Assembly (NCBI GenBank): GCA_020435295.1
Contig: JAGQZV010000001.1
Span: 1 to 50,810, forward strand
Length of the DNA: 50,810 nt
Source of the DNA: Bdellovibrionales bacterium
GTDB lineage: Bacteria; Bdellovibrionota; FAC87; UBA2466; JACKAF01
Reading direction: 5' to 3'
The stretch's first letter is position 1; the number at the start of each line of letters is the position of its first letter. The notes under the pieces are model-generated. The model worked only from the letters and a program-made list of their open reading frames with translations. It did no database searches and was not told where the DNA came from. Below, piece by piece: positions 1 through 50,810 of this stretch. The position numbers and the translations under genes are program-made.

Positions 1-1110
1 ATTGTTGGGGCGCAGATAGTAAAAATATTTCGTCTAGAAGAGACCTTGATTCGAAAGTTTAGATCCTACCAAGATCACTATTACCGGATGTTGCGGCGAT
101 CGATACAGGTGCAGGAGACCGCTACGCCCGCGGTGGAGTTCGTGGGTGCATTGTTGATGGCTGGTGTACTTTACTATGGGGCACACCGTATAGCTATTGG
201 TGAGCTGACGTCAGGAAAGCTTATTGCTTTTATTATCGCGATCGGGCTTGCGCAAATGCCCATCAAGAAACTGAATAACTCCTACCTACGATTGAAAATC
301 GCGGAAGCTGCCGGTGAACGTGTGTACGGTTATATTGATAGCCCTCTGCCTCACCACGCCAGTGCCCGGGCGGTCGATCGATTTAGCTCGACGATTGAAT
401 ACCGCAATGTAGGGCTGCGCTATGGCGAAGAGTGGGCGCTCAAGGACATCTCGTTCACCGTTCGTCGCGGGGAGTGCGTGGCGTTCGTGGGACCAAGCGG
501 TGCCGGGAAGACGAGTTTAGTCAACCTATTGCCGCGGCTATTCGAGGTCTCCAGTGGATCTATCCTTTTAGACGGGACTGACATTCGCGCACTAGACGTT
601 CACCATTTGCGTGGGCTTATCTCCGTTGTGAATCAGGAGACTTTCTTGTTCAATGACACCATTTGGGAGAACATTCGCTATGGTCGGCCAGATGCCTCTG
701 AACGTGAAATTCGTGATGCCGCCGAAATGGCCAACTGTCTTCCGTTTGTTTCTCGGTTCAGCGACGGGTTTCAAACTCGAGTCGGCGACCGTGGGAGCCA
801 CTTGAGTGGCGGAGAGAGGCAGCGGGTGGCGATCGCCCGTTCCCTGCTGAAGGGAGCGCCAATTCTAGTTCTCGACGAAGCGACTTCAAGTTTGGATAGC
901 GAGTCGGAGGCGATGGTTCAAGGGGCGCTCGAGCGACTCATGAAGGATCGAACGGTCTTCATGATCGCACATCGGTTTAGCACGATAAAGACGGCAGATC
1001 GGATCTTTGTGATAGAAGATGGGCAGATTGGCGAGGATGGCACCCACAGCGACCTGATTTCAAACCGTGGCACCTATAGCCGTCTTTTGGAGCGTCAGGT
1101 TTTCATTTGA
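1..1110 (+). CDS. ABC exporter with fused permease and ATPase, MsbA-like, 5'-truncated by the window edge
   Basis: Frame 1 is open from base 1 (IVGAQIVKIFRLEETLIRKF...). Walker A GPSGAGKTS, ABC signature LSGGERQRVAIAR, Walker B ILVLDEATSSLD and H-loop IAHR are present. The preceding TM/coupling segment is typical of type-I exporters. Confidence 0.85.
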   Translation: MVGAQIVKIFRLEETLIRKFRSYQDHYYRMLRRSIQVQETATPAVEFVGALLMAGVLYYGAHRIAIGELTSGKLIAFIIAIGLAQMPIKKLNNSYLRLKIAEAAGERVYGYIDSPLPHHASARAVDRFSSTIEYRNVGLRYGEEWALKDISFTVRRGECVAFVGPSGAGKTSLVNLLPRLFEVSSGSILLDGTDIRALDVHHLRGLISVVNQETFLFNDTIWENIRYGRPDASEREIRDAAEMANCLPFVSRFSDGFQTRVGDRGSHLSGGERQRVAIARSLLKGAPILVLDEATSSLDSESEAMVQGALERLMKDRTVFMIAHRFSTIKTADRIFVIEDGQIGEDGTHSDLISNRGTYSRLLERQVFI

Positions 1111-1112
1111 GG

Positions 1113-1445
1113 TTACTTGGCGGTGGGTGCTTTTTTCGGTTTTTGCGAGTTGACGTCTACAAACTCTTCCGTGGGCTCCACACTCATTACCGTTCCAGCA
1201 TTGGTATAGTCCCTTGGTTTTACACACCCGTACATTTTTTTGATAAGCATCTCGTGCGCTTCCCCCTCTAGGTCCTTTAGCAAAGCGGCCCTCAGATGGA
1301 ACGGAACGTGTGCGTGGGTCGAGTCGAGGTACGCCAAATACTCTTCGGCCACCTCCCGAGTAAAAGCGCCTATGTCGTCGTAGCTGCGGTTAAAAAGGTT
1401 GTGTTCGAATAACTGGAAGAGCGGATCTACCACTTTGTATTTCAT
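1113..1445 (-). CDS. hypothetical protein (110 aa) with a lysine-rich C-terminal tail
   Basis: Clean ATG-initiated ORF that fills the gap after the ABC exporter. No motif recognised. Confidence 0.45.
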   Translation of the reverse strand: MKYKVVDPLFQLFEHNLFNRSYDDIGAFTREVAEEYLAYLDSTHAHVPFHLRAALLKDLEGEAHEMLIKKMYGCVKPRDYTNAGTVMSVEPTEEFVDVNSQKPKKAPTAK

Positions 1446-1704
1446 GCCTCGGCCTCATCATACGACCGTCCTTGGGTGATCTTTGCCTCCGTGGCAGGTG
1501 GGAAACGTCCCAATTTTTTCAACGGCGCCCGAGGGCTCCCCCTTTAGGACTTTAGACGGGGTGTCGCGTCATTGTGCGGCGTAACGCACTGGATTATTTG
1601 CGACTTTTTTGAGGCCCTCTGGGCCCGAACAGAACCCATACAAGAAGAATACAGCGGGGGCGGGTGTAAATAACTGTAATTTAATGATATTTCTGCGTGC
1701 CCCT

Positions 1705-1720
1705 TGGCAAGGGCTTTGCA
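1705..1720 (+). promoter_or_regulatory. sigma-54 (-24/-12) promoter candidate, TGGCAA-GGGCT-TTGCA
   Basis: Read directly: TGGCAAGGGCTTTGCA, against the consensus TGGCAC-N5-TTGCA, with exact GG-N10-GC spacing. It lies 59 nt upstream of the ATG at 1779. Confidence 0.6.
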
Positions 1721-1778
1721 CTTCTAGAGCTCAGGCGGGGCGCGTAGGCACGGCCCGTCGCAACTAGGTGTATACAGC

Positions 1779-2258
1779 ATGAACACGACTTTAAAACTAC
1801 GCTTCGTTCAAGGAGTAGGCCTTCTCGGGGCCTTGTTCCTTTTGAGCGGCTGTTTTGCTAAGTCGTGTCAAAAGCTACCCGACCAGCGGTTTCAAAGCAT
1901 CACAGAGACCGAATGGCGCCTCGTCTATACGACGGAGCCGAGCACTGCCTCGCAGCTAAACAACTACAATTTTACGATTTTGAGCTTTACTGACTCTTTC
2001 GATATCCAAATGACGTCGGTTAAAAACAACCAGCAAGCGGGTACGCCCGAGGTTGTGGGCGAGTACGCCGTTCAGAACGGCGAAATCATCATTGCCAAGC
2101 TCGAGAGTTTCGATGGGAACAGCCTTGGCACCACGGTTTGGTCTTTTACCCTCTCCCGAACCCTCACGCTCATCGATACCTCAACGGGGTTTACCTTCGT
2201 ATTCTACCCTTTTGAGGGAATTGTGAAGCCTGACTTCCAGTGCGAGTTCAAATTCTAG
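1779..2258 (+). CDS. putative lipoprotein (159 aa)
   Basis: N-terminal signal peptide ending in the lipobox LLSGC. Small beta-rich mature domain. Downstream of the sigma-54 promoter candidate. Confidence 0.6.
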   Translation: MNTTLKLRFVQGVGLLGALFLLSGCFAKSCQKLPDQRFQSITETEWRLVYTTEPSTASQLNNYNFTILSFTDSFDIQMTSVKNNQQAGTPEVVGEYAVQNGEIIIAKLESFDGNSLGTTVWSFTLSRTLTLIDTSTGFTFVFYPFEGIVKPDFQCEFKF

Positions 2259-2369
2259 AATCCCCGTATTTATCTGGATTTTCATTGCGGCCCTAAACGA
2301 CTTACGTTAAGTAACCAGTGTAATCTGTTGCCTTGCATAAGAGTTTGCAAAGCATATTAAGGAGTGGGT

Positions 2370-2867
2370 ATGGCGCCGCGAAACCTGAAGTTAGAGATTC
2401 AAAAAGAAGTCCAGAAAGTGGCAAACTCGAAGTTTCTGAAAGAGTTTTCCAAACAATTGAACGGGTATGAGAAGAAGGTCCGAGATGTGGTCCGGGACTT
2501 CAACCTTCGCAGCCAGGAAGCACGGTCCAAGAGCAAGAAGCAGATGGACCAGTTTACTAAGCGCCTGAACAAGACCCGCAAAGACGTTGAAAAGACTCTG
2601 AAATCATTGATTAATGAGGAGTCTAGGCTGCTCAACAAGAGTTTCAATGAGCTCGTTTCTCACCTCAAGGACCTGGCAGAGCAAGATAAGCAGGCCGCCA
2701 AAGCTCCCAAGAAGAAGGCAGCCGCGAAGAGCCGCAAGAAGAGCGCTCCGAAGAAAAAGCGGCTTCAGACCTTGAAAAGCTTGCACGAAAGCCACAAGGA
2801 AGAAGCCGGGGAAAAAGTGGTAGGCTCCGTTTCTACGGATGAGGCCGCTCCGTCTCCGGTTCAATAA
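2370..2867 (+). CDS. lysine-rich coiled-coil protein with an H1-like AKKA/KKK tail
   Basis: AAGGAG Shine-Dalgarno 6 nt before the ATG at 2370 (the ORF track starts at GTG 2364). Heptad-like K/E-rich body, then a KAPKKKAAAKSRKKSAPKKKR tail. Confidence 0.6.
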   Translation: MAPRNLKLEIQKEVQKVANSKFLKEFSKQLNGYEKKVRDVVRDFNLRSQEARSKSKKQMDQFTKRLNKTRKDVEKTLKSLINEESRLLNKSFNELVSHLKDLAEQDKQAAKAPKKKAAAKSRKKSAPKKKRLQTLKSLHESHKEEAGEKVVGSVSTDEAAPSPVQ

Positions 2868-3810
2868 TTTGCAAGTCCTGCATAGCCTTGAAGCTTTATC
2901 CGGGCATCAGGGCCCGACTGCGGTTGCTATAGGTAACTTTGATGGGGTTCACATCGGCCACCAGGCCTTGCTGAGCGACTTGCGCAAGGCCGCCGAGCAG
3001 ACCCAGCTCAAACTCACGGTGCTGACTTTTTTTCCGCATCCCGTGGAAGTGCTAAATCCCGGTAAGACGTTGGAGTGCCTCTCCACGAGCGCAGAGAAGC
3101 TCGTGCAGTTGGAGGCTGCCGGCGTGGAACTGGTTCTCGTAGCGCCCTTTGACCGTCAGCTGGCCCAACTCTCTCCGGATTCGTTTTTTCAGCAGTATCT
3201 GGTGCAGGGGCTCCAAGCCCGGCGGGTGCACGTCGGGTACAATTTCTGTTTTGGCCGCAATCGGGCCGGGGACACCGAGTCTCTTCGGCGTCTCTGCGAA
3301 GGGGCGAAGGTGACGCTACACGTAGCGCCCGCCTACAAGCTTGCTGGCGAGGTGGTGAGCAGTTCGCGCATTCGCCAAGCCGTTACGCGCGGGAGCGTGG
3401 AGCAGGCGGGTAGATTGCTGGGGCGTCCGTACAGCATCGCTGGAACGGTAATGGCCGGTGCCGGGCGTGGTCGGAAACTGGGAGTTCCCACCGCAAATCT
3501 CGCCTACCCGCCAGGGAAGGTGCTTCCCCAGACCGGCGTTTACGTTACCCGTACAGCGTGGCAGGGCCAGCTCTTTCATTCTGTGACCAACGTTGGTGTG
3601 AAACCCACCTTCGAGCAGGCTGGGTGCCCGGTAGTGATCGAAAGTCATCTTTTAGATTTTTCGGGTCAACTGTACGGGGAAACCATCGAAGTGAGTTTTC
3701 TTTCCCGACTTCGCGAAGAGAGGAAGTTTTCGTCTGTGGACGAACTCAAGGTGGCCATTGAAGGTGATATCAGATCCGCCGAACGCTATTTTTCAAAGCC
3801 TGGGGCTTGA
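2839..3810 (+). CDS. ribF: bifunctional riboflavin kinase / FMN adenylyltransferase
   Basis: The N-terminal AIGNFDGVHIGHQ nucleotidyltransferase motif and the C-terminal riboflavin kinase region (PTANL..., GVY, ...IESHLLDF) are characteristic of RibF. The start is uncertain; an alternative TTG lies at 2869. Confidence 0.9.
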   Translation: MRPLRLRFNNLQVLHSLEALSGHQGPTAVAIGNFDGVHIGHQALLSDLRKAAEQTQLKLTVLTFFPHPVEVLNPGKTLECLSTSAEKLVQLEAAGVELVLVAPFDRQLAQLSPDSFFQQYLVQGLQARRVHVGYNFCFGRNRAGDTESLRRLCEGAKVTLHVAPAYKLAGEVVSSSRIRQAVTRGSVEQAGRLLGRPYSIAGTVMAGAGRGRKLGVPTANLAYPPGKVLPQTGVYVTRTAWQGQLFHSVTNVGVKPTFEQAGCPVVIESHLLDFSGQLYGETIEVSFLSRLREERKFSSVDELKVAIEGDIRSAERYFSKPGA

Positions 3811-3827
3811 GCTATAGTTATCTGAAG

Positions 3828-5222
3828 ATGGCCGCTACAGAGCCCCACATATTGATTCTTGCAGCGGGAATGGGCACCCGCATGAAGTCTACCATTTCGA
3901 AGGTGCTCCATCCGGTGCTTTACCGGCCCATGCTGCACCACTTGTTGGATGTTGCCTCAAAACTTCCGCATGCTTCGTTGAACGTTGTGGTGGGTGAGAA
4001 CCGTGAGCAAGTGGCTGAGGCGTGTGCCGAGTACAAGGCGCTCAACTATGTGGATCAACCCAGTCCGCGAGGCACTGGCCATGCTGTGTTATGTGCGAGA
4101 GAGGCCCTTCAAAAAAAAGGTGGGACGGTTCTTGTTCTCAACGGTGACGTAATACTGATGCGCCCGGAAACGTTGAGCGCCTTTGTGGAGTCACATGCGG
4201 CAAAAGGGGCGGTCGGCAGTCTGGTTTCCGCCCAGTTCAAAGATCCCCGCGGCTATGGACGGATATTAAGGGACGGTGCCGGGCGTCCGCTTGCCATACG
4301 CGAAGAAAAAGACTGTTCCGAAACAGAAAGGCAAGTAAGCGAAATAAACGTAGGCGTATATTTGTTTGATACGGACGCCTTATTTGAATCGCTGGAGCGT
4401 GTTCAGACCGGAAACAAACAAAAAGAATATTATCTGACCGACGTGATTGAGATTTTAATCTCGCGCGCTGAATCGGTGAATGCGTTTATGATAGCCGATC
4501 CTACAGAAGCGCTCGGGATCAACGATCGCCTAGCGCTTGCAGAGGCCGAGCGGATTCTCTCGGGGCGCCTGCGGGCGTACTGGATGCGAGAAGGCGTAAG
4601 TCTGCAAGTGCCGGAGACGATTACCATCGATTCCCGCAGTCGACTGAGCCGCGACGTCCAGATTGAAGGCAATTGTCGCGTTGTGAATTCAAGCATCGAG
4701 TCTGGCGTGTACATCGAAGCCGGTTGCCGAATTGAGAACTCCACCATTCGGGCAGGAGTGCACCTAAAAGAGGGCTGCTACCTTGAAGATTCCGATGTGG
4801 GTCCGAATTCGACCCTCGGGCCTTACCTACACCTTCGTCCCGGAACACGGCTGGAAGCTGGGGTGAAACTAGGAAATTTTGTGGAAGTGAAAAACAGCCA
4901 TATTGGAAAGGATTCTAAGGCCTCCCATCTCAGCTATATTGGTGACGCTGAAGTGGGCGCAGACGTCAATATTGGTTGTGGTTTTGTTACCTGCAATTAC
5001 GACGGAACAAATAAACACCGAACAGTAATTGAAGACGGCGTGTTTGTTGGGAGTGATTCGCAAACCGTGGCGCCTCTTACCATTGGAAAGGGCGCCTATG
5101 TGGCGTCCGGTACGACGCTCACGCGGGATGTGCCACCCGGAGCGCTTGCCATAGCTCGTCTGAAGCAAACCAATAAAGAGGGCTTTGTGGCGCGGCTCAA
5201 GTCCAGGAAGAAGAAAGACTAA
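3828..5222 (+). CDS. glmU: bifunctional UDP-GlcNAc pyrophosphorylase / GlcN-1-P N-acetyltransferase
   Basis: ILAAGMGTRMKS nucleotidyltransferase motif plus a C-terminal left-handed beta-helix of hexapeptide repeats. ATG 3828 is preferred over the TTG at 3807 in the ORF track. Confidence 0.92.
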   Translation: MAATEPHILILAAGMGTRMKSTISKVLHPVLYRPMLHHLLDVASKLPHASLNVVVGENREQVAEACAEYKALNYVDQPSPRGTGHAVLCAREALQKKGGTVLVLNGDVILMRPETLSAFVESHAAKGAVGSLVSAQFKDPRGYGRILRDGAGRPLAIREEKDCSETERQVSEINVGVYLFDTDALFESLERVQTGNKQKEYYLTDVIEILISRAESVNAFMIADPTEALGINDRLALAEAERILSGRLRAYWMREGVSLQVPETITIDSRSRLSRDVQIEGNCRVVNSSIESGVYIEAGCRIENSTIRAGVHLKEGCYLEDSDVGPNSTLGPYLHLRPGTRLEAGVKLGNFVEVKNSHIGKDSKASHLSYIGDAEVGADVNIGCGFVTCNYDGTNKHRTVIEDGVFVGSDSQTVAPLTIGKGAYVASGTTLTRDVPPGALAIARLKQTNKEGFVARLKSRKKKD

Positions 5223-5223
5223 C

Positions 5224-7089
5224 ATGTGCGGAATTATCGGATACACCGGGGAAAAAGAACCCAAAGAAACTCTCCTTCAAGCTTTGAAACGGCTGGAATA
5301 CCGAGGTTACGACTCGGCGGGGATAGCTACTCTCGAAGGCGGGGACTTCAGAGTCTACCGCTGTGAAGGCCGCCTAGAAGGTCTGGAAGCCAAGCTCAAA
5401 GATGAGCATCTTCAATCCACGATCGGCATCGGTCATACCCGGTGGGCAACTCATGGCGCCCCTATTGAACGCAACGCACACCCCCACCGAGTGGGATCGG
5501 TAGTGCTCGTTCACAATGGAATTGTTGAAAACTACGCCCATCACAAAGCCAAATTGGAGGCAGCAGGTCGGAAGATACAAAGTGACACGGATTCCGAAAT
5601 CGTCGCTCACCTCATTGATCAGAAAATGGCGGAGGGGGTGGCTTTTGTAAAAGCCGTACAACTTGTACTCCCCACCTTGGAAGGATCCTATGCCTTTGTG
5701 ATCATGAGCACTACAGAACCCAATACGATTGTAGCGGCGAGAAATGGAAGCCCGCTTTTGATTGGGATTGGCGAAAAAGAAATGTACTGTGCCTCAGACG
5801 TGCAGGCCATTCTTTCGTGGACTAATAAAGTAGTCTACCTAGAAGACAAACAAATGGCGGTATGCACTCCTAGCCGCTACGAGATACTTGATGCGGCTGG
5901 CGTACCGGTAAAATCGGAAGTCAAGCAGATCAAGTGGACGGCGGACGAGCTGGGTAAGGTTGGCTACGCCCATTTCATGCTGAAGGAGATCCACGAACAG
6001 CCGCGCGCACTGACCAACACCATCGAAGGCAACATCAATCACTCGGATGAGATCATTGCCATTAAGGATCTGGGGTTGTTCAGAAAAAATCTCAAAGCGA
6101 TTAACCGCGTAAGCATTGTTGCCTGCGGGACCTCTTTGCACGCAGGTTTGTTGGGCAAATATTACATCGAACAATTTTCGCGCTTGCCCGTTGAGGTGGA
6201 CTACGCCTCGGAGTTTCGGTATCGAAACCCGATTCTGGAGCGCGACAACTTATGCATTTTTATCTCCCAGTCGGGCGAAACCTTGGACACGCTTGCGGCG
6301 ATGCGGGAAGCAAAATCTAGGGGCGTGCCGTGCCTCGCGATCTGTAATGTTCGAGACAGTACGCTCGCGCGCGAGGCGGACGCTACCATTTACACGAACG
6401 CGGGGCCCGAGATCGGGGTGGCGTCGACCAAAGCGTTTACCGCGCAAACTGCCGTGCTGTACATGCTTGCGGTAGAGATGGGGCATATCCACGCAAGTTT
6501 ATTCAAGACGCAGTACCAGGAGCTTACCCGAGAGATCGTGCGGACACCCTTTCTGATGGAAAAAGTACTGGGCCTAGAGGAGTCGATCAAGAAAGCGGCG
6601 GCAGAGTACCAGGACTTTCGCTGCTTTTTTTATGTAGGGCGTGGCATCTACTACCCTGTGGCGCTGGAGGGAGCGCTCAAATTGAAGGAGATCACCTATC
6701 TGCATGCCGAAGGCTACCCTGCTGGAGAACTGAAGCATGGTCCTATTGCCCTTATCAGCGAGGATGTGGTGACTTTCGTGCTGGCTCCGCAGGCGAGTTC
6801 GAATCCGCCCAATAACCCCACAACAAGTCGCGTGTACTACGATAAGCTGATGGCCAACCTTGAAGAGGTGAAGGCACGCAACGGAAAGATTATTGCGGTC
6901 GGCACAGAGAATGACAGCCGCCTAGCCGAGCGCGCCGATGTTTTTTGGGCGCTCCCTTCGGCAGGGTGGGCGATAAACCCCATGTTATTGAGTATTCCCG
7001 TTCAGCTTTTTGCCTACCACGTAGCATTAAACCTAGGGACTGACGTCGACAAGCCGCGTAATCTCGCAAAGAGTGTCACGGTTGAGTAG
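5224..7089 (+). CDS. glmS: glutamine--fructose-6-phosphate aminotransferase
   Basis: Canonical N-terminus MCGIIGY (Ntn Cys2), two SIS domains and the C-terminal ...KSVTVE. The ORF-track start at 5185 is an upstream in-frame extension overlapping glmU. Confidence 0.95.
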   Translation: MCGIIGYTGEKEPKETLLQALKRLEYRGYDSAGIATLEGGDFRVYRCEGRLEGLEAKLKDEHLQSTIGIGHTRWATHGAPIERNAHPHRVGSVVLVHNGIVENYAHHKAKLEAAGRKIQSDTDSEIVAHLIDQKMAEGVAFVKAVQLVLPTLEGSYAFVIMSTTEPNTIVAARNGSPLLIGIGEKEMYCASDVQAILSWTNKVVYLEDKQMAVCTPSRYEILDAAGVPVKSEVKQIKWTADELGKVGYAHFMLKEIHEQPRALTNTIEGNINHSDEIIAIKDLGLFRKNLKAINRVSIVACGTSLHAGLLGKYYIEQFSRLPVEVDYASEFRYRNPILERDNLCIFISQSGETLDTLAAMREAKSRGVPCLAICNVRDSTLAREADATIYTNAGPEIGVASTKAFTAQTAVLYMLAVEMGHIHASLFKTQYQELTREIVRTPFLMEKVLGLEESIKKAAAEYQDFRCFFYVGRGIYYPVALEGALKLKEITYLHAEGYPAGELKHGPIALISEDVVTFVLAPQASSNPPNNPTTSRVYYDKLMANLEEVKARNGKIIAVGTENDSRLAERADVFWALPSAGWAINPMLLSIPVQLFAYHVALNLGTDVDKPRNLAKSVTVE

Positions 7090-7300
7090 AGTGTGGTTTT
7101 TGCGTGGTGTCAATTTTGTGACTGTCACTGAGTAGACATGCCCACTAACTGGTCTCAAATACACGCCTTTAGAGGCTGCCCATAAATTATCTGGTTGACG
7201 TACCGAAAACAATGTAAAATTAAAGGCTAAGAGTCCCCGCTTTACAAATTTTACTAATCTCATCTTTTTTTGGGTCTCAAAAAAGCCTTAGGAGGTTTGA

Positions 7301-7948
7301 ATGAGGTCGTTCGTTGCCAATAATAAAGGTTTTACGTTGGTGGAGTTGCTGATCGTGGTTGCGATTATCGGCGTGCTCTCTACCATCGGTATCCCCACTT
7401 TCCGAAGCATGGTGCAAAAAGCCAAGAAATCGGAAGCGAAAGTGGCGCTTGGTGGCTTGTACACCGCGGAAGCCGCCTTCTTCGCAGAATATGGTGGCTA
7501 CGGCAACAACCTGACCCACGTCGGTTTCGATCTGGAAGGCCAGGGCCGCATTTATAGCGTCGGTTTTCCCAACGCGACCGGTGCCTGTGCGAACCGTGGG
7601 ACTGCGCATCCGATCGCCGCATCCGGCCCCGGGCGTGTGATTCGCCAAGTGGTCTCGGGTTACGATACGTCACCGATAACGGTAATTGGTGCGGACCCAA
7701 CCTTGGCGAATTCCCAATGCTTCTCTGGAGATGTGAACGACACGGGTAACCAGTTTACCGCCACAGCAGCGGGCATTATTTCAGCGGCGGCCAAAGACAT
7801 CAACTTCGCCGATATTTGGAACATGAACCACGAACGGCGACTCTTCAACTGTCAGGATGGCGTAGGCAGAAGCTCAGGCACGGCCGCGTGTCCGGCGGCG
7901 CCCACGGGTGGCGGTACGTCTCCTCCGCCAACGCCTCCGACTCCTTAG
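7301..7948 (+). CDS. type IV pilin-like protein (prepilin with class III signal)
   Basis: Leader MRSFVANNKG followed by FTLVELLIVVAIIGVL (Gly-1, Phe+1, Glu+5). AGGAGG Shine-Dalgarno at 7289-7294. Four Cys in the globular part and a Pro/Thr-rich C-terminal tail. Confidence 0.85.
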   Translation: MRSFVANNKGFTLVELLIVVAIIGVLSTIGIPTFRSMVQKAKKSEAKVALGGLYTAEAAFFAEYGGYGNNLTHVGFDLEGQGRIYSVGFPNATGACANRGTAHPIAASGPGRVIRQVVSGYDTSPITVIGADPTLANSQCFSGDVNDTGNQFTATAAGIISAAAKDINFADIWNMNHERRLFNCQDGVGRSSGTAACPAAPTGGGTSPPPTPPTP

Positions 7949-7969
7949 TGAGTTAGTGCGAGAAATTTC

Positions 7970-9403
7970 TTAACCTAGCTTTTCTTCTCGATCGTCCTCG
8001 TCGTCGACGCTGAGGCTACCGAGATTGTATTTGTCCACGCGATAACGCATGCTGCGAAAGCTGATATTTAAAAGCTTAGCAGCGCGCTTTTTCACGCCGC
8101 CCGTTTGTTGCAGAGCGCGGACAAGCAAGGCTCGTTCAAAATCTCCAACCAAAGCCTCGAGCTCGATGCCATTTTCTTCATCGATCTCGATCTTGTTGGC
8201 ATCAAGCTGGCCAGCGGGCTGGTGGCTCTCCATCATGTGGCGAGGCAAACTCTCCGGCAGAATGGCTGGGCCGGGTTCCAAAGCCACGGTGCGCTCCACG
8301 ATATTTTCGAGCTCGCGCACGTTGCCAGGGTAATGGTACGAGCGGAGTACTTCCATCGCTTCATTGCTAATCTTTTTTACGTCAATTCCCAGCGCTTTAG
8401 AGAACTTCTCCAGGAAGTGGTTTGCGAGCATCGGAATGTCTTCACGGCGCTCGCGGAGCGGGGGACATTGGATCTGAATGACGTTCAAACGGTAGAAAAG
8501 GTCTTCGCGGAACCGGCCGCCTTTTACTTCGGCTTCCAGGTCCTTATTGGTAGCGGAGATGATGCGCACTTCTACCTGGATATCTTCCGTACCACCAACA
8601 CGCTTGAAGGTGCCTTCCTGAATCACGCGAAGCAGTTTTACCTGCATGCTGAGCGGCAATTCTCCTAACTCATCCAGGAAAATGGTTCCGCCGTTTGCAA
8701 CTTCGAAAAGACCTTTCTTGTCAGCAATGGCACCGGTGAAAGAGCCTTTGCGGTGACCGAACATTTCGCTTTCCATGAGGTTCTCAGGAATCGCTCCGCA
8801 GTTGACCGTAACAAACGGACGGTTCTTGAGCGGACCATTATAGTGGACGGCTCGTGCGATTAATTCTTTACCGGTTCCGCTTTCACCCGTAATCAGAACA
8901 GAACTCTTGGTATTGGCGATACGTCGCACCATTTCGTAGATGCGCAACATCGGAGGGGCACCGCCGATGATGTTGTCAAAGGCGTACTTGGAGCCCAGTT
9001 CTTTCTTAAGCTGAGCGTTCTCAAGTTTAAGAATGCGTTGCTCCAATGCGTGCGCAATAACAATTTTCACTTCTTCCAATTTGAATGGCTTTTGGATGTA
9101 GTCGTGAGCCCCGAGCTTCATGGCTTCTACAGCAGTATCGGTAGAGCCAAAAGCGGTGATCATAATGATGGGGAGTTCAGGATCCATCTCTTTCACCTTT
9201 ACCAGAAGCTCCATTCCGGAAACTTCGGGCATTTGGATGTCTGAGATAACCAGATCGACCTGGTTTTTTCTTAAAAAGTCGAGTGCCTCGCGGCCATTCG
9301 GTGCGCAGACTACTTGGTAGCCCTCGCGCTTCAGCATGATTTCAAAAAACTCGCGTATGCTTTCTTCGTCATCAACAACTAAGATCCTGCGCAGATTCAT
9401 CAC
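7970..9403 (-). CDS. sigma-54-dependent response regulator (NtrC/PilR family enhancer-binding protein)
   Basis: REC domain (VVDDE..., DLVISD, KP). AAA+ sigma-54 activation domain (GESGTGKE Walker A, ESEMFGH GAFTGA-type loop, FLDELGE Walker B). C-terminal Fis-type HTH. Confidence 0.92.
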   Translation of the reverse strand: MMNLRRILVVDDEESIREFFEIMLKREGYQVVCAPNGREALDFLRKNQVDLVISDIQMPEVSGMELLVKVKEMDPELPIIMITAFGSTDTAVEAMKLGAHDYIQKPFKLEEVKIVIAHALEQRILKLENAQLKKELGSKYAFDNIIGGAPPMLRIYEMVRRIANTKSSVLITGESGTGKELIARAVHYNGPLKNRPFVTVNCGAIPENLMESEMFGHRKGSFTGAIADKKGLFEVANGGTIFLDELGELPLSMQVKLLRVIQEGTFKRVGGTEDIQVEVRIISATNKDLEAEVKGGRFREDLFYRLNVIQIQCPPLRERREDIPMLANHFLEKFSKALGIDVKKISNEAMEVLRSYHYPGNVRELENIVERTVALEPGPAILPESLPRHMMESHQPAGQLDANKIEIDEENGIELEALVGDFERALLVRALQQTGGVKKRAAKLLNISFRSMRYRVDKYNLGSLSVDDEDDREEKLG

Positions 9404-9543
9404 TCACCTCGAAGAACAACTGTAACCAACAATAAAAACTCTTCTATGGAATGTGAGGGAGTAATAGCCAGAAAGCATACTGCATGAGTACAGATGCTAG
9501 TCTTAATGCCCTCTCACGTTCCAAACTCTTCTCACTGTACATG

Positions 9544-9559
9544 AGCAACTTCCGTACCA
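9544..9559 (-). promoter_or_regulatory. sigma-54 (-24/-12) promoter candidate, TGGTAC-GGAAG-TTGCT
   Basis: The reverse complement of 9544-9559 reads TGGTACGGAAGTTGCT, with exact GG-N10-GC spacing. It lies about 140 nt upstream of the regulator start at 9403. Confidence 0.55.
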
Positions 9560-9755
9560 AGGGTGCCGTTTTTCGAAACGCTTGAAATCATAGGAAGTTC
9601 ATTTTTGAATACTGCCGGTGTGCTGATTAGCGCCTATCCGCGTGTGTGACAAATTTGGGCACCTTTTCGGGGGCGCTAAAAATTCGCTTTGGGATCGAGG
9701 ACTTACAAAAAGCGCAAAAGCCTTTACACATGTCTCAGTCTACAAGACCCCAAAA

Positions 9756-9851
9756 GTTCTAAAAGGTGCCTATCTACTTTTAGAACCCCCCAAGCGGATT
9801 CGACGACGTCGCTTATTATGGTTCCAAAAGTAGATAGGCACCTTTTAGAAC
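9756..9851. repeat. 96-bp palindromic element: two 31-bp inverted repeat units (30/31 identical) with a 34-bp spacer
   Basis: Unit 1 (9756-9786) is gttctaaaaggtgcctatctacttttagaac. Unit 2 (9821-9851) is gttccaaaagtagataggcaccttttagaac, which is the reverse complement of unit 1 with one mismatch. The spacer carries a nested palindrome, cgacg-a-cgtcg, at 9801-9811. Confidence 0.85.
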
Positions 9852-9897
9852 TAAAGTATTTCGCTTAACTGACCGATGCGGCGATCGGACTCGGCCT

Positions 9898-11424
9898 ATG
9901 ATGAATCCGAACGATAACAAATTGCGGGCACGCGAGGTTTTGGAGCGCGTGTTTGGTATTGATAGGCGGAGTTTGGCCGCACTACGAATTGGGGTGGGCA
10001 GTGCGGTGCTGGTAGACCTATTGACCAGAGCCCAAGATTTGGAAGCGCACTATACGGATTTTGGGGTGTTGCCCCGCTACGCGCTTTTGGACAAGTTTGC
10101 AAATCCCGCCCATCTGTCCTTGCACCTTGTGACGGGTTCTTGGGAAGGGCAGGCAACTCTGTTCCTTGTTAATGCGGTTATTGCGGTCGCGTTGGTTCTA
10201 GGTTACCGAACTCGCCTTGCTTCCGTCTTGACCTGGGTTTTTCTCGTTTCTTTGCAAAATCGTAACCCTGTAGTGCTAAATGCGGGGGATTTCGCGCTAC
10301 GGATGATTGCATTTTGGGGAATCTTTCTGCCTTGGGGCCGTTACTTTTCCTTAGATGCCGTAAGATTCGACCACCTACCGCCCGATCTAGCGCGCAAAGA
10401 GCTGTCACTGGCGACTGCAGCCTGCCTGCTCCAGGTCGGGATGATTTACGTCTTTACCGTGTTACTCAAAACCGGGGATGAATGGCGAGTGGACGGTACG
10501 GCCGTGTATTTTGCGATGTCACTTGACCAGTTCCAGTTACCGGCCGCCCGCTTTTTGCTTCAGTTCCCCACGCTCATGCGGTGGCTCACATTTGCGACCT
10601 TTTGGCTGGAGGCTCTGGTACCGCTCTCGCTATTTCTGCCTTGGGCCACTGGACGGTGGCGTGTGGTTGGCGTGCTCATGCTTTGGACGATGCACGCCAT
10701 GTTTTCACTGCACCTTCGAGTGGGCACTTTTTCGGTTGTTTGCATGGTGGCCCTCGTTGCCTTTGTACCGCCAGAGATGTGGGACTTTCTGGATCGGCGT
10801 CTTCCCCTATCGCGGGTGGCGAATGTCTGGAGCCGCTTGGCGGGACGCCTGCGCCTACGGCACGCTACAGAATTGCCTACCGCTCCCTGGTTAAGACGGT
10901 TCGATGGGACGGTTGTTCTTGCGGCGCTCATGTTTGTACTTTTCTGGAATGTGTCAACCTTGGATTCCAAACCGGTTCGTGTCCCAGCCTCCCTGGAAAC
11001 CGTAGCGCATACGCTTCGCCTCGATCAGAAGTGGGGGATGTTCGCACCTTTTCCCATCCGCGACGACGGTTGGTACGTGCTCCCGGGCCGCTTATTTAGC
11101 CATGCCTACACAGGCGCGGTGGTAGACATCTGGCGAAATGGGGCTCCGGTCGACTACCAAAAACCCAAGTGGGCTACGGATCTCTATCCCACATTTCGTT
11201 GGCGCAAATACATGCGACGCTTGTGGATGCTCGAGTACAAAGAACACCGCCTGTATTTTGGAAAGTACATTTGCCGCCATTGGAACCGCGAGCATGAGGG
11301 TGTGGACAAGCTAGAGAGCTTCGAGATCCTCTACATGAAAGAGAACACGCTGGATGATGGCGAGGCGCCACCGGTCCCCGTAAAGATCTGGTCTCATTGG
11401 TGCTACAAAAACTCGGTTAGTTAG
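9898..11424 (+). CDS. HTTM-domain (vitamin K-dependent gamma-carboxylase-like) integral membrane protein
   Basis: The N-terminal segment SLAALRIGVGSAVLVDLL... followed by multiple TM helices, and the C-terminal DQKWGMFAPFP...DGWY motif, are typical of HTTM family proteins. Confidence 0.7.
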   Translation: MMNPNDNKLRAREVLERVFGIDRRSLAALRIGVGSAVLVDLLTRAQDLEAHYTDFGVLPRYALLDKFANPAHLSLHLVTGSWEGQATLFLVNAVIAVALVLGYRTRLASVLTWVFLVSLQNRNPVVLNAGDFALRMIAFWGIFLPWGRYFSLDAVRFDHLPPDLARKELSLATAACLLQVGMIYVFTVLLKTGDEWRVDGTAVYFAMSLDQFQLPAARFLLQFPTLMRWLTFATFWLEALVPLSLFLPWATGRWRVVGVLMLWTMHAMFSLHLRVGTFSVVCMVALVAFVPPEMWDFLDRRLPLSRVANVWSRLAGRLRLRHATELPTAPWLRRFDGTVVLAALMFVLFWNVSTLDSKPVRVPASLETVAHTLRLDQKWGMFAPFPIRDDGWYVLPGRLFSHAYTGAVVDIWRNGAPVDYQKPKWATDLYPTFRWRKYMRRLWMLEYKEHRLYFGKYICRHWNREHEGVDKLESFEILYMKENTLDDGEAPPVPVKIWSHWCYKNSVS

Positions 11425-12412
11425 ACGTTCTTCCCTTTTCCACTTCAAAACACGCTACCCAGCGCCCTTCAGAAAGAGCGTCAAGGCTTGGGGCTTCTGT
11501 CTGGCATTTGTCGACAGCTAGCGGGCATCGGCTACTAAACGCGCACCCTTTTGGGGGATTCATAGGCGAAGGCAATTCTCCTGTTACGGCGATTCGCTTG
11601 CGGGTTCGTTCCAGTCTGGGATCGGGAATAGGGACGGCTGAGACAAGGGCCTGTGTATAGGGGTGCTGCGGCGCCTGGTAAAGCGACTGCCTGTCACCGA
11701 TTTCGACAATTTTTCCTAGGTACATCACCGCAATTCTGTCGGAAATGTATTTCACAACAGACAAGTTATGCGCGATGAAAATCATGGAGAGGCCCAGCCT
11801 GTCTTTGATCTCTTTAAGGAGATTTAGAATTTCAGCCTGTACCGACACATCCAGAGAGGACACCGGTTCGTCCGCGATCAGGATCTTGGGTTCCAGGACA
11901 AGCGCACGCGCGATGGCGATACGCTGGCGTTGTCCTCCAGAAAACTCGTGCGGGTATTTTTTCAGTGCGCGGTCGCGGAGGCTGACGTGGGCCAATGCCT
12001 GCCGGATTCGAAGGTCCATCTCCTTGCGGCTTAACTTGAGATGCGCCTGTAACGGTTCGCTTAAGATCTCTTGCACGGTCATTCTGGGATCTAGCGAGCC
12101 ATAAGGATCCTGGAAGATCATTTGAATATCGGTGCGCGCCCGTCGAAGCGCTTCACCTTTTAGCGCTAGAAAATCCACTCCGTTGATCTGGACGTGTCCG
12201 GCAGTCGGATTATTGAGGCGGATAATGGCCCGACCCAGAGAACTCTTTCCGCAACCAGATTCTCCCACGAGTCCTAGCGTTTCGCCCTTTGCCAGTTCAA
12301 TGGTGACACCATCGACAGCTTTAAGGTACTTGCGCTTGTTGAAATTGAGAAACCCTTTTCGTACTGGGTAGTGAACTTTAAGTCCTTGTACGGACAGAAC
12401 GGTGGTGTTCAT
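11417..12412 (-). CDS. oppF: oligopeptide/dipeptide ABC transporter ATP-binding protein
   Basis: Walker A GESGCGKSS, signature FSGGQRQRIAIAR, Walker B LIADEPVSSLD, and a C-terminal oligopeptide-type extension with Cys residues. ATG 12412 overlaps the oppD stop (ATGA). Confidence 0.9.
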   Translation of the reverse strand: MNTTVLSVQGLKVHYPVRKGFLNFNKRKYLKAVDGVTIELAKGETLGLVGESGCGKSSLGRAIIRLNNPTAGHVQINGVDFLALKGEALRRARTDIQMIFQDPYGSLDPRMTVQEILSEPLQAHLKLSRKEMDLRIRQALAHVSLRDRALKKYPHEFSGGQRQRIAIARALVLEPKILIADEPVSSLDVSVQAEILNLLKEIKDRLGLSMIFIAHNLSVVKYISDRIAVMYLGKIVEIGDRQSLYQAPQHPYTQALVSAVPIPDPRLERTRKRIAVTGELPSPMNPPKGCAFSSRCPLAVDKCQTEAPSLDALSEGRWVACFEVEKGRTSN

Positions 12413-13383
12413 TGCGGCAACTCCTTTAGGTGGCAATAGGATCGGTGGGAATCCGCAAACGTCTTAACCTCTGGGAAGATTTCTTTGCAGTCGTTTACTC
12501 GGACGGTGCATCGTTCAAAGAAGGGGCACCCTCCGGTCAGGCGCATTAGATCGGGCGGCGATCCGCCGATTGGTGGTAGAGATCCCACCTCCGTATCCAG
12601 GCGAGGGGTAGATCGCAGCAGTGCCGATGTGTACGGGTGTTGAGATCGATAAAAAATGTCTTCTGTTGTGCCGTACTCGAAGGCTTTTCCGGCGTACATC
12701 ACTAGCACGCGGTCTGACATGCCGGCGACTACACCCAGATCATGCGTAATCAAGATGATGGCCATGCCGGTTTCTTTTTGCAGTGCTTTTAGTAGGTCCA
12801 GGATTTGGGCCTGGACAGTAACATCCAAGGCGGTAGTGGGTTCATCTGCAATCAAAAGTTCGGGATCGGTAGTTAGCGCCATTGCGATCATTACGCGCTG
12901 GCGCATGCCGCCGGAAAATTCGTGAGGATAAGAATTCATTGCTGACTCGGCATCCGCGATTCCAACTTTTTCAAGGGACACCACCGCCTTGGCCCATGCT
13001 TCTTTCTTGGTTAGATTTCTGTGTCGTGTTAGTGGCTCGATGAGTTGAGTCCCTATTTTTAGATACGGGTTTAGGGAGGTCATTGGCTCTTGGAAGATCA
13101 TGCTAATCTTATTGCCCCGTACGCTGCGAAGTTCCGCGGGGCTAGCCTTGAGCAGGTCGAGCCCGCCAAAGAAAGCTTCTCCTGACTCTATCTTCAGGGG
13201 CGGAGTGGGAAGTAAGCCCAAGATGCTCAGCTGCGTAACGGACTTGCCACTGCCGCTTTCTCCCACAATACCTAATGTTTCTCCCTTTTCCAGACTGAAG
13301 CCGATGCCGTCTACCGCGCGGACTACGCCTCGGCGGGTGTGAAAATGTGCTTTTAGGTTGCGTACATCTAAGATGGGAGCCAT
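12409..13383 (-). CDS. oppD: oligopeptide/dipeptide ABC transporter ATP-binding protein
   Basis: Walker A GESGSGKS, signature [15 protein letters not shown], Walker [12 protein letters not shown], and an OppD-type C-terminal domain. Confidence 0.9.
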
Positions 13384-14303
13384 TAGTCCTTCGCTCCTTT
13401 CGGATCCAGGGCGTCTCTGAGTCCATCTCCGAGAAAGTTCAGCGAAAAAAGAGTCAAGCCCAGTGCTGTTGCGGGGAAAAGTAACACGGTCGAGCGAATT
13501 TCCATCACTTCGACTCCGTTAGAAATGAGCGTGCCCCAGGAGGCCATAGGGGCTTGTACGCCAAGGCCCAGAAAGCTTAGGAATGCCTCCTCCAAGATAA
13601 CGGTAGGTACTGTGAGGGTCATGAAGACGATGACTGGGCCCAAGCAATTAGGAATGAGGTGTTTGAAAATTATTGTACTTTTGCGAACCCCCATTGAGGT
13701 GGCAGCCTGAACAAATTCCTTCTCTTTCAGTGAAATGACTTGGCCCCGAACGATACGTGCCATCGTCAGCCATTGTGTCATTCCGAGTGCAACGAACAGC
13801 AGGTAGATGTTCCTCCCGAAATACACCATCAAGATGATGACTAGAAAAATAAAAGGAAGTGCGTAAAGTACGTCCACGATGCGCATCATCAGGCTATCGA
13901 CGCGCCCACCCAGGTAACCGGAAATGGCACCGTAGGTCACGCCTATGAGTACACTGACCAGAGAGGCAAGTATTCCTACCATCAGCGAAATGCGCCCGCC
14001 ATACAGGACCCGTGTAAACAAATCTCGCCCTAATGTATCGGTGCCGAACCAATGGGCCATTGAGGGGGCTTCGACCCACAACTCAAGGTTCTGGGCTTCG
14101 AAGGGGTACGGGGCGATCCACGGGGTGGCGATTGCAAGGAGTATTTCTAAAAGAAGAAACGTGCCCCCGATGACGGCCATCTTGTTCTTAAGTAAGCGCC
14201 GAAACGCATCCTTCCATAGGCTCACCCCACCCGTGTCTTCTTTCAGGTTGGTGTCCATGCTGAGATCGGTGCCGGTCATAGTAGTTGTTAAGGTATTACT
14301 CAT
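13383..14303 (-). CDS. oppC: oligopeptide ABC transporter permease
   Basis: Six-TM BPD-transport permease with an EAA-like loop (...EFVQAATSMGV...). It sits between oppB and oppD with overlapping stop/start codons. Confidence 0.9.
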   Translation of the reverse strand: MSNTLTTTMTGTDLSMDTNLKEDTGGVSLWKDAFRRLLKNKMAVIGGTFLLLEILLAIATPWIAPYPFEAQNLELWVEAPSMAHWFGTDTLGRDLFTRVLYGGRISLMVGILASLVSVLIGVTYGAISGYLGGRVDSLMMRIVDVLYALPFIFLVIILMVYFGRNIYLLFVALGMTQWLTMARIVRGQVISLKEKEFVQAATSMGVRKSTIIFKHLIPNCLGPVIVFMTLTVPTVILEEAFLSFLGLGVQAPMASWGTLISNGVEVMEIRSTVLLFPATALGLTLFSLNFLGDGLRDALDPKGAKD

Positions 14304-15216
14304 ATCGCACCCGCGGATCTAAGACAACGTAAAGGACGTCAACGATGAAGTTACAGACGAATATCAAAGTGAAATAGAGAAGAGCGGTTCCCATTACCAC
14401 TGTATAGTCACGATTCAAAGCGCTCTGTATGAAGAATCTCCCGAGCCCTGGAATATTGAAAATGGTTTCCGTTACGAGGGCCCCGGATAGCAGGCCTGCG
14501 AATGCTGGGCCGAGATAAGAAACCACCGGGAGCAGCCCCCCACGCAACGAGTGTTTTATAAGGATGGTGCTTTCTTTCAACCCTTTGGCTCTCGCGGTTC
14601 GGATAAAATCCTGATTGCGAATTTCCATAAGGCCCCCGCGGGTGAGGCGTGAAACGTATGCGGCGTACGCAAACCCCAAAGTGAGCGAAGGAAGAATTTT
14701 GCTTGGCCATTCATCCCAACCTGCAACGGGAAGCCACTCCATCCAAAGCCCGAATAGTAAGATAGAAAGAGGTCCAATAACGAACGTCGGCAGACAGATT
14801 CCCGCTATAGAAACAGACATGGGAATGTAATCAAAGAGAGAATTGGGTTTGAATGCCGCCATCCCTCCAGCGAATAACCCAATGAGAAGCGCCCACAATA
14901 ATGCGTAAGTCCCCAGTTCGAACGAAATAGGAAACGCCTCCGCGATGATCTCATTTACGGTGCGATTGGAATGCTTGAAGGACGGCCCGAGATCAAGGTG
15001 CGCGAGCGCTCCCAGGTACCGAAAGTACTGTTGATAAAGCGGTTCATCCAGATGGTACTTCTTGTTCAGGTTCTCCAGTATCTCTGGGGGGACTCGCCGC
15101 TCCTCATCGAAGGGCCCACCGGGTGCAAATCGGATGGTGAAAAACACTAGGGTCACCACGGCGAAAAACACCGGCACCATAGTAAGCACACGTTTAATTA
15201 AGTAACCCAGCCCCAT
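14296..15216 (-). CDS. oppB: oligopeptide ABC transporter permease
   Basis: N-terminus YLIKRVL..., DPRV near the C-terminus and an EAA loop (FIRTARAKGL), typical of OppB/DppB. Confidence 0.9.
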   Translation of the reverse strand: MGLGYLIKRVLTMVPVFFAVVTLVFFTIRFAPGGPFDEERRVPPEILENLNKKYHLDEPLYQQYFRYLGALAHLDLGPSFKHSNRTVNEIIAEAFPISFELGTYALLWALLIGLFAGGMAAFKPNSLFDYIPMSVSIAGICLPTFVIGPLSILLFGLWMEWLPVAGWDEWPSKILPSLTLGFAYAAYVSRLTRGGLMEIRNQDFIRTARAKGLKESTILIKHSLRGGLLPVVSYLGPAFAGLLSGALVTETIFNIPGLGRFFIQSALNRDYTVVMGTALLYFTLIFVCNFIVDVLYVVLDPRVRYE

Positions 15217-15243
15217 GTCTTTTGCCCCCTAAACTTGAGTTGT

Positions 15244-16857
15244 CTACTTTAGACTGACGAACTTCAACGGATGGTAGTCCATCACGTTTGGGTACCAGCC
15301 TGCGACTTTGGGATCCTTTAAGTACACACGGGTGTACGTATAAATTGGAACAATCGGCAGTTCTTCCATTAGGATATCCTCCAAACGTTGGAACATCTTC
15401 AAGCGTTTGGCTTGATCCGTTTCATGCTTCACGTCGCGAACCAACTTGTCGTATTCCTTGTTTGAGAAGCCTGTCTCGTTGTTTCCACCATTGGTGATGA
15501 ACATGTCCAGGAACGTGAGCGGATCGTTGTAATCGCCGATCCAACCAGCGCGCGCAATTTGGTAGTTGAGCGTCTGCATCGTGGCCAAATAGACCTTCCA
15601 CTCTTGATTAAAGAGCTTAACCTCGATGCCAAGATTCTTTTTCCACATTTGTTGAATCGCTTCTGCGATTGTTTTGTGGCTTTCCAAGGTGTTGTAGAGA
15701 ATCTCAATAGGAGGCAGGCCTTTGCCGTCCGGATAGCCCGCTTCTGTAAGCAGTTTCTTGGCCTCTGCAATGGTTTTAGGTGTGACCTTGGGAGGAAGCT
15801 TCCCTTCCGGTGTGAAACCGCCCGTTCCGGGAGGGGTGAAAGACAACGCGGGAATCTGGCCGGCGCGCGTAACGTGCTTGACGATATCCTCGCGATCGAT
15901 GGTCAGGTTGAGCGCCCGCCGTACCCGCTTGTCGGTGAGCGGTTTTTTCGTGACGTTCAGTCGGTAGTAGTACGTTCCCAAGTACGGGTGTTGCTGGTAC
16001 ACGTCTTTCTTACTGTGTTGCCAAAAAGGAATCTTGGGCAATGGTATTTCATTGGTAACGTGCAGTTCGCCCGCACGGAACATTTTTTCTTCCGTATCCG
16101 ACTTCTCGACTGGCCAGTAGTTTACTTTTGACAACTGAACCTTCGCGACATCCCAGTAGAGTGGGTTTCGTACTACCGTGAGCACTTTGTTTAGTTGCCA
16201 GCTTTCGAGCTTGAACGGGCCATTGGAAACAATGTTTTCTGGTCGCGTCCAGCGCTGCCCAAACTTTTCCACGGTCTTTTGGTGCACGGGGTAGAGGGAA
16301 TAGTGGTACAGGACCCCCAGGAAGAAGGGAGCCGGGGCTTCGAGTTCCACTTGCAGCGTGTGCGCGTCAACCGCTTTTACGCCGAGCTGCTTCAAATCCT
16401 TTATCTTCCCCTTGTTTATCGCCTCACCGTTCTTGATGTAGTAGCCCTGGTACGCATACTTAGCCGCGGTCTTGGGGTCCACCAACCGTCTCCAGGAATA
16501 AACAAAGTCGTTAGCGGTGACGTTTTCACCATTGGTCCATTTTGCGTCCTTGCGAATCTTGAATGTGTAAATTTTACCGTCCTTGGAAATCGTCCAGGAC
16601 TCGGCTTGAGCCGGAAGCGGTTCCAAAGTTTGTGGGTGCACCGTAACCAAACCCTCAAAGAGTTCGCTGATAATGTGGTGCTCGGGGACGCCAGACACGA
16701 TGTGAGGATCCAGATCCTGAACTTCGGTCCCGTTGCCCCAGTTCAGCACTTGCGGTGCGGGGCTCTGGGCGGAAAAACAAGCGACAGAAAATACCAAGGC
16801 GACCAAAACTCCAGCCGCTCTGAGTGATCGAAATTGGAAAGTGCCTCTAGTGCGCAT
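15244..16857 (-). CDS. oppA: oligopeptide-binding periplasmic protein (SBP family 5)
   Basis: Family-5 solute-binding architecture. ATG 16857 is preferred: a GGAGG Shine-Dalgarno lies 7 nt upstream, and a signal peptide MRTRGTFQFRSLRAAGVLVALVFSVACFSAQ follows. The ORF-track start at 16953 would swallow the promoter. Confidence 0.88.
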   Translation of the reverse strand: MRTRGTFQFRSLRAAGVLVALVFSVACFSAQSPAPQVLNWGNGTEVQDLDPHIVSGVPEHHIISELFEGLVTVHPQTLEPLPAQAESWTISKDGKIYTFKIRKDAKWTNGENVTANDFVYSWRRLVDPKTAAKYAYQGYYIKNGEAINKGKIKDLKQLGVKAVDAHTLQVELEAPAPFFLGVLYHYSLYPVHQKTVEKFGQRWTRPENIVSNGPFKLESWQLNKVLTVVRNPLYWDVAKVQLSKVNYWPVEKSDTEEKMFRAGELHVTNEIPLPKIPFWQHSKKDVYQQHPYLGTYYYRLNVTKKPLTDKRVRRALNLTIDREDIVKHVTRAGQIPALSFTPPGTGGFTPEGKLPPKVTPKTIAEAKKLLTEAGYPDGKGLPPIEILYNTLESHKTIAEAIQQMWKKNLGIEVKLFNQEWKVYLATMQTLNYQIARAGWIGDYNDPLTFLDMFITNGGNNETGFSNKEYDKLVRDVKHETDQAKRLKMFQRLEDILMEELPIVPIYTYTRVYLKDPKVAGWYPNVMDYHPLKFVSLK

Positions 16858-16920
16858 TGGATTCCTCCATCGTAAGTCCCCGTAAGCCTCAGTCCAACCA
16901 ACGGTGGTCTCTCGCATGAT

Positions 16921-16936
16921 TGCAAAGGGGTTGCCA
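16921..16936 (-). promoter_or_regulatory. sigma-54 (-24/-12) promoter candidate, TGGCAA-CCCCT-TTGCA
   Basis: The reverse complement of 16921-16936 reads TGGCAACCCCTTTGCA, with exact GG-N10-GC spacing. It lies 64 nt upstream of the oppA ATG at 16857. Confidence 0.55.
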
Positions 16937-17170
16937 AGAACGATTACCCCCACTCAATCTCAGAACAATCTGTATTGTCTACTGTGTCAAGCCGCATGCT
17001 CGGGCCGGGGCTTGGGGAGCTAACTGCTTAATATGAAAATGAATTAACTGGAGCCGTTGCCGAGCTGATGCGGTGCGTTGGGCCAGGAATCCAATAACCG
17101 GCCGAGGTAGACACCAGCTTTCGCAATGGGGCCTTTTGACACCGGTTCTAAAAAACGGTGCGGGTTGGGT

Positions 17171-17725
17171 CTACTCTGACCCCAGCAAGCCTTCTTTTAG
17201 TCCCGAGTTCGGGGGGTTGCCTATCCAAAGCCGCAGCAGTTGCGAATCAATCCCTGCGCCTTCGATTTTACCCAGCGCTTTTTCGTCCAACGAAACTTCC
17301 ACTTTGTCTTTCAGAAAGAGAAAACTCATCGACTGGCCATCTTTTACGGCGGTCATCATGGCATTCAAGTTGTCGAGGGCGGGAGTAAATCGCTCGCACT
17401 CTTTCTCGCAGTTGTTCTCAAATCCTGCTTTCCACGCTTTGGTGAGGTCGTTCTTGGAGACGGAGCGCACAAATCGCATCTGAATTTTTTTTGGGCCGTC
17501 GGCTTCCAGAAGTGTTTGGCTTGCTTTGGATTTTTTAGGAACGTAAAGCGCAGCGACGTAGACATCTACTTTAAAAATGGTCGCCTCCCGTATTCCAATT
17601 CCGTTTAGGGCGAGTGTTTTTCCCGAAACGGTGATCGTATCTGGAAAGTCTATTCCAGCCTTCTGTGCCGAGAACAGCGCGGCAAACGGAACAATCAGCC
17701 CAAAGACAATGGCGAAAGTACGCAT
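17171..17725 (-). CDS. chalcone isomerase-like (CHI-fold) secreted protein
   Basis: Signal peptide, then GKTLALNGIGIREATIFKVDVYVAALYV, the hallmark segment of bacterial chalcone-isomerase-like/fatty-acid-binding family proteins. Confidence 0.65.
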   Translation of the reverse strand: MRTFAIVFGLIVPFAALFSAQKAGIDFPDTITVSGKTLALNGIGIREATIFKVDVYVAALYVPKKSKASQTLLEADGPKKIQMRFVRSVSKNDLTKAWKAGFENNCEKECERFTPALDNLNAMMTAVKDGQSMSFLFLKDKVEVSLDEKALGKIEGAGIDSQLLRLWIGNPPNSGLKEGLLGSE

Positions 17726-17856
17726 CGGTCCCCTTTCTGTATTGCACTGTACCGTTACGACAGGGCAGGTTCCCTTGTAAACAAAGAAGAATAAACGTCT
17801 TTAATCGGATTCTTTAAAACATTTTGGGCCCTAATGGGTCTCTGAGGAGAGCTTCC

Positions 17857-19542
17857 ATGGTACGCCACTTGCGTTTGGCACTAGTATTGGCGCTCGGAAC
17901 AAGTTTGTTCCCAGCGGAAGGGTTTGGCCGCTCATACAAAGTAAAATACTTGGAAAATACGAACGGTCGAATCGTGTTGAGTCAGGGTTGGGTTGCCGCA
18001 AGGGCGCCTAAGAGTGGCTGGCTTGAAACTCGTTACCCGCAAACTGTCCAGGAACACACAGCACTCGACACTAATACTGTAGTGGAACTGGTGGCAGCGG
18101 ATTCCGAGATCTTGCAGCGCGAGTTAGTAAACCGAAACGTTTCTCCTAAGGCCTTCGATCCCATGGACTTTATTGAGGCGGATGAAGAGGTGGTTACACT
18201 GGTAGATAGTGGCCCCTCCGAAAATCGCATCGATCTCGTGTTTATGGGGGACGGCTATACCGCAGCGGAGCGCGACAAGTTTTTTGAGGACGCTCGTCGT
18301 CTGACAGACGACATGTTTAAGGGAGATACCTTTAGAAGCTACCTCCCTGTCTTCAATGTGCATGCCGTTTTTAAACCGTCGAATGTATCTGGAATCGGAG
18401 CGGGTAGTGAGCCCAAAGATACAGCGTATGGGCTCTATCGTGAGGGCAATACGTTGCGTGCGATCTTTGCCACCAATACCTCTGCAGCACGCCGTTCGTG
18501 CGCGCAGGCTCCGGATTGTGACTATCCAATCTTGATGGCAAACGACCCGTACTATGGCGGACTTGGTGGAGAATTTGCCATCACCACCAGCTCCCCCACT
18601 AGCGGTACTAAAGTTCTGAGACACGAACTCGGTCACAACTTTGGAAAAGTTGGGGAAGAGTATGATGGGGGCGGTTACTTCGGCGCGAACACCTCTTCTT
18701 CGGTGGGCAGCTTGAAGTGGAGCCATTGGACGGAGGGGAGTGTGGCGGCAGAGCCGGCGATCGCTCGCCACATTGAGTGGCCCTGGCACCACCTTTCCGA
18801 AGGGCCATACTCTGCTAGCTTTCGAAGTAATGGCGCATACCGTTACTTCGAAGTGCAATACAGTGCTTCGGGGGTCGAAACCGACGACACGCTTGATTTC
18901 CGTTTGGATGGCGAGCGGTTACCGGCACCTAGTCCTGGCCACAGTGATCGGGAGTTTGTGGAGTACTTCCATGACGGCGGGCTAACCTCGGGGTCACACA
19001 AGATAACCGTGGAAGAAAAAGTGCACGATGGAAACAACTGGTTATCCGATCTCACCGTCTATGAGTACGGTGATGAGTATCATTTTGATCCAGAGCATGT
19101 CGGGGCGTACCCTTTATTCAGTGAGTGGGGATCGATTGCGGGCTATAGACCCACCCATGAAACCTGTTTGATGCGTAACATGAAGTCGGTTCGTTTCTGC
19201 CCCATCTGCCAGGAAAATAACTGGCTGCAATTTTTCCGCAAGGTCTCTTTGATCGATGGCGTGGAAATTATCCCAGCGGGGGCCAACTATGAGGCCCACT
19301 TGCGGGTTCCATCCTTGGGTCAGTTCCGCAGCGAGGTTGTGAATGCCGATGAGCGTTTGGACGTTCGGTGGTACCGCAACGGGGAACTTGTGGGGTCTTT
19401 GGAAGGGCAGTTGGTCGGGCAAATCCCCGCCGTGCAGGCGAGCGATAACTGGGAAGTGGAAGTGCAATTCCATACCCCAGAAGTCCGAAAGGATTCGAGC
19501 GGACTGCTTGTTGCCCGAAAGAGGATTCGAGTAACTAATTAA
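17857..19542 (+). CDS. secreted M64-family (IgA peptidase-like) zinc metallopeptidase
   Basis: NRIDLVFMGDGYTAAERDKFFEDA and the HELGHNFG zinc site. ATG 17857 is preferred (GAGGAG Shine-Dalgarno, signal peptide MVRHLRLALVLALGTSLFPAEG). Confidence 0.72.
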   Translation: MVRHLRLALVLALGTSLFPAEGFGRSYKVKYLENTNGRIVLSQGWVAARAPKSGWLETRYPQTVQEHTALDTNTVVELVAADSEILQRELVNRNVSPKAFDPMDFIEADEEVVTLVDSGPSENRIDLVFMGDGYTAAERDKFFEDARRLTDDMFKGDTFRSYLPVFNVHAVFKPSNVSGIGAGSEPKDTAYGLYREGNTLRAIFATNTSAARRSCAQAPDCDYPILMANDPYYGGLGGEFAITTSSPTSGTKVLRHELGHNFGKVGEEYDGGGYFGANTSSSVGSLKWSHWTEGSVAAEPAIARHIEWPWHHLSEGPYSASFRSNGAYRYFEVQYSASGVETDDTLDFRLDGERLPAPSPGHSDREFVEYFHDGGLTSGSHKITVEEKVHDGNNWLSDLTVYEYGDEYHFDPEHVGAYPLFSEWGSIAGYRPTHETCLMRNMKSVRFCPICQENNWLQFFRKVSLIDGVEIIPAGANYEAHLRVPSLGQFRSEVVNADERLDVRWYRNGELVGSLEGQLVGQIPAVQASDNWEVEVQFHTPEVRKDSSGLLVARKRIRVTN

Positions 19543-19587
19543 TATTTATTAGCTTTCTGCTCACGTCCTAGCGGTCGTTGATCTTGG

Positions 19588-19614
19588 GCGCCCGACTTGT
19601 GTAAAGTCGGGCGC
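19588..19614 (+). terminator. perfect 11-bp stem hairpin after the M64 peptidase gene (no U-tract)
   Basis: gcgcccgactt-gtgta-aagtcgggcgc, read directly, beginning 46 nt after the stop codon. No T-run follows, so intrinsic termination is uncertain. Confidence 0.35.
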
Positions 19615-19651
19615 GTCGTATGGTGAGGGGGCGCTTTTGGAGTAGCGCCGC

Positions 19652-20692
19652 GTGAAATTCGGTACCCACATTCTGTTGGCCCTCCTGGTCTTTTGTGGGG
19701 GGGGCTTCGCTGGTCAGCCGCCCGCTGACGAGAACCCGGATCGTTTCGTTTCGGCAAGCAGGCTCCACCCTCCGGACGTTGTTAGCTCGGCTTCAGAGCG
19801 GGAGATCCGCACGAGTCTCCATTGCATTGAAGTGACGTTGGGAGAAGCCGGCTGGAAAAATAAGCACAACAAGCGGTTTTATAACTGGCTCTTTCGCTAC
19901 GCGCCTTTCGTGCTGAGCGAACAAAGAGAGTTTTGTGGCCTAAACGGGTGTCAGGATCTGGATTTTCTCCGCGATTTTTTCCGCTACAATCCAAAGCCCC
20001 ACACTCGACTGGTTCCTGACGAGTTTATTGTGCGTAACCCCGACGACGAAGTAGTTCGAAATATTCTTTTGGTGGGAGCTCACCCGCGTGAAGTGGAGTG
20101 GCTGCTCGCGAACTCTTCTGCGGGGCGCATCTTTGCTATTGATCATTCCAGGGGTGCAGTGAAGATGCTCAAGCAAACTGCCGAGAAACAAAATTGGCCG
20201 GCCGACCGGGTACGGATTAGAAAAGTGAGCATTCTTCACAATGACTTTGAGCGGATTCTTGCGGAGATGAATGACGGGAACCTTCCGCGGTTGCACTTTG
20301 TTTTCGCGATGTGGTCCGCCTTTTACGAGTTTAACCCGTCGGAGCAGGAGCGGCTGCTGAGCCGGGCACATGATCTCTTGCACAGCCCAGGCGGCCTAGT
20401 GATTGACTTTCTCTCCGATCCCATGCGTGCCGCTGAGCCGTTGGGGTACCGAACCGTGACGATCAACCTGGAGCAACTTGGTTTGGAGCCTCAACTTGTT
20501 ACTCGATTGCGAGCGTCCGATCCGCCGCCACCGCTTAACGTGTACATTCCCGGCCGTCAGCGGTTTATGGAAATGGTGGAACGCGCAGGGTTTGCCGCCC
20601 AATCCGGATTTGTCGACAGCCAGTCGCCAACTTTTCTCTACAATGAGGATCGCCAGCCGCGAGCGCTCTATCTTTTCGAACGGCGTGATTAG
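19652..20692 (+). CDS. exported protein with a class I methyltransferase-like (Rossmann) fold and a degenerate SAM loop
   Basis: GTG start and a signal/lipobox-like N-terminus (LLVFCGGG). ILLVGAHPRE, IFAIDHS, VFAMWSAFYEF and LLHSPGGLVIDF are arranged like methyltransferase motifs I, post-I, IV and V, but the GxGxG loop is absent. Confidence 0.45.
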   Translation: MKFGTHILLALLVFCGGGFAGQPPADENPDRFVSASRLHPPDVVSSASEREIRTSLHCIEVTLGEAGWKNKHNKRFYNWLFRYAPFVLSEQREFCGLNGCQDLDFLRDFFRYNPKPHTRLVPDEFIVRNPDDEVVRNILLVGAHPREVEWLLANSSAGRIFAIDHSRGAVKMLKQTAEKQNWPADRVRIRKVSILHNDFERILAEMNDGNLPRLHFVFAMWSAFYEFNPSEQERLLSRAHDLLHSPGGLVIDFLSDPMRAAEPLGYRTVTINLEQLGLEPQLVTRLRASDPPPPLNVYIPGRQRFMEMVERAGFAAQSGFVDSQSPTFLYNEDRQPRALYLFERRD

Positions 20693-21691
20693 TTACGAGC
20701 GCTTGGTCTTGAGCGTAAAGACGGTAACTTCGGACTCACTGAAGTACCGAACGGGTAGGGCAATGGTGCCTGCGCCAGAACTAGTATAACCGATCATTTG
20801 TTTGTGCTTCCATAGCCCGCGCGCGCGGGATCGGCCGGCCGTATGGTGCGTGAAAATTGGGTACCCCCCTGGTAGACAGATCTGTCCGCCGTGGGTGTGC
20901 CCGGCAAGGTAAAGACGGTAGTGATTGGCTTCGGCCATGGCATACATTTCCGCGGAATGCACAAACGCCATTTTGAACAGCTTGGGAGAAGTCTCCAGGG
21001 CCTCGAGGGCATATTCAGTATAGTAATAGTGAACGTCGTCTACTCCCGTGAAGGCAATTTTTTGCTTTTGGCGCTCCACCTCCACAGTTTCGTTTGCGAG
21101 GACCCGAATTCCCAAATTTTGAAAATCATTTACCATGTTGACTGTGTCATGATTTCCTAGTGTCGCGTAACACCCGTCCACGGTTTGGATCTCATTCAGA
21201 ATGGTTTTGAGGGGAGCTAGAATCTGTCGGTAGCCATTGTAAATTTTTTCCCGAAAATCTCCCGTGAAGATAGCGAGATCTACTTTTCCCTTGATCTGCT
21301 TTACGGCCGTCGCAATGCTGTGTTCAATCCCGGGAGTGAAATCCAGGTGCAAGTCCGTCAGATGAAGGACGCGATACCCGTCAAACGCAGAAGGGAGGTC
21401 GTCGAATTCTAATGTGATTTCTTTTAGCCTTACGTTTTGGGCGTTTCGTTTGCCTCTTCCAAAAAGACCGAAAACACGCAGAAAGAATCCTGCAAGGATG
21501 GTGAGTTGTTCGAAGAGCTCCCAACGCCTGCGGAAACTGGCGCCTGCTGGTTGGGACTTCGCCGATAGCGCTTCTAGTGCCGCACGTTTCGTCGCCCACA
21601 GCATGCGCTGCGTCGGCAGCGGCGTCGCCGCAGGAATGTCAGATTGGGAATACGAAGAGGGTTCGCTAGGCTTTGAGGTCATGGCGTCCAT
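20693..21691 (-). CDS. membrane-anchored metallophosphoesterase (YaeI-like, calcineurin superfamily)
   Basis: Motifs LHLTDLHLD, FTGDF, GNHD and AGHTHGGQ appear in canonical order, with an N-terminal TM segment. Confidence 0.85.
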   Translation of the reverse strand: MDAMTSKPSEPSSYSQSDIPAATPLPTQRMLWATKRAALEALSAKSQPAGASFRRRWELFEQLTILAGFFLRVFGLFGRGKRNAQNVRLKEITLEFDDLPSAFDGYRVLHLTDLHLDFTPGIEHSIATAVKQIKGKVDLAIFTGDFREKIYNGYRQILAPLKTILNEIQTVDGCYATLGNHDTVNMVNDFQNLGIRVLANETVEVERQKQKIAFTGVDDVHYYYTEYALEALETSPKLFKMAFVHSAEMYAMAEANHYRLYLAGHTHGGQICLPGGYPIFTHHTAGRSRARGLWKHKQMIGYTSSGAGTIALPVRYFSESEVTVFTLKTKRS

Positions 21692-21753
21692 GGCTTTTGT
21701 AAATATTGTCGGAAGAACAAGGGTTTAGGTTGAGAAAAAGACGATCGGCAAAA

Positions 21754-21829
<76 letters not shown>

Positions 21830-21916
21830 ATTTTCGAGATACCCACTGTGCTTGGGACTGAGCCGACCAACTTAAGCAATCGTGGCTGAAAACGCAAGCT
21901 TGGAAGGGCAGAAGGC

Positions 21917-23281
21917 CTAGGTCCCAGTCTTTGCGGGGCGCTCCAGGCCCAAGGCCAAGTGAACCGCATTGCGCGTGGATTTCTTCGCGCTGTACATTGC
22001 TTCGTCCGCGAGCTGTAGCAATGTTTCACGTTCTGCGGCGTGGACCGGGTACGTGGCTATACCGATACTTACCGTGGTGCTCAGTTTCTGATCCTGGATA
22101 ATGAACACTCGCCTCTCAATGTTCTTGCGGATACGTTCGGCGATGACTCGCGCCCCTTCGGTGTCTGCATTGTGGAGAATCACCACAAATTCGTCTCCGC
22201 CGTAGCGAAAGGCCGGATCAATACCCCTGACGGCGTTTTTTATGGTTTTGCCGATGGCCACCAGAAACTCGGATCCGATAACATGACCATATTTGTCGTT
22301 CACTTGCTTAAAGTGATCGACATCAATAAAGAGAATCGAAAAACTCTGATTGGGATCACGGCACTTCATGATGGCATTCGTGATGGCGAACTTCAAAAAG
22401 CGCGAGTTATAAAGCCCGGTCAAATCGTCCACAAAAGTCTGCTGTTTTAGCTCTTCAAACTTCTGGAGATTGAGTAAGCATAAATCCCCGTGCTCCTGGA
22501 TGAGCTTGGCCATGGATAGGTGACTTAGCTCCGATTTGTCCACTCCCCAAAGCAAAATGGAACTCTTGGGATAGTTCTGGCAGGCCAGCAGGACGTTGCA
22601 TTTGTTGCCTTTTGTAGGGTGAACGAGTGGCTCGTCGAGCCGTTCCGGGAACGCCTGATTGGGAACTTGTGCCAATACTAAGGAGGTGGGTGTGTTCTTG
22701 GGAACGGAGCAAAGTACCTCGGTATCGGTAAAACTGTCGCCTTCCGCTTCCAGCCAGGCGGCGCCTTCGCAATGCATCACAGATTGCATGTACTCTAGAG
22801 TGTATAGTTGGACCAACGTGGGGGTGGTACAGCTGGAAATCTGTGTTACGGCCCTAACCAAGCCGGTTTTGGAATCGTCCGGGGCCAGCCGCTGGATCAT
22901 TTCCTGGTGCTGCTGGCATTTTCGGACGCTCCACGCAAGCTCCTCCGGGCTTGTGGGCTTAAGCAAAAAATCTGCGAACCCGCTTCGAATGCATTGGAGC
23001 GCGACTTGGGCTGAGTCGGAACTGGATAGTGCAATCAAATCTGTCCCTGGAAATTGACGACGGATCTGCTGTAGTTGAACTTCCAACGGCGAGCTGAGGC
23101 AGTCCAGGTCAACAATGAGAACGCCCGGTTCCTCTTTTTCATAGTTCATCAGACTCATGTAGCGAGAGAACCACACCACCTTTTCGCAAAGCGGCCACAG
23201 GGCGTGCTCGTACGGGTGGCGGATCTCGTCCTGAGGCTGAAGTACGAAGATATGTTTCTTATTCAGGCGGTCCGATAACAT
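21917..23281 (-). CDS. diguanylate cyclase (GGDEF) with an N-terminal degenerate receiver-like domain
   Basis: RYGGDEF active site with an RGID I-site 5 residues upstream. The N-terminal REC-like region has Asp (LIVDLD) and Lys (LLKP), but the acidic DD pair is replaced (LQPQDE). ATG 23281 is preferred over TTG 23296. Confidence 0.85.
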   Translation of the reverse strand: MLSDRLNKKHIFVLQPQDEIRHPYEHALWPLCEKVVWFSRYMSLMNYEKEEPGVLIVDLDCLSSPLEVQLQQIRRQFPGTDLIALSSSDSAQVALQCIRSGFADFLLKPTSPEELAWSVRKCQQHQEMIQRLAPDDSKTGLVRAVTQISSCTTPTLVQLYTLEYMQSVMHCEGAAWLEAEGDSFTDTEVLCSVPKNTPTSLVLAQVPNQAFPERLDEPLVHPTKGNKCNVLLACQNYPKSSILLWGVDKSELSHLSMAKLIQEHGDLCLLNLQKFEELKQQTFVDDLTGLYNSRFLKFAITNAIMKCRDPNQSFSILFIDVDHFKQVNDKYGHVIGSEFLVAIGKTIKNAVRGIDPAFRYGGDEFVVILHNADTEGARVIAERIRKNIERRVFIIQDQKLSTTVSIGIATYPVHAAERETLLQLADEAMYSAKKSTRNAVHLALGLERPAKTGT

Positions 23282-23366
23282 GAAGCACCGTTCCAAGCTC
23301 CCGTAGGGAGTCTAGACACTGATCGGCTGCTTTTGGCCCACAGATTATGCGCGTTGCGTCTTCGCT

Positions 23367-26303
23367 TTACTCGCAGACTTGCGTCGCCTGGATCTCGCGG
23401 CCTTCTCCATCCAGCAATACTAGGTGGGCGCAGGACTGGCCTTGCCGCACCGATTGCGCTTCATTGAGGTCGATGGTGAAAGAGACGCTTTGGCCTGTTT
23501 CCAGTAGCCGGCGCCCGAAGGAACCAAGCACAACCGGTGTTTTTAAGACGCGATGCTCCAAGAGGCGTACGAACCAGGCGTCGGGCGCTTCTTTCGCAAA
23601 GGCGCCCTGCAGCTGGAATCGCCGCTCACCGCGGCAAGAACTACCCGCGAGGCTTACGGTGCTATCCAGCTCCAGTCCCCCCGATGTAAGCAAAGTCCCG
23701 TCTTCACAGAATACCATGTACGGGAAGTCCGTCATGAGATCGTAGAATTTCTTTGCGGTCTGAAATTGCAGATCCAGTGAAGCGTATGTCGCGGCATCTT
23801 GCTCGTTCCAGACCGAGTTGAAGTTCAGCACGTCCCCTTGGATGCGCAACGTCTTTTCGGTCATTAGTTCTCTGAGTTCCGCAGACGCCGAGGCTTTGAG
23901 CGGCGCGAAGTTGTTTTGTACCACGGCCTCGATGACTCCCGTTTCACTGGGCGCTTCCACTCGGACGGCGAGGCTGTAGGCTCTTAGTACAACCTCGATG
24001 TCGGCAGGTTTTTCGTTGTTTGCTGGAGCACTGATGTCCACCTCGTAGACCCCGGCTTTCCCAATGTTGGTGCGGGTGTAGATCGGAGGTTGCGGGGCGT
24101 CCCGATCCGGATCCGAGAAGTTCTTTACGAGTCGCCCGTCCTGATCGAGTAACTGGCCCCAAACTTTTGGCCCGCTAGTGCGCAGCTCAATCTGTGCGGC
24201 CGTGGTTCCAGCCGGCAAGTCGACAAAGGTGCGTAAGGTCTCCCCGACGGCTACTTGCTTATTCAACTTGTAGGTGAAGGAATTGGCGTCGCTCAGCACA
24301 AACGGGCGGATCACTGTTACCGGAATTTCAAAGGCGATGAGGCCGGTCGTGTCGTCAATCGCAGATATCTTTTCCGAAAGCAGGCCCGTGTGCCCATCTA
24401 GGTCGAGCTTCACCTGGAAACTACGAGGGGCCCGAGAGTGTACCCAGAAGTTCTCTGGGAGCTGCACCCAATCTGCACTGGATTCCAACTTGAACGTACG
24501 CAGAAACAGTGTCTTTGTTTCGGCGGCCGTTCCAGCGGGGAAAACAGGGCTAACCGTTACGGTAAACGCATTGCTGGGCGCTTGTCGCGAGCGAACGAAG
24601 ATCCCTTTTCCTTTTCCGTCCGGTGCCACGGAACTGTTGACCGTCACATCATATTCCATAGGAAGCGAGGCGTCCGTTTGCGCCAATTTTTCAAAAGCGC
24701 CCGGAATGTTCATCAAGCCGTGGCCTTGCTCAATCCACTTTAGATTTGCAACAGGTTTTGCGCCGTTGTAGACCGCCTGCGTGACGGAAACGCGATCCGT
24801 GGGCAAGCCTTTGTCCTTGGCCGCACTCAGAAGCACTGCCAACGCGCCGGTGACTTCGGGTGCCGCCATGGAAGTCCCGCGATAATTTTCGTGTCCGCCC
24901 GCCCAGATGGGTAGACTCGAAACGGCGCTGCCCGGAGCCGATATGGATGGTTTCCAGCCACCGTCTGCACGCGGACCAACCGATGAGAAGTACCACATGT
25001 TGTCGCGATCGACGCCTACATAGCCGTAGTTGTCGTGCGCGGTTTGTTTAGAAATGTACGCTCCTGGCGTGATGGCGCGATCGGCGCCGGCAGGCGTACC
25101 AATGGTTTGGACTCCGGGACCTTCGTTTCCGGCGCTGATTGAGAACAACACGTTCTTTTCGAGAGCGACCTTATCGACATACTTGTCGATCGCACTCCGG
25201 CCGAGATCGGAACCTGCGCGAATGCCGTAACTGATATTGATAACCTGAGCCCCGTTTTCTACGGCGAAGTCGATGGCTAGCATCTTTGATGCTGTCGTGG
25301 TGGATCCGCCGGAAAGCCTGTTGTCGCCGATTTTGCCGACAATGACTTGTGCCCCAGGGGCCACACCAGTCAACCCGTCTTCAGAATAACCCACTGCAAT
25401 GCCCGCGACGTGCGTACCGTGAGATCCATCGTCAAAACAGAGTGTTGCGATTGAGCCTTCATCAAGAATGTTAAATGCAGCAGAAAGCGTTTTTCCCTCG
25501 CCAAGTTTTACGAATTGATGAGAGTCTGCGTAGTTGCTCAGCTCGACTTCGTCGCCGAAGATGCGGTTGTGATTCGTGTCGACGCGACCAAATAGTTTGT
25601 TCCCTTTCTTGTAGGTAATCACACCCATGTCCTTGAAGGTTTCCGTGGGGATGTCGATGTTTGCGGCGGCGTACGCTCCGAATCTATAGTCCGAGCCGTC
25701 CACGTCTTTTACGTAGTACTCGATCCCGCTGACGGACTTGAAAATAAAGTTGGCGTCCACTTCGACTGGGCTAAGTTCCAGGCGCCCCTGTCCGGAGAAG
25801 TCTTGAAAGTCAGTGATCTTGATTTTACCTTCGGTGGTTTTTTTGAGCAGGGGGTGATCGAGCTCAATGCCAGTGTCTAATACCGCTATCGTGATACCCC
25901 GGCCATCATAGCCCGGGTTGGCCTTAATAAAACTGCGTGCGCCCATTTCTTCCGCTGGGATGAGCTTGAGTAACGTGGAGAGATCGCTCCTTGTGCGGCT
26001 CCCATCAGTGGGAGTCATCGCTTCGCGGTGGTTGTGCGTAACGGTTGCCTCACAGGCACGCAAGCGTAGGAATTCCGGCTTCTGATCTGTCATCAGAACG
26101 CCGCGCTGGTTGCGGTACAATACCTTTGCGCCAGAACTAACGAGCTCCGATTCGCACCGAACAGAATCCTCGAAGGAGTTCGCTATAAGGATGGACTCTA
26201 CGCGCGTAGCATCCACCAATTCAGGTTTGGAAGAGGGGGCGTTTTTCGAACACCCCAACAATGCAAAAATACACGCAAAGAAAGTTAAGGCCGTTACTCT
26301 CAT
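23367..26303 (-). CDS. large S8 (subtilisin-family) serine protease lipoprotein, TPPII-like layout
   Basis: Catalytic triad motifs AVLDTGIE (Asp), HGTHVAGIA (His) and GTSMAAPEVTGA (Ser), with about 150 aa inserted between Asp and His. Lipobox ALLGCS. Roughly 450-aa beta-rich C-terminal extension. Confidence 0.88.
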   Translation of the reverse strand: MRVTALTFFACIFALLGCSKNAPSSKPELVDATRVESILIANSFEDSVRCESELVSSGAKVLYRNQRGVLMTDQKPEFLRLRACEATVTHNHREAMTPTDGSRTRSDLSTLLKLIPAEEMGARSFIKANPGYDGRGITIAVLDTGIELDHPLLKKTTEGKIKITDFQDFSGQGRLELSPVEVDANFIFKSVSGIEYYVKDVDGSDYRFGAYAAANIDIPTETFKDMGVITYKKGNKLFGRVDTNHNRIFGDEVELSNYADSHQFVKLGEGKTLSAAFNILDEGSIATLCFDDGSHGTHVAGIAVGYSEDGLTGVAPGAQVIVGKIGDNRLSGGSTTTASKMLAIDFAVENGAQVINISYGIRAGSDLGRSAIDKYVDKVALEKNVLFSISAGNEGPGVQTIGTPAGADRAITPGAYISKQTAHDNYGYVGVDRDNMWYFSSVGPRADGGWKPSISAPGSAVSSLPIWAGGHENYRGTSMAAPEVTGALAVLLSAAKDKGLPTDRVSVTQAVYNGAKPVANLKWIEQGHGLMNIPGAFEKLAQTDASLPMEYDVTVNSSVAPDGKGKGIFVRSRQAPSNAFTVTVSPVFPAGTAAETKTLFLRTFKLESSADWVQLPENFWVHSRAPRSFQVKLDLDGHTGLLSEKISAIDDTTGLIAFEIPVTVIRPFVLSDANSFTYKLNKQVAVGETLRTFVDLPAGTTAAQIELRTSGPKVWGQLLDQDGRLVKNFSDPDRDAPQPPIYTRTNIGKAGVYEVDISAPANNEKPADIEVVLRAYSLAVRVEAPSETGVIEAVVQNNFAPLKASASAELRELMTEKTLRIQGDVLNFNSVWNEQDAATYASLDLQFQTAKKFYDLMTDFPYMVFCEDGTLLTSGGLELDSTVSLAGSSCRGERRFQLQGAFAKEAPDAWFVRLLEHRVLKTPVVLGSFGRRLLETGQSVSFTIDLNEAQSVRQGQSCAHLVLLDGEGREIQATQVCE

Positions 26304-26450
26304 GTTCCCCCCAAAACCCATTAGCACCCGTCACGTAAAACGAGCGCCACCTTTCTACGCATGACATGACAGGACAAGGGATGTCAAATCGGTTGCGGGA
26401 AGGATTCTATCCCCTGGTGCAAGTTGCTAACACCTTAGGGCCTTTTTCCT

Positions 26451-28832
26451 CTAATTTTCTATCAGCCCTGTGGGGGAGAGATAGAGAAACGGCCGTTCGC
26501 TCAGCAGCGTCACCCAATGGATCTGTTCGGCAATGGAGGCTACAGGCCACGGCGTTTTCGCTTCGGCTTTAAGCCAACCGCCATCTCCAAACGGAGAGAA
26601 CAACGACGGCGCGGCGGCCAATACATAATAGTCGAAGGCGTTCGAAGATAGCCCCACCCGCTCTGCGGCCGCTTCGATAGCGTCCAAATAACTGCCGGTT
26701 TTGTCGACCAACTTCTTGGTTTGGGCTTCCGCGCCGGTCCAGACTCGGCCTTGTGCTTCGTCGTGGGCCTTGGAGACGCTAAGCTGGCGCTGCTTTGCCA
26801 CGTATTCCACGAAACTATCGTAGTATTGATCCAAACGTCGGTTCAGAATTTTTCTACCGCCCGCGCTTAGCCCTCGATCCTCTGAGTACAGATCTGCGTA
26901 GGGGGCATCGCTTAAGATCTCTTTTCGGAGATCAATTTTCTGATACAACTTGGATGCATTTACTTTGCCCAAGAAAACACCAATAGAACCCGTCAATGTC
27001 GTGGGAGCAGCAAAAATTTCACTTGCGGGAGCGGAGATCATGTAACCGCCGCTTGCTGCGTAATCGCCCATCGAAACGATCACCGGCTTTTTCTTTTTTG
27101 CTCTTTCAATCAGAGATGCGATTTGTCGACTGGGCAGGATCTCGCCCCCAGGACTGGAGACCCGTAACACGATCGCTTGCGTGAGCGGATCCCCCACCGC
27201 ACTCTCAAAGAACGCTTCCATTTTCTTGTAGGTGATCTGAGGGCTGCCTGCAAAGCTAAGCAGTGCACTGCGCCCTTGCAGAATATCTCCACTCGCGACA
27301 ATCACGGCAATGCGTGGGCGCAAAGCAATGGAGTCCTGCATCACCCTCGCATCATCGGTAAAGACTGCATTCACTTGCTCTTTGCGATCCGGAAAGGTTT
27401 CGATGGCATCGACAAGCTGCCACTCTTTCGCTTCTTCCGGGGAGAAGAGTGCGTGTTCAAGTACCTGATTCCATTTTTTGCGCGAGATTTTTCGGTGTTT
27501 GTCGAGAAACGCAAACAGATTCTGTTCGAGTGAACGCAGGCGTTGTATTGAGGCCTCTTTGGACGCCTCACTTGGACTTTTGCGCGTAAACGTTTCCGGC
27601 GCAGACTTGTACTTGCCTTTTGCGAAGAGTTCCCCTTCGATGCCTATTTTGTCGAGTGTCCCCCGTAGGTAGTACCGTGCTTCGCGCAAGCCAGCTAACT
27701 GTAGCTCCGCCCCTTCTTCTATATAGATGCGATCCGCGGCCGCGGCGACGAGATACTCCTTCAGACCCGCGTTGCCCAAAAAGACCTCGACCTCCTTACC
27801 TGCCCGCCGCGCGCGTGAAATGGCGTCGGCGAGGTCGTGAGCGGCCGCCAACCCCAACGGAAAGGATTTCAGATCAATGAGTACGACTTCGATCCCGGGA
27901 TCTCTACTGGCCTCATCCAACCGTTTTAGCAAATCGAGAAGACTTGGCCGATCGCTGCCCAGTAGCCCACCGCTTACGGGCTCCTCTCCAACCGCGCCAT
28001 TGACTGTCATCTCAAGACCGGAGTGAAAACTAATTAGTGATGAATACGGTTTGACCGAGAACTGCGCGCCAATGAGCACGGACCGTGCCGGCGTCTGAGG
28101 TTCAAATGCAGAAAAGTAGCTGGTGAAGCCGAAACTAATCTGCAACCCTACTTGCCACCTACGCTCATGGTGGTAACCGGCGCGGACACGGATCCCACGT
28201 GCGACTTCTACCTCGGCATTAGCCTCATAGCCCACGGCTTTAAGAAAGTTGTTCGAATAGGTATTAATGTCTAGCGTTAGCCGAAGAGGATCGATCGGGT
28301 TTAACAACAGCCCTGCCGTGTAGCGCGTAGGTACGAGTGAGCCGTTGTGGGTGGGTTGGTTTAGCCCTTCCGCCAAAAGTGCCAGACTGAATCGTTGGTG
28401 GGCGCGCAGCTGCAAGCCCATGGTGAGCGAATCGTAGTGGCTTAAGGCGGAAGTGTCTGACCGTGTGAAGGCGTAGCGGATGCCATAGTAAAGATATGGT
28501 GTGAACGGCAGTCCAAGTGCGAAACTGTAGCGGTTGAGTTCGCCCGTCGTACGGACTAGGTGTTCAATCCCAAAACCCAGCCAGCCAGTTGAAAGCGAGA
28601 AGACATAGTCGTTGTTTTGATTGGCGTTTAGGCTTGTGGAAAAGGCACCAAGAGGAGTGACCCCATTCAGGTTCGTTTGGAATCCAAGCGCTGCCGGATT
28701 GGTGAATACGCTGCGAGAATCATAAGTGCCGGCGATGGAAGTCGTATACTCCACGTTGTCCTTTAGAGCATCTGCCGCGAAGGCGGTGAAAGACGCCGTT
28801 AGCAGGACTGCTATCCATTCATAAGTACGCAT
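26451..28832 (-). CDS. sppA: signal peptide peptidase SppA (67K type, tandem S49 domains) with an N-terminal beta-barrel-like domain
   Basis: Domain 2 carries the Ser motif DYAASGGY. Domain 1 carries the conserved KGKYKSAPETF Lys segment. The first ~300 aa follow a signal peptide and have an alternating-hydrophobic beta-strand pattern rich in aromatic girdle residues. Confidence 0.82.
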   Translation of the reverse strand: MRTYEWIAVLLTASFTAFAADALKDNVEYTTSIAGTYDSRSVFTNPAALGFQTNLNGVTPLGAFSTSLNANQNNDYVFSLSTGWLGFGIEHLVRTTGELNRYSFALGLPFTPYLYYGIRYAFTRSDTSALSHYDSLTMGLQLRAHQRFSLALLAEGLNQPTHNGSLVPTRYTAGLLLNPIDPLRLTLDINTYSNNFLKAVGYEANAEVEVARGIRVRAGYHHERRWQVGLQISFGFTSYFSAFEPQTPARSVLIGAQFSVKPYSSLISFHSGLEMTVNGAVGEEPVSGGLLGSDRPSLLDLLKRLDEASRDPGIEVVLIDLKSFPLGLAAAHDLADAISRARRAGKEVEVFLGNAGLKEYLVAAAADRIYIEEGAELQLAGLREARYYLRGTLDKIGIEGELFAKGKYKSAPETFTRKSPSEASKEASIQRLRSLEQNLFAFLDKHRKISRKKWNQVLEHALFSPEEAKEWQLVDAIETFPDRKEQVNAVFTDDARVMQDSIALRPRIAVIVASGDILQGRSALLSFAGSPQITYKKMEAFFESAVGDPLTQAIVLRVSSPGGEILPSRQIASLIERAKKKKPVIVSMGDYAASGGYMISAPASEIFAAPTTLTGSIGVFLGKVNASKLYQKIDLRKEILSDAPYADLYSEDRGLSAGGRKILNRRLDQYYDSFVEYVAKQRQLSVSKAHDEAQGRVWTGAEAQTKKLVDKTGSYLDAIEAAAERVGLSSNAFDYYVLAAAPSLFSPFGDGGWLKAEAKTPWPVASIAEQIHWVTLLSERPFLYLSPTGLIEN

Positions 28833-28940
28833 TTTTCCTCCAAGCATCGGGTCTTTGGGTACGTATTGCTTCCATCGGGCGGCTTTGGTAGCCTACCTCA
28901 TTCTCCAACACCTGGGGAGGCCCCTACGGAGGGATGTTCG

Positions 28941-29339
28941 ATGGCGATGGACGCGTTAGAAAAAGAGCGGTTGAGGCGAAAAATGGCGCTGAAGATGGAA
29001 GCGTTCCAGGGTAGCCAGGGGACTGTCGTGTGTGTGAGCGGTCATTGGGTGGACGAAGAACACGGTTGCGAGCTCTGTGAGAGAGTGCACGGGCACGAGA
29101 TATTGATTTTGAAGAACCGCAAAGGCCGAAAGCTAAAAGCCGATGCCAAGTGCGTAGCCGAGATGGTGAAATTTCGCGTTACCGATGTGGAAGATCTTGA
29201 AAAGTGGCTTGCGAAAATGGGTGAGCTTCGTGCGGAGGCCCAGCGCCGCAGGGAAGATGAGAAAGCAGAACGAGAAGCCGAGCGCAAACGGCTGGAGCGA
29301 AAAGTAATTGTACGTCGCGGCCCCCGCGAGAACGCCTAA
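28941..29339 (+). CDS. hypothetical Cys/His-cluster protein with a charged coiled-coil tail
   Basis: ATG at 28941 (MAMDALEKE). CVSGHW-x5-HGCELCERVHGH cluster. Its stop overlaps the cinA start (TAATG). Confidence 0.5.
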   Translation: MAMDALEKERLRRKMALKMEAFQGSQGTVVCVSGHWVDEEHGCELCERVHGHEILILKNRKGRKLKADAKCVAEMVKFRVTDVEDLEKWLAKMGELRAEAQRRREDEKAEREAERKRLERKVIVRRGPRENA

Positions 29340-30586
29340 TGTCTTTGCGTATCGAAACTCTCGCAATCGGCGATGAGCTTCTCACCGGAAAAATTGCCGA
29401 TACTAACTCCCAGTATGTTGCAGGCCAATTGTTTGCAAACGGATTAGTCCTTAGCGCGACTTCCGTTATTCCGGACAACCCGGATGTGATTCTGTCCTAC
29501 TTTAATAGTCTTTCTGAACGAGCTGACGTGGTGGTGGTGTTTGGCGGACTTGGCCCGACGACAGATGACTTGACGGTGGACTGCGCCGCTCGAGCTATCA
29601 AGTCAGATACTGCCATTTATTTTCCGGCTAAGGAGCGGTTGGAGAAGATGTACGCGGACCGGCGGCGCACTGTGAACGCCGATGCACTCCGGCAAGTTCG
29701 GTACCCGCGCAATGCAGAGCCTTTTGCGAATGGTGTGGGGCTCGCCCCGGGTTTCACAATGTCCTTGGGCAAGTGTCGTTTCTATTTCCTCCCGGGAGTT
29801 CCAGCGGAGATGCGCCCTATGGTCGAAGACTCTGTTCTGCCTGGGATCCTAGGCATTGCAGGAAAAACGGCGCGTCTGTTGAGTCATTCGTGGCACTGCA
29901 TGGGTATTGCCGAGTCCGTGCTCCAGGGTTTGATGCATCCCGTAGAAGCAAAGCTGCCCGCTCACGCCCGTATTGGGTACCGCACCAGCCCTCCGGAAAA
30001 CGAAGTTGTGCTGTACTATCAAAACCTACCTGACGGAAATGGCATGGCCGAGTTTGAAAAACTTTGCGGCGAAGTGCGATCCGCCATCGGTACGTATGCC
30101 TACTCCGAGCGCTACGATACGCTAGAAGGCGCTGTCGTGAGCACTCTACGTGCGCTGAATCAGCGGATCGCATTGGTGGAGTCCTGCACGGGTGGCCTTG
30201 TCACCCATCGGCTCACTCGCATTCCCGGAAGTTCCAACGTGGTCTGGGGAGGGTACGCGGTATACCGAGTGGAGGCTAAGGCTGAAATGCTGGGCGTCAC
30301 GCTCCAATCAGAAGCCGAAGCTGTTTCCAAGGCTTGTTCTCTTCGCTTGGCGCAGCAGGCCCTTAAGTCTAGCGGGTGCGATGTGGCGGCTGCCATTACT
30401 GGGTATATGGGGCCTGATGGGGGAACAGACAAGGATCCGATTGGAACCATCTATATGGCGGTCGTGAATCGATCGCGAGTGGCAGAGCGTCGGGCGATAG
30501 TAGATCGGCCGGAGCGCGAACGGAAGCAGTGGGCTGCTTCCGCCGTGCTCCTAGACGAAATTTTACGGTTCATTCAAGCGGGCTAG
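29339..30586 (+). CDS. cinA: competence/damage-inducible protein CinA (MoCF-binding domain plus NMN amidohydrolase PncC domain)
   Basis: N-terminus IETLAIGDELLTGKIADTNS and a C-terminal VESCTGGL motif, typical of full-length CinA. Confidence 0.88.
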   Translation: MSLRIETLAIGDELLTGKIADTNSQYVAGQLFANGLVLSATSVIPDNPDVILSYFNSLSERADVVVVFGGLGPTTDDLTVDCAARAIKSDTAIYFPAKERLEKMYADRRRTVNADALRQVRYPRNAEPFANGVGLAPGFTMSLGKCRFYFLPGVPAEMRPMVEDSVLPGILGIAGKTARLLSHSWHCMGIAESVLQGLMHPVEAKLPAHARIGYRTSPPENEVVLYYQNLPDGNGMAEFEKLCGEVRSAIGTYAYSERYDTLEGAVVSTLRALNQRIALVESCTGGLVTHRLTRIPGSSNVVWGGYAVYRVEAKAEMLGVTLQSEAEAVSKACSLRLAQQALKSSGCDVAAAITGYMGPDGGTDKDPIGTIYMAVVNRSRVAERRAIVDRPERERKQWAASAVLLDEILRFIQAG

Positions 30587-30999
30587 TCGTTGTCTTCTTC
30601 GTAGGAAGCCGCCGCTTTCTTTGCAAAGTCATCATCATCGTCTGAATCAAATGAGTTGCTTTCGAAGTCTTCCGTATCGTCAAATTCGGAAACCTCGGCG
30701 GTTACAACTTCCATCGTTTCCTCGACGGACTTTGGAACGACTTCCACCGGAACTTCTCGGGGAACAATATTGAGCTTAGGACGTTTGGCCTTGGCGGCTT
30801 TTTTCCCCTTGGCTTTGGCTTTCTTCTTAGCCGGCTTTTTGCCGCCCTTTTTTTTCGCCTTTGCTCCGCCTTTTTTCTTGGTACTTGTTTTTTTCTTTTT
30901 CGCCTTTTTGGCTTTCTTTACTTTCTTGCCCGCCTTCTTGGTGGTTTTTTTCTTTTTGCCACCGGGGCGACGCGTCTTCTTTTTCTTCTTCTTTGCCAT
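30583..30999 (-). CDS. extremely lysine-rich H1-like protein with an acidic C-terminal tail
   Basis: AAGGAG Shine-Dalgarno 8 nt upstream of the ATG. The first ~75 aa are almost entirely K/A/G/T (MAKKKKKKTRRPGGKKKK...). The C-terminus is D/E-rich (FDSDDDDDFAKKAAASYEEDND). Confidence 0.65.
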   Translation of the reverse strand: MAKKKKKKTRRPGGKKKKTTKKAGKKVKKAKKAKKKKTSTKKKGGAKAKKKGGKKPAKKKAKAKGKKAAKAKRPKLNIVPREVPVEVVPKSVEETMEVVTAEVSEFDDTEDFESNSFDSDDDDDFAKKAAASYEEDND

Positions 31000-31186
31000 G
31001 CCCTGACTCCTTTTCTAATTTGTGTCCACTGGCTTCAAGTGGGATTTGGTCCCAATTTGTATTGCAAATGTCGGTAAAAGAGTTTATCCATTAAATATAC
31101 CTAGCGTAAATGTCTTTCTTTCATATCGGCAGTTAAGGGAAAAAACGAGAAAAGCTTAGCAGTACAGCAGGTCATTAGGGGGGAAT

Positions 31187-31690
31187 ATGGCCGCGAAACG
31201 CAAACTCAAGGTCTCCGCAAGGAAGACTTCTAAACCAATAGCTGCGTCTAAAGCCGCAGTCCACAAAGCCAAACGCAATCTAAAGCTCGTCTCCGCTAAA
31301 GCTTCGGAAAAGTCCAAGAAGCAGGAGAAAGCGGAGGTTGCGGAGGCGTCGGAGGCCGGCAAGCCGAAAAAAACCGCCAAGAAAAGAATGGGTGGTGGGA
31401 TCTCGGAACGGCTTCTCGAGGCTATCGAACGTCGCAAGCGTGAGCGTGGTGAAGAGGGCGAAAGCAGGATAGCGCAGCTATTCAAAAAACCCGCTGGACG
31501 GCGAGGCCGGCGCCCGAAGAACATCGAATATGGTTCTTCCAACGGTGCGGAAGAGGATTTCGCCGCCACCGATCCGGAAGCCGAACGCTTGGAGTACGAT
31601 ACTGGAATCAGGGTCGGCTATTCAGTCGACGGAGATTCCATGTTGTTTGAGCGCTCAGACGACTACGACGAAGAACTTGATTTCGGCTAA
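31187..31690 (+). CDS. lysine/arginine-rich protein with an acidic C-terminal region
   Basis: Divergent from the previous gene. Basic N-terminal two thirds (AAKRKLKVSARK..., GRRGRRPKN), then an acidic tail (DDYDEELDFG). Confidence 0.55.
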   Translation: MAAKRKLKVSARKTSKPIAASKAAVHKAKRNLKLVSAKASEKSKKQEKAEVAEASEAGKPKKTAKKRMGGGISERLLEAIERRKRERGEEGESRIAQLFKKPAGRRGRRPKNIEYGSSNGAEEDFAATDPEAERLEYDTGIRVGYSVDGDSMLFERSDDYDEELDFG

Positions 31691-31735
31691 GCGCCGCGCT
31701 TGAGTTCTCGTTGGGTATTGGGTAACTGTTTCAAC

Positions 31736-32767
31736 ATGAAGCAGCCTCAATCTCGAGTAAAAGCCGTCGAGTGGCGCGGTGACGCGTGTCACTTATTGGA
31801 TCAAACCCAAATTCCCGGAAGGGAAGCCTATCTCGAGTGTCGTCACTACCGCGAAGTTGTGAGCGCCATACGCTGCTTGGCAGTGCGCGGCGCTCCAGCA
31901 ATAGGGGTCGCGGGTGCTTTTGCGGTGGTGCTGGCGGCACAGGCCGCCTGCGACCAAAAAGACCCTCAGGGCTTTTTTGAAGAGGCTTTGACGGAAATTC
32001 GCGAGGCGCGTCCGACGGCAGTCAATCTTTCCTGGGCCGTGGAGCGCATGCGGGGTGTGGCCCAATCCACCGGACAGGATCCTAAAGCGCTTCTAGATGA
32101 AGCGCGGGCGTTGCATGAGCAGGATATCCAATTCAACTTAGACATCGCGCGCTACGGCTTAGAACTCTTCGACCGGAAGATTTCAGTTGGGACTTACTGC
32201 AATACTGGGGACTTGGCGACAGGGGGGATCGGTACCGCCTTCGGCCTGATTCACGGGGCGTATCTCAACGATCGCATCAAGCATGTCTACACATGCGAAA
32301 CCCGGCCAGTACTGCAGGGGTTGCGGCTAACGGCCTGGGAGCTCTACAAGAATGAGATACCTTTTACTGCCATCTGCGACAACATGGCGGCTTCTTTAAT
32401 GGCCGCTGGGAGAATCGAGGCCATCTTTTTGGGAGCCGATCGGATTGCAGCAAACGGCGATGCGGCAAATAAAATTGGGACCTACGCCTTGGCGGTGGCT
32501 GCCAAGTACCACGGTATTCCCTTTTACGTCGTTGCGCCCAGCTCAACTTTTGACCTGAGTTTGGCCTCAGGAACTGAAATCCCAATCGAGCAGCGCGACG
32601 CCAAAGAAATCTTGGCGGTATTGGGAGAGAATACTCCACCGGAGCCCTGGCCGGTTTACAACCCCGCGTTTGACGTGACGCCCCACGCGTTAATTACCGG
32701 CATAGTGTGCGAACGCGGGATTCTACGGGCTCCCTACGTAGAGAGTATCCGCTCCGCGCTGGGTTAG
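31736..32767 (+). CDS. mtnA: S-methyl-5-thioribose-1-phosphate isomerase (eIF-2B-related family)
   Basis: N-terminus VEWRGDACHLLDQTQIP, then RGAPAIGVAG, RPTAVNL and GADRIAANGDAANKIGTY. ATG 31736 is preferred. Confidence 0.88.
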   Translation: MKQPQSRVKAVEWRGDACHLLDQTQIPGREAYLECRHYREVVSAIRCLAVRGAPAIGVAGAFAVVLAAQAACDQKDPQGFFEEALTEIREARPTAVNLSWAVERMRGVAQSTGQDPKALLDEARALHEQDIQFNLDIARYGLELFDRKISVGTYCNTGDLATGGIGTAFGLIHGAYLNDRIKHVYTCETRPVLQGLRLTAWELYKNEIPFTAICDNMAASLMAAGRIEAIFLGADRIAANGDAANKIGTYALAVAAKYHGIPFYVVAPSSTFDLSLASGTEIPIEQRDAKEILAVLGENTPPEPWPVYNPAFDVTPHALITGIVCERGILRAPYVESIRSALG

Positions 32768-32839
32768 AGGACGAATGCCGCGCTTGCCTTGCAGCAAGTC
32801 CCTGTAAGGCGGACCTGTTTTGGGTTAGACTAAAAATCC

Positions 32840-33409
32840 ATGGGGGAAAAAGCCGACAATCGTCTTCCGGAGTTGCGCGAGGTCGTTAAGGAACAGGACC
32901 GGCGCGTCTACAACTTTTGCGAGTATATGCTGTATGAACCTGCGCTCGTGGCTCCTTTAGTCATAAAGGTTTTTGCAGAATTTGGCCGGGTATACCGCCG
33001 CCTGGAGTCGCAGACCGCTCCGATGTCGGATGACGAGCTACGGATCCGTCTTTTTCAGGTCGCATGGACCTTTATTCAGCGTCACCTAGCCGCCCAAGAG
33101 CACAACCTTCATTTGGGACGGGACACTCGGGATCTAAAGAACTTTGGGCGCGATCTACTTACTGGCGCGAACGCGGATGAAGCGCAGGTGCGAGAGCAGA
33201 TTTTTCAACGTATTTTGAGTCTGGATGCAGATCTCCGTGCACCGGTGGTTCTGCGCGACATCCTGAAGTTTAACGATGAGCAAACGATGCAGATTTTGGG
33301 AATGCGTTGGGGCGTGTACCGGCACCGCTTAAACCGCGGACGGCTAGACTTTGCAAACTATCTTCGCGGCCGTTTGGTGTCGAATTCCGATAGTGAGGCA
33401 ACAGTTTAA
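32840..33409 (+). CDS. divergent ECF-type sigma-70 family sigma factor
   Basis: Region-4-like segment LRAPVVLRDILKFNDEQTMQILGMRWGVYRHRLNRGR and a region-2-like N-terminal half. Translationally coupled (TAATG) to a membrane anti-sigma-like gene. Confidence 0.6.
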   Translation: MGEKADNRLPELREVVKEQDRRVYNFCEYMLYEPALVAPLVIKVFAEFGRVYRRLESQTAPMSDDELRIRLFQVAWTFIQRHLAAQEHNLHLGRDTRDLKNFGRDLLTGANADEAQVREQIFQRILSLDADLRAPVVLRDILKFNDEQTMQILGMRWGVYRHRLNRGRLDFANYLRGRLVSNSDSEATV

Positions 33410-33963
33410 TGGCGATTTCGAAGTTTTTTTGTCAAAACTTACTTTCCGACTACGTTGAGAAATTGCTTCCGGCGACTCGTCAAAACGAAGTCAAGCAGTG
33501 CCTGGAACAATATCCGGAATGTCGGGAGATGTACCAGGATCTTGTCTCCACACTTAAGCTTCTAGAAGGGCTTCCCGTGCGGGACATTAGCAACGATGTA
33601 GCGGTGAGAATCATGGAGGCGTCCGAAGGGGCGCGTTCCAAAAAAAGTTTGTCGGCGCGAGCAGTCCAGGTCGCTGTTTTTGCAGGGGTTCCTCTGGCAG
33701 TTCTACTCGGTATTTCCTTTCTCTATCCGAAATCAGTCCCCGTGGTTTCCCGCATGTTGGCCTCAACAAATGCTGGGGAGTCGGGCAATTTCCTTCGCTA
33801 TTATCCCCTCTACCATGGAGCCGCGGACGTCCTGGACGCCCAGGGGGCCGTCATCGAACAGGCTGAAACCTTCTCCGGTAGTGTCTGGGAGGAGGGGGGC
33901 CTTTCTGCCGAAGAGTTCGAAAGGACATTTCAGCTGCAGGGTGGTAATGTCCCCGAGAAGTGA
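33409..33963 (+). CDS. putative membrane-anchored anti-sigma factor (zf-HC2-like N-terminus)
   Basis: N-terminal C-x24-C-x6-C pattern (CQNLLSDYV...QCLEQYPEC), a single central TM helix, and a position immediately after the sigma gene. Confidence 0.5.
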   Translation: MAISKFFCQNLLSDYVEKLLPATRQNEVKQCLEQYPECREMYQDLVSTLKLLEGLPVRDISNDVAVRIMEASEGARSKKSLSARAVQVAVFAGVPLAVLLGISFLYPKSVPVVSRMLASTNAGESGNFLRYYPLYHGAADVLDAQGAVIEQAETFSGSVWEEGGLSAEEFERTFQLQGGNVPEK

Positions 33964-35579
33964 CCCCTGAACTAAAAATCGGACTGGCGCAATTGAATCC
34001 TACCATCGGAGATCTCGATGGCAATTTGGCCAAAATCCTCCAGCGTCTTCAGCTGGCGGAAAAAAAAGGTGTCGATCTCCTGGTTTTTCCCGAGTTGAGC
34101 CTAACGGGCTACCCACCGAGGGATCTTCTTTTTGAAGAGGCATTCGTATCTCGTCAGTTAGAGGCCCTTGCTAAAATCGAAAAAGCGTCCACTAGCGTTG
34201 CCGTCTTCGTGGGATTCGTCGAGCCTAACCCAGAACCCACAGGCCGCCCCTTTTTTAATTCACTGGCGGTGATGCACGAGTGCAAGCGTGTGGCCACCTA
34301 CCGCAAACGTCTCCTCCCTTATTATGATGTTTTCGATGAACCTCGCTATTTTGAACCAGGCGCCGATCCAGCAATCGTCGAGATAAAAGGGAGAAAAATA
34401 GGACTGGCCATTTGTGAAGACATTTGGAACGAGAAAGGGTTTTTGAACCGTCTTTACGCCACTGAGACCATGGGCGATTTAGAAAACGCTGGACTCGATG
34501 TGCTAATAGTCCCGTCGGCTTCTCCCTTTCATTTGTTCAAGCACCAAGCACGGGAGCGTTTGTTGTTCCAAGTTTCACAACGTCTTAAAGCGCCCGTGGT
34601 GTTTTGCAATCAAGTAGGGGCCAACGATGAGTTGCTATTTGATGGTTGCAGTACGGTTGTGGCGGATCAGAAAGTGATTGCCGCGGGTCCTGCGTTTGAA
34701 GAGGCCTTAGTTGTTTGTGATGTGTCGACGGCAGAACAGCCTGCTCTTCCCGTATATCCAAAGAGTGAGGCGGACTGGGTTGTGGGGGCGCTCGAACTGG
34801 GGATACGGGATTATGTTCATAAGTGTCGGGCGTCGAATGTGGTGGTTGGGGTGAGTGGCGGCATCGACAGTGCGGTGGTGGCCGCACTGGCCGTGCGTGC
34901 GCTCGGACGAGAACATGTGTACGCTTTATCGCTTCCTACAAGGTATACGTCTTGCGGAAGTAAAAGCGATGCACGTTTGCTTTGTGAGACCCTCGGCATC
35001 TCGTTTCAAGAGCTTGGCATAGAACCTCTCTTTGAAACGTACCAAAGCCTCTGGCCCCAGTGGTTCGGTCATTCTTTGCAAGGGATCGCTCTTGAGAACG
35101 TCCAACCCAGAATCCGTATGACGTTGTTGATGGCACTCGCCAACGAAAAAGGTGCCTTACTGCTCAATACGAGCAACAAGAGCGAAATCGCGACGGGTTA
35201 TGCAACCTTGTACGGCGACAGTGCGGGTGCGCTTGCTGTGCTCGGTGATTTGACAAAGAGCCAAGTGTACGCGGTGGCCCGGGCGCTGGGTCATCTGGGG
35301 ATGCCGGTGCCGGAGGGTATTCTGACCAGAGCGCCGAGTGCGGAGTTGCGGGAAAATCAAACCGACTCCCAGTCGCTTCCGGAGTATGACCTTTTGGATA
35401 CTCTTGTCGAACACCGGGTAGTCGGTGCGCGGGGGGCAGCGTCTTCGGTTCAGGACGGGGCGCTTTTTGACCGCCTCTACGCGCTCAGTGAATTTAAGCG
35501 CGCTCAATTGCCCCCCGTTTTGCGAGTCAGCCGCAAGGCGTTTGGCGTGGGCCGCCGCTTTCCCATCGCGAAGCGGTAA
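33960..35579 (+). CDS. nadE: glutamine-dependent NAD+ synthetase
   Basis: N-terminal nitrilase/CN-hydrolase domain (FPELSLTGYP, ICEDIW) and a C-terminal synthetase domain with the SGGIDS P-loop. The GTG start overlaps the upstream stop (GTGA). Confidence 0.92.
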   Translation: MTPELKIGLAQLNPTIGDLDGNLAKILQRLQLAEKKGVDLLVFPELSLTGYPPRDLLFEEAFVSRQLEALAKIEKASTSVAVFVGFVEPNPEPTGRPFFNSLAVMHECKRVATYRKRLLPYYDVFDEPRYFEPGADPAIVEIKGRKIGLAICEDIWNEKGFLNRLYATETMGDLENAGLDVLIVPSASPFHLFKHQARERLLFQVSQRLKAPVVFCNQVGANDELLFDGCSTVVADQKVIAAGPAFEEALVVCDVSTAEQPALPVYPKSEADWVVGALELGIRDYVHKCRASNVVVGVSGGIDSAVVAALAVRALGREHVYALSLPTRYTSCGSKSDARLLCETLGISFQELGIEPLFETYQSLWPQWFGHSLQGIALENVQPRIRMTLLMALANEKGALLLNTSNKSEIATGYATLYGDSAGALAVLGDLTKSQVYAVARALGHLGMPVPEGILTRAPSAELRENQTDSQSLPEYDLLDTLVEHRVVGARGAASSVQDGALFDRLYALSEFKRAQLPPVLRVSRKAFGVGRRFPIAKR

Positions 35580-35731
35580 AACGCGCGGCGGTGGCTCCTA
35601 AGGCGCTAAAAATAATAGGTAAATTTCTTATTGCCCCACTGCGGTCTACTTGGAAAATGACGGTTGCCAGCCTGAAAGTGCGCCCCTATAGTCCTATCCG
35701 AAATTGGTTTTGCATATAAAGGAGAACAAAC

Positions 35732-36424
35732 ATGAAAAACCTTTCATGGCTTGCCGTTGTGGTCGGTGCGCACTTCGCGCTGGTGTCGGCCCAGGCGGCT
35801 ACGATTTCCGGTAAGATTGCTTACAGTAAGGATGCCCCTAAAGATAAGCCTATCCGCATGAACGCAGATCCCTATTGTGCGAACGCGAACAAGGCGAACC
35901 CAGCCACGGATGAACGCGTGGTGGTGAACCCCAACAAGACGCTAAAGAACGTATTTGTTTATATCAAGTCGGGCGCTAAAAAGGGCAGTGCCCCTACTCA
36001 AGCCGTAGTCTTTGATCAAAAAGGTTGTGTGTACCACCCCCACGTCATTGGTGTCCAAGTGGGCCAGCCTTTTGACATCGTGAACAGCGATGCCACGCTA
36101 CACAACGTGCATTCGATGGCAAAGAAGAATGCTGGTTTTAACATGGGAATGGCGACCAAGGGCCAAAAAGTTACCAAGACCTTTTCTAAGCCCGAAACCA
36201 TGATCAAGTTTAAATGCGACGTTCATGGGTGGATGACGGCGTATGTTGGTGTGGTGGACAACCCGTACTTTGCTGTGACAGGTGATGACGGTTCCTTCAC
36301 CCTTAAGGATGTTCCGCCGGGTGATTACACTATCGAAGCCTGGCACGAGAAGCTGAAAACTAAAACCGCGACGGTTAAGGTTGCCGGTGCCGGCGATGCC
36401 AAGACCGTGGACATTTCCTTCTAG
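35732..36424 (+). CDS. secreted cupredoxin-like copper protein with a C-terminal carboxypeptidase-regulatory-like beta domain
   Basis: Signal peptide. Type-1-copper-like ligands LHNVH ... KCDVHGWM (C-x2-H-x2-M). C-terminal GSFTLKDVPPGDYTIEAWHE. Confidence 0.62.
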   Translation: MKNLSWLAVVVGAHFALVSAQAATISGKIAYSKDAPKDKPIRMNADPYCANANKANPATDERVVVNPNKTLKNVFVYIKSGAKKGSAPTQAVVFDQKGCVYHPHVIGVQVGQPFDIVNSDATLHNVHSMAKKNAGFNMGMATKGQKVTKTFSKPETMIKFKCDVHGWMTAYVGVVDNPYFAVTGDDGSFTLKDVPPGDYTIEAWHEKLKTKTATVKVAGAGDAKTVDISF

Positions 36425-36431
36425 TTTTTAG

Positions 36432-36758
36432 ATGGATTGGTTGACGTCAGTCTTTAATCTAACGAGCGCTACCGAGGACGCGCCCTTCGTGGGTGTCGTT
36501 GTGGTGGCGCTCGTTGTTCTTTTCGTGGTGTTCGACGGCTATCTTTTGGCAGGAGGATCCAGACGCCGCCAAAAGTGTACGCGTTTTGTGCTCGGGCCAC
36601 TGGAAACTCATTTGTTGTGGACTTTGGTGCCAGTCGCTCTCATCGTGCTCCTCTTGAATTTACCGACTCAGTCTCAGAAATCTCCACGCGTGACTCGGCA
36701 GACGACCCCCTCGCAAACTGAAAAAGCCCCCGAAGCCGCAAAGGTTCTTTTTGAATAA
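36432..36758 (+). CDS. small two-TM protein resembling the transmembrane domain of cytochrome oxidase subunit II (no CuA domain)
   Basis: Two TM helices, the second preceded by LETHLLWTLVPVALIVLL, resembling the COX2 TM signature LE..WT..P. The protein ends after about 40 further residues with no cupredoxin domain. Confidence 0.45.
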   Translation: MDWLTSVFNLTSATEDAPFVGVVVVALVVLFVVFDGYLLAGGSRRRQKCTRFVLGPLETHLLWTLVPVALIVLLLNLPTQSQKSPRVTRQTTPSQTEKAPEAAKVLFE

Positions 36759-37716
36759 GCTAAGAGACTTTTGTCCACGTTGGCTCCATTGGTACGCGGT
36801 GCTTACCTCTGCTGCTACGTTATTCTTGCTTTTTGTTGGCGCTCTGGTGACGAGCACCGGGTCCAGTCTAGCCGTGCCGGATTGGCCGCTTTCCTTTGGG
36901 CAGTTCTTTCCGCGAATGGTTGGGGGTGTGCTCTATGAACACGGCCATCGAATGGTAGCGGGTACTGTTGGAATATTGATGTTGGGCCTTTGTGTTTGTA
37001 TGTGGCTGGTGCGGGCGATTCCGCCTTATGTTCGATGGACAGCAACGGGTGCGTTGTTCGCGGTAGTTTTGCAGGCCGTATTGGGTGGGGTAACGGTTTT
37101 GTACCGATTACCGCCGGCTGTTTCCGTCGCCCATGCGTGTTTAGCGCAGGTTTTCTTTTGCCTAACCGTTGCGTTGAGCGTCATGACGTCGCGTTGGTGG
37201 GTTTCGGTAAAGCCCAAGTCTATTTCAGATCCAAGTTTGTTCTCGCTTCACCTCCACACGCTCCTTCTCGTCGTGTTGTTCTTTTCGCAGCTTGCAATAG
37301 GGGCCACCATGCGACACCTCGGGGCTGGTCTAGCTATTCCGGATTTCCCTCTTGCGTTCGGTGGGCTTGTTCCTCCTTTTGACAATGTGGGCATCACGGT
37401 CCACTTCTTACACCGCGTGGGAGCCGTGGTGGTGGCGACGATGAGTCTGTGGTTGGCAACGCGCATATATATTGAGCACTTTGATTCCTCGGCGCTAGTT
37501 GGCCTCGTGGGGCTTCTCGTTACCTTGATCGCTATCCAACTAGTTTTGGGGGCGATTTCCATCTGGGCGGCCCGTCCGGTTTGGATTACAAGTCTGCACT
37601 TAGTGGTGGGCGCCAGTTGCTTTGCTTGCTCCGTCGGGTTGGCGCTCGTGTTTCACCGCTTGTATTCGCCCGCGGAAGGGAAGCGAGTCTTAAGGGCCGC
37701 CAATGTAACGGCATGA
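36751..37716 (+). CDS. ctaA: heme A synthase (COX15/CtaA family)
   Basis: Eight-TM protein with conserved His motifs (YEHGHRMVAG, HACLAQ, HFLHRVGA, HLVVG). Confidence 0.85.
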   Translation: MNKLRDFCPRWLHWYAVLTSAATLFLLFVGALVTSTGSSLAVPDWPLSFGQFFPRMVGGVLYEHGHRMVAGTVGILMLGLCVCMWLVRAIPPYVRWTATGALFAVVLQAVLGGVTVLYRLPPAVSVAHACLAQVFFCLTVALSVMTSRWWVSVKPKSISDPSLFSLHLHTLLLVVLFFSQLAIGATMRHLGAGLAIPDFPLAFGGLVPPFDNVGITVHFLHRVGAVVVATMSLWLATRIYIEHFDSSALVGLVGLLVTLIAIQLVLGAISIWAARPVWITSLHLVVGASCFACSVGLALVFHRLYSPAEGKRVLRAANVTA

Positions 37717-38591
37717 ACTGGGATCGAGAAAAGATAGCCGCCTACTATGAACTTTCCAAGCCGCGCCTCTCGGCTATGGCGGTGATCATGGTCGGTTTAG
37801 GGTACGTACTTGCTCGCCGCGTGCTCAACGAAGGGTTCGACTGGCCTCGTTTTTTTGCTACGGCGCTGGGAACGAGCCTGGTAGGCATTGGTTCGGCCGC
37901 TTTGAATCAATGGATTGAAGTTGCTAGAGACGCCGCTATGGACCGAACCAAATCCCGTCCACTTCCTTCGGGTCGTCTCGAGCGGAAGTCAGTTCTCTAC
38001 TTCGGGTATGCTGCCTCTTTGGGCGGGGTGCTGCTCCTGTTGCTATTCGTTAACCCGGTTACTGCGGTCTTGGCGGCTTTTACTCTTTTCTTTTATCTTG
38101 CCGTCTACACACCTGCGAAACCGCTATCCTCTTTGGCGACCCTGATCGGTGCTATTCCGGGCGCCATTCCACCGTTAATGGGCTGGACAGCAGGCTACGG
38201 AATGATTGCTTGGCAGGGGCTCTTCCTGTTTGGAATCCTGTTTTTGTGGCAAATACCCCATTTTCTCGCGATTGCTTGGATGTACAAAGACGACTATGCG
38301 CTCGGTGATTTCGCTGTGCTTCCAGTCGAGGATCCCGAAGGGAGCTCCACGTTCCAACAAGCGGCCCTGTATAGTTTGGCCCTCTTGGTGATCAGCGTAC
38401 TGCCGACCTTACGTGGGATGGCGGGGACTTTGTATTTCGGTGGGGCGCTATTTTTTGGTGGAATGATGTTGCAGAAAGTCTGGCAGCTTTCGCGCGAGCG
38501 CTCGCGCGCGCGTGCCCGCGGCCTGTTTCTTGTATCGATATTATACTTGCCCGCAATCAGCATTCTTCTGGTGCTTGACCAGATCTACTGA
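37713..38591 (+). CDS. ctaB: protoheme IX farnesyltransferase (heme O synthase)
   Basis: UbiA-family motifs (NQWIEVARDAAMDRTKSRPLPSG; YKDDY). ATG 37713 overlaps the ctaA stop (ATGA). The ORF-track start at 37581 is an out-of-gene extension. Confidence 0.9.
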   Translation: MNWDREKIAAYYELSKPRLSAMAVIMVGLGYVLARRVLNEGFDWPRFFATALGTSLVGIGSAALNQWIEVARDAAMDRTKSRPLPSGRLERKSVLYFGYAASLGGVLLLLLFVNPVTAVLAAFTLFFYLAVYTPAKPLSSLATLIGAIPGAIPPLMGWTAGYGMIAWQGLFLFGILFLWQIPHFLAIAWMYKDDYALGDFAVLPVEDPEGSSTFQQAALYSLALLVISVLPTLRGMAGTLYFGGALFFGGMMLQKVWQLSRERSRARARGLFLVSILYLPAISILLVLDQIY

Positions 38592-38597
38592 GGAACG

Positions 38598-39536
38598 ATG
38601 GAAACCGCAGCGATTCACACAAGACATGTCAGACACCAGTACGGTAGGCGAGTTGCATTGGAAGATCTAACCCTTGAAATCTCTTCCGGGGCTGTCTTCG
38701 GTTTAATTGGTCCGAACGGCAGCGGGAAGAGTACAGCTTTCAAGGTTCTGTCGACCCAGATGCTTCCGACTTCCGGAGATTTGGAAATCCTCGGTTTTCC
38801 GATTTCTCAAGTCGGCGAGATACGTAAGCGAATTGGGGTTGTATTCCAATCACCGGCTTTGGACAAGAAGTTGGGAGTGGCGGAAAACCTGAGGATTCAA
38901 GGTTGGCTTTACGGGCTTTGCGGAAAAGAGCTCGACAACCGTATCGTAACCGTGCTCGAGCAATTAGGGGTTCTGGATCGGAGCCGCGATAGCGTCGAAT
39001 CGCTCTCTGGAGGATTACAGCGGCGAGTGGAAATCGCCAAGGCTTTGCTGCACAAGCCTCGTCTGTTGATTTTGGATGAGCCGACTACTGGCCTGGATGC
39101 CCACATTCGACGCGATCTTCTCAACTATTTTCAAAAACTGCGTAGTACTGAAGGGATGACTATTCTTTTTACGACCCACTACTTGGAGGAGGCCGAAGCG
39201 TGTGATCGAGTCGCGCTATTGGAGAGGGGGAAACTTGTGGCGTACGATTCTCCCAGAAACCTTACCGCAAGTATGGAGCAAGAAATTCTTACTATCGTGG
39301 CAGTGGGAGCCGCGGAATTGAAACAAGAGATCGAAAAGGAATCGGGTCTGCATGTGCATGTTGTCGGCGAAGAACTGCGCGCGGAGGGGCGCGAAGCGCA
39401 CAAGCGAGTCGCGTGGATAATGGAGCGATGGGGGGATCGCATCGACTCGTTGCGCGTCGGCAAACCCACTCTTGAAGACTATTTCATCAAACAGACGGGA
39501 CAACGTTACGAAGGGAGGGAGGAGGCACATGCTTAG
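38598..39536 (+). CDS. ABC transporter ATP-binding protein (ABC-2 exporter type)
   Basis: Walker A GPNGSGKST, signature LSGGLQRRVEIAKAL and Walker B LILDEPTTGLD. Confidence 0.9.
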   Translation: METAAIHTRHVRHQYGRRVALEDLTLEISSGAVFGLIGPNGSGKSTAFKVLSTQMLPTSGDLEILGFPISQVGEIRKRIGVVFQSPALDKKLGVAENLRIQGWLYGLCGKELDNRIVTVLEQLGVLDRSRDSVESLSGGLQRRVEIAKALLHKPRLLILDEPTTGLDAHIRRDLLNYFQKLRSTEGMTILFTTHYLEEAEACDRVALLERGKLVAYDSPRNLTASMEQEILTIVAVGAAELKQEIEKESGLHVHVVGEELRAEGREAHKRVAWIMERWGDRIDSLRVGKPTLEDYFIKQTGQRYEGREEAHA

Positions 39537-40311
39537 TCGGGCATACCTGTTGTCGGTTTGGGGGTTGGTGTATCGGGAAATAGTCCGTTTTTTTCGACAG
39601 ATGAGCCGTGTGATTGGCGCGCTGGGAACGCCGCTGCTATTTTGGTTCCTGATCGGATCGGGTGTCGGCACTTCGTTTCAGTCGCCCTTCGTTCCTGCGG
39701 GGATGAGCTATTTGGAATTCTTGTTTCCAGGAACTTTAACTTTAATACTCTTAATGACAGCGATGTTTTCCTCGATCTCCATTATTCAGGACAGGCAGGA
39801 GGGATTTTTGCAGTCGATCTTGGTGGCACCCGTGGCATCGGCAACGTTGGTAGGCGGCAAACTTCTGGGAGGCAGTTTGCTCAGTGTTTTCCAGGCAATG
39901 CTGCTCCTGCTATTGGTTCCTTTCATAGGTATCCAGTACAGTGTGGCTCTGTGGATCTATTCTGCTTTTGGACTCTTCCTGTTCTCGATAGCGATGAGTT
40001 CAATATCTTTCTTTTTTGCCTGGAAAATCCCTTCTGTGCAGGGCTTTCATGCTGTTATGAACCTGCTGTTTCTTCCACTTTGGGTTTTGTCCGGAGCCTT
40101 GTTTCCTGCTTCGGCGGCCCCCGGTTGGCTGAAAGCCTGCATGTATCTGAATCCCGTGACGTACGGCGTGGCGAGTATCCGCTACGCGCTGAACCCTTCC
40201 CAACTGGAGACTTTTGGCGCCCCGTCGGTTGCGATAAGCTGGGTGGTTTTGGGGGGGCTTGCCGCTCTCGGCTACTTCGTGGATGTTTGGGTGGTTAAGC
40301 CAAGGAGGTAG
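39529..40311 (+). CDS. ABC-2 type exporter permease
   Basis: Six-TM protein. ATG 39529 is preceded by GGAGGAGG and overlaps the ATPase stop codon. Confidence 0.8.
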   Translation: MLSRAYLLSVWGLVYREIVRFFRQMSRVIGALGTPLLFWFLIGSGVGTSFQSPFVPAGMSYLEFLFPGTLTLILLMTAMFSSISIIQDRQEGFLQSILVAPVASATLVGGKLLGGSLLSVFQAMLLLLLVPFIGIQYSVALWIYSAFGLFLFSIAMSSISFFFAWKIPSVQGFHAVMNLLFLPLWVLSGALFPASAAPGWLKACMYLNPVTYGVASIRYALNPSQLETFGAPSVAISWVVLGGLAALGYFVDVWVVKPRR

Positions 40312-40314
40312 AAA

Positions 40315-40920
40315 GTGAAAACCCGAAAGTTCTCGTGGTTCTTGACCGCTCTGGTTGCGATGCCAGTTCTGGCAGTGGCGCTCTTTGCCGTTACGTCGGG
40401 TTGGTCGGTTGCTAAACCACTCCGCCACGTTCCCGACTTTAGCCTGGTCGATACTGAGGGAAGGGAAGTCCGAAATACAGACCTGCTCGGTAAGGTGTGG
40501 GTAGCAAGTTTTATTTTTACGCGCTGTGAGGGTGCTTGTCCGCTTTTGAACAAGAAAACCCAAAAGCTCCAAGAATTCTTTGGCAAAGATCCTCATTTTA
40601 GAACGGTGTCCATTTCAGTCGACCCCGAGGCCGATAGTCCGTCTGCGTTAAAGCGCTATGCCGCGCGTTATCGAAAGGATTCTGAGCGCTGGATTTTTTT
40701 GACTGGGGAAAGAGCTTCGATCAAGGATCTATTGCAATCAGGTTTTCAGGTCGTGATGCCGGGCATGGAAGATTCTGAAACGGGCATGATCACGCACAGC
40801 AATAGTTTTGTTGTTGTGGATCGCGAAGGCGCAATCCGCGGGCATTTCGACATGGATGATGAGGACTCCATGCTCAAGATCAAACGCAGCGTGCACAAGT
40901 ACTTAGGAAGACGGTTCTAG
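40315..40920 (+). CDS. SCO1/SenC copper chaperone (thioredoxin fold)
   Basis: N-terminal TM anchor, CEGACP (CxxxC) copper site in FIFTRCEGACPLL, and a conserved downstream His (ITHSNSF). Confidence 0.85.
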   Translation: MKTRKFSWFLTALVAMPVLAVALFAVTSGWSVAKPLRHVPDFSLVDTEGREVRNTDLLGKVWVASFIFTRCEGACPLLNKKTQKLQEFFGKDPHFRTVSISVDPEADSPSALKRYAARYRKDSERWIFLTGERASIKDLLQSGFQVVMPGMEDSETGMITHSNSFVVVDREGAIRGHFDMDDEDSMLKIKRSVHKYLGRRF

Positions 40921-40921
40921 A

Positions 40922-42064
40922 GTGCAACCCTATGATCTTATTTTCGTCGGGGGCGGTTTGGCGAACGGCCTTGCCGCTTTTCGCCTCAAGCAGGATCACC
41001 CAAAACTCAAAATCTTAGTAATAGAGAAAGACTCGATGTTGGGGGGGAAGCATACTTGGTCGTTTCACGATAGCGATCTCTCCTTACAGTCCCTGTTATG
41101 GGCCACGCCGCTAATAACGAGACACTGGGATGAGTATGAGGTGCGCTTCCCGGAGTACCGGAGAGTATTGCGTTCTGGATACAATTCCGTTCGCTCGGAG
41201 CAGTTTCACGAAGTGATAGCCCCGTTTTTGGGAGAGAGCCTCCTATTAAATACAGAAGTCCTGGGAGTAGAGTCGGACCGAGTGCATCTTGAGGGGAGAA
41301 GCTTCCGCGCACACTTGGTGCTGGATGGTCGTGGTTGGGAATCGAACCCGCAAGTGAAGCTAGCCTACCAAAAATTCTTGGGACAGTTGCTGCGCTTGAA
41401 AAAGCCGCATGGACTGAGTCGCCCGCTGTTGATGGATGCGACGTGCGCCCAGGAAGACGGTTTTAGGTTTTTTTATGTCCTGCCGTGGTCTGAGACGGAA
41501 CTCTTTGTTGAGGATACCCGCTACAGTGACGGATCCGAGGTGGATGCCGAGACGTATCGAGAGCACATTTCTGGGTATTGTCGACGTTTTGGGTACGACG
41601 TGGAAGCCGCAGTTTATGAGGAGATTGGAAGTTTGCCCATTCCGCTGGGCGGTGAGTTGCCGCGGTGGAGTGCTGGCGTTGTAAAAACTGGAATGCGCGC
41701 GGGGCTTTTTCATGCAACAACGGGGTACTCGTTTCCGGAAGCTGTCGCCTTTGCGGAAACCTTGGCAAGCTTGCCGACACCTGCTAGTGCGCAGAACATC
41801 GAGTTATTGTGGCGACGTGCACAAGCGCATTGGGTCGGGGGAACTTTTTTTCGTTTGCTAAACCGCATGTTATTTAGAGCCGCTGTTCCCGAGGACCGCT
41901 ACAGAGTTCTTCAACGCTTCTACCGACTGTCACCCGCGCTAATTCAGCGCTTTTATAGGGGACAGATGTGGCGTTCGGACTGCCTTCGGCTCCTTATCGG
42001 GAAACCTCCGGTGCCGGTGTTAGACGCTATCAAGTGTTTGCGAGCAGGGAGCCAGGTGGCGTGA
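40922..42064 (+). CDS. crtY: lycopene beta-cyclase
   Basis: N-terminus MQPYDLIFVGGGLANGLAAFRL is a near-match to the proteobacterial CrtY FAD-binding N-terminus. Length and context within the crt operon fit. Confidence 0.85.
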   Translation: MQPYDLIFVGGGLANGLAAFRLKQDHPKLKILVIEKDSMLGGKHTWSFHDSDLSLQSLLWATPLITRHWDEYEVRFPEYRRVLRSGYNSVRSEQFHEVIAPFLGESLLLNTEVLGVESDRVHLEGRSFRAHLVLDGRGWESNPQVKLAYQKFLGQLLRLKKPHGLSRPLLMDATCAQEDGFRFFYVLPWSETELFVEDTRYSDGSEVDAETYREHISGYCRRFGYDVEAAVYEEIGSLPIPLGGELPRWSAGVVKTGMRAGLFHATTGYSFPEAVAFAETLASLPTPASAQNIELLWRRAQAHWVGGTFFRLLNRMLFRAAVPEDRYRVLQRFYRLSPALIQRFYRGQMWRSDCLRLLIGKPPVPVLDAIKCLRAGSQVA

Positions 42065-43041
42065 ATACCACTGAGAAAAATTCTCCGGAACTTTTTTTTG
42101 GTGGGGACGTCAGCGATCTTCTGGAGAACGTATTGTCCCAACACGTGCGGAGCCTGATGGATCGCCCGAGCAAACGCATCCGGGCTCAGCTTGTTGAATT
42201 GGGCTTCCAGTTTTCGGGTACTACTCCTGCGCGGGAACTTTGCCAAGCTTGCGAACTGGTCGTCGAGGCGGTGCACGCTGGGTCGTTGGCGATTGATGAC
42301 ATCCAAGATGGCAGCCTCATGCGTCGCGGACAGCCGACGCTACACCGATCTCTTGGCGTGCCGCTTGCGATTAACACCGGGAACTGGTTGTATTTCCGTC
42401 CACTGGAGCAAGTGCGCGAAATGGGCCTTAGTGCCGAGCGCGAACTACGAATGTATCGTGCGTACCACCACGCCTTATTGCAAGCTCACTATGGTCAGGC
42501 GCTCGATGTTGGTGTGCCTATTGATGGTATCGCGCAACCAAGGGTGTACGAGGTTTGCCTAAGTTCCCTGGAACTAAAGAGCGGGATGCTGACCTCGTTG
42601 GCGCTCGTTCTGGGCGCTATAGCGGGTGGCGCCGCAGAGGATTTGGTCCGAGATTTGGAGCGATTTGGGTGCGCTTTTGGGATCGCACTCCAGATGTTCG
42701 ATGATCTGGGCAATTTGAGTGGTAAGAAAGAGCCCGAAAAAAAATGGGAAGACCTAAAACTGCGCAGGCCGACCTGGTTTTGGGCTTGGCTGTCGCGCCA
42801 TACTAGTGAAGAAGAGTATCTGGGTTTTGTGTCATGCGTTCGCTCGCTTCCCGATGAGGCACCTTTGCGCACATGGATGGAAGTGCATCCGGAGTATTTC
42901 GAAGGTGCTATCCGGGATGCCCATAAACATCTGGACCTTTGCCTTGATGAACTTGAGGTGCAGCTGTCTTGCGCTGCGGAACGACTGGCCTTTGCGCACC
43001 TAAAGGATTTAGGGGGGAAGTTGCGTGTTGCCTACCAGTAG
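42061..43041 (+). CDS. crtE: polyprenyl (geranylgeranyl) diphosphate synthase
   Basis: First Asp-rich motif AIDDIQD and second FDDLGN. The GTG start overlaps the crtY stop (GTGA). The product chain length is inferred from context. Confidence 0.78.
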   Translation: MNTTEKNSPELFFGGDVSDLLENVLSQHVRSLMDRPSKRIRAQLVELGFQFSGTTPARELCQACELVVEAVHAGSLAIDDIQDGSLMRRGQPTLHRSLGVPLAINTGNWLYFRPLEQVREMGLSAERELRMYRAYHHALLQAHYGQALDVGVPIDGIAQPRVYEVCLSSLELKSGMLTSLALVLGAIAGGAAEDLVRDLERFGCAFGIALQMFDDLGNLSGKKEPEKKWEDLKLRRPTWFWAWLSRHTSEEEYLGFVSCVRSLPDEAPLRTWMEVHPEYFEGAIRDAHKHLDLCLDELEVQLSCAAERLAFAHLKDLGGKLRVAYQ

Positions 43042-44554
43042 ACTGAAAGCGGCGGTCATAGGTTCCGGTTTTGGCGGCCTTGCTGCCGCCATTCGGCTGC
43101 AGGCGCGTGGAATAGACACGACGATTCTCGAAAAGCGGGACAAAGCCGGGGGACGTGCTTATGTTTTTGAGGATTCCGGCTTTCATTTTGATGCCGGCCC
43201 AACCGTAATTACAGCTCCTGAGTGCATTGATGAGCTGTTTTCTTTGTGTAACAGAAAGCGACAAGACTACGTCGAGCTGTTACCGGTAACTCCCTTCTAC
43301 CGGCTCTGCTGGGAGAATGGAGATGTATTTGACTATGTGAACGATGAAGCTCAGTTGCTCGAGCAAATTAGGCGCTTCAATCCTTCCGACGTGGGCGGTT
43401 ACCAGAAGTTTTTCAAATATTCTGAGGCCGTCTTTGAGGCGGGCTACAAGGAACTTGTACACGTTCCGTTTTTGAGCTTTTGGGACATGATACGGGCAGC
43501 TCCCGACCTAATCAAACTCAAGGCCTATCGATCAGTGTACAAGACCGTGGCGTCGTACATCCAAAATGAGAAACTGCGCCAGGCCTTTAGTTTCCATTCA
43601 CTTCTGATTGGAGGAAACCCGTTCTCGGCGTCCGCCATATACACTCTTATACACGCCCTCGAACGCAAAGGAGGTGTTTACTTTGCTAAGGGAGGCACAC
43701 ACACGTTGGTTAGAGCGTTGTTGGCGTTGTTTGAAGAAATGGGTGGGCGGGTATTGCTCAATTCAGAGGTGAAAGAGATTGTTACAGAGCAGTCGAAGGT
43801 GTGTGGCGTTCGAACAGTTAATGGAGAGTTTTCTCCCTATGACTTAGTTGTGTCTAACGCGGATGTTACCCACACGTACACAGAGCTGCTCCGTTCCACA
43901 AGTGAGGTGAAGGCAGTAGCCCGCGGTCTGCTCGGGAAGCGCTACAGCCAGGCTCTCTTTGTCGTCTATTTTGGCACCGATCGCGTTTACCCAAGCGTCG
44001 CCCACCACAGCATTCTCTTCTGCAACCGCTACAAGAGCCTCTTAGAAGATATCTTTTCGAGGGGCGCGCTACCCGAGGAAAACTCCTTTTATCTACATGC
44101 TCCTTGTCGCACCGATTCTTCCTTGGCTCCGGAAGGCTGCGATGCCTTTTATGTGTTAGCCAACGTCCCGAACCTTGCCAAGGCCCCACTCGACTGGAGC
44201 GTTGTAGGTCCCCGCTATGCCGAGTGGATTCTAGACTATTTGAGCCGGAGTTATTTGCCCGAAGTCAAAAGGCACATAGTTACCCAACGATTTTTTTCTC
44301 CGTTGCAGTTCAAGACCGAACTGAATGCGCACCTGGGCACTGCCTTTTCCTTGGAGCCGACGCTTTTACAGAGTGCGTATTTCCGGGTCCATAATAGGGA
44401 GTCGCGTCTTAAGGGCCTGTACTTCGTAGGTGCAGGAACCCACCCGGGAGCTGGTGTTCCAGGGGTCATCAACTCCGCTAAGGCCACCGTTGGGGTTATT
44501 TTGAGTGAGTTGCGAGATATTCCAGAGTATAGATTGGAACCGGCCTATGCCTAA
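43025..44554 (+). CDS. crtI: phytoene desaturase
   Basis: N-terminal dinucleotide fold AAVIGSGFGGLAAAIRL and the C-terminal GLYFVGAGTHPGAGVPGV motif, typical of CrtI. Confidence 0.92.
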   Translation: MLPTSRLKAAVIGSGFGGLAAAIRLQARGIDTTILEKRDKAGGRAYVFEDSGFHFDAGPTVITAPECIDELFSLCNRKRQDYVELLPVTPFYRLCWENGDVFDYVNDEAQLLEQIRRFNPSDVGGYQKFFKYSEAVFEAGYKELVHVPFLSFWDMIRAAPDLIKLKAYRSVYKTVASYIQNEKLRQAFSFHSLLIGGNPFSASAIYTLIHALERKGGVYFAKGGTHTLVRALLALFEEMGGRVLLNSEVKEIVTEQSKVCGVRTVNGEFSPYDLVVSNADVTHTYTELLRSTSEVKAVARGLLGKRYSQALFVVYFGTDRVYPSVAHHSILFCNRYKSLLEDIFSRGALPEENSFYLHAPCRTDSSLAPEGCDAFYVLANVPNLAKAPLDWSVVGPRYAEWILDYLSRSYLPEVKRHIVTQRFFSPLQFKTELNAHLGTAFSLEPTLLQSAYFRVHNRESRLKGLYFVGAGTHPGAGVPGVINSAKATVGVILSELRDIPEYRLEPAYA

Positions 44555-45518
44555 GAAACATCAAACGGAATACGAACTTTTGGTCGAGCGGTGCCGTTCG
44601 GTAATCAAGGTGGGATCAAAGAGCTTTTCCCTTTCCGCGCATCTTTTTGGCAAAGAAAAACGGGACGGTGCTTTCTTGCTATATGGTTGGTGCCGCTATT
44701 GCGATGATGAAATTGACAAAGCTAGCGCCAGCGAAACGTCGGAACAACTCCAGCGCCGCCTGGCGACGCTTCGTGAGCTTACTGAGGCTAGCTATTCGTC
44801 TTCGCCGATGAGCCACCCGGTGTTCGCAGCTTTTCAACATGTCGTGCACAAGTATGGCATTCCAAGGCATTATCCCTTCGAGCTGTTGGAGGGGATGGCG
44901 ATGGATATTCGCCAGGAGAAGTATCCCGACTTAGATACAGTGGTCTTGTACGCCTACCGCGTGGCCGGCTGTGTTGGATTGATGATGGCCCACGTGATGG
45001 GGGTGAGTAGCGACAAAGCGCTCCGACACGCGTCCGATATGGGTATCGCCATGCAACTGACCAACATCGCGCGAGATGTCTACGAGGATGCGTCGATGGG
45101 GCGGGTGTATCTGCCCGAAGTGTGGTTGCGCGAAGAGGGGATTGCTCGCGATGCGATCCGCGAAGCTTGCAACACGCCAAAGTTGGTGCGGGTCGTATCG
45201 CGCTTATTGGATGTCGCCGATGGTTACTATGCCTCAGGGGATGCGGGCTTGAAGTATTTGTCTCTTAGAAGTGCGTGCACCGTTGCTAGTGCGCGCTACG
45301 TGTACGCGGAAATCGGCAACCGCGTGCGGATGCGGGGAATCCACGCGTGGAGTACCCGAACCTGGGTTAGCCTGCCTCGAAAACTTTTGGTGATGTGTAT
45401 TGGTGTGATGAAGGTGTTTCTTACTAGGCCGTTTGGCAAAGGGTGGACTGCGCATCGTATTGGCATGGTCTGGGAGCATGCAGGCATCCTATTCGGCTAT
45501 TTGTTTTTCGGGAGTTAA
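44547..45518 (+). CDS. crtB: phytoene synthase
   Basis: Squalene/phytoene synthase motifs YGWCRYCDDEID and NIARDVYEDASMGRVYLP. ATG 44547 overlaps the crtI stop. Confidence 0.92.
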   Translation: MPKKHQTEYELLVERCRSVIKVGSKSFSLSAHLFGKEKRDGAFLLYGWCRYCDDEIDKASASETSEQLQRRLATLRELTEASYSSSPMSHPVFAAFQHVVHKYGIPRHYPFELLEGMAMDIRQEKYPDLDTVVLYAYRVAGCVGLMMAHVMGVSSDKALRHASDMGIAMQLTNIARDVYEDASMGRVYLPEVWLREEGIARDAIREACNTPKLVRVVSRLLDVADGYYASGDAGLKYLSLRSACTVASARYVYAEIGNRVRMRGIHAWSTRTWVSLPRKLLVMCIGVMKVFLTRPFGKGWTAHRIGMVWEHAGILFGYLFFGS

Positions 45519-45519
45519 C

Positions 45520-46098
45520 ATGAATTCTGTAGCTTTCTGGCGCGAGACAGTTATCTATGCGGGTCGGGTTCGAGAGTTTAGTCGCATCGACTGGATTGTT
45601 TACGTCGCGTGGGTTGGGATGATGGTTGGCTTGTTTGCAAGCGTGTTTGGATTTTTGGTGGTTGGTGCTTCCAACGGTGTGCAGTACCCAGTTTACGTTT
45701 GGAATGTTCCCATAGGCATAGCTATCTTCGTCGTTGCCATAAGTTTCGATACCATAGGACATCGCACGATCTATAAACAAGAACTTCTAAAGGCGGAGGC
45801 TCTGGTCCACCACATCACCATTTTCTGCGGAGTCACTTCGGTGCTTTGTTTGTGCTTAGCCTACGGGCAGCCCGAATTCTTCCGCTTTCCTGCACTCACT
45901 CTAATCGGCCTTGCGGTTTTTTATAGTATGGTGGACGAAGCAATGCATTGGCGGCGCTATCTCATGCTGAAGTCAGATCGGGTGGAGATGTGGAGCCACC
46001 TATTCATCTTTGTTGGGCATATCTTGATGAGTTTAAGTTGGTACTACTGGTTTGAGATGGGATATCCGGGCGTAAAAGAGACGTTGGAGTTTTTTTAG
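45520..46098 (+). CDS. His-rich 4-5 TM membrane protein of unknown function, last gene of the crt operon
   Basis: The ATG lies 1 nt after the crtB stop. Conserved-looking polar motifs at helix ends: DTIGHRT, LVHHIT, DEAMHWRRY, WSHLFIFVGH. No match to the CrtZ/CrtW motifs that I can recognise. Confidence 0.6.
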   Translation: MNSVAFWRETVIYAGRVREFSRIDWIVYVAWVGMMVGLFASVFGFLVVGASNGVQYPVYVWNVPIGIAIFVVAISFDTIGHRTIYKQELLKAEALVHHITIFCGVTSVLCLCLAYGQPEFFRFPALTLIGLAVFYSMVDEAMHWRRYLMLKSDRVEMWSHLFIFVGHILMSLSWYYWFEMGYPGVKETLEFF

Positions 46099-46156
46099 GA
46101 GAGCCTCGCAGCGCCCTCTCAACGAGTGAGAGAGCGCCCAAGGACACACACAAGGT

Positions 46157-46179
46157 GAAAAGGTTTATTGCACCTTTTC
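46157..46179. terminator. hairpin terminator between convergent genes
   Basis: gaaaaggt-ttattgc-accttttc (perfect 8-bp stem) followed by aaagagttttt on the + strand. A second imperfect 11-bp hairpin lies at 46111-46137. Confidence 0.5.
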
Positions 46180-46256
46180 AAAGAGTTTTTCGGCGTTTGG
46201 GGCAGACCCCTAAAGCGATTTTGTTTAGAGATGACGTCACGCGTTATGTCGTTGGC

Positions 46257-47057
46257 TTAAAAGGTAAATCCGAGGTCAAGCGCAAGCGTGGGGCGGAACC
46301 CATCGAATTCGATTACGACGATGTTGCTGGAAATGGCCGAAATGAACGTAGCACCCGCGCCGATCCCAATGTTGAAGCCTGACTTGAATCGCAAGCGCCA
46401 ACCCAAGGTCGCAATTCCGCCAAATGCAGTGGAGTTTTCCGAACCTAATCCCGTCACCGCGACGGTATAGAAACCGGGGCCGATCTGAACCCACAATCCT
46501 TTGTAGTTCTTCTTGCTGTAATAGTTGAAGGTGAGATGTCCGCCAAAAGAGGTAAGTGACGTCGTGGTAGCTGTCAGGCGGAAAAAGTGCGGACGAAGTC
46601 CGAGGGCTATCGATGGGGAAAGCGCAAACTGGATATCCAGCATCGGGAAAAAGAGGCTGAAGCCTGCATTGAAGCCTCCCGTTATATCAAATTTGTCGCC
46701 GCGGCCTTCGCGGCTATCGTGTGCTGAGCTGTAACTGGAGCCTCGTGTTGTTGCTGGTTCGCGTTGATCGGTCTTTGCTTTGGAGCTAGCCGGAAGCACT
46801 TTGTCTCCCTTTTGAACCGCGAATTTTGGGACCTGCGTAAATGCCACTACGGCCCGGCTTGAGTTGGATTGGACTACTTTGCCGCATGCGATTTTCCGCT
46901 TCTTTCTCACGGCACAAGCTTGATCTCCCGTTTGCCACTGGACTCCTTTAGCTTGTTGGATCACCATTCCCTTTCGATTTGCTTTCAGCACTCGCGTGGC
47001 TTCTGCGCGTACGCAAACGACAAGCAGTAGCAAAAGAATGTAGTGGCTTGTTTTCAA
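46257..47057 (-). CDS. outer-membrane beta-barrel protein with a small N-terminal domain
   Basis: TTG start, signal peptide ...VCVRAEA, a C-terminal ~150 aa of alternating beta-strands, and a terminal aromatic signature ...LDLGFTF. Confidence 0.6.
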   Translation of the reverse strand: MKTSHYILLLLLVVCVRAEATRVLKANRKGMVIQQAKGVQWQTGDQACAVRKKRKIACGKVVQSNSSRAVVAFTQVPKFAVQKGDKVLPASSKAKTDQREPATTRGSSYSSAHDSREGRGDKFDITGGFNAGFSLFFPMLDIQFALSPSIALGLRPHFFRLTATTTSLTSFGGHLTFNYYSKKNYKGLWVQIGPGFYTVAVTGLGSENSTAFGGIATLGWRLRFKSGFNIGIGAGATFISAISSNIVVIEFDGFRPTLALDLGFTF

Positions 47058-47106
47058 GATCTTGTTCAGTATAGCATTTTTTCGGTGGTACTAGAGTAAG
47101 ACGCTC

Positions 47107-47334
47107 TTAGTCATCGCTTTGGTTCCACTCGCTCGACAGCAACTTTCGACCTTTTGGTGAACCCAGGGCGAGTGGCCAAAGAAGACTAGCGCCAATGCCC
47201 CGCAGAAGATAACTCCACGGTCGGTCTCGAAAAGGTTGAGGAATTTTTTTTTCCTGAAAGTTAGCGACTACTTTGAAAGCCAGTTTGGCGGCATAAAGTA
47301 GGTAAACTAGATAGGCGAGGCGCAAGAGATTCAC
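47107..47334 (-). CDS. possible small two-TM membrane protein (75 aa)
   Basis: GTG-initiated ORF filling the gap between the cyclase-like gene and the OMP gene. Two hydrophobic segments. No other support. Confidence 0.35.
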   Translation of the reverse strand: MNLLRLAYLVYLLYAAKLAFKVVANFQEKKIPQPFRDRPWSYLLRGIGASLLWPLALGSPKGRKLLSSEWNQSDD

Positions 47335-47371
47335 GGTGTGAGTTTCGCAGAATGCGTGCCGGGTGGCAAGG

Positions 47372-48544
47372 TCAGGCGGTTTGCTGTCGCTTGCCGGCGA
47401 GGGAGGCCAGGCGGCGTTTAAGTTCCTTTGAGGCTAGCGTGTAGCCGCCATTTCCCCCGTCCACGAGATGAAAGTGCTTTCCCTTCGCTTTGTTGAATAT
47501 CATGCACGTTAGCAGGACGTGGTCCGACCGGTGTGTGCCGTATGCGAGGTCTCCTTGCTGATAGTACTTTTCGAGCAGCTCCGTTATGCTATTAGCCTCT
47601 TCGGGGCGAACATCCAGTACCATCCGTAGGCACCCGTCGAATTTTCGAAAATCGGACTGTCCGATCACCTCGCGCACATATTTTTTTCCGGAGAGAGAGG
47701 GGATCCAAAATCGGGAAGCCCAGGCGGCGAAAAAAAAGTGAAACCACTGGTATGTCAGCCGGAAAAAAACGGAAGCGCCAAACGTTCGGATTCGACTTTC
47801 GGCAAAAAACGAGCTAATCCGAGAAGCCAACTTCAAGTTCTCAGCTTGAACCGGATTTGCGTTTCCCCCAACCAGAGTTTGAATGGTATTGGCTACCGAA
47901 CGGTACACTTGCTGGGCACGGTGCTGGGGGTGAGGGCAGTTTGCTAGGATCGTTAGCGACACCCCCTTAGAGGCTTTCAAAGGGTTCCAACGGCATTCCA
48001 GTCCCATGTAACTCGCCGGAGGATCCGGATTCGCGGGATCGTTTATCGAATAATTGGGTCCTCGCTCGGGCGATTTTATCCAGGCTTCTGCCACGGCAAT
48101 TCCGGATCCGCAGAACATGGATTGGGTTTGCGCCGAAGAAAGAGACAGATCGGCTAGCCCCACCGAATACCCTTCTTCGTACAGATCGCGAACTGGGACC
48201 TTACCTACAGCGAGCTCGAGCTGAAATGCCTTACGTGCCATCGTTCTTGTCAGCGCCAGTACGTGCGCAGCCTTGTCGATAGTATCCGGGGAGGCCAAGA
48301 AAGTGACGCCGTCGCCGCCAAATACAAACGGAATTGGGCCGACAGCATTCAGAACGGCCATGACACAAGCTCCGGCGACCGAGTTGACTTCTTTATAGCG
48401 GCCGGCTTCGATGGCCATTGTCGAGTTGCGGATGTCAACAATCACTAAGAACCAATTAGAGGCGACCGGACTGTAAAGATCTATCCGAAGTGCTTCTTCG
48501 AAAGTTTCAAACCGGGGTGCGGGCGTGAACTCGATTGGCTTCAT
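47372..48544 (-). CDS. DUF3095-like protein with an N-terminal class III nucleotidyl-cyclase-like fold
   Basis: WFLVIVDIRNSTMAIEAGRYKEVN and PFVFGGDGVTFL sit where cyclase metal-binding Asp motifs occur. GLECRWNP, DFRKFDGCLRMVLD and HFHLVDGGNGGY match my recollection of the DUF3095 family. The Shine-Dalgarno GAGGAAAG overlaps the upstream stop. Confidence 0.6.
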   Translation of the reverse strand: MKPIEFTPAPRFETFEEALRIDLYSPVASNWFLVIVDIRNSTMAIEAGRYKEVNSVAGACVMAVLNAVGPIPFVFGGDGVTFLASPDTIDKAAHVLALTRTMARKAFQLELAVGKVPVRDLYEEGYSVGLADLSLSSAQTQSMFCGSGIAVAEAWIKSPERGPNYSINDPANPDPPASYMGLECRWNPLKASKGVSLTILANCPHPQHRAQQVYRSVANTIQTLVGGNANPVQAENLKLASRISSFFAESRIRTFGASVFFRLTYQWFHFFFAAWASRFWIPSLSGKKYVREVIGQSDFRKFDGCLRMVLDVRPEEANSITELLEKYYQQGDLAYGTHRSDHVLLTCMIFNKAKGKHFHLVDGGNGGYTLASKELKRRLASLAGKRQQTA

Positions 48545-48552
48545 GACTTTCC

Positions 48553-49482
48553 TCAGGCGGCAAGCTTAAAGCCGATCCCACTGGCGCCGACTCGCAATAT
48601 TTGTAGGAGCGTTTCGTCGGACTGTCCTTCTGGGAGTAGCCACTCATTTAACCTATGTGCTTCCAAACCTGCAGGCGAGCGGTCATAGCCACCGGCTCTT
48701 ACGGCTGCATTAGCCGGCCCGGTGATAATTGCAAACGAATGGAGACTGGACTTTCCTTCCTTCCAGACGTCAAATAAACAGGGGACAGGTTCCCAGTTCG
48801 CCTTTCCAATTTCAAATCCTTGGATACCAGTTTTCACAGCTTCAAAGAAGGCTTTGACCGGAAGTAAGCCGTGTGTTTCCCCGAACAGGGGCCTCCATAG
48901 GCTTTCCTTTCCACTGTGACCGCGGATACGCTCAAAATAGTCTGGCTGCAGACTTTCGAGTCTGGCCTTGTACATACTGTAAGCCTTCTTGTCGAAGTCT
49001 GCTGATTGCCCAGCGGGCCGGCAGTGAAAGCGGGAGGGGCGAAGGGTGCGTTGTCCCGACTCCATACAAAGAAGCGGTCCGAAGTAGAACGGGTATAGTC
49101 TAAAGTCATACGGTCGTAACTCTTTTGACCCTCTTTGCCCCAATTTCCAACGGAGTTTTTTGACTTTGGACTCTGCGCGGGATTTTTCAAGTGTGGCAGT
49201 CTTTGAGGGCTTTTTTTTGAGTCTTGATTCAGCGTCTTTGAGACGTTTTTCTTGCATCTTGAGTTCCTCCCGCTCCGCTGCAGACGTGAGGCGTTCGTAT
49301 TCTTTGATGAGCTTCAGGAACTTATTGTCTGTCAGAAAATTGTGTTCTAGGGCTCTAGGTATTTTTATTTTCGGATTCTTGAGTCTAGCCGAGAAAAGCT
49401 CAGCAAAAGCCTCTGAGTTAACTTTGGCGCTCCATTCTGCGGCCAGTTGCTCGAGATCGGTTTCTACAACTAGATAACGCAC
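48553..49482 (-). CDS. SRAP (YedK/HMCES)-like protein lacking the Cys2 nucleophile, with a coiled-coil insertion
   Basis: SFAIITGPANAAV...GYDRSP...NEWL, HGLLPVKAFFE and YKARLESL align with the SRAP motifs FAIITTxAN...IHDRMP...WL, CLVPADGFYEW and INARxET. The GTG start has an AGGAG Shine-Dalgarno 8 nt upstream and gives M-R-Y-L-V instead of M-C-G-R-F. Confidence 0.55.
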   Translation of the reverse strand: MRYLVVETDLEQLAAEWSAKVNSEAFAELFSARLKNPKIKIPRALEHNFLTDNKFLKLIKEYERLTSAAEREELKMQEKRLKDAESRLKKKPSKTATLEKSRAESKVKKLRWKLGQRGSKELRPYDFRLYPFYFGPLLCMESGQRTLRPSRFHCRPAGQSADFDKKAYSMYKARLESLQPDYFERIRGHSGKESLWRPLFGETHGLLPVKAFFEAVKTGIQGFEIGKANWEPVPCLFDVWKEGKSSLHSFAIITGPANAAVRAGGYDRSPAGLEAHRLNEWLLPEGQSDETLLQILRVGASGIGFKLAA

Positions 49483-49494
49483 GTTCGGTGCTCC

Positions 49495-50313
49495 TCACTT
49501 GGGTTTGCGCTTTGTTCGCGTGCGCGACGCACGTCGTAGGCGTGCGTTCCCGCCAAGACTGGCTTGGAGAGCTTCCATCAGATCGATGACCTTCTTTTCC
49601 GGCGCTTGCTCTATTCGAGTAATATCCTGTCCAGCGATTTTTTTGCGGATTTGCTTGAGCAACCGTTCGCGGACTTCGTCTTTGTACTTGGCCGGCTGGA
49701 AGCTTTTTACTTCTGCGCTTTTGATTACTTTTACCGCTAGCTCCAGCTCCTTTGGGGTTACTGCAGCGTTTCCAATTGGAACATCTTTAAATGATCTTCG
49801 TTCGTGCTGGTAGAAGAGGTCTTCCATTATCAAACCTTTGCTTTCTGGGCGGATGGCGACCAAGTATTGCTTGCCTCTGGCCTTGTAGCGCGCGATGGCG
49901 ACTTTGTGGGTCTTGTTAAGGGCCGCGCTGAGTAAGCGGTAGGCTTTGTCACCGCCTTTGTCTGGGCCGAGGAAGTAAACTTTGTTGAGATAGAGTCGGG
50001 TTACGCTGTCAGCGGGTACAAATTCCACGATCTCTATGGTCTGGTTGGCTTTGGCTTCTAGGACTCTAAGCTCGTCCGGAGTGAAGACTACGTACTCGTC
50101 TTTTTCAAACTGGTAGCCCTTAACTTTGTCGTCCTTGGTAAGGGTTTTGCTATGTTGCGGGCAAAAGTATTGCTGCTTGAGCCGGTGCCCGCATCCCTTA
50201 TGTAGCCAGTTGAACGAGATCTTTTCGCCAGCCTCGCCCGCGGGGTAGATATTCACGGGCACTGTTACCAGGCCGAAGGAGAGTCTTGCTGTCGCAATAG
50301 ATCGGATCGCCAT
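49495..50313 (-). CDS. ku: Ku protein (bacterial non-homologous end joining)
   Basis: N-terminus RLSFGLVTVPVNIYPA...ISFNWLHKGCGHRLKQQYFC, a central Ku core, and a basic C-terminal tail RLRRASRTRTKRKPK, typical of bacterial Ku. Confidence 0.9.
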   Translation of the reverse strand: MAIRSIATARLSFGLVTVPVNIYPAGEAGEKISFNWLHKGCGHRLKQQYFCPQHSKTLTKDDKVKGYQFEKDEYVVFTPDELRVLEAKANQTIEIVEFVPADSVTRLYLNKVYFLGPDKGGDKAYRLLSAALNKTHKVAIARYKARGKQYLVAIRPESKGLIMEDLFYQHERRSFKDVPIGNAAVTPKELELAVKVIKSAEVKSFQPAKYKDEVRERLLKQIRKKIAGQDITRIEQAPEKKVIDLMEALQASLGGNARLRRASRTRTKRKPK

Positions 50314-50352
50314 GCAGCCTTATCGGTGCCTGACGCACGGGGTCTTAGACCC

Positions 50353-50810
50353 CTACACCGCAGTGGTTAAATGCCTGATATTACTTGAGGAATCCGTGTG
50401 TTTGGCATGGACTGCTTGCTGGTGCCAGTGGAGCAGGCCGATGCCTGCCTCAGATTCCGGAACCATTCGCGCTTGGCTTAGATTGGAAAACTCTCGCACC
50501 CACGCGGCGATGGTTGCTTGCTCATCTGGGCGATTGGCATCATCCAGTATGATGAGTGCGGAGGGAGAAAGTTTTTCTCCGAGAATCGGAAGGGCCGGAA
50601 AGCGGCTTAGTGCTTGAAGGTGTCCTGGAGGGCCATCGATAAACAACAGATCGATGGACTCCTTAATGGAATTAGGATCGATGTCGTACCACTTCCATAA
50701 TTTTCCGGACAGTTCGACGTCCGTTAGTGGTGCGTAGCGAAGTTCCACATTGTCTAGAGCAAAGCGCTGAATGCGTTCCCGCGTGACTTCGGCAAATTCG
50801 GGATCGTGTT
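50353..50810 (-). CDS. class I SAM-dependent methyltransferase-like protein (Methyltransf_24-like), 5' part outside the window
   Basis: The frame stays open to the window end (…HDPEFAEVTRERIQRFALDNVELRY…). DLLFIDGPPG ... LSPSALIILDDANRPDE is typical of this family. The GTG at 50748 in the ORF track is probably internal. Confidence 0.65.
   Translation of the reverse strand, partial: HDPEFAEVTRERIQRFALDNVELRYAPLTDVELSGKLWKWYDIDPNSIKESIDLLFIDGPPGHLQALSRFPALPILGEKLSPSALIILDDANRPDEQATIAAWVREFSNLSQARMVPESEAGIGLLHWHQQAVHAKHTDSSSNIRHLTTAV

Follow-up and report, generated by a model that had tools for sequence, protein, structure and literature searches.

Does a ku gene that is followed at close quarters by two genes of other families, on a contig that carries no LigD gene, belong to a new kind of DNA-damage sensor or to an ordinary end-joining locus? 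The preliminary description of this DNA had raised the first possibility, proposing that Ku and an inactive SRAP-like protein recognise DNA ends or lesions and are coupled to a nucleotide-cyclase-type output. The window analysed here is the entire 50.8-kb contig of a Bdellovibrionota metagenome-assembled genome (MAG), and it was compared throughout with two collinear relatives, L001 and L002. We consider that ku here probably forms one part of an ordinary NHEJ system whose genes are split, with LigD lying just past the contig end; if so, the other two genes would be lineage-specific passengers.

The features evaluated are collected in Table 1. The tight packing of the three genes was borne out: all of the ORFs lie on the minus strand, with spacers of 12 nt and then 8 nt, and Shine-Dalgarno sites are found at the stop codons. 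GGAG stands 8 nt before the GTG at 49482 and overlaps the ku stop, while GAGG stands 6 nt before the ATG at 48544 and overlaps the preceding stop codon. Terminator-like sites numbered 3, vs 5.6 expected from shuffles, with none between the three genes, and a sigma-70 promoter scan returned no match between 46.9 and 50.8 kb. The setting is one of housekeeping synteny, with carotenoid and cytochrome-oxidase assembly genes adjoining.

Table 1. Features of the ku locus, in minus-strand order
Feature	Position	Strand	Basis or remark
Methyltransf_24 gene, 3' part	50353..50810	-	truncated by contig end
TAAG-N17-CCGATA, candidate FliA/sigma-28-type (attack-phase) promoter	50321..50347	-	ends 7 nt before ku ATG
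ku, bacterial NHEJ Ku, 272 aa, basic C-terminal tail	49495..50313	-	PF02735, TIGR02772
Catalytically dead SRAP-fold protein, 309 aa, GTG start	48553..49482	-	PF02586, AF2 + Foldseek
Helical hairpin insert, residues 53-116 of SRAP-like protein	49135..49326	-	AF2 helices H53-90, H94-116
DUF3095 protein, 390 aa, predicted class III cyclase-like fold	47372..48544	-	PF11294, AF2 + Foldseek
Co-directional small ORF, 75 aa	47107..47334	-	37 nt after DUF3095 stop
Co-directional 266-aa protein	46257..47057	-	signal-peptide-like N-terminus, C-terminal ...GFTF

The first gene encodes a canonical bacterial Ku, as had been stated. It matched PF02735 with an E-value of 6e-47 in a profile search, and the Ku_bact equivalog TIGR02772 with 8.6e-78 and 261.4 bits (cutoff 150) over residues 4-253 of 272. 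Ku is 83-89% identical to its counterparts in L001 and L002, and comparison with these relatives gave a pN of 0.066-0.092 for ku vs a pS of ~0.8. The reported lack of LigD was found to hold for the contig itself, in which no LigD-like sequence was detected (best tblastn E-value 0.64). This absence is uninformative because only 497 nt of the contig lie upstream of the ku start before it breaks off within the Methyltransf_24 gene. In both collinear relatives, LigD starts upstream of ku, at a distance of 3389 bp in L001 and 3400 bp in L002; upstream of Methyltransf_24 they carry a glycosyltransferase-like gene and an Epimerase_2 gene, followed by a divergent LigD. The LigD proteins of the relatives are multidomain, combining ligase and Prim-Pol domains with or without LigD_N. 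A block of 13 window genes (38.6-50.3 kb) is collinear in L001 and L002, and by analogy with these genomes the LigD of the window organism is most likely encoded ~3.4 kb upstream of ku, which is ~2.9 kb past the contig end. The preliminary description had itself allowed that a LigD gene immediately beyond the window would explain the locus as ordinary NHEJ, and the relatives point to such an arrangement.

Compared with known bacterial Ku and LigD systems, the locus is alike in its canonical Ku and in the nearby LigD of both syntenic relatives. It is unlike them in that ku and ligD of the relatives are non-adjacent and divergent, with three sugar/methyl-transfer genes between them, and in that two extra genes stand behind ku here, with no LigD visible on the window contig. 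If the locus is indeed ordinary NHEJ, the case has mainly a cautionary value, as a gene that is "missing" at a contig end, even combined with tight spacing, is no evidence for a new system.

A link between SRAP and repair genes, mentioned in the preliminary description as a result of comparative genomics, is indeed documented: operons of SRAP (DUF159) and Ku together with an ATP-dependent ligase were described in 2013 by Aravind, Anand and Iyer (PMC3765255). A cyclase-like partner, represented in the window by the DUF3095 gene, is not mentioned in that work (PMC3765255). As in the published operons, a SRAP-family gene lies directly beside ku, but the window copy, with Arg for Cys2, Lys for Asn, and Tyr for His, is catalytically dead. 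We also found Ku-SRAP linkage in Hydrogenophaga (L086), where the two genes are 25 bp apart, and a metagenome contig (L093) was observed to carry SRAP, Ku, and LigD.

The middle protein had been described as SRAP-like without catalytic residues, and both parts of this description were upheld. It belongs to the SRAP superfamily by its match to PF02586 (5e-11, 43 bits vs a 27.1-bit cutoff), which covers profile positions 27-195 only. Its AF2 model (pLDDT 91.9) returned YedK, HMCES, or BT_1218 as all of the 19 best PDB matches in Foldseek, with E-values from 1e-9 to 3e-5; the fold is the same as that of YedK and HMCES, at a probability of 1.00 and a target-normalised TM of 0.5-0.6. Relative to these two proteins, it has a 64-residue helical hairpin and another insert of 13 residues. 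The hairpin is common to the ~300-aa "MCYSA" SRAP subfamily (e.g. P0125-P0140) and absent from relatives of ~225 aa.

The catalytic residues of YedK are Asn75, Glu105, and His160. In the window protein, the N-terminus reads M-R-Y, so that Cys2, the residue forming the thiazolidine link in YedK and HMCES, is replaced by Arg2 (codon 49477-49479), and a longer N-terminus is excluded by the in-frame ku stop four codons upstream. The catalytic Asn is replaced by Lys172 (48967-48969) and the His by Tyr266 (48685-48687), leaving Glu214 alone of the Asn/Glu/His set. Arg174, Thr254, Arg268, and Glu214 are kept, at positions where active SRAPs have conserved Arg, Thr, and Glu residues; the Arg and Thr positions serve ssDNA binding in YedK/HMCES-type proteins. 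Having lost Cys2, Asn, and His, the window protein therefore cannot cross-link itself to abasic sites through a thiazolidine in the SRAP manner. It would most likely be a dispensable, non-covalent binder of ssDNA or junctions alongside Ku, if it acts at all.

Such losses are rare among the aligned SRAP relatives, of which 218/226 have Cys2, 240/254 the Asn, and 212/233 the His. All three residues are missing only in the window protein and in P0122, P0242, P0243, and P0281, and even members of this dead-SRAP clade that are only 40-42% identical have Lys and Tyr at the same two positions. The existence of such an inactive SRAP clade under purifying selection is a modestly new observation. Having lost the whole cross-linking apparatus and yet been maintained, the clade offers a natural separation-of-function variant for other SRAP roles.

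The same losses could instead mean that the gene for the SRAP-like protein no longer has a function and is being lost, and that the arrangement reflects nothing but gene-order history. In L001 the gene is cleanly deleted, with a 9-codon relic (GVAFKAAA-stop) left in its place, and its conservation, like that of DUF3095, is the lowest in the syntenic block (71% vs 73-90%). Against this, the 309-aa ORF is intact in two genomes although synonymous sites are saturated (pS 0.83 vs L002), with a pN of only 0.18, and the GTG start and its GGAG spacing are conserved. The AF2 model is also confident, and the Lys/Tyr replacements shared by distant clade members imply long-term maintenance; we regard the remnant explanation as unlikely.

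The third protein had been called DUF3095-like with a cyclase fold, and this assignment was confirmed. It is a full member of PF11294 (4e-95, 319 bits, profile positions 6-378 of 378), and all 37 columns that are invariant in a 28-sequence DUF3095 alignment are conserved in it. The AF2 model has a pLDDT of 93 and a pTM of 0.90, and its best Foldseek match is human soluble adenylyl cyclase (ADCY10), with an E-value of 5e-6. Foldseek probabilities of 0.99-1.00 were obtained to sAC, Cya2, CyaC, Rv1900c, bPAC, and the mammalian AC C1 domain, placing the model in the cyclase-homology (palm) fold; 134-160 columns aligned to single cyclase domains at an rmsd of 3.4-4.4 A. Asp37 (48434-48436), on strand 32-39, and Asp78 of the GGDG motif at residues 76-79 (48308-48319), in a hairpin between strands 73-75 and 79-84, are both invariant and are candidate metal ligands. 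The first-strand Asp and the GGDG hairpin presumably correspond in position to the two metal-binding Asp residues of class III cyclases.

At the sequence level, neither PF00211 nor GGDEF was matched at E<=10, whether by the whole protein or by the separate N-terminal and C-terminal halves of five family members, and a sequence search against the PDB found no match for DUF3095. It is therefore the fold alone that connects DUF3095 with cyclases. The best whole-length structural match is ADCY10, a protein with two catalytic domains in tandem, but the whole-length rmsd of ~12 A shows that the domain arrangement differs, and the N and C halves of DUF3095 have no significant similarity to each other (hhalign E-value 0.13). 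A helical insert at residues 243-295 further distinguishes the protein from class III cyclases. In the model, the class III-cyclase-like core is apparently intact, and the protein is putatively competent as an enzyme. At least 582 occurrences of DUF3095 were counted in a set of species-representative genomes, and the literature searched does not mention the family. The fold assignment for this unstudied family is modestly new, and DUF3095 may now be assigned, from its predicted structure, to the class III-cyclase fold, with a resemblance to soluble adenylyl cyclase.

Whether the three genes work as a unit depends in part on how widely they occur together. The triad was observed in only three closely related Bdellovibrionota MAGs and is intact in only one of them, so the conservation across genomes that the preliminary description had proposed to look for was not found. 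Besides the SRAP-like deletion in L001, the DUF3095 gene of L002 has a TGA in place of the first Gly of GGDG. Several further L002 genes are split, and this TGA may be an assembly error. The full triad was evidently present in the ancestor that the three MAGs share, and purifying selection acts on each of the tightly coupled genes (pN/pS of 0.17/0.83 for DUF3095, similar to the SRAP-like gene). A lineage-specific functional link among them is possible.

Among 80 DUF3095 loci from 80 other species, not one had Ku, LigD, or SRAP at a distance of 8 kb or less. When as many as four flanking ORFs per side were clustered and the immediate neighbours scanned with Pfam, no conserved DUF3095 partner emerged, only lineage synteny, and no repair enrichment was seen among 122 immediate neighbours (141 Pfam families) in these species. 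As weak hints of repeated repair contexts, the closest DUF3095 protein outside the clade (P0002, 42% identical) is encoded 40 bp after ruvCAB in locus L170, and Kiloniella copies come after mutL.

These data bear directly on the sensor proposal, in which Ku and the dead SRAP would read DNA ends or lesions and control the DUF3095 cyclase, giving a LigD-independent sensor of damage or foreign DNA with a nucleotide second messenger. The close spacing, the overlap of Shine-Dalgarno sites with stop codons, the ancestral triad and its purifying selection, the complete set of DUF3095 invariant residues on a cyclase fold, and the retained Arg, Thr, and Glu counterparts in the dead SRAP would all suit such a device. 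The proposal nevertheless meets LigD 3.4 kb from ku in both relatives, DUF3095 genes that elsewhere keep other company, and dead-SRAP members (P0242, P0243) that adjoin neither Ku nor DUF3095; one relative has lost the SRAP-like gene, and in the other the cyclase motif is interrupted by a stop codon. The co-directional cluster also runs on into an unrelated, outer-membrane-protein-like gene. No CARF, SAVED, Cas, or effector gene lies near the locus, and PADLOC gave no defence-system match for the three proteins, only noise-level hits (E-values of at least 0.0035). A likeness to nucleotide-signalling defence systems (type III CRISPR Cas10, CBASS) is that Cas10/Csm1 palm domains are among the weaker Foldseek matches of DUF3095. 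Nothing links DUF3095 functionally to DNA ends, the present evidence gives no indication that it senses them, and we consider the sensor proposal very unlikely.

The upstream region of ku carries a candidate promoter. The motif TAAG-N17-CCGATA has a single match in the whole window, where 0.11 would be expected; L001 and L002 likewise have one match apiece, which again lies 7 nt before ku. It is kept across the relatives while the remaining spacer sequence diverges. The attack-phase promoter consensus of B. bacteriovorus is TTAAG-N16-CCGATA (PMC3627812), from which the ku motif differs in its N17 spacer. We interpret the motif as a putative FliA/sigma-28-type promoter on the basis of its sequence, and this conserved candidate attack-phase promoter before ku is modestly new.

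Within the conventional split-locus reading, ku would head a small transcription unit, probably driven by this promoter. In Bdellovibrio, FliA-type promoters are characteristic of attack-phase genes; cells do not replicate in that phase, and end joining is the only double-strand-break repair available to them. The conserved motif fits the idea of end joining serving non-replicating cells. Behind ku comes a member of a small, old SRAP clade that kept the fold but lost its Cys2 nucleophile together with the two other catalytic residues, Asn and His. The position of DUF3095 would be a lineage-specific feature of gene order, and the gene may share the expression timing of ku. A more elaborate version of the sensor proposal would make ku, the non-catalytic SRAP, and a tandem-domain cyclase one attack-phase-specific module of this lineage, in which DNA ends or abasic ssDNA, recognised by Ku and the dead SRAP, modulate a nucleotide signal from DUF3095. 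It would tie chromosome integrity to the predator's decision on prey entry or replication start, and we judge it very unlikely as well.

That DUF3095 is a palm-domain nucleotidyltransferase acting on DNA ends in end joining, rather than a cyclase, would agree with a palm-type fold common to Cas10 and Thg1-like enzymes and with its neighbours ku, ruvCAB, and mutL, but is extremely improbable given that cyclases are its best structural matches, that its neighbours at large lack repair enrichment, and that the LigD of the relatives already carries a Prim-Pol domain.

Finally, we considered a read-through fusion of Ku and the SRAP-like protein. The two window ORFs are in frame, with TGA and four codons between them, but the spacer in L002 is 13 nt; the arrangement is thus not conserved, and the fusion was rejected. 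Beyond DUF3095, neither the small ORF nor the 266-aa protein matched a Pfam family. Over its C-terminal 51 aa, the small ORF shares 75-76% identity with its counterparts in L001 and L002. The 266-aa protein, encoded by the final co-directional gene ahead of a convergent one, is 86-90% identical in the same relatives, and its termini suggest an outer-membrane-type protein.

The locus is most likely an ordinary split NHEJ locus in which the ku operon gained two extra genes. The first would be an SRAP relative that is dispensable and non-catalytic, in keeping with the association already known between SRAP and Ku, and the second a lineage-specific cyclase-fold gene (DUF3095). The genes are separated by 12 nt (ku/SRAP-like) and 8 nt (SRAP-like/DUF3095). 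The ku stop is overlapped by GGAG, 8 nt before the GTG of the SRAP-like gene, and GAGG overlaps the next stop codon, 6 nt before the DUF3095 ATG, bearing out the three minus-strand ORFs and Shine-Dalgarno placement of the preliminary description. Its family and fold calls were also right: profile searches identified Ku (PF02735 at 6e-47; TIGR02772, 261 bits vs a 150-bit cutoff), SRAP (PF02586, 43 bits vs a 27.1 cutoff, profile positions 27-195 only) and DUF3095 (PF11294 at 4e-95), and Foldseek searches with AlphaFold2 models of the latter two proteins agreed.

Coordinates of features in the window, in the related contigs L001 and L002, and at other loci compared
Feature	Location	Strand	Remark
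ku	window 49495-50313	-	272 aa
SRAP-like gene	window 48553-49482	-	309 aa, GTG start
DUF3095 gene	window 47372-48544	-	390 aa
TAAG-N17-CCGATA, 27 nt	window 50321-50347; L001 9093-9119; L002 9135-9161	- (window)	ends 7 nt before ku ATG
Palindrome GGGGTC-TAA-GACCCC	window 50334-50348	-	just after Methyltransf_24 stop
75-aa ORF, then 266-aa protein	window 46257-47334	-	after DUF3095
Carotenoid cluster	window 38598-45518	+	adjoins NHEJ genes
ku-DUF3095 spacer, 46 nt	L001 9955-10000		encodes GVAFKAAA-stop
In-frame TGA	L002 11152-11154		DUF3095 codon 76
DUF3095 and ruvC-ruvA-ruvB	L170 2134-5479		nearest outside clade
DUF3095 and mutL	L038 5915-9131		Kiloniella
Ku and long-insert SRAP	L086 5049-6924		Hydrogenophaga sp. 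UC242_50
P0242	L174 2979-3905		dead-SRAP clade member
P0243	L175 and L176 611-1540		dead-SRAP clade member

No LigD-like sequence was found in the 50.8-kb window (best tblastn E-value 0.64), which the preliminary description had treated as a feature of the locus. The window is the entire contig; 497 nt separate the ku start from the contig end, which falls within a Methyltransf_24 gene. We compared it with contigs of two related MAGs, L001 (GCA_020635235.1, Bdellovibrionaceae/Pseudobdellovibrio) and L002 (GCA_041391485.1, Bdellovibrionota). Both share with the window a collinear set of 13 genes (window 38.6 to 50.3 kb; 71-90% amino-acid identity). In both, a divergent LigD is followed by Epimerase_2, a glycosyltransferase-like gene, Methyltransf_24 and then ku, and the LigD start lies 3389 bp (L001) or 3400 bp (L002) upstream of that of ku. 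The domains of LigD are LigD_N, ligase, and Prim-Pol in L001, and just ligase and Prim-Pol in the gene called in L002. Given how soon the contig stops and where LigD lies in these relatives, its absence is very probably a contig-end artefact, an outcome that the preliminary description had itself named as counting against its model. The carotenoid cluster comprises ABC transporter, SCO1/SenC, lycopene cyclase, polyprenyl synthase, phytoene desaturase-like, and phytoene synthase genes, named by synteny with the annotated L001.

All three genes are present in L002, where the last two overlap by ATGA. The in-frame TGA in its DUF3095 gene takes the place of the first Gly in FGGDG, and the remainder of the ORF is intact (71% identity); since several other L002 genes are also split, this may be an assembly error, the alternative being a real nonsense mutation. 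In L001, DUF3095 directly follows ku, with no SRAP-like gene between them. The peptide encoded in the L001 spacer is homologous to the last SRAP-like codons (GIGFKLAA in the window, GIAFKVAA in L002), and this relic shows that the SRAP-like gene was ancestrally present and then cleanly deleted in the L001 lineage.

The AlphaFold2 model of the SRAP-like protein (26 relatives) reached a pLDDT of 91.9, and its 19 best PDB matches were all SRAP proteins (BT_1218, HMCES, YedK; E 1e-9 to 3e-5, probability 1.00). A helical hairpin (residues 53-116), inserted after the N-terminal strand, marks a ~300-aa 'MCYSA...' SRAP subfamily seen in Burkholderia, Hydrogenophaga, Oligoflexia, and many metagenomes. 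Conservation was scored among 256 relatives: Cys2 is kept in 218/226, the catalytic Asn in 240/254, and the catalytic His in 212/233, and the window protein has Arg2, Lys172, and Tyr266 at these positions. The Glu, Thr, and two Arg conserved in the relatives are retained (Glu214, Thr254, Arg174, Arg268). Because the ku stop codon lies in frame four codons upstream, the N-terminus cannot be longer, and the GTG start and GGAG spacing are identical in the L002 orthologue. The middle protein is thus of SRAP type and lacks catalytic residues, as first proposed. The Cys2 thiazolidine cross-link is the defining chemistry of YedK and HMCES; the window protein shares their fold but, judged by its residues, should be unable to make this cross-link.

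Further members of this dead-SRAP clade (P0242, P0243, and P0281) were found by searching 1.84 billion representatives exhaustively with HMMER. P0242 (MHY..., YKAK, GYHR) and P0243 (MKY...) each share 40-42% identity with the window protein; they carry His2 or Lys2 for Cys2, Lys for Asn, and Tyr for His. Neither has Ku or DUF3095 beside it on its short contigs, where an FKBP gene adjoins or the gene stands alone. Because the clade spans proteins this divergent, the residues were lost long ago and the proteins have since been maintained. In the comparison of the window with L002, the SRAP-like gene has a pS of 0.83 (synonymous sites saturated) and a pN of 0.18, the same as DUF3095 (0.17) and higher than Ku (0.07). 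These comparisons point to a pseudo-enzyme, not a decaying gene.

The DUF3095 model (pLDDT 93, pTM 0.90) had human soluble adenylyl cyclase as its best whole-length PDB match in Foldseek (E 5e-6, probability 1.00). That enzyme has two tandem catalytic domains, and the rmsd of ~12 A means that the domain arrangement differs. Single class III cyclase domains (Cya2, CyaC, Rv1900c, bPAC, mammalian C1) matched over 134-160 columns at 3.4-4.4 A, in agreement with the cyclase fold originally suggested, and Cas10/Csm1 were weaker matches. Invariant in the family alignment are Asp37 on the first strand and the F-G-G-D-G hairpin (Asp78), which we take to be the positions where class III cyclases carry two metal-binding Asp, and, in the C-terminal half, Asp298, Lys301, Asp303, Arg307, His359, Asp362, GGY, and Lys376. 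Neither half has a Pfam cyclase or GGDEF match, the protein has no PDB sequence match, and comparing the halves with one another gave no significant similarity; the relationship to cyclases, as modelled, appears only at the fold level. No mention of DUF3095 was found in the literature searched.

The three genes had been proposed to form a sensor of DNA damage or foreign DNA with a nucleotide signal. The fold calls behind this proposal hold, but with LigD in the relatives and the triad confined to the clade, comparative evidence does not support the systems-level interpretation, and we consider it improbable. At least 582 DUF3095 loci were found in a search that took one genome per GTDB species, and tblastn found no Ku, LigD, or SRAP-like gene in the best 80 (8 kb of flank requested each side). 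Neighbour clustering gave no recurrent partner except cyanobacterial MurJ synteny; the 122 immediate neighbours fell into 141 Pfam families, with MutL twice, both in Kiloniella, where DUF3095 sits after mutL. Outside the clade, the nearest DUF3095 (42% identity) is found 40 bp behind ruvC-ruvA-ruvB, and a Tag glycosylase follows 3 kb further downstream; the second-nearest has no repair context. Such contexts are scattered and not enriched overall. DUF3095 is linked with Ku in three MAGs only, and one of them (L001) lacks the SRAP-like gene; this is as many as would be expected if DUF3095 adjoined repair genes by chance.

The long-insert SRAP subfamily was examined at 80 metagenomic loci: one (L093) had SRAP-Ku-LigD, and a ligase was near SRAP in L108 and L109, identical matches that are probably one locus. 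In the Hydrogenophaga genome, Ku and a catalytically intact long-insert SRAP are 25 bp apart; the surroundings (Zeta-toxin, SNase, DUF2188, and SET-domain genes) look like a mobile element. DUF3095 was near long-insert SRAPs in none of these 80 loci, nor in the Hydrogenophaga genome. Ku-SRAP-ligase operons were described in 2013 (PMC3765255), so the SRAP-Ku link is already known and sporadic; the window shares the adjacency but its SRAP is non-catalytic. Moderate interest remains in the dead-SRAP clade, the DUF3095 fold assignment, and an attack-phase promoter motif on ku.

This motif, TAAG-N17-CCGATA, has a single match in the 50.8-kb window (0.11 expected); L001 and L002 likewise have one match apiece, at the corresponding position before ku, within a spacer otherwise diverged. 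It closely resembles TTAAG-N16-CCGATA, the consensus of attack-phase promoters that depend on FliA (sigma-28) and were mapped in Bdellovibrio bacteriovorus (PMC3627812), with a spacer of N17 instead of N16. We infer from the motif that ku heads its own, nearly leaderless transcription unit, expressed in the non-replicating attack phase. Bacterial NHEJ is held to serve non-replicating cells, and such expression fits this view. The perfect palindrome overlapping the -35-like TAAG is conserved in neither L001 nor L002. No terminator-like site was found between the three genes, and conserved co-directional genes follow DUF3095; co-transcription at this locus does not imply common function. Neither the 75-aa ORF nor the 266-aa protein has a Pfam match, and the latter, which begins like a signal peptide and ends in ...GFTF, resembles an outer-membrane beta-barrel.
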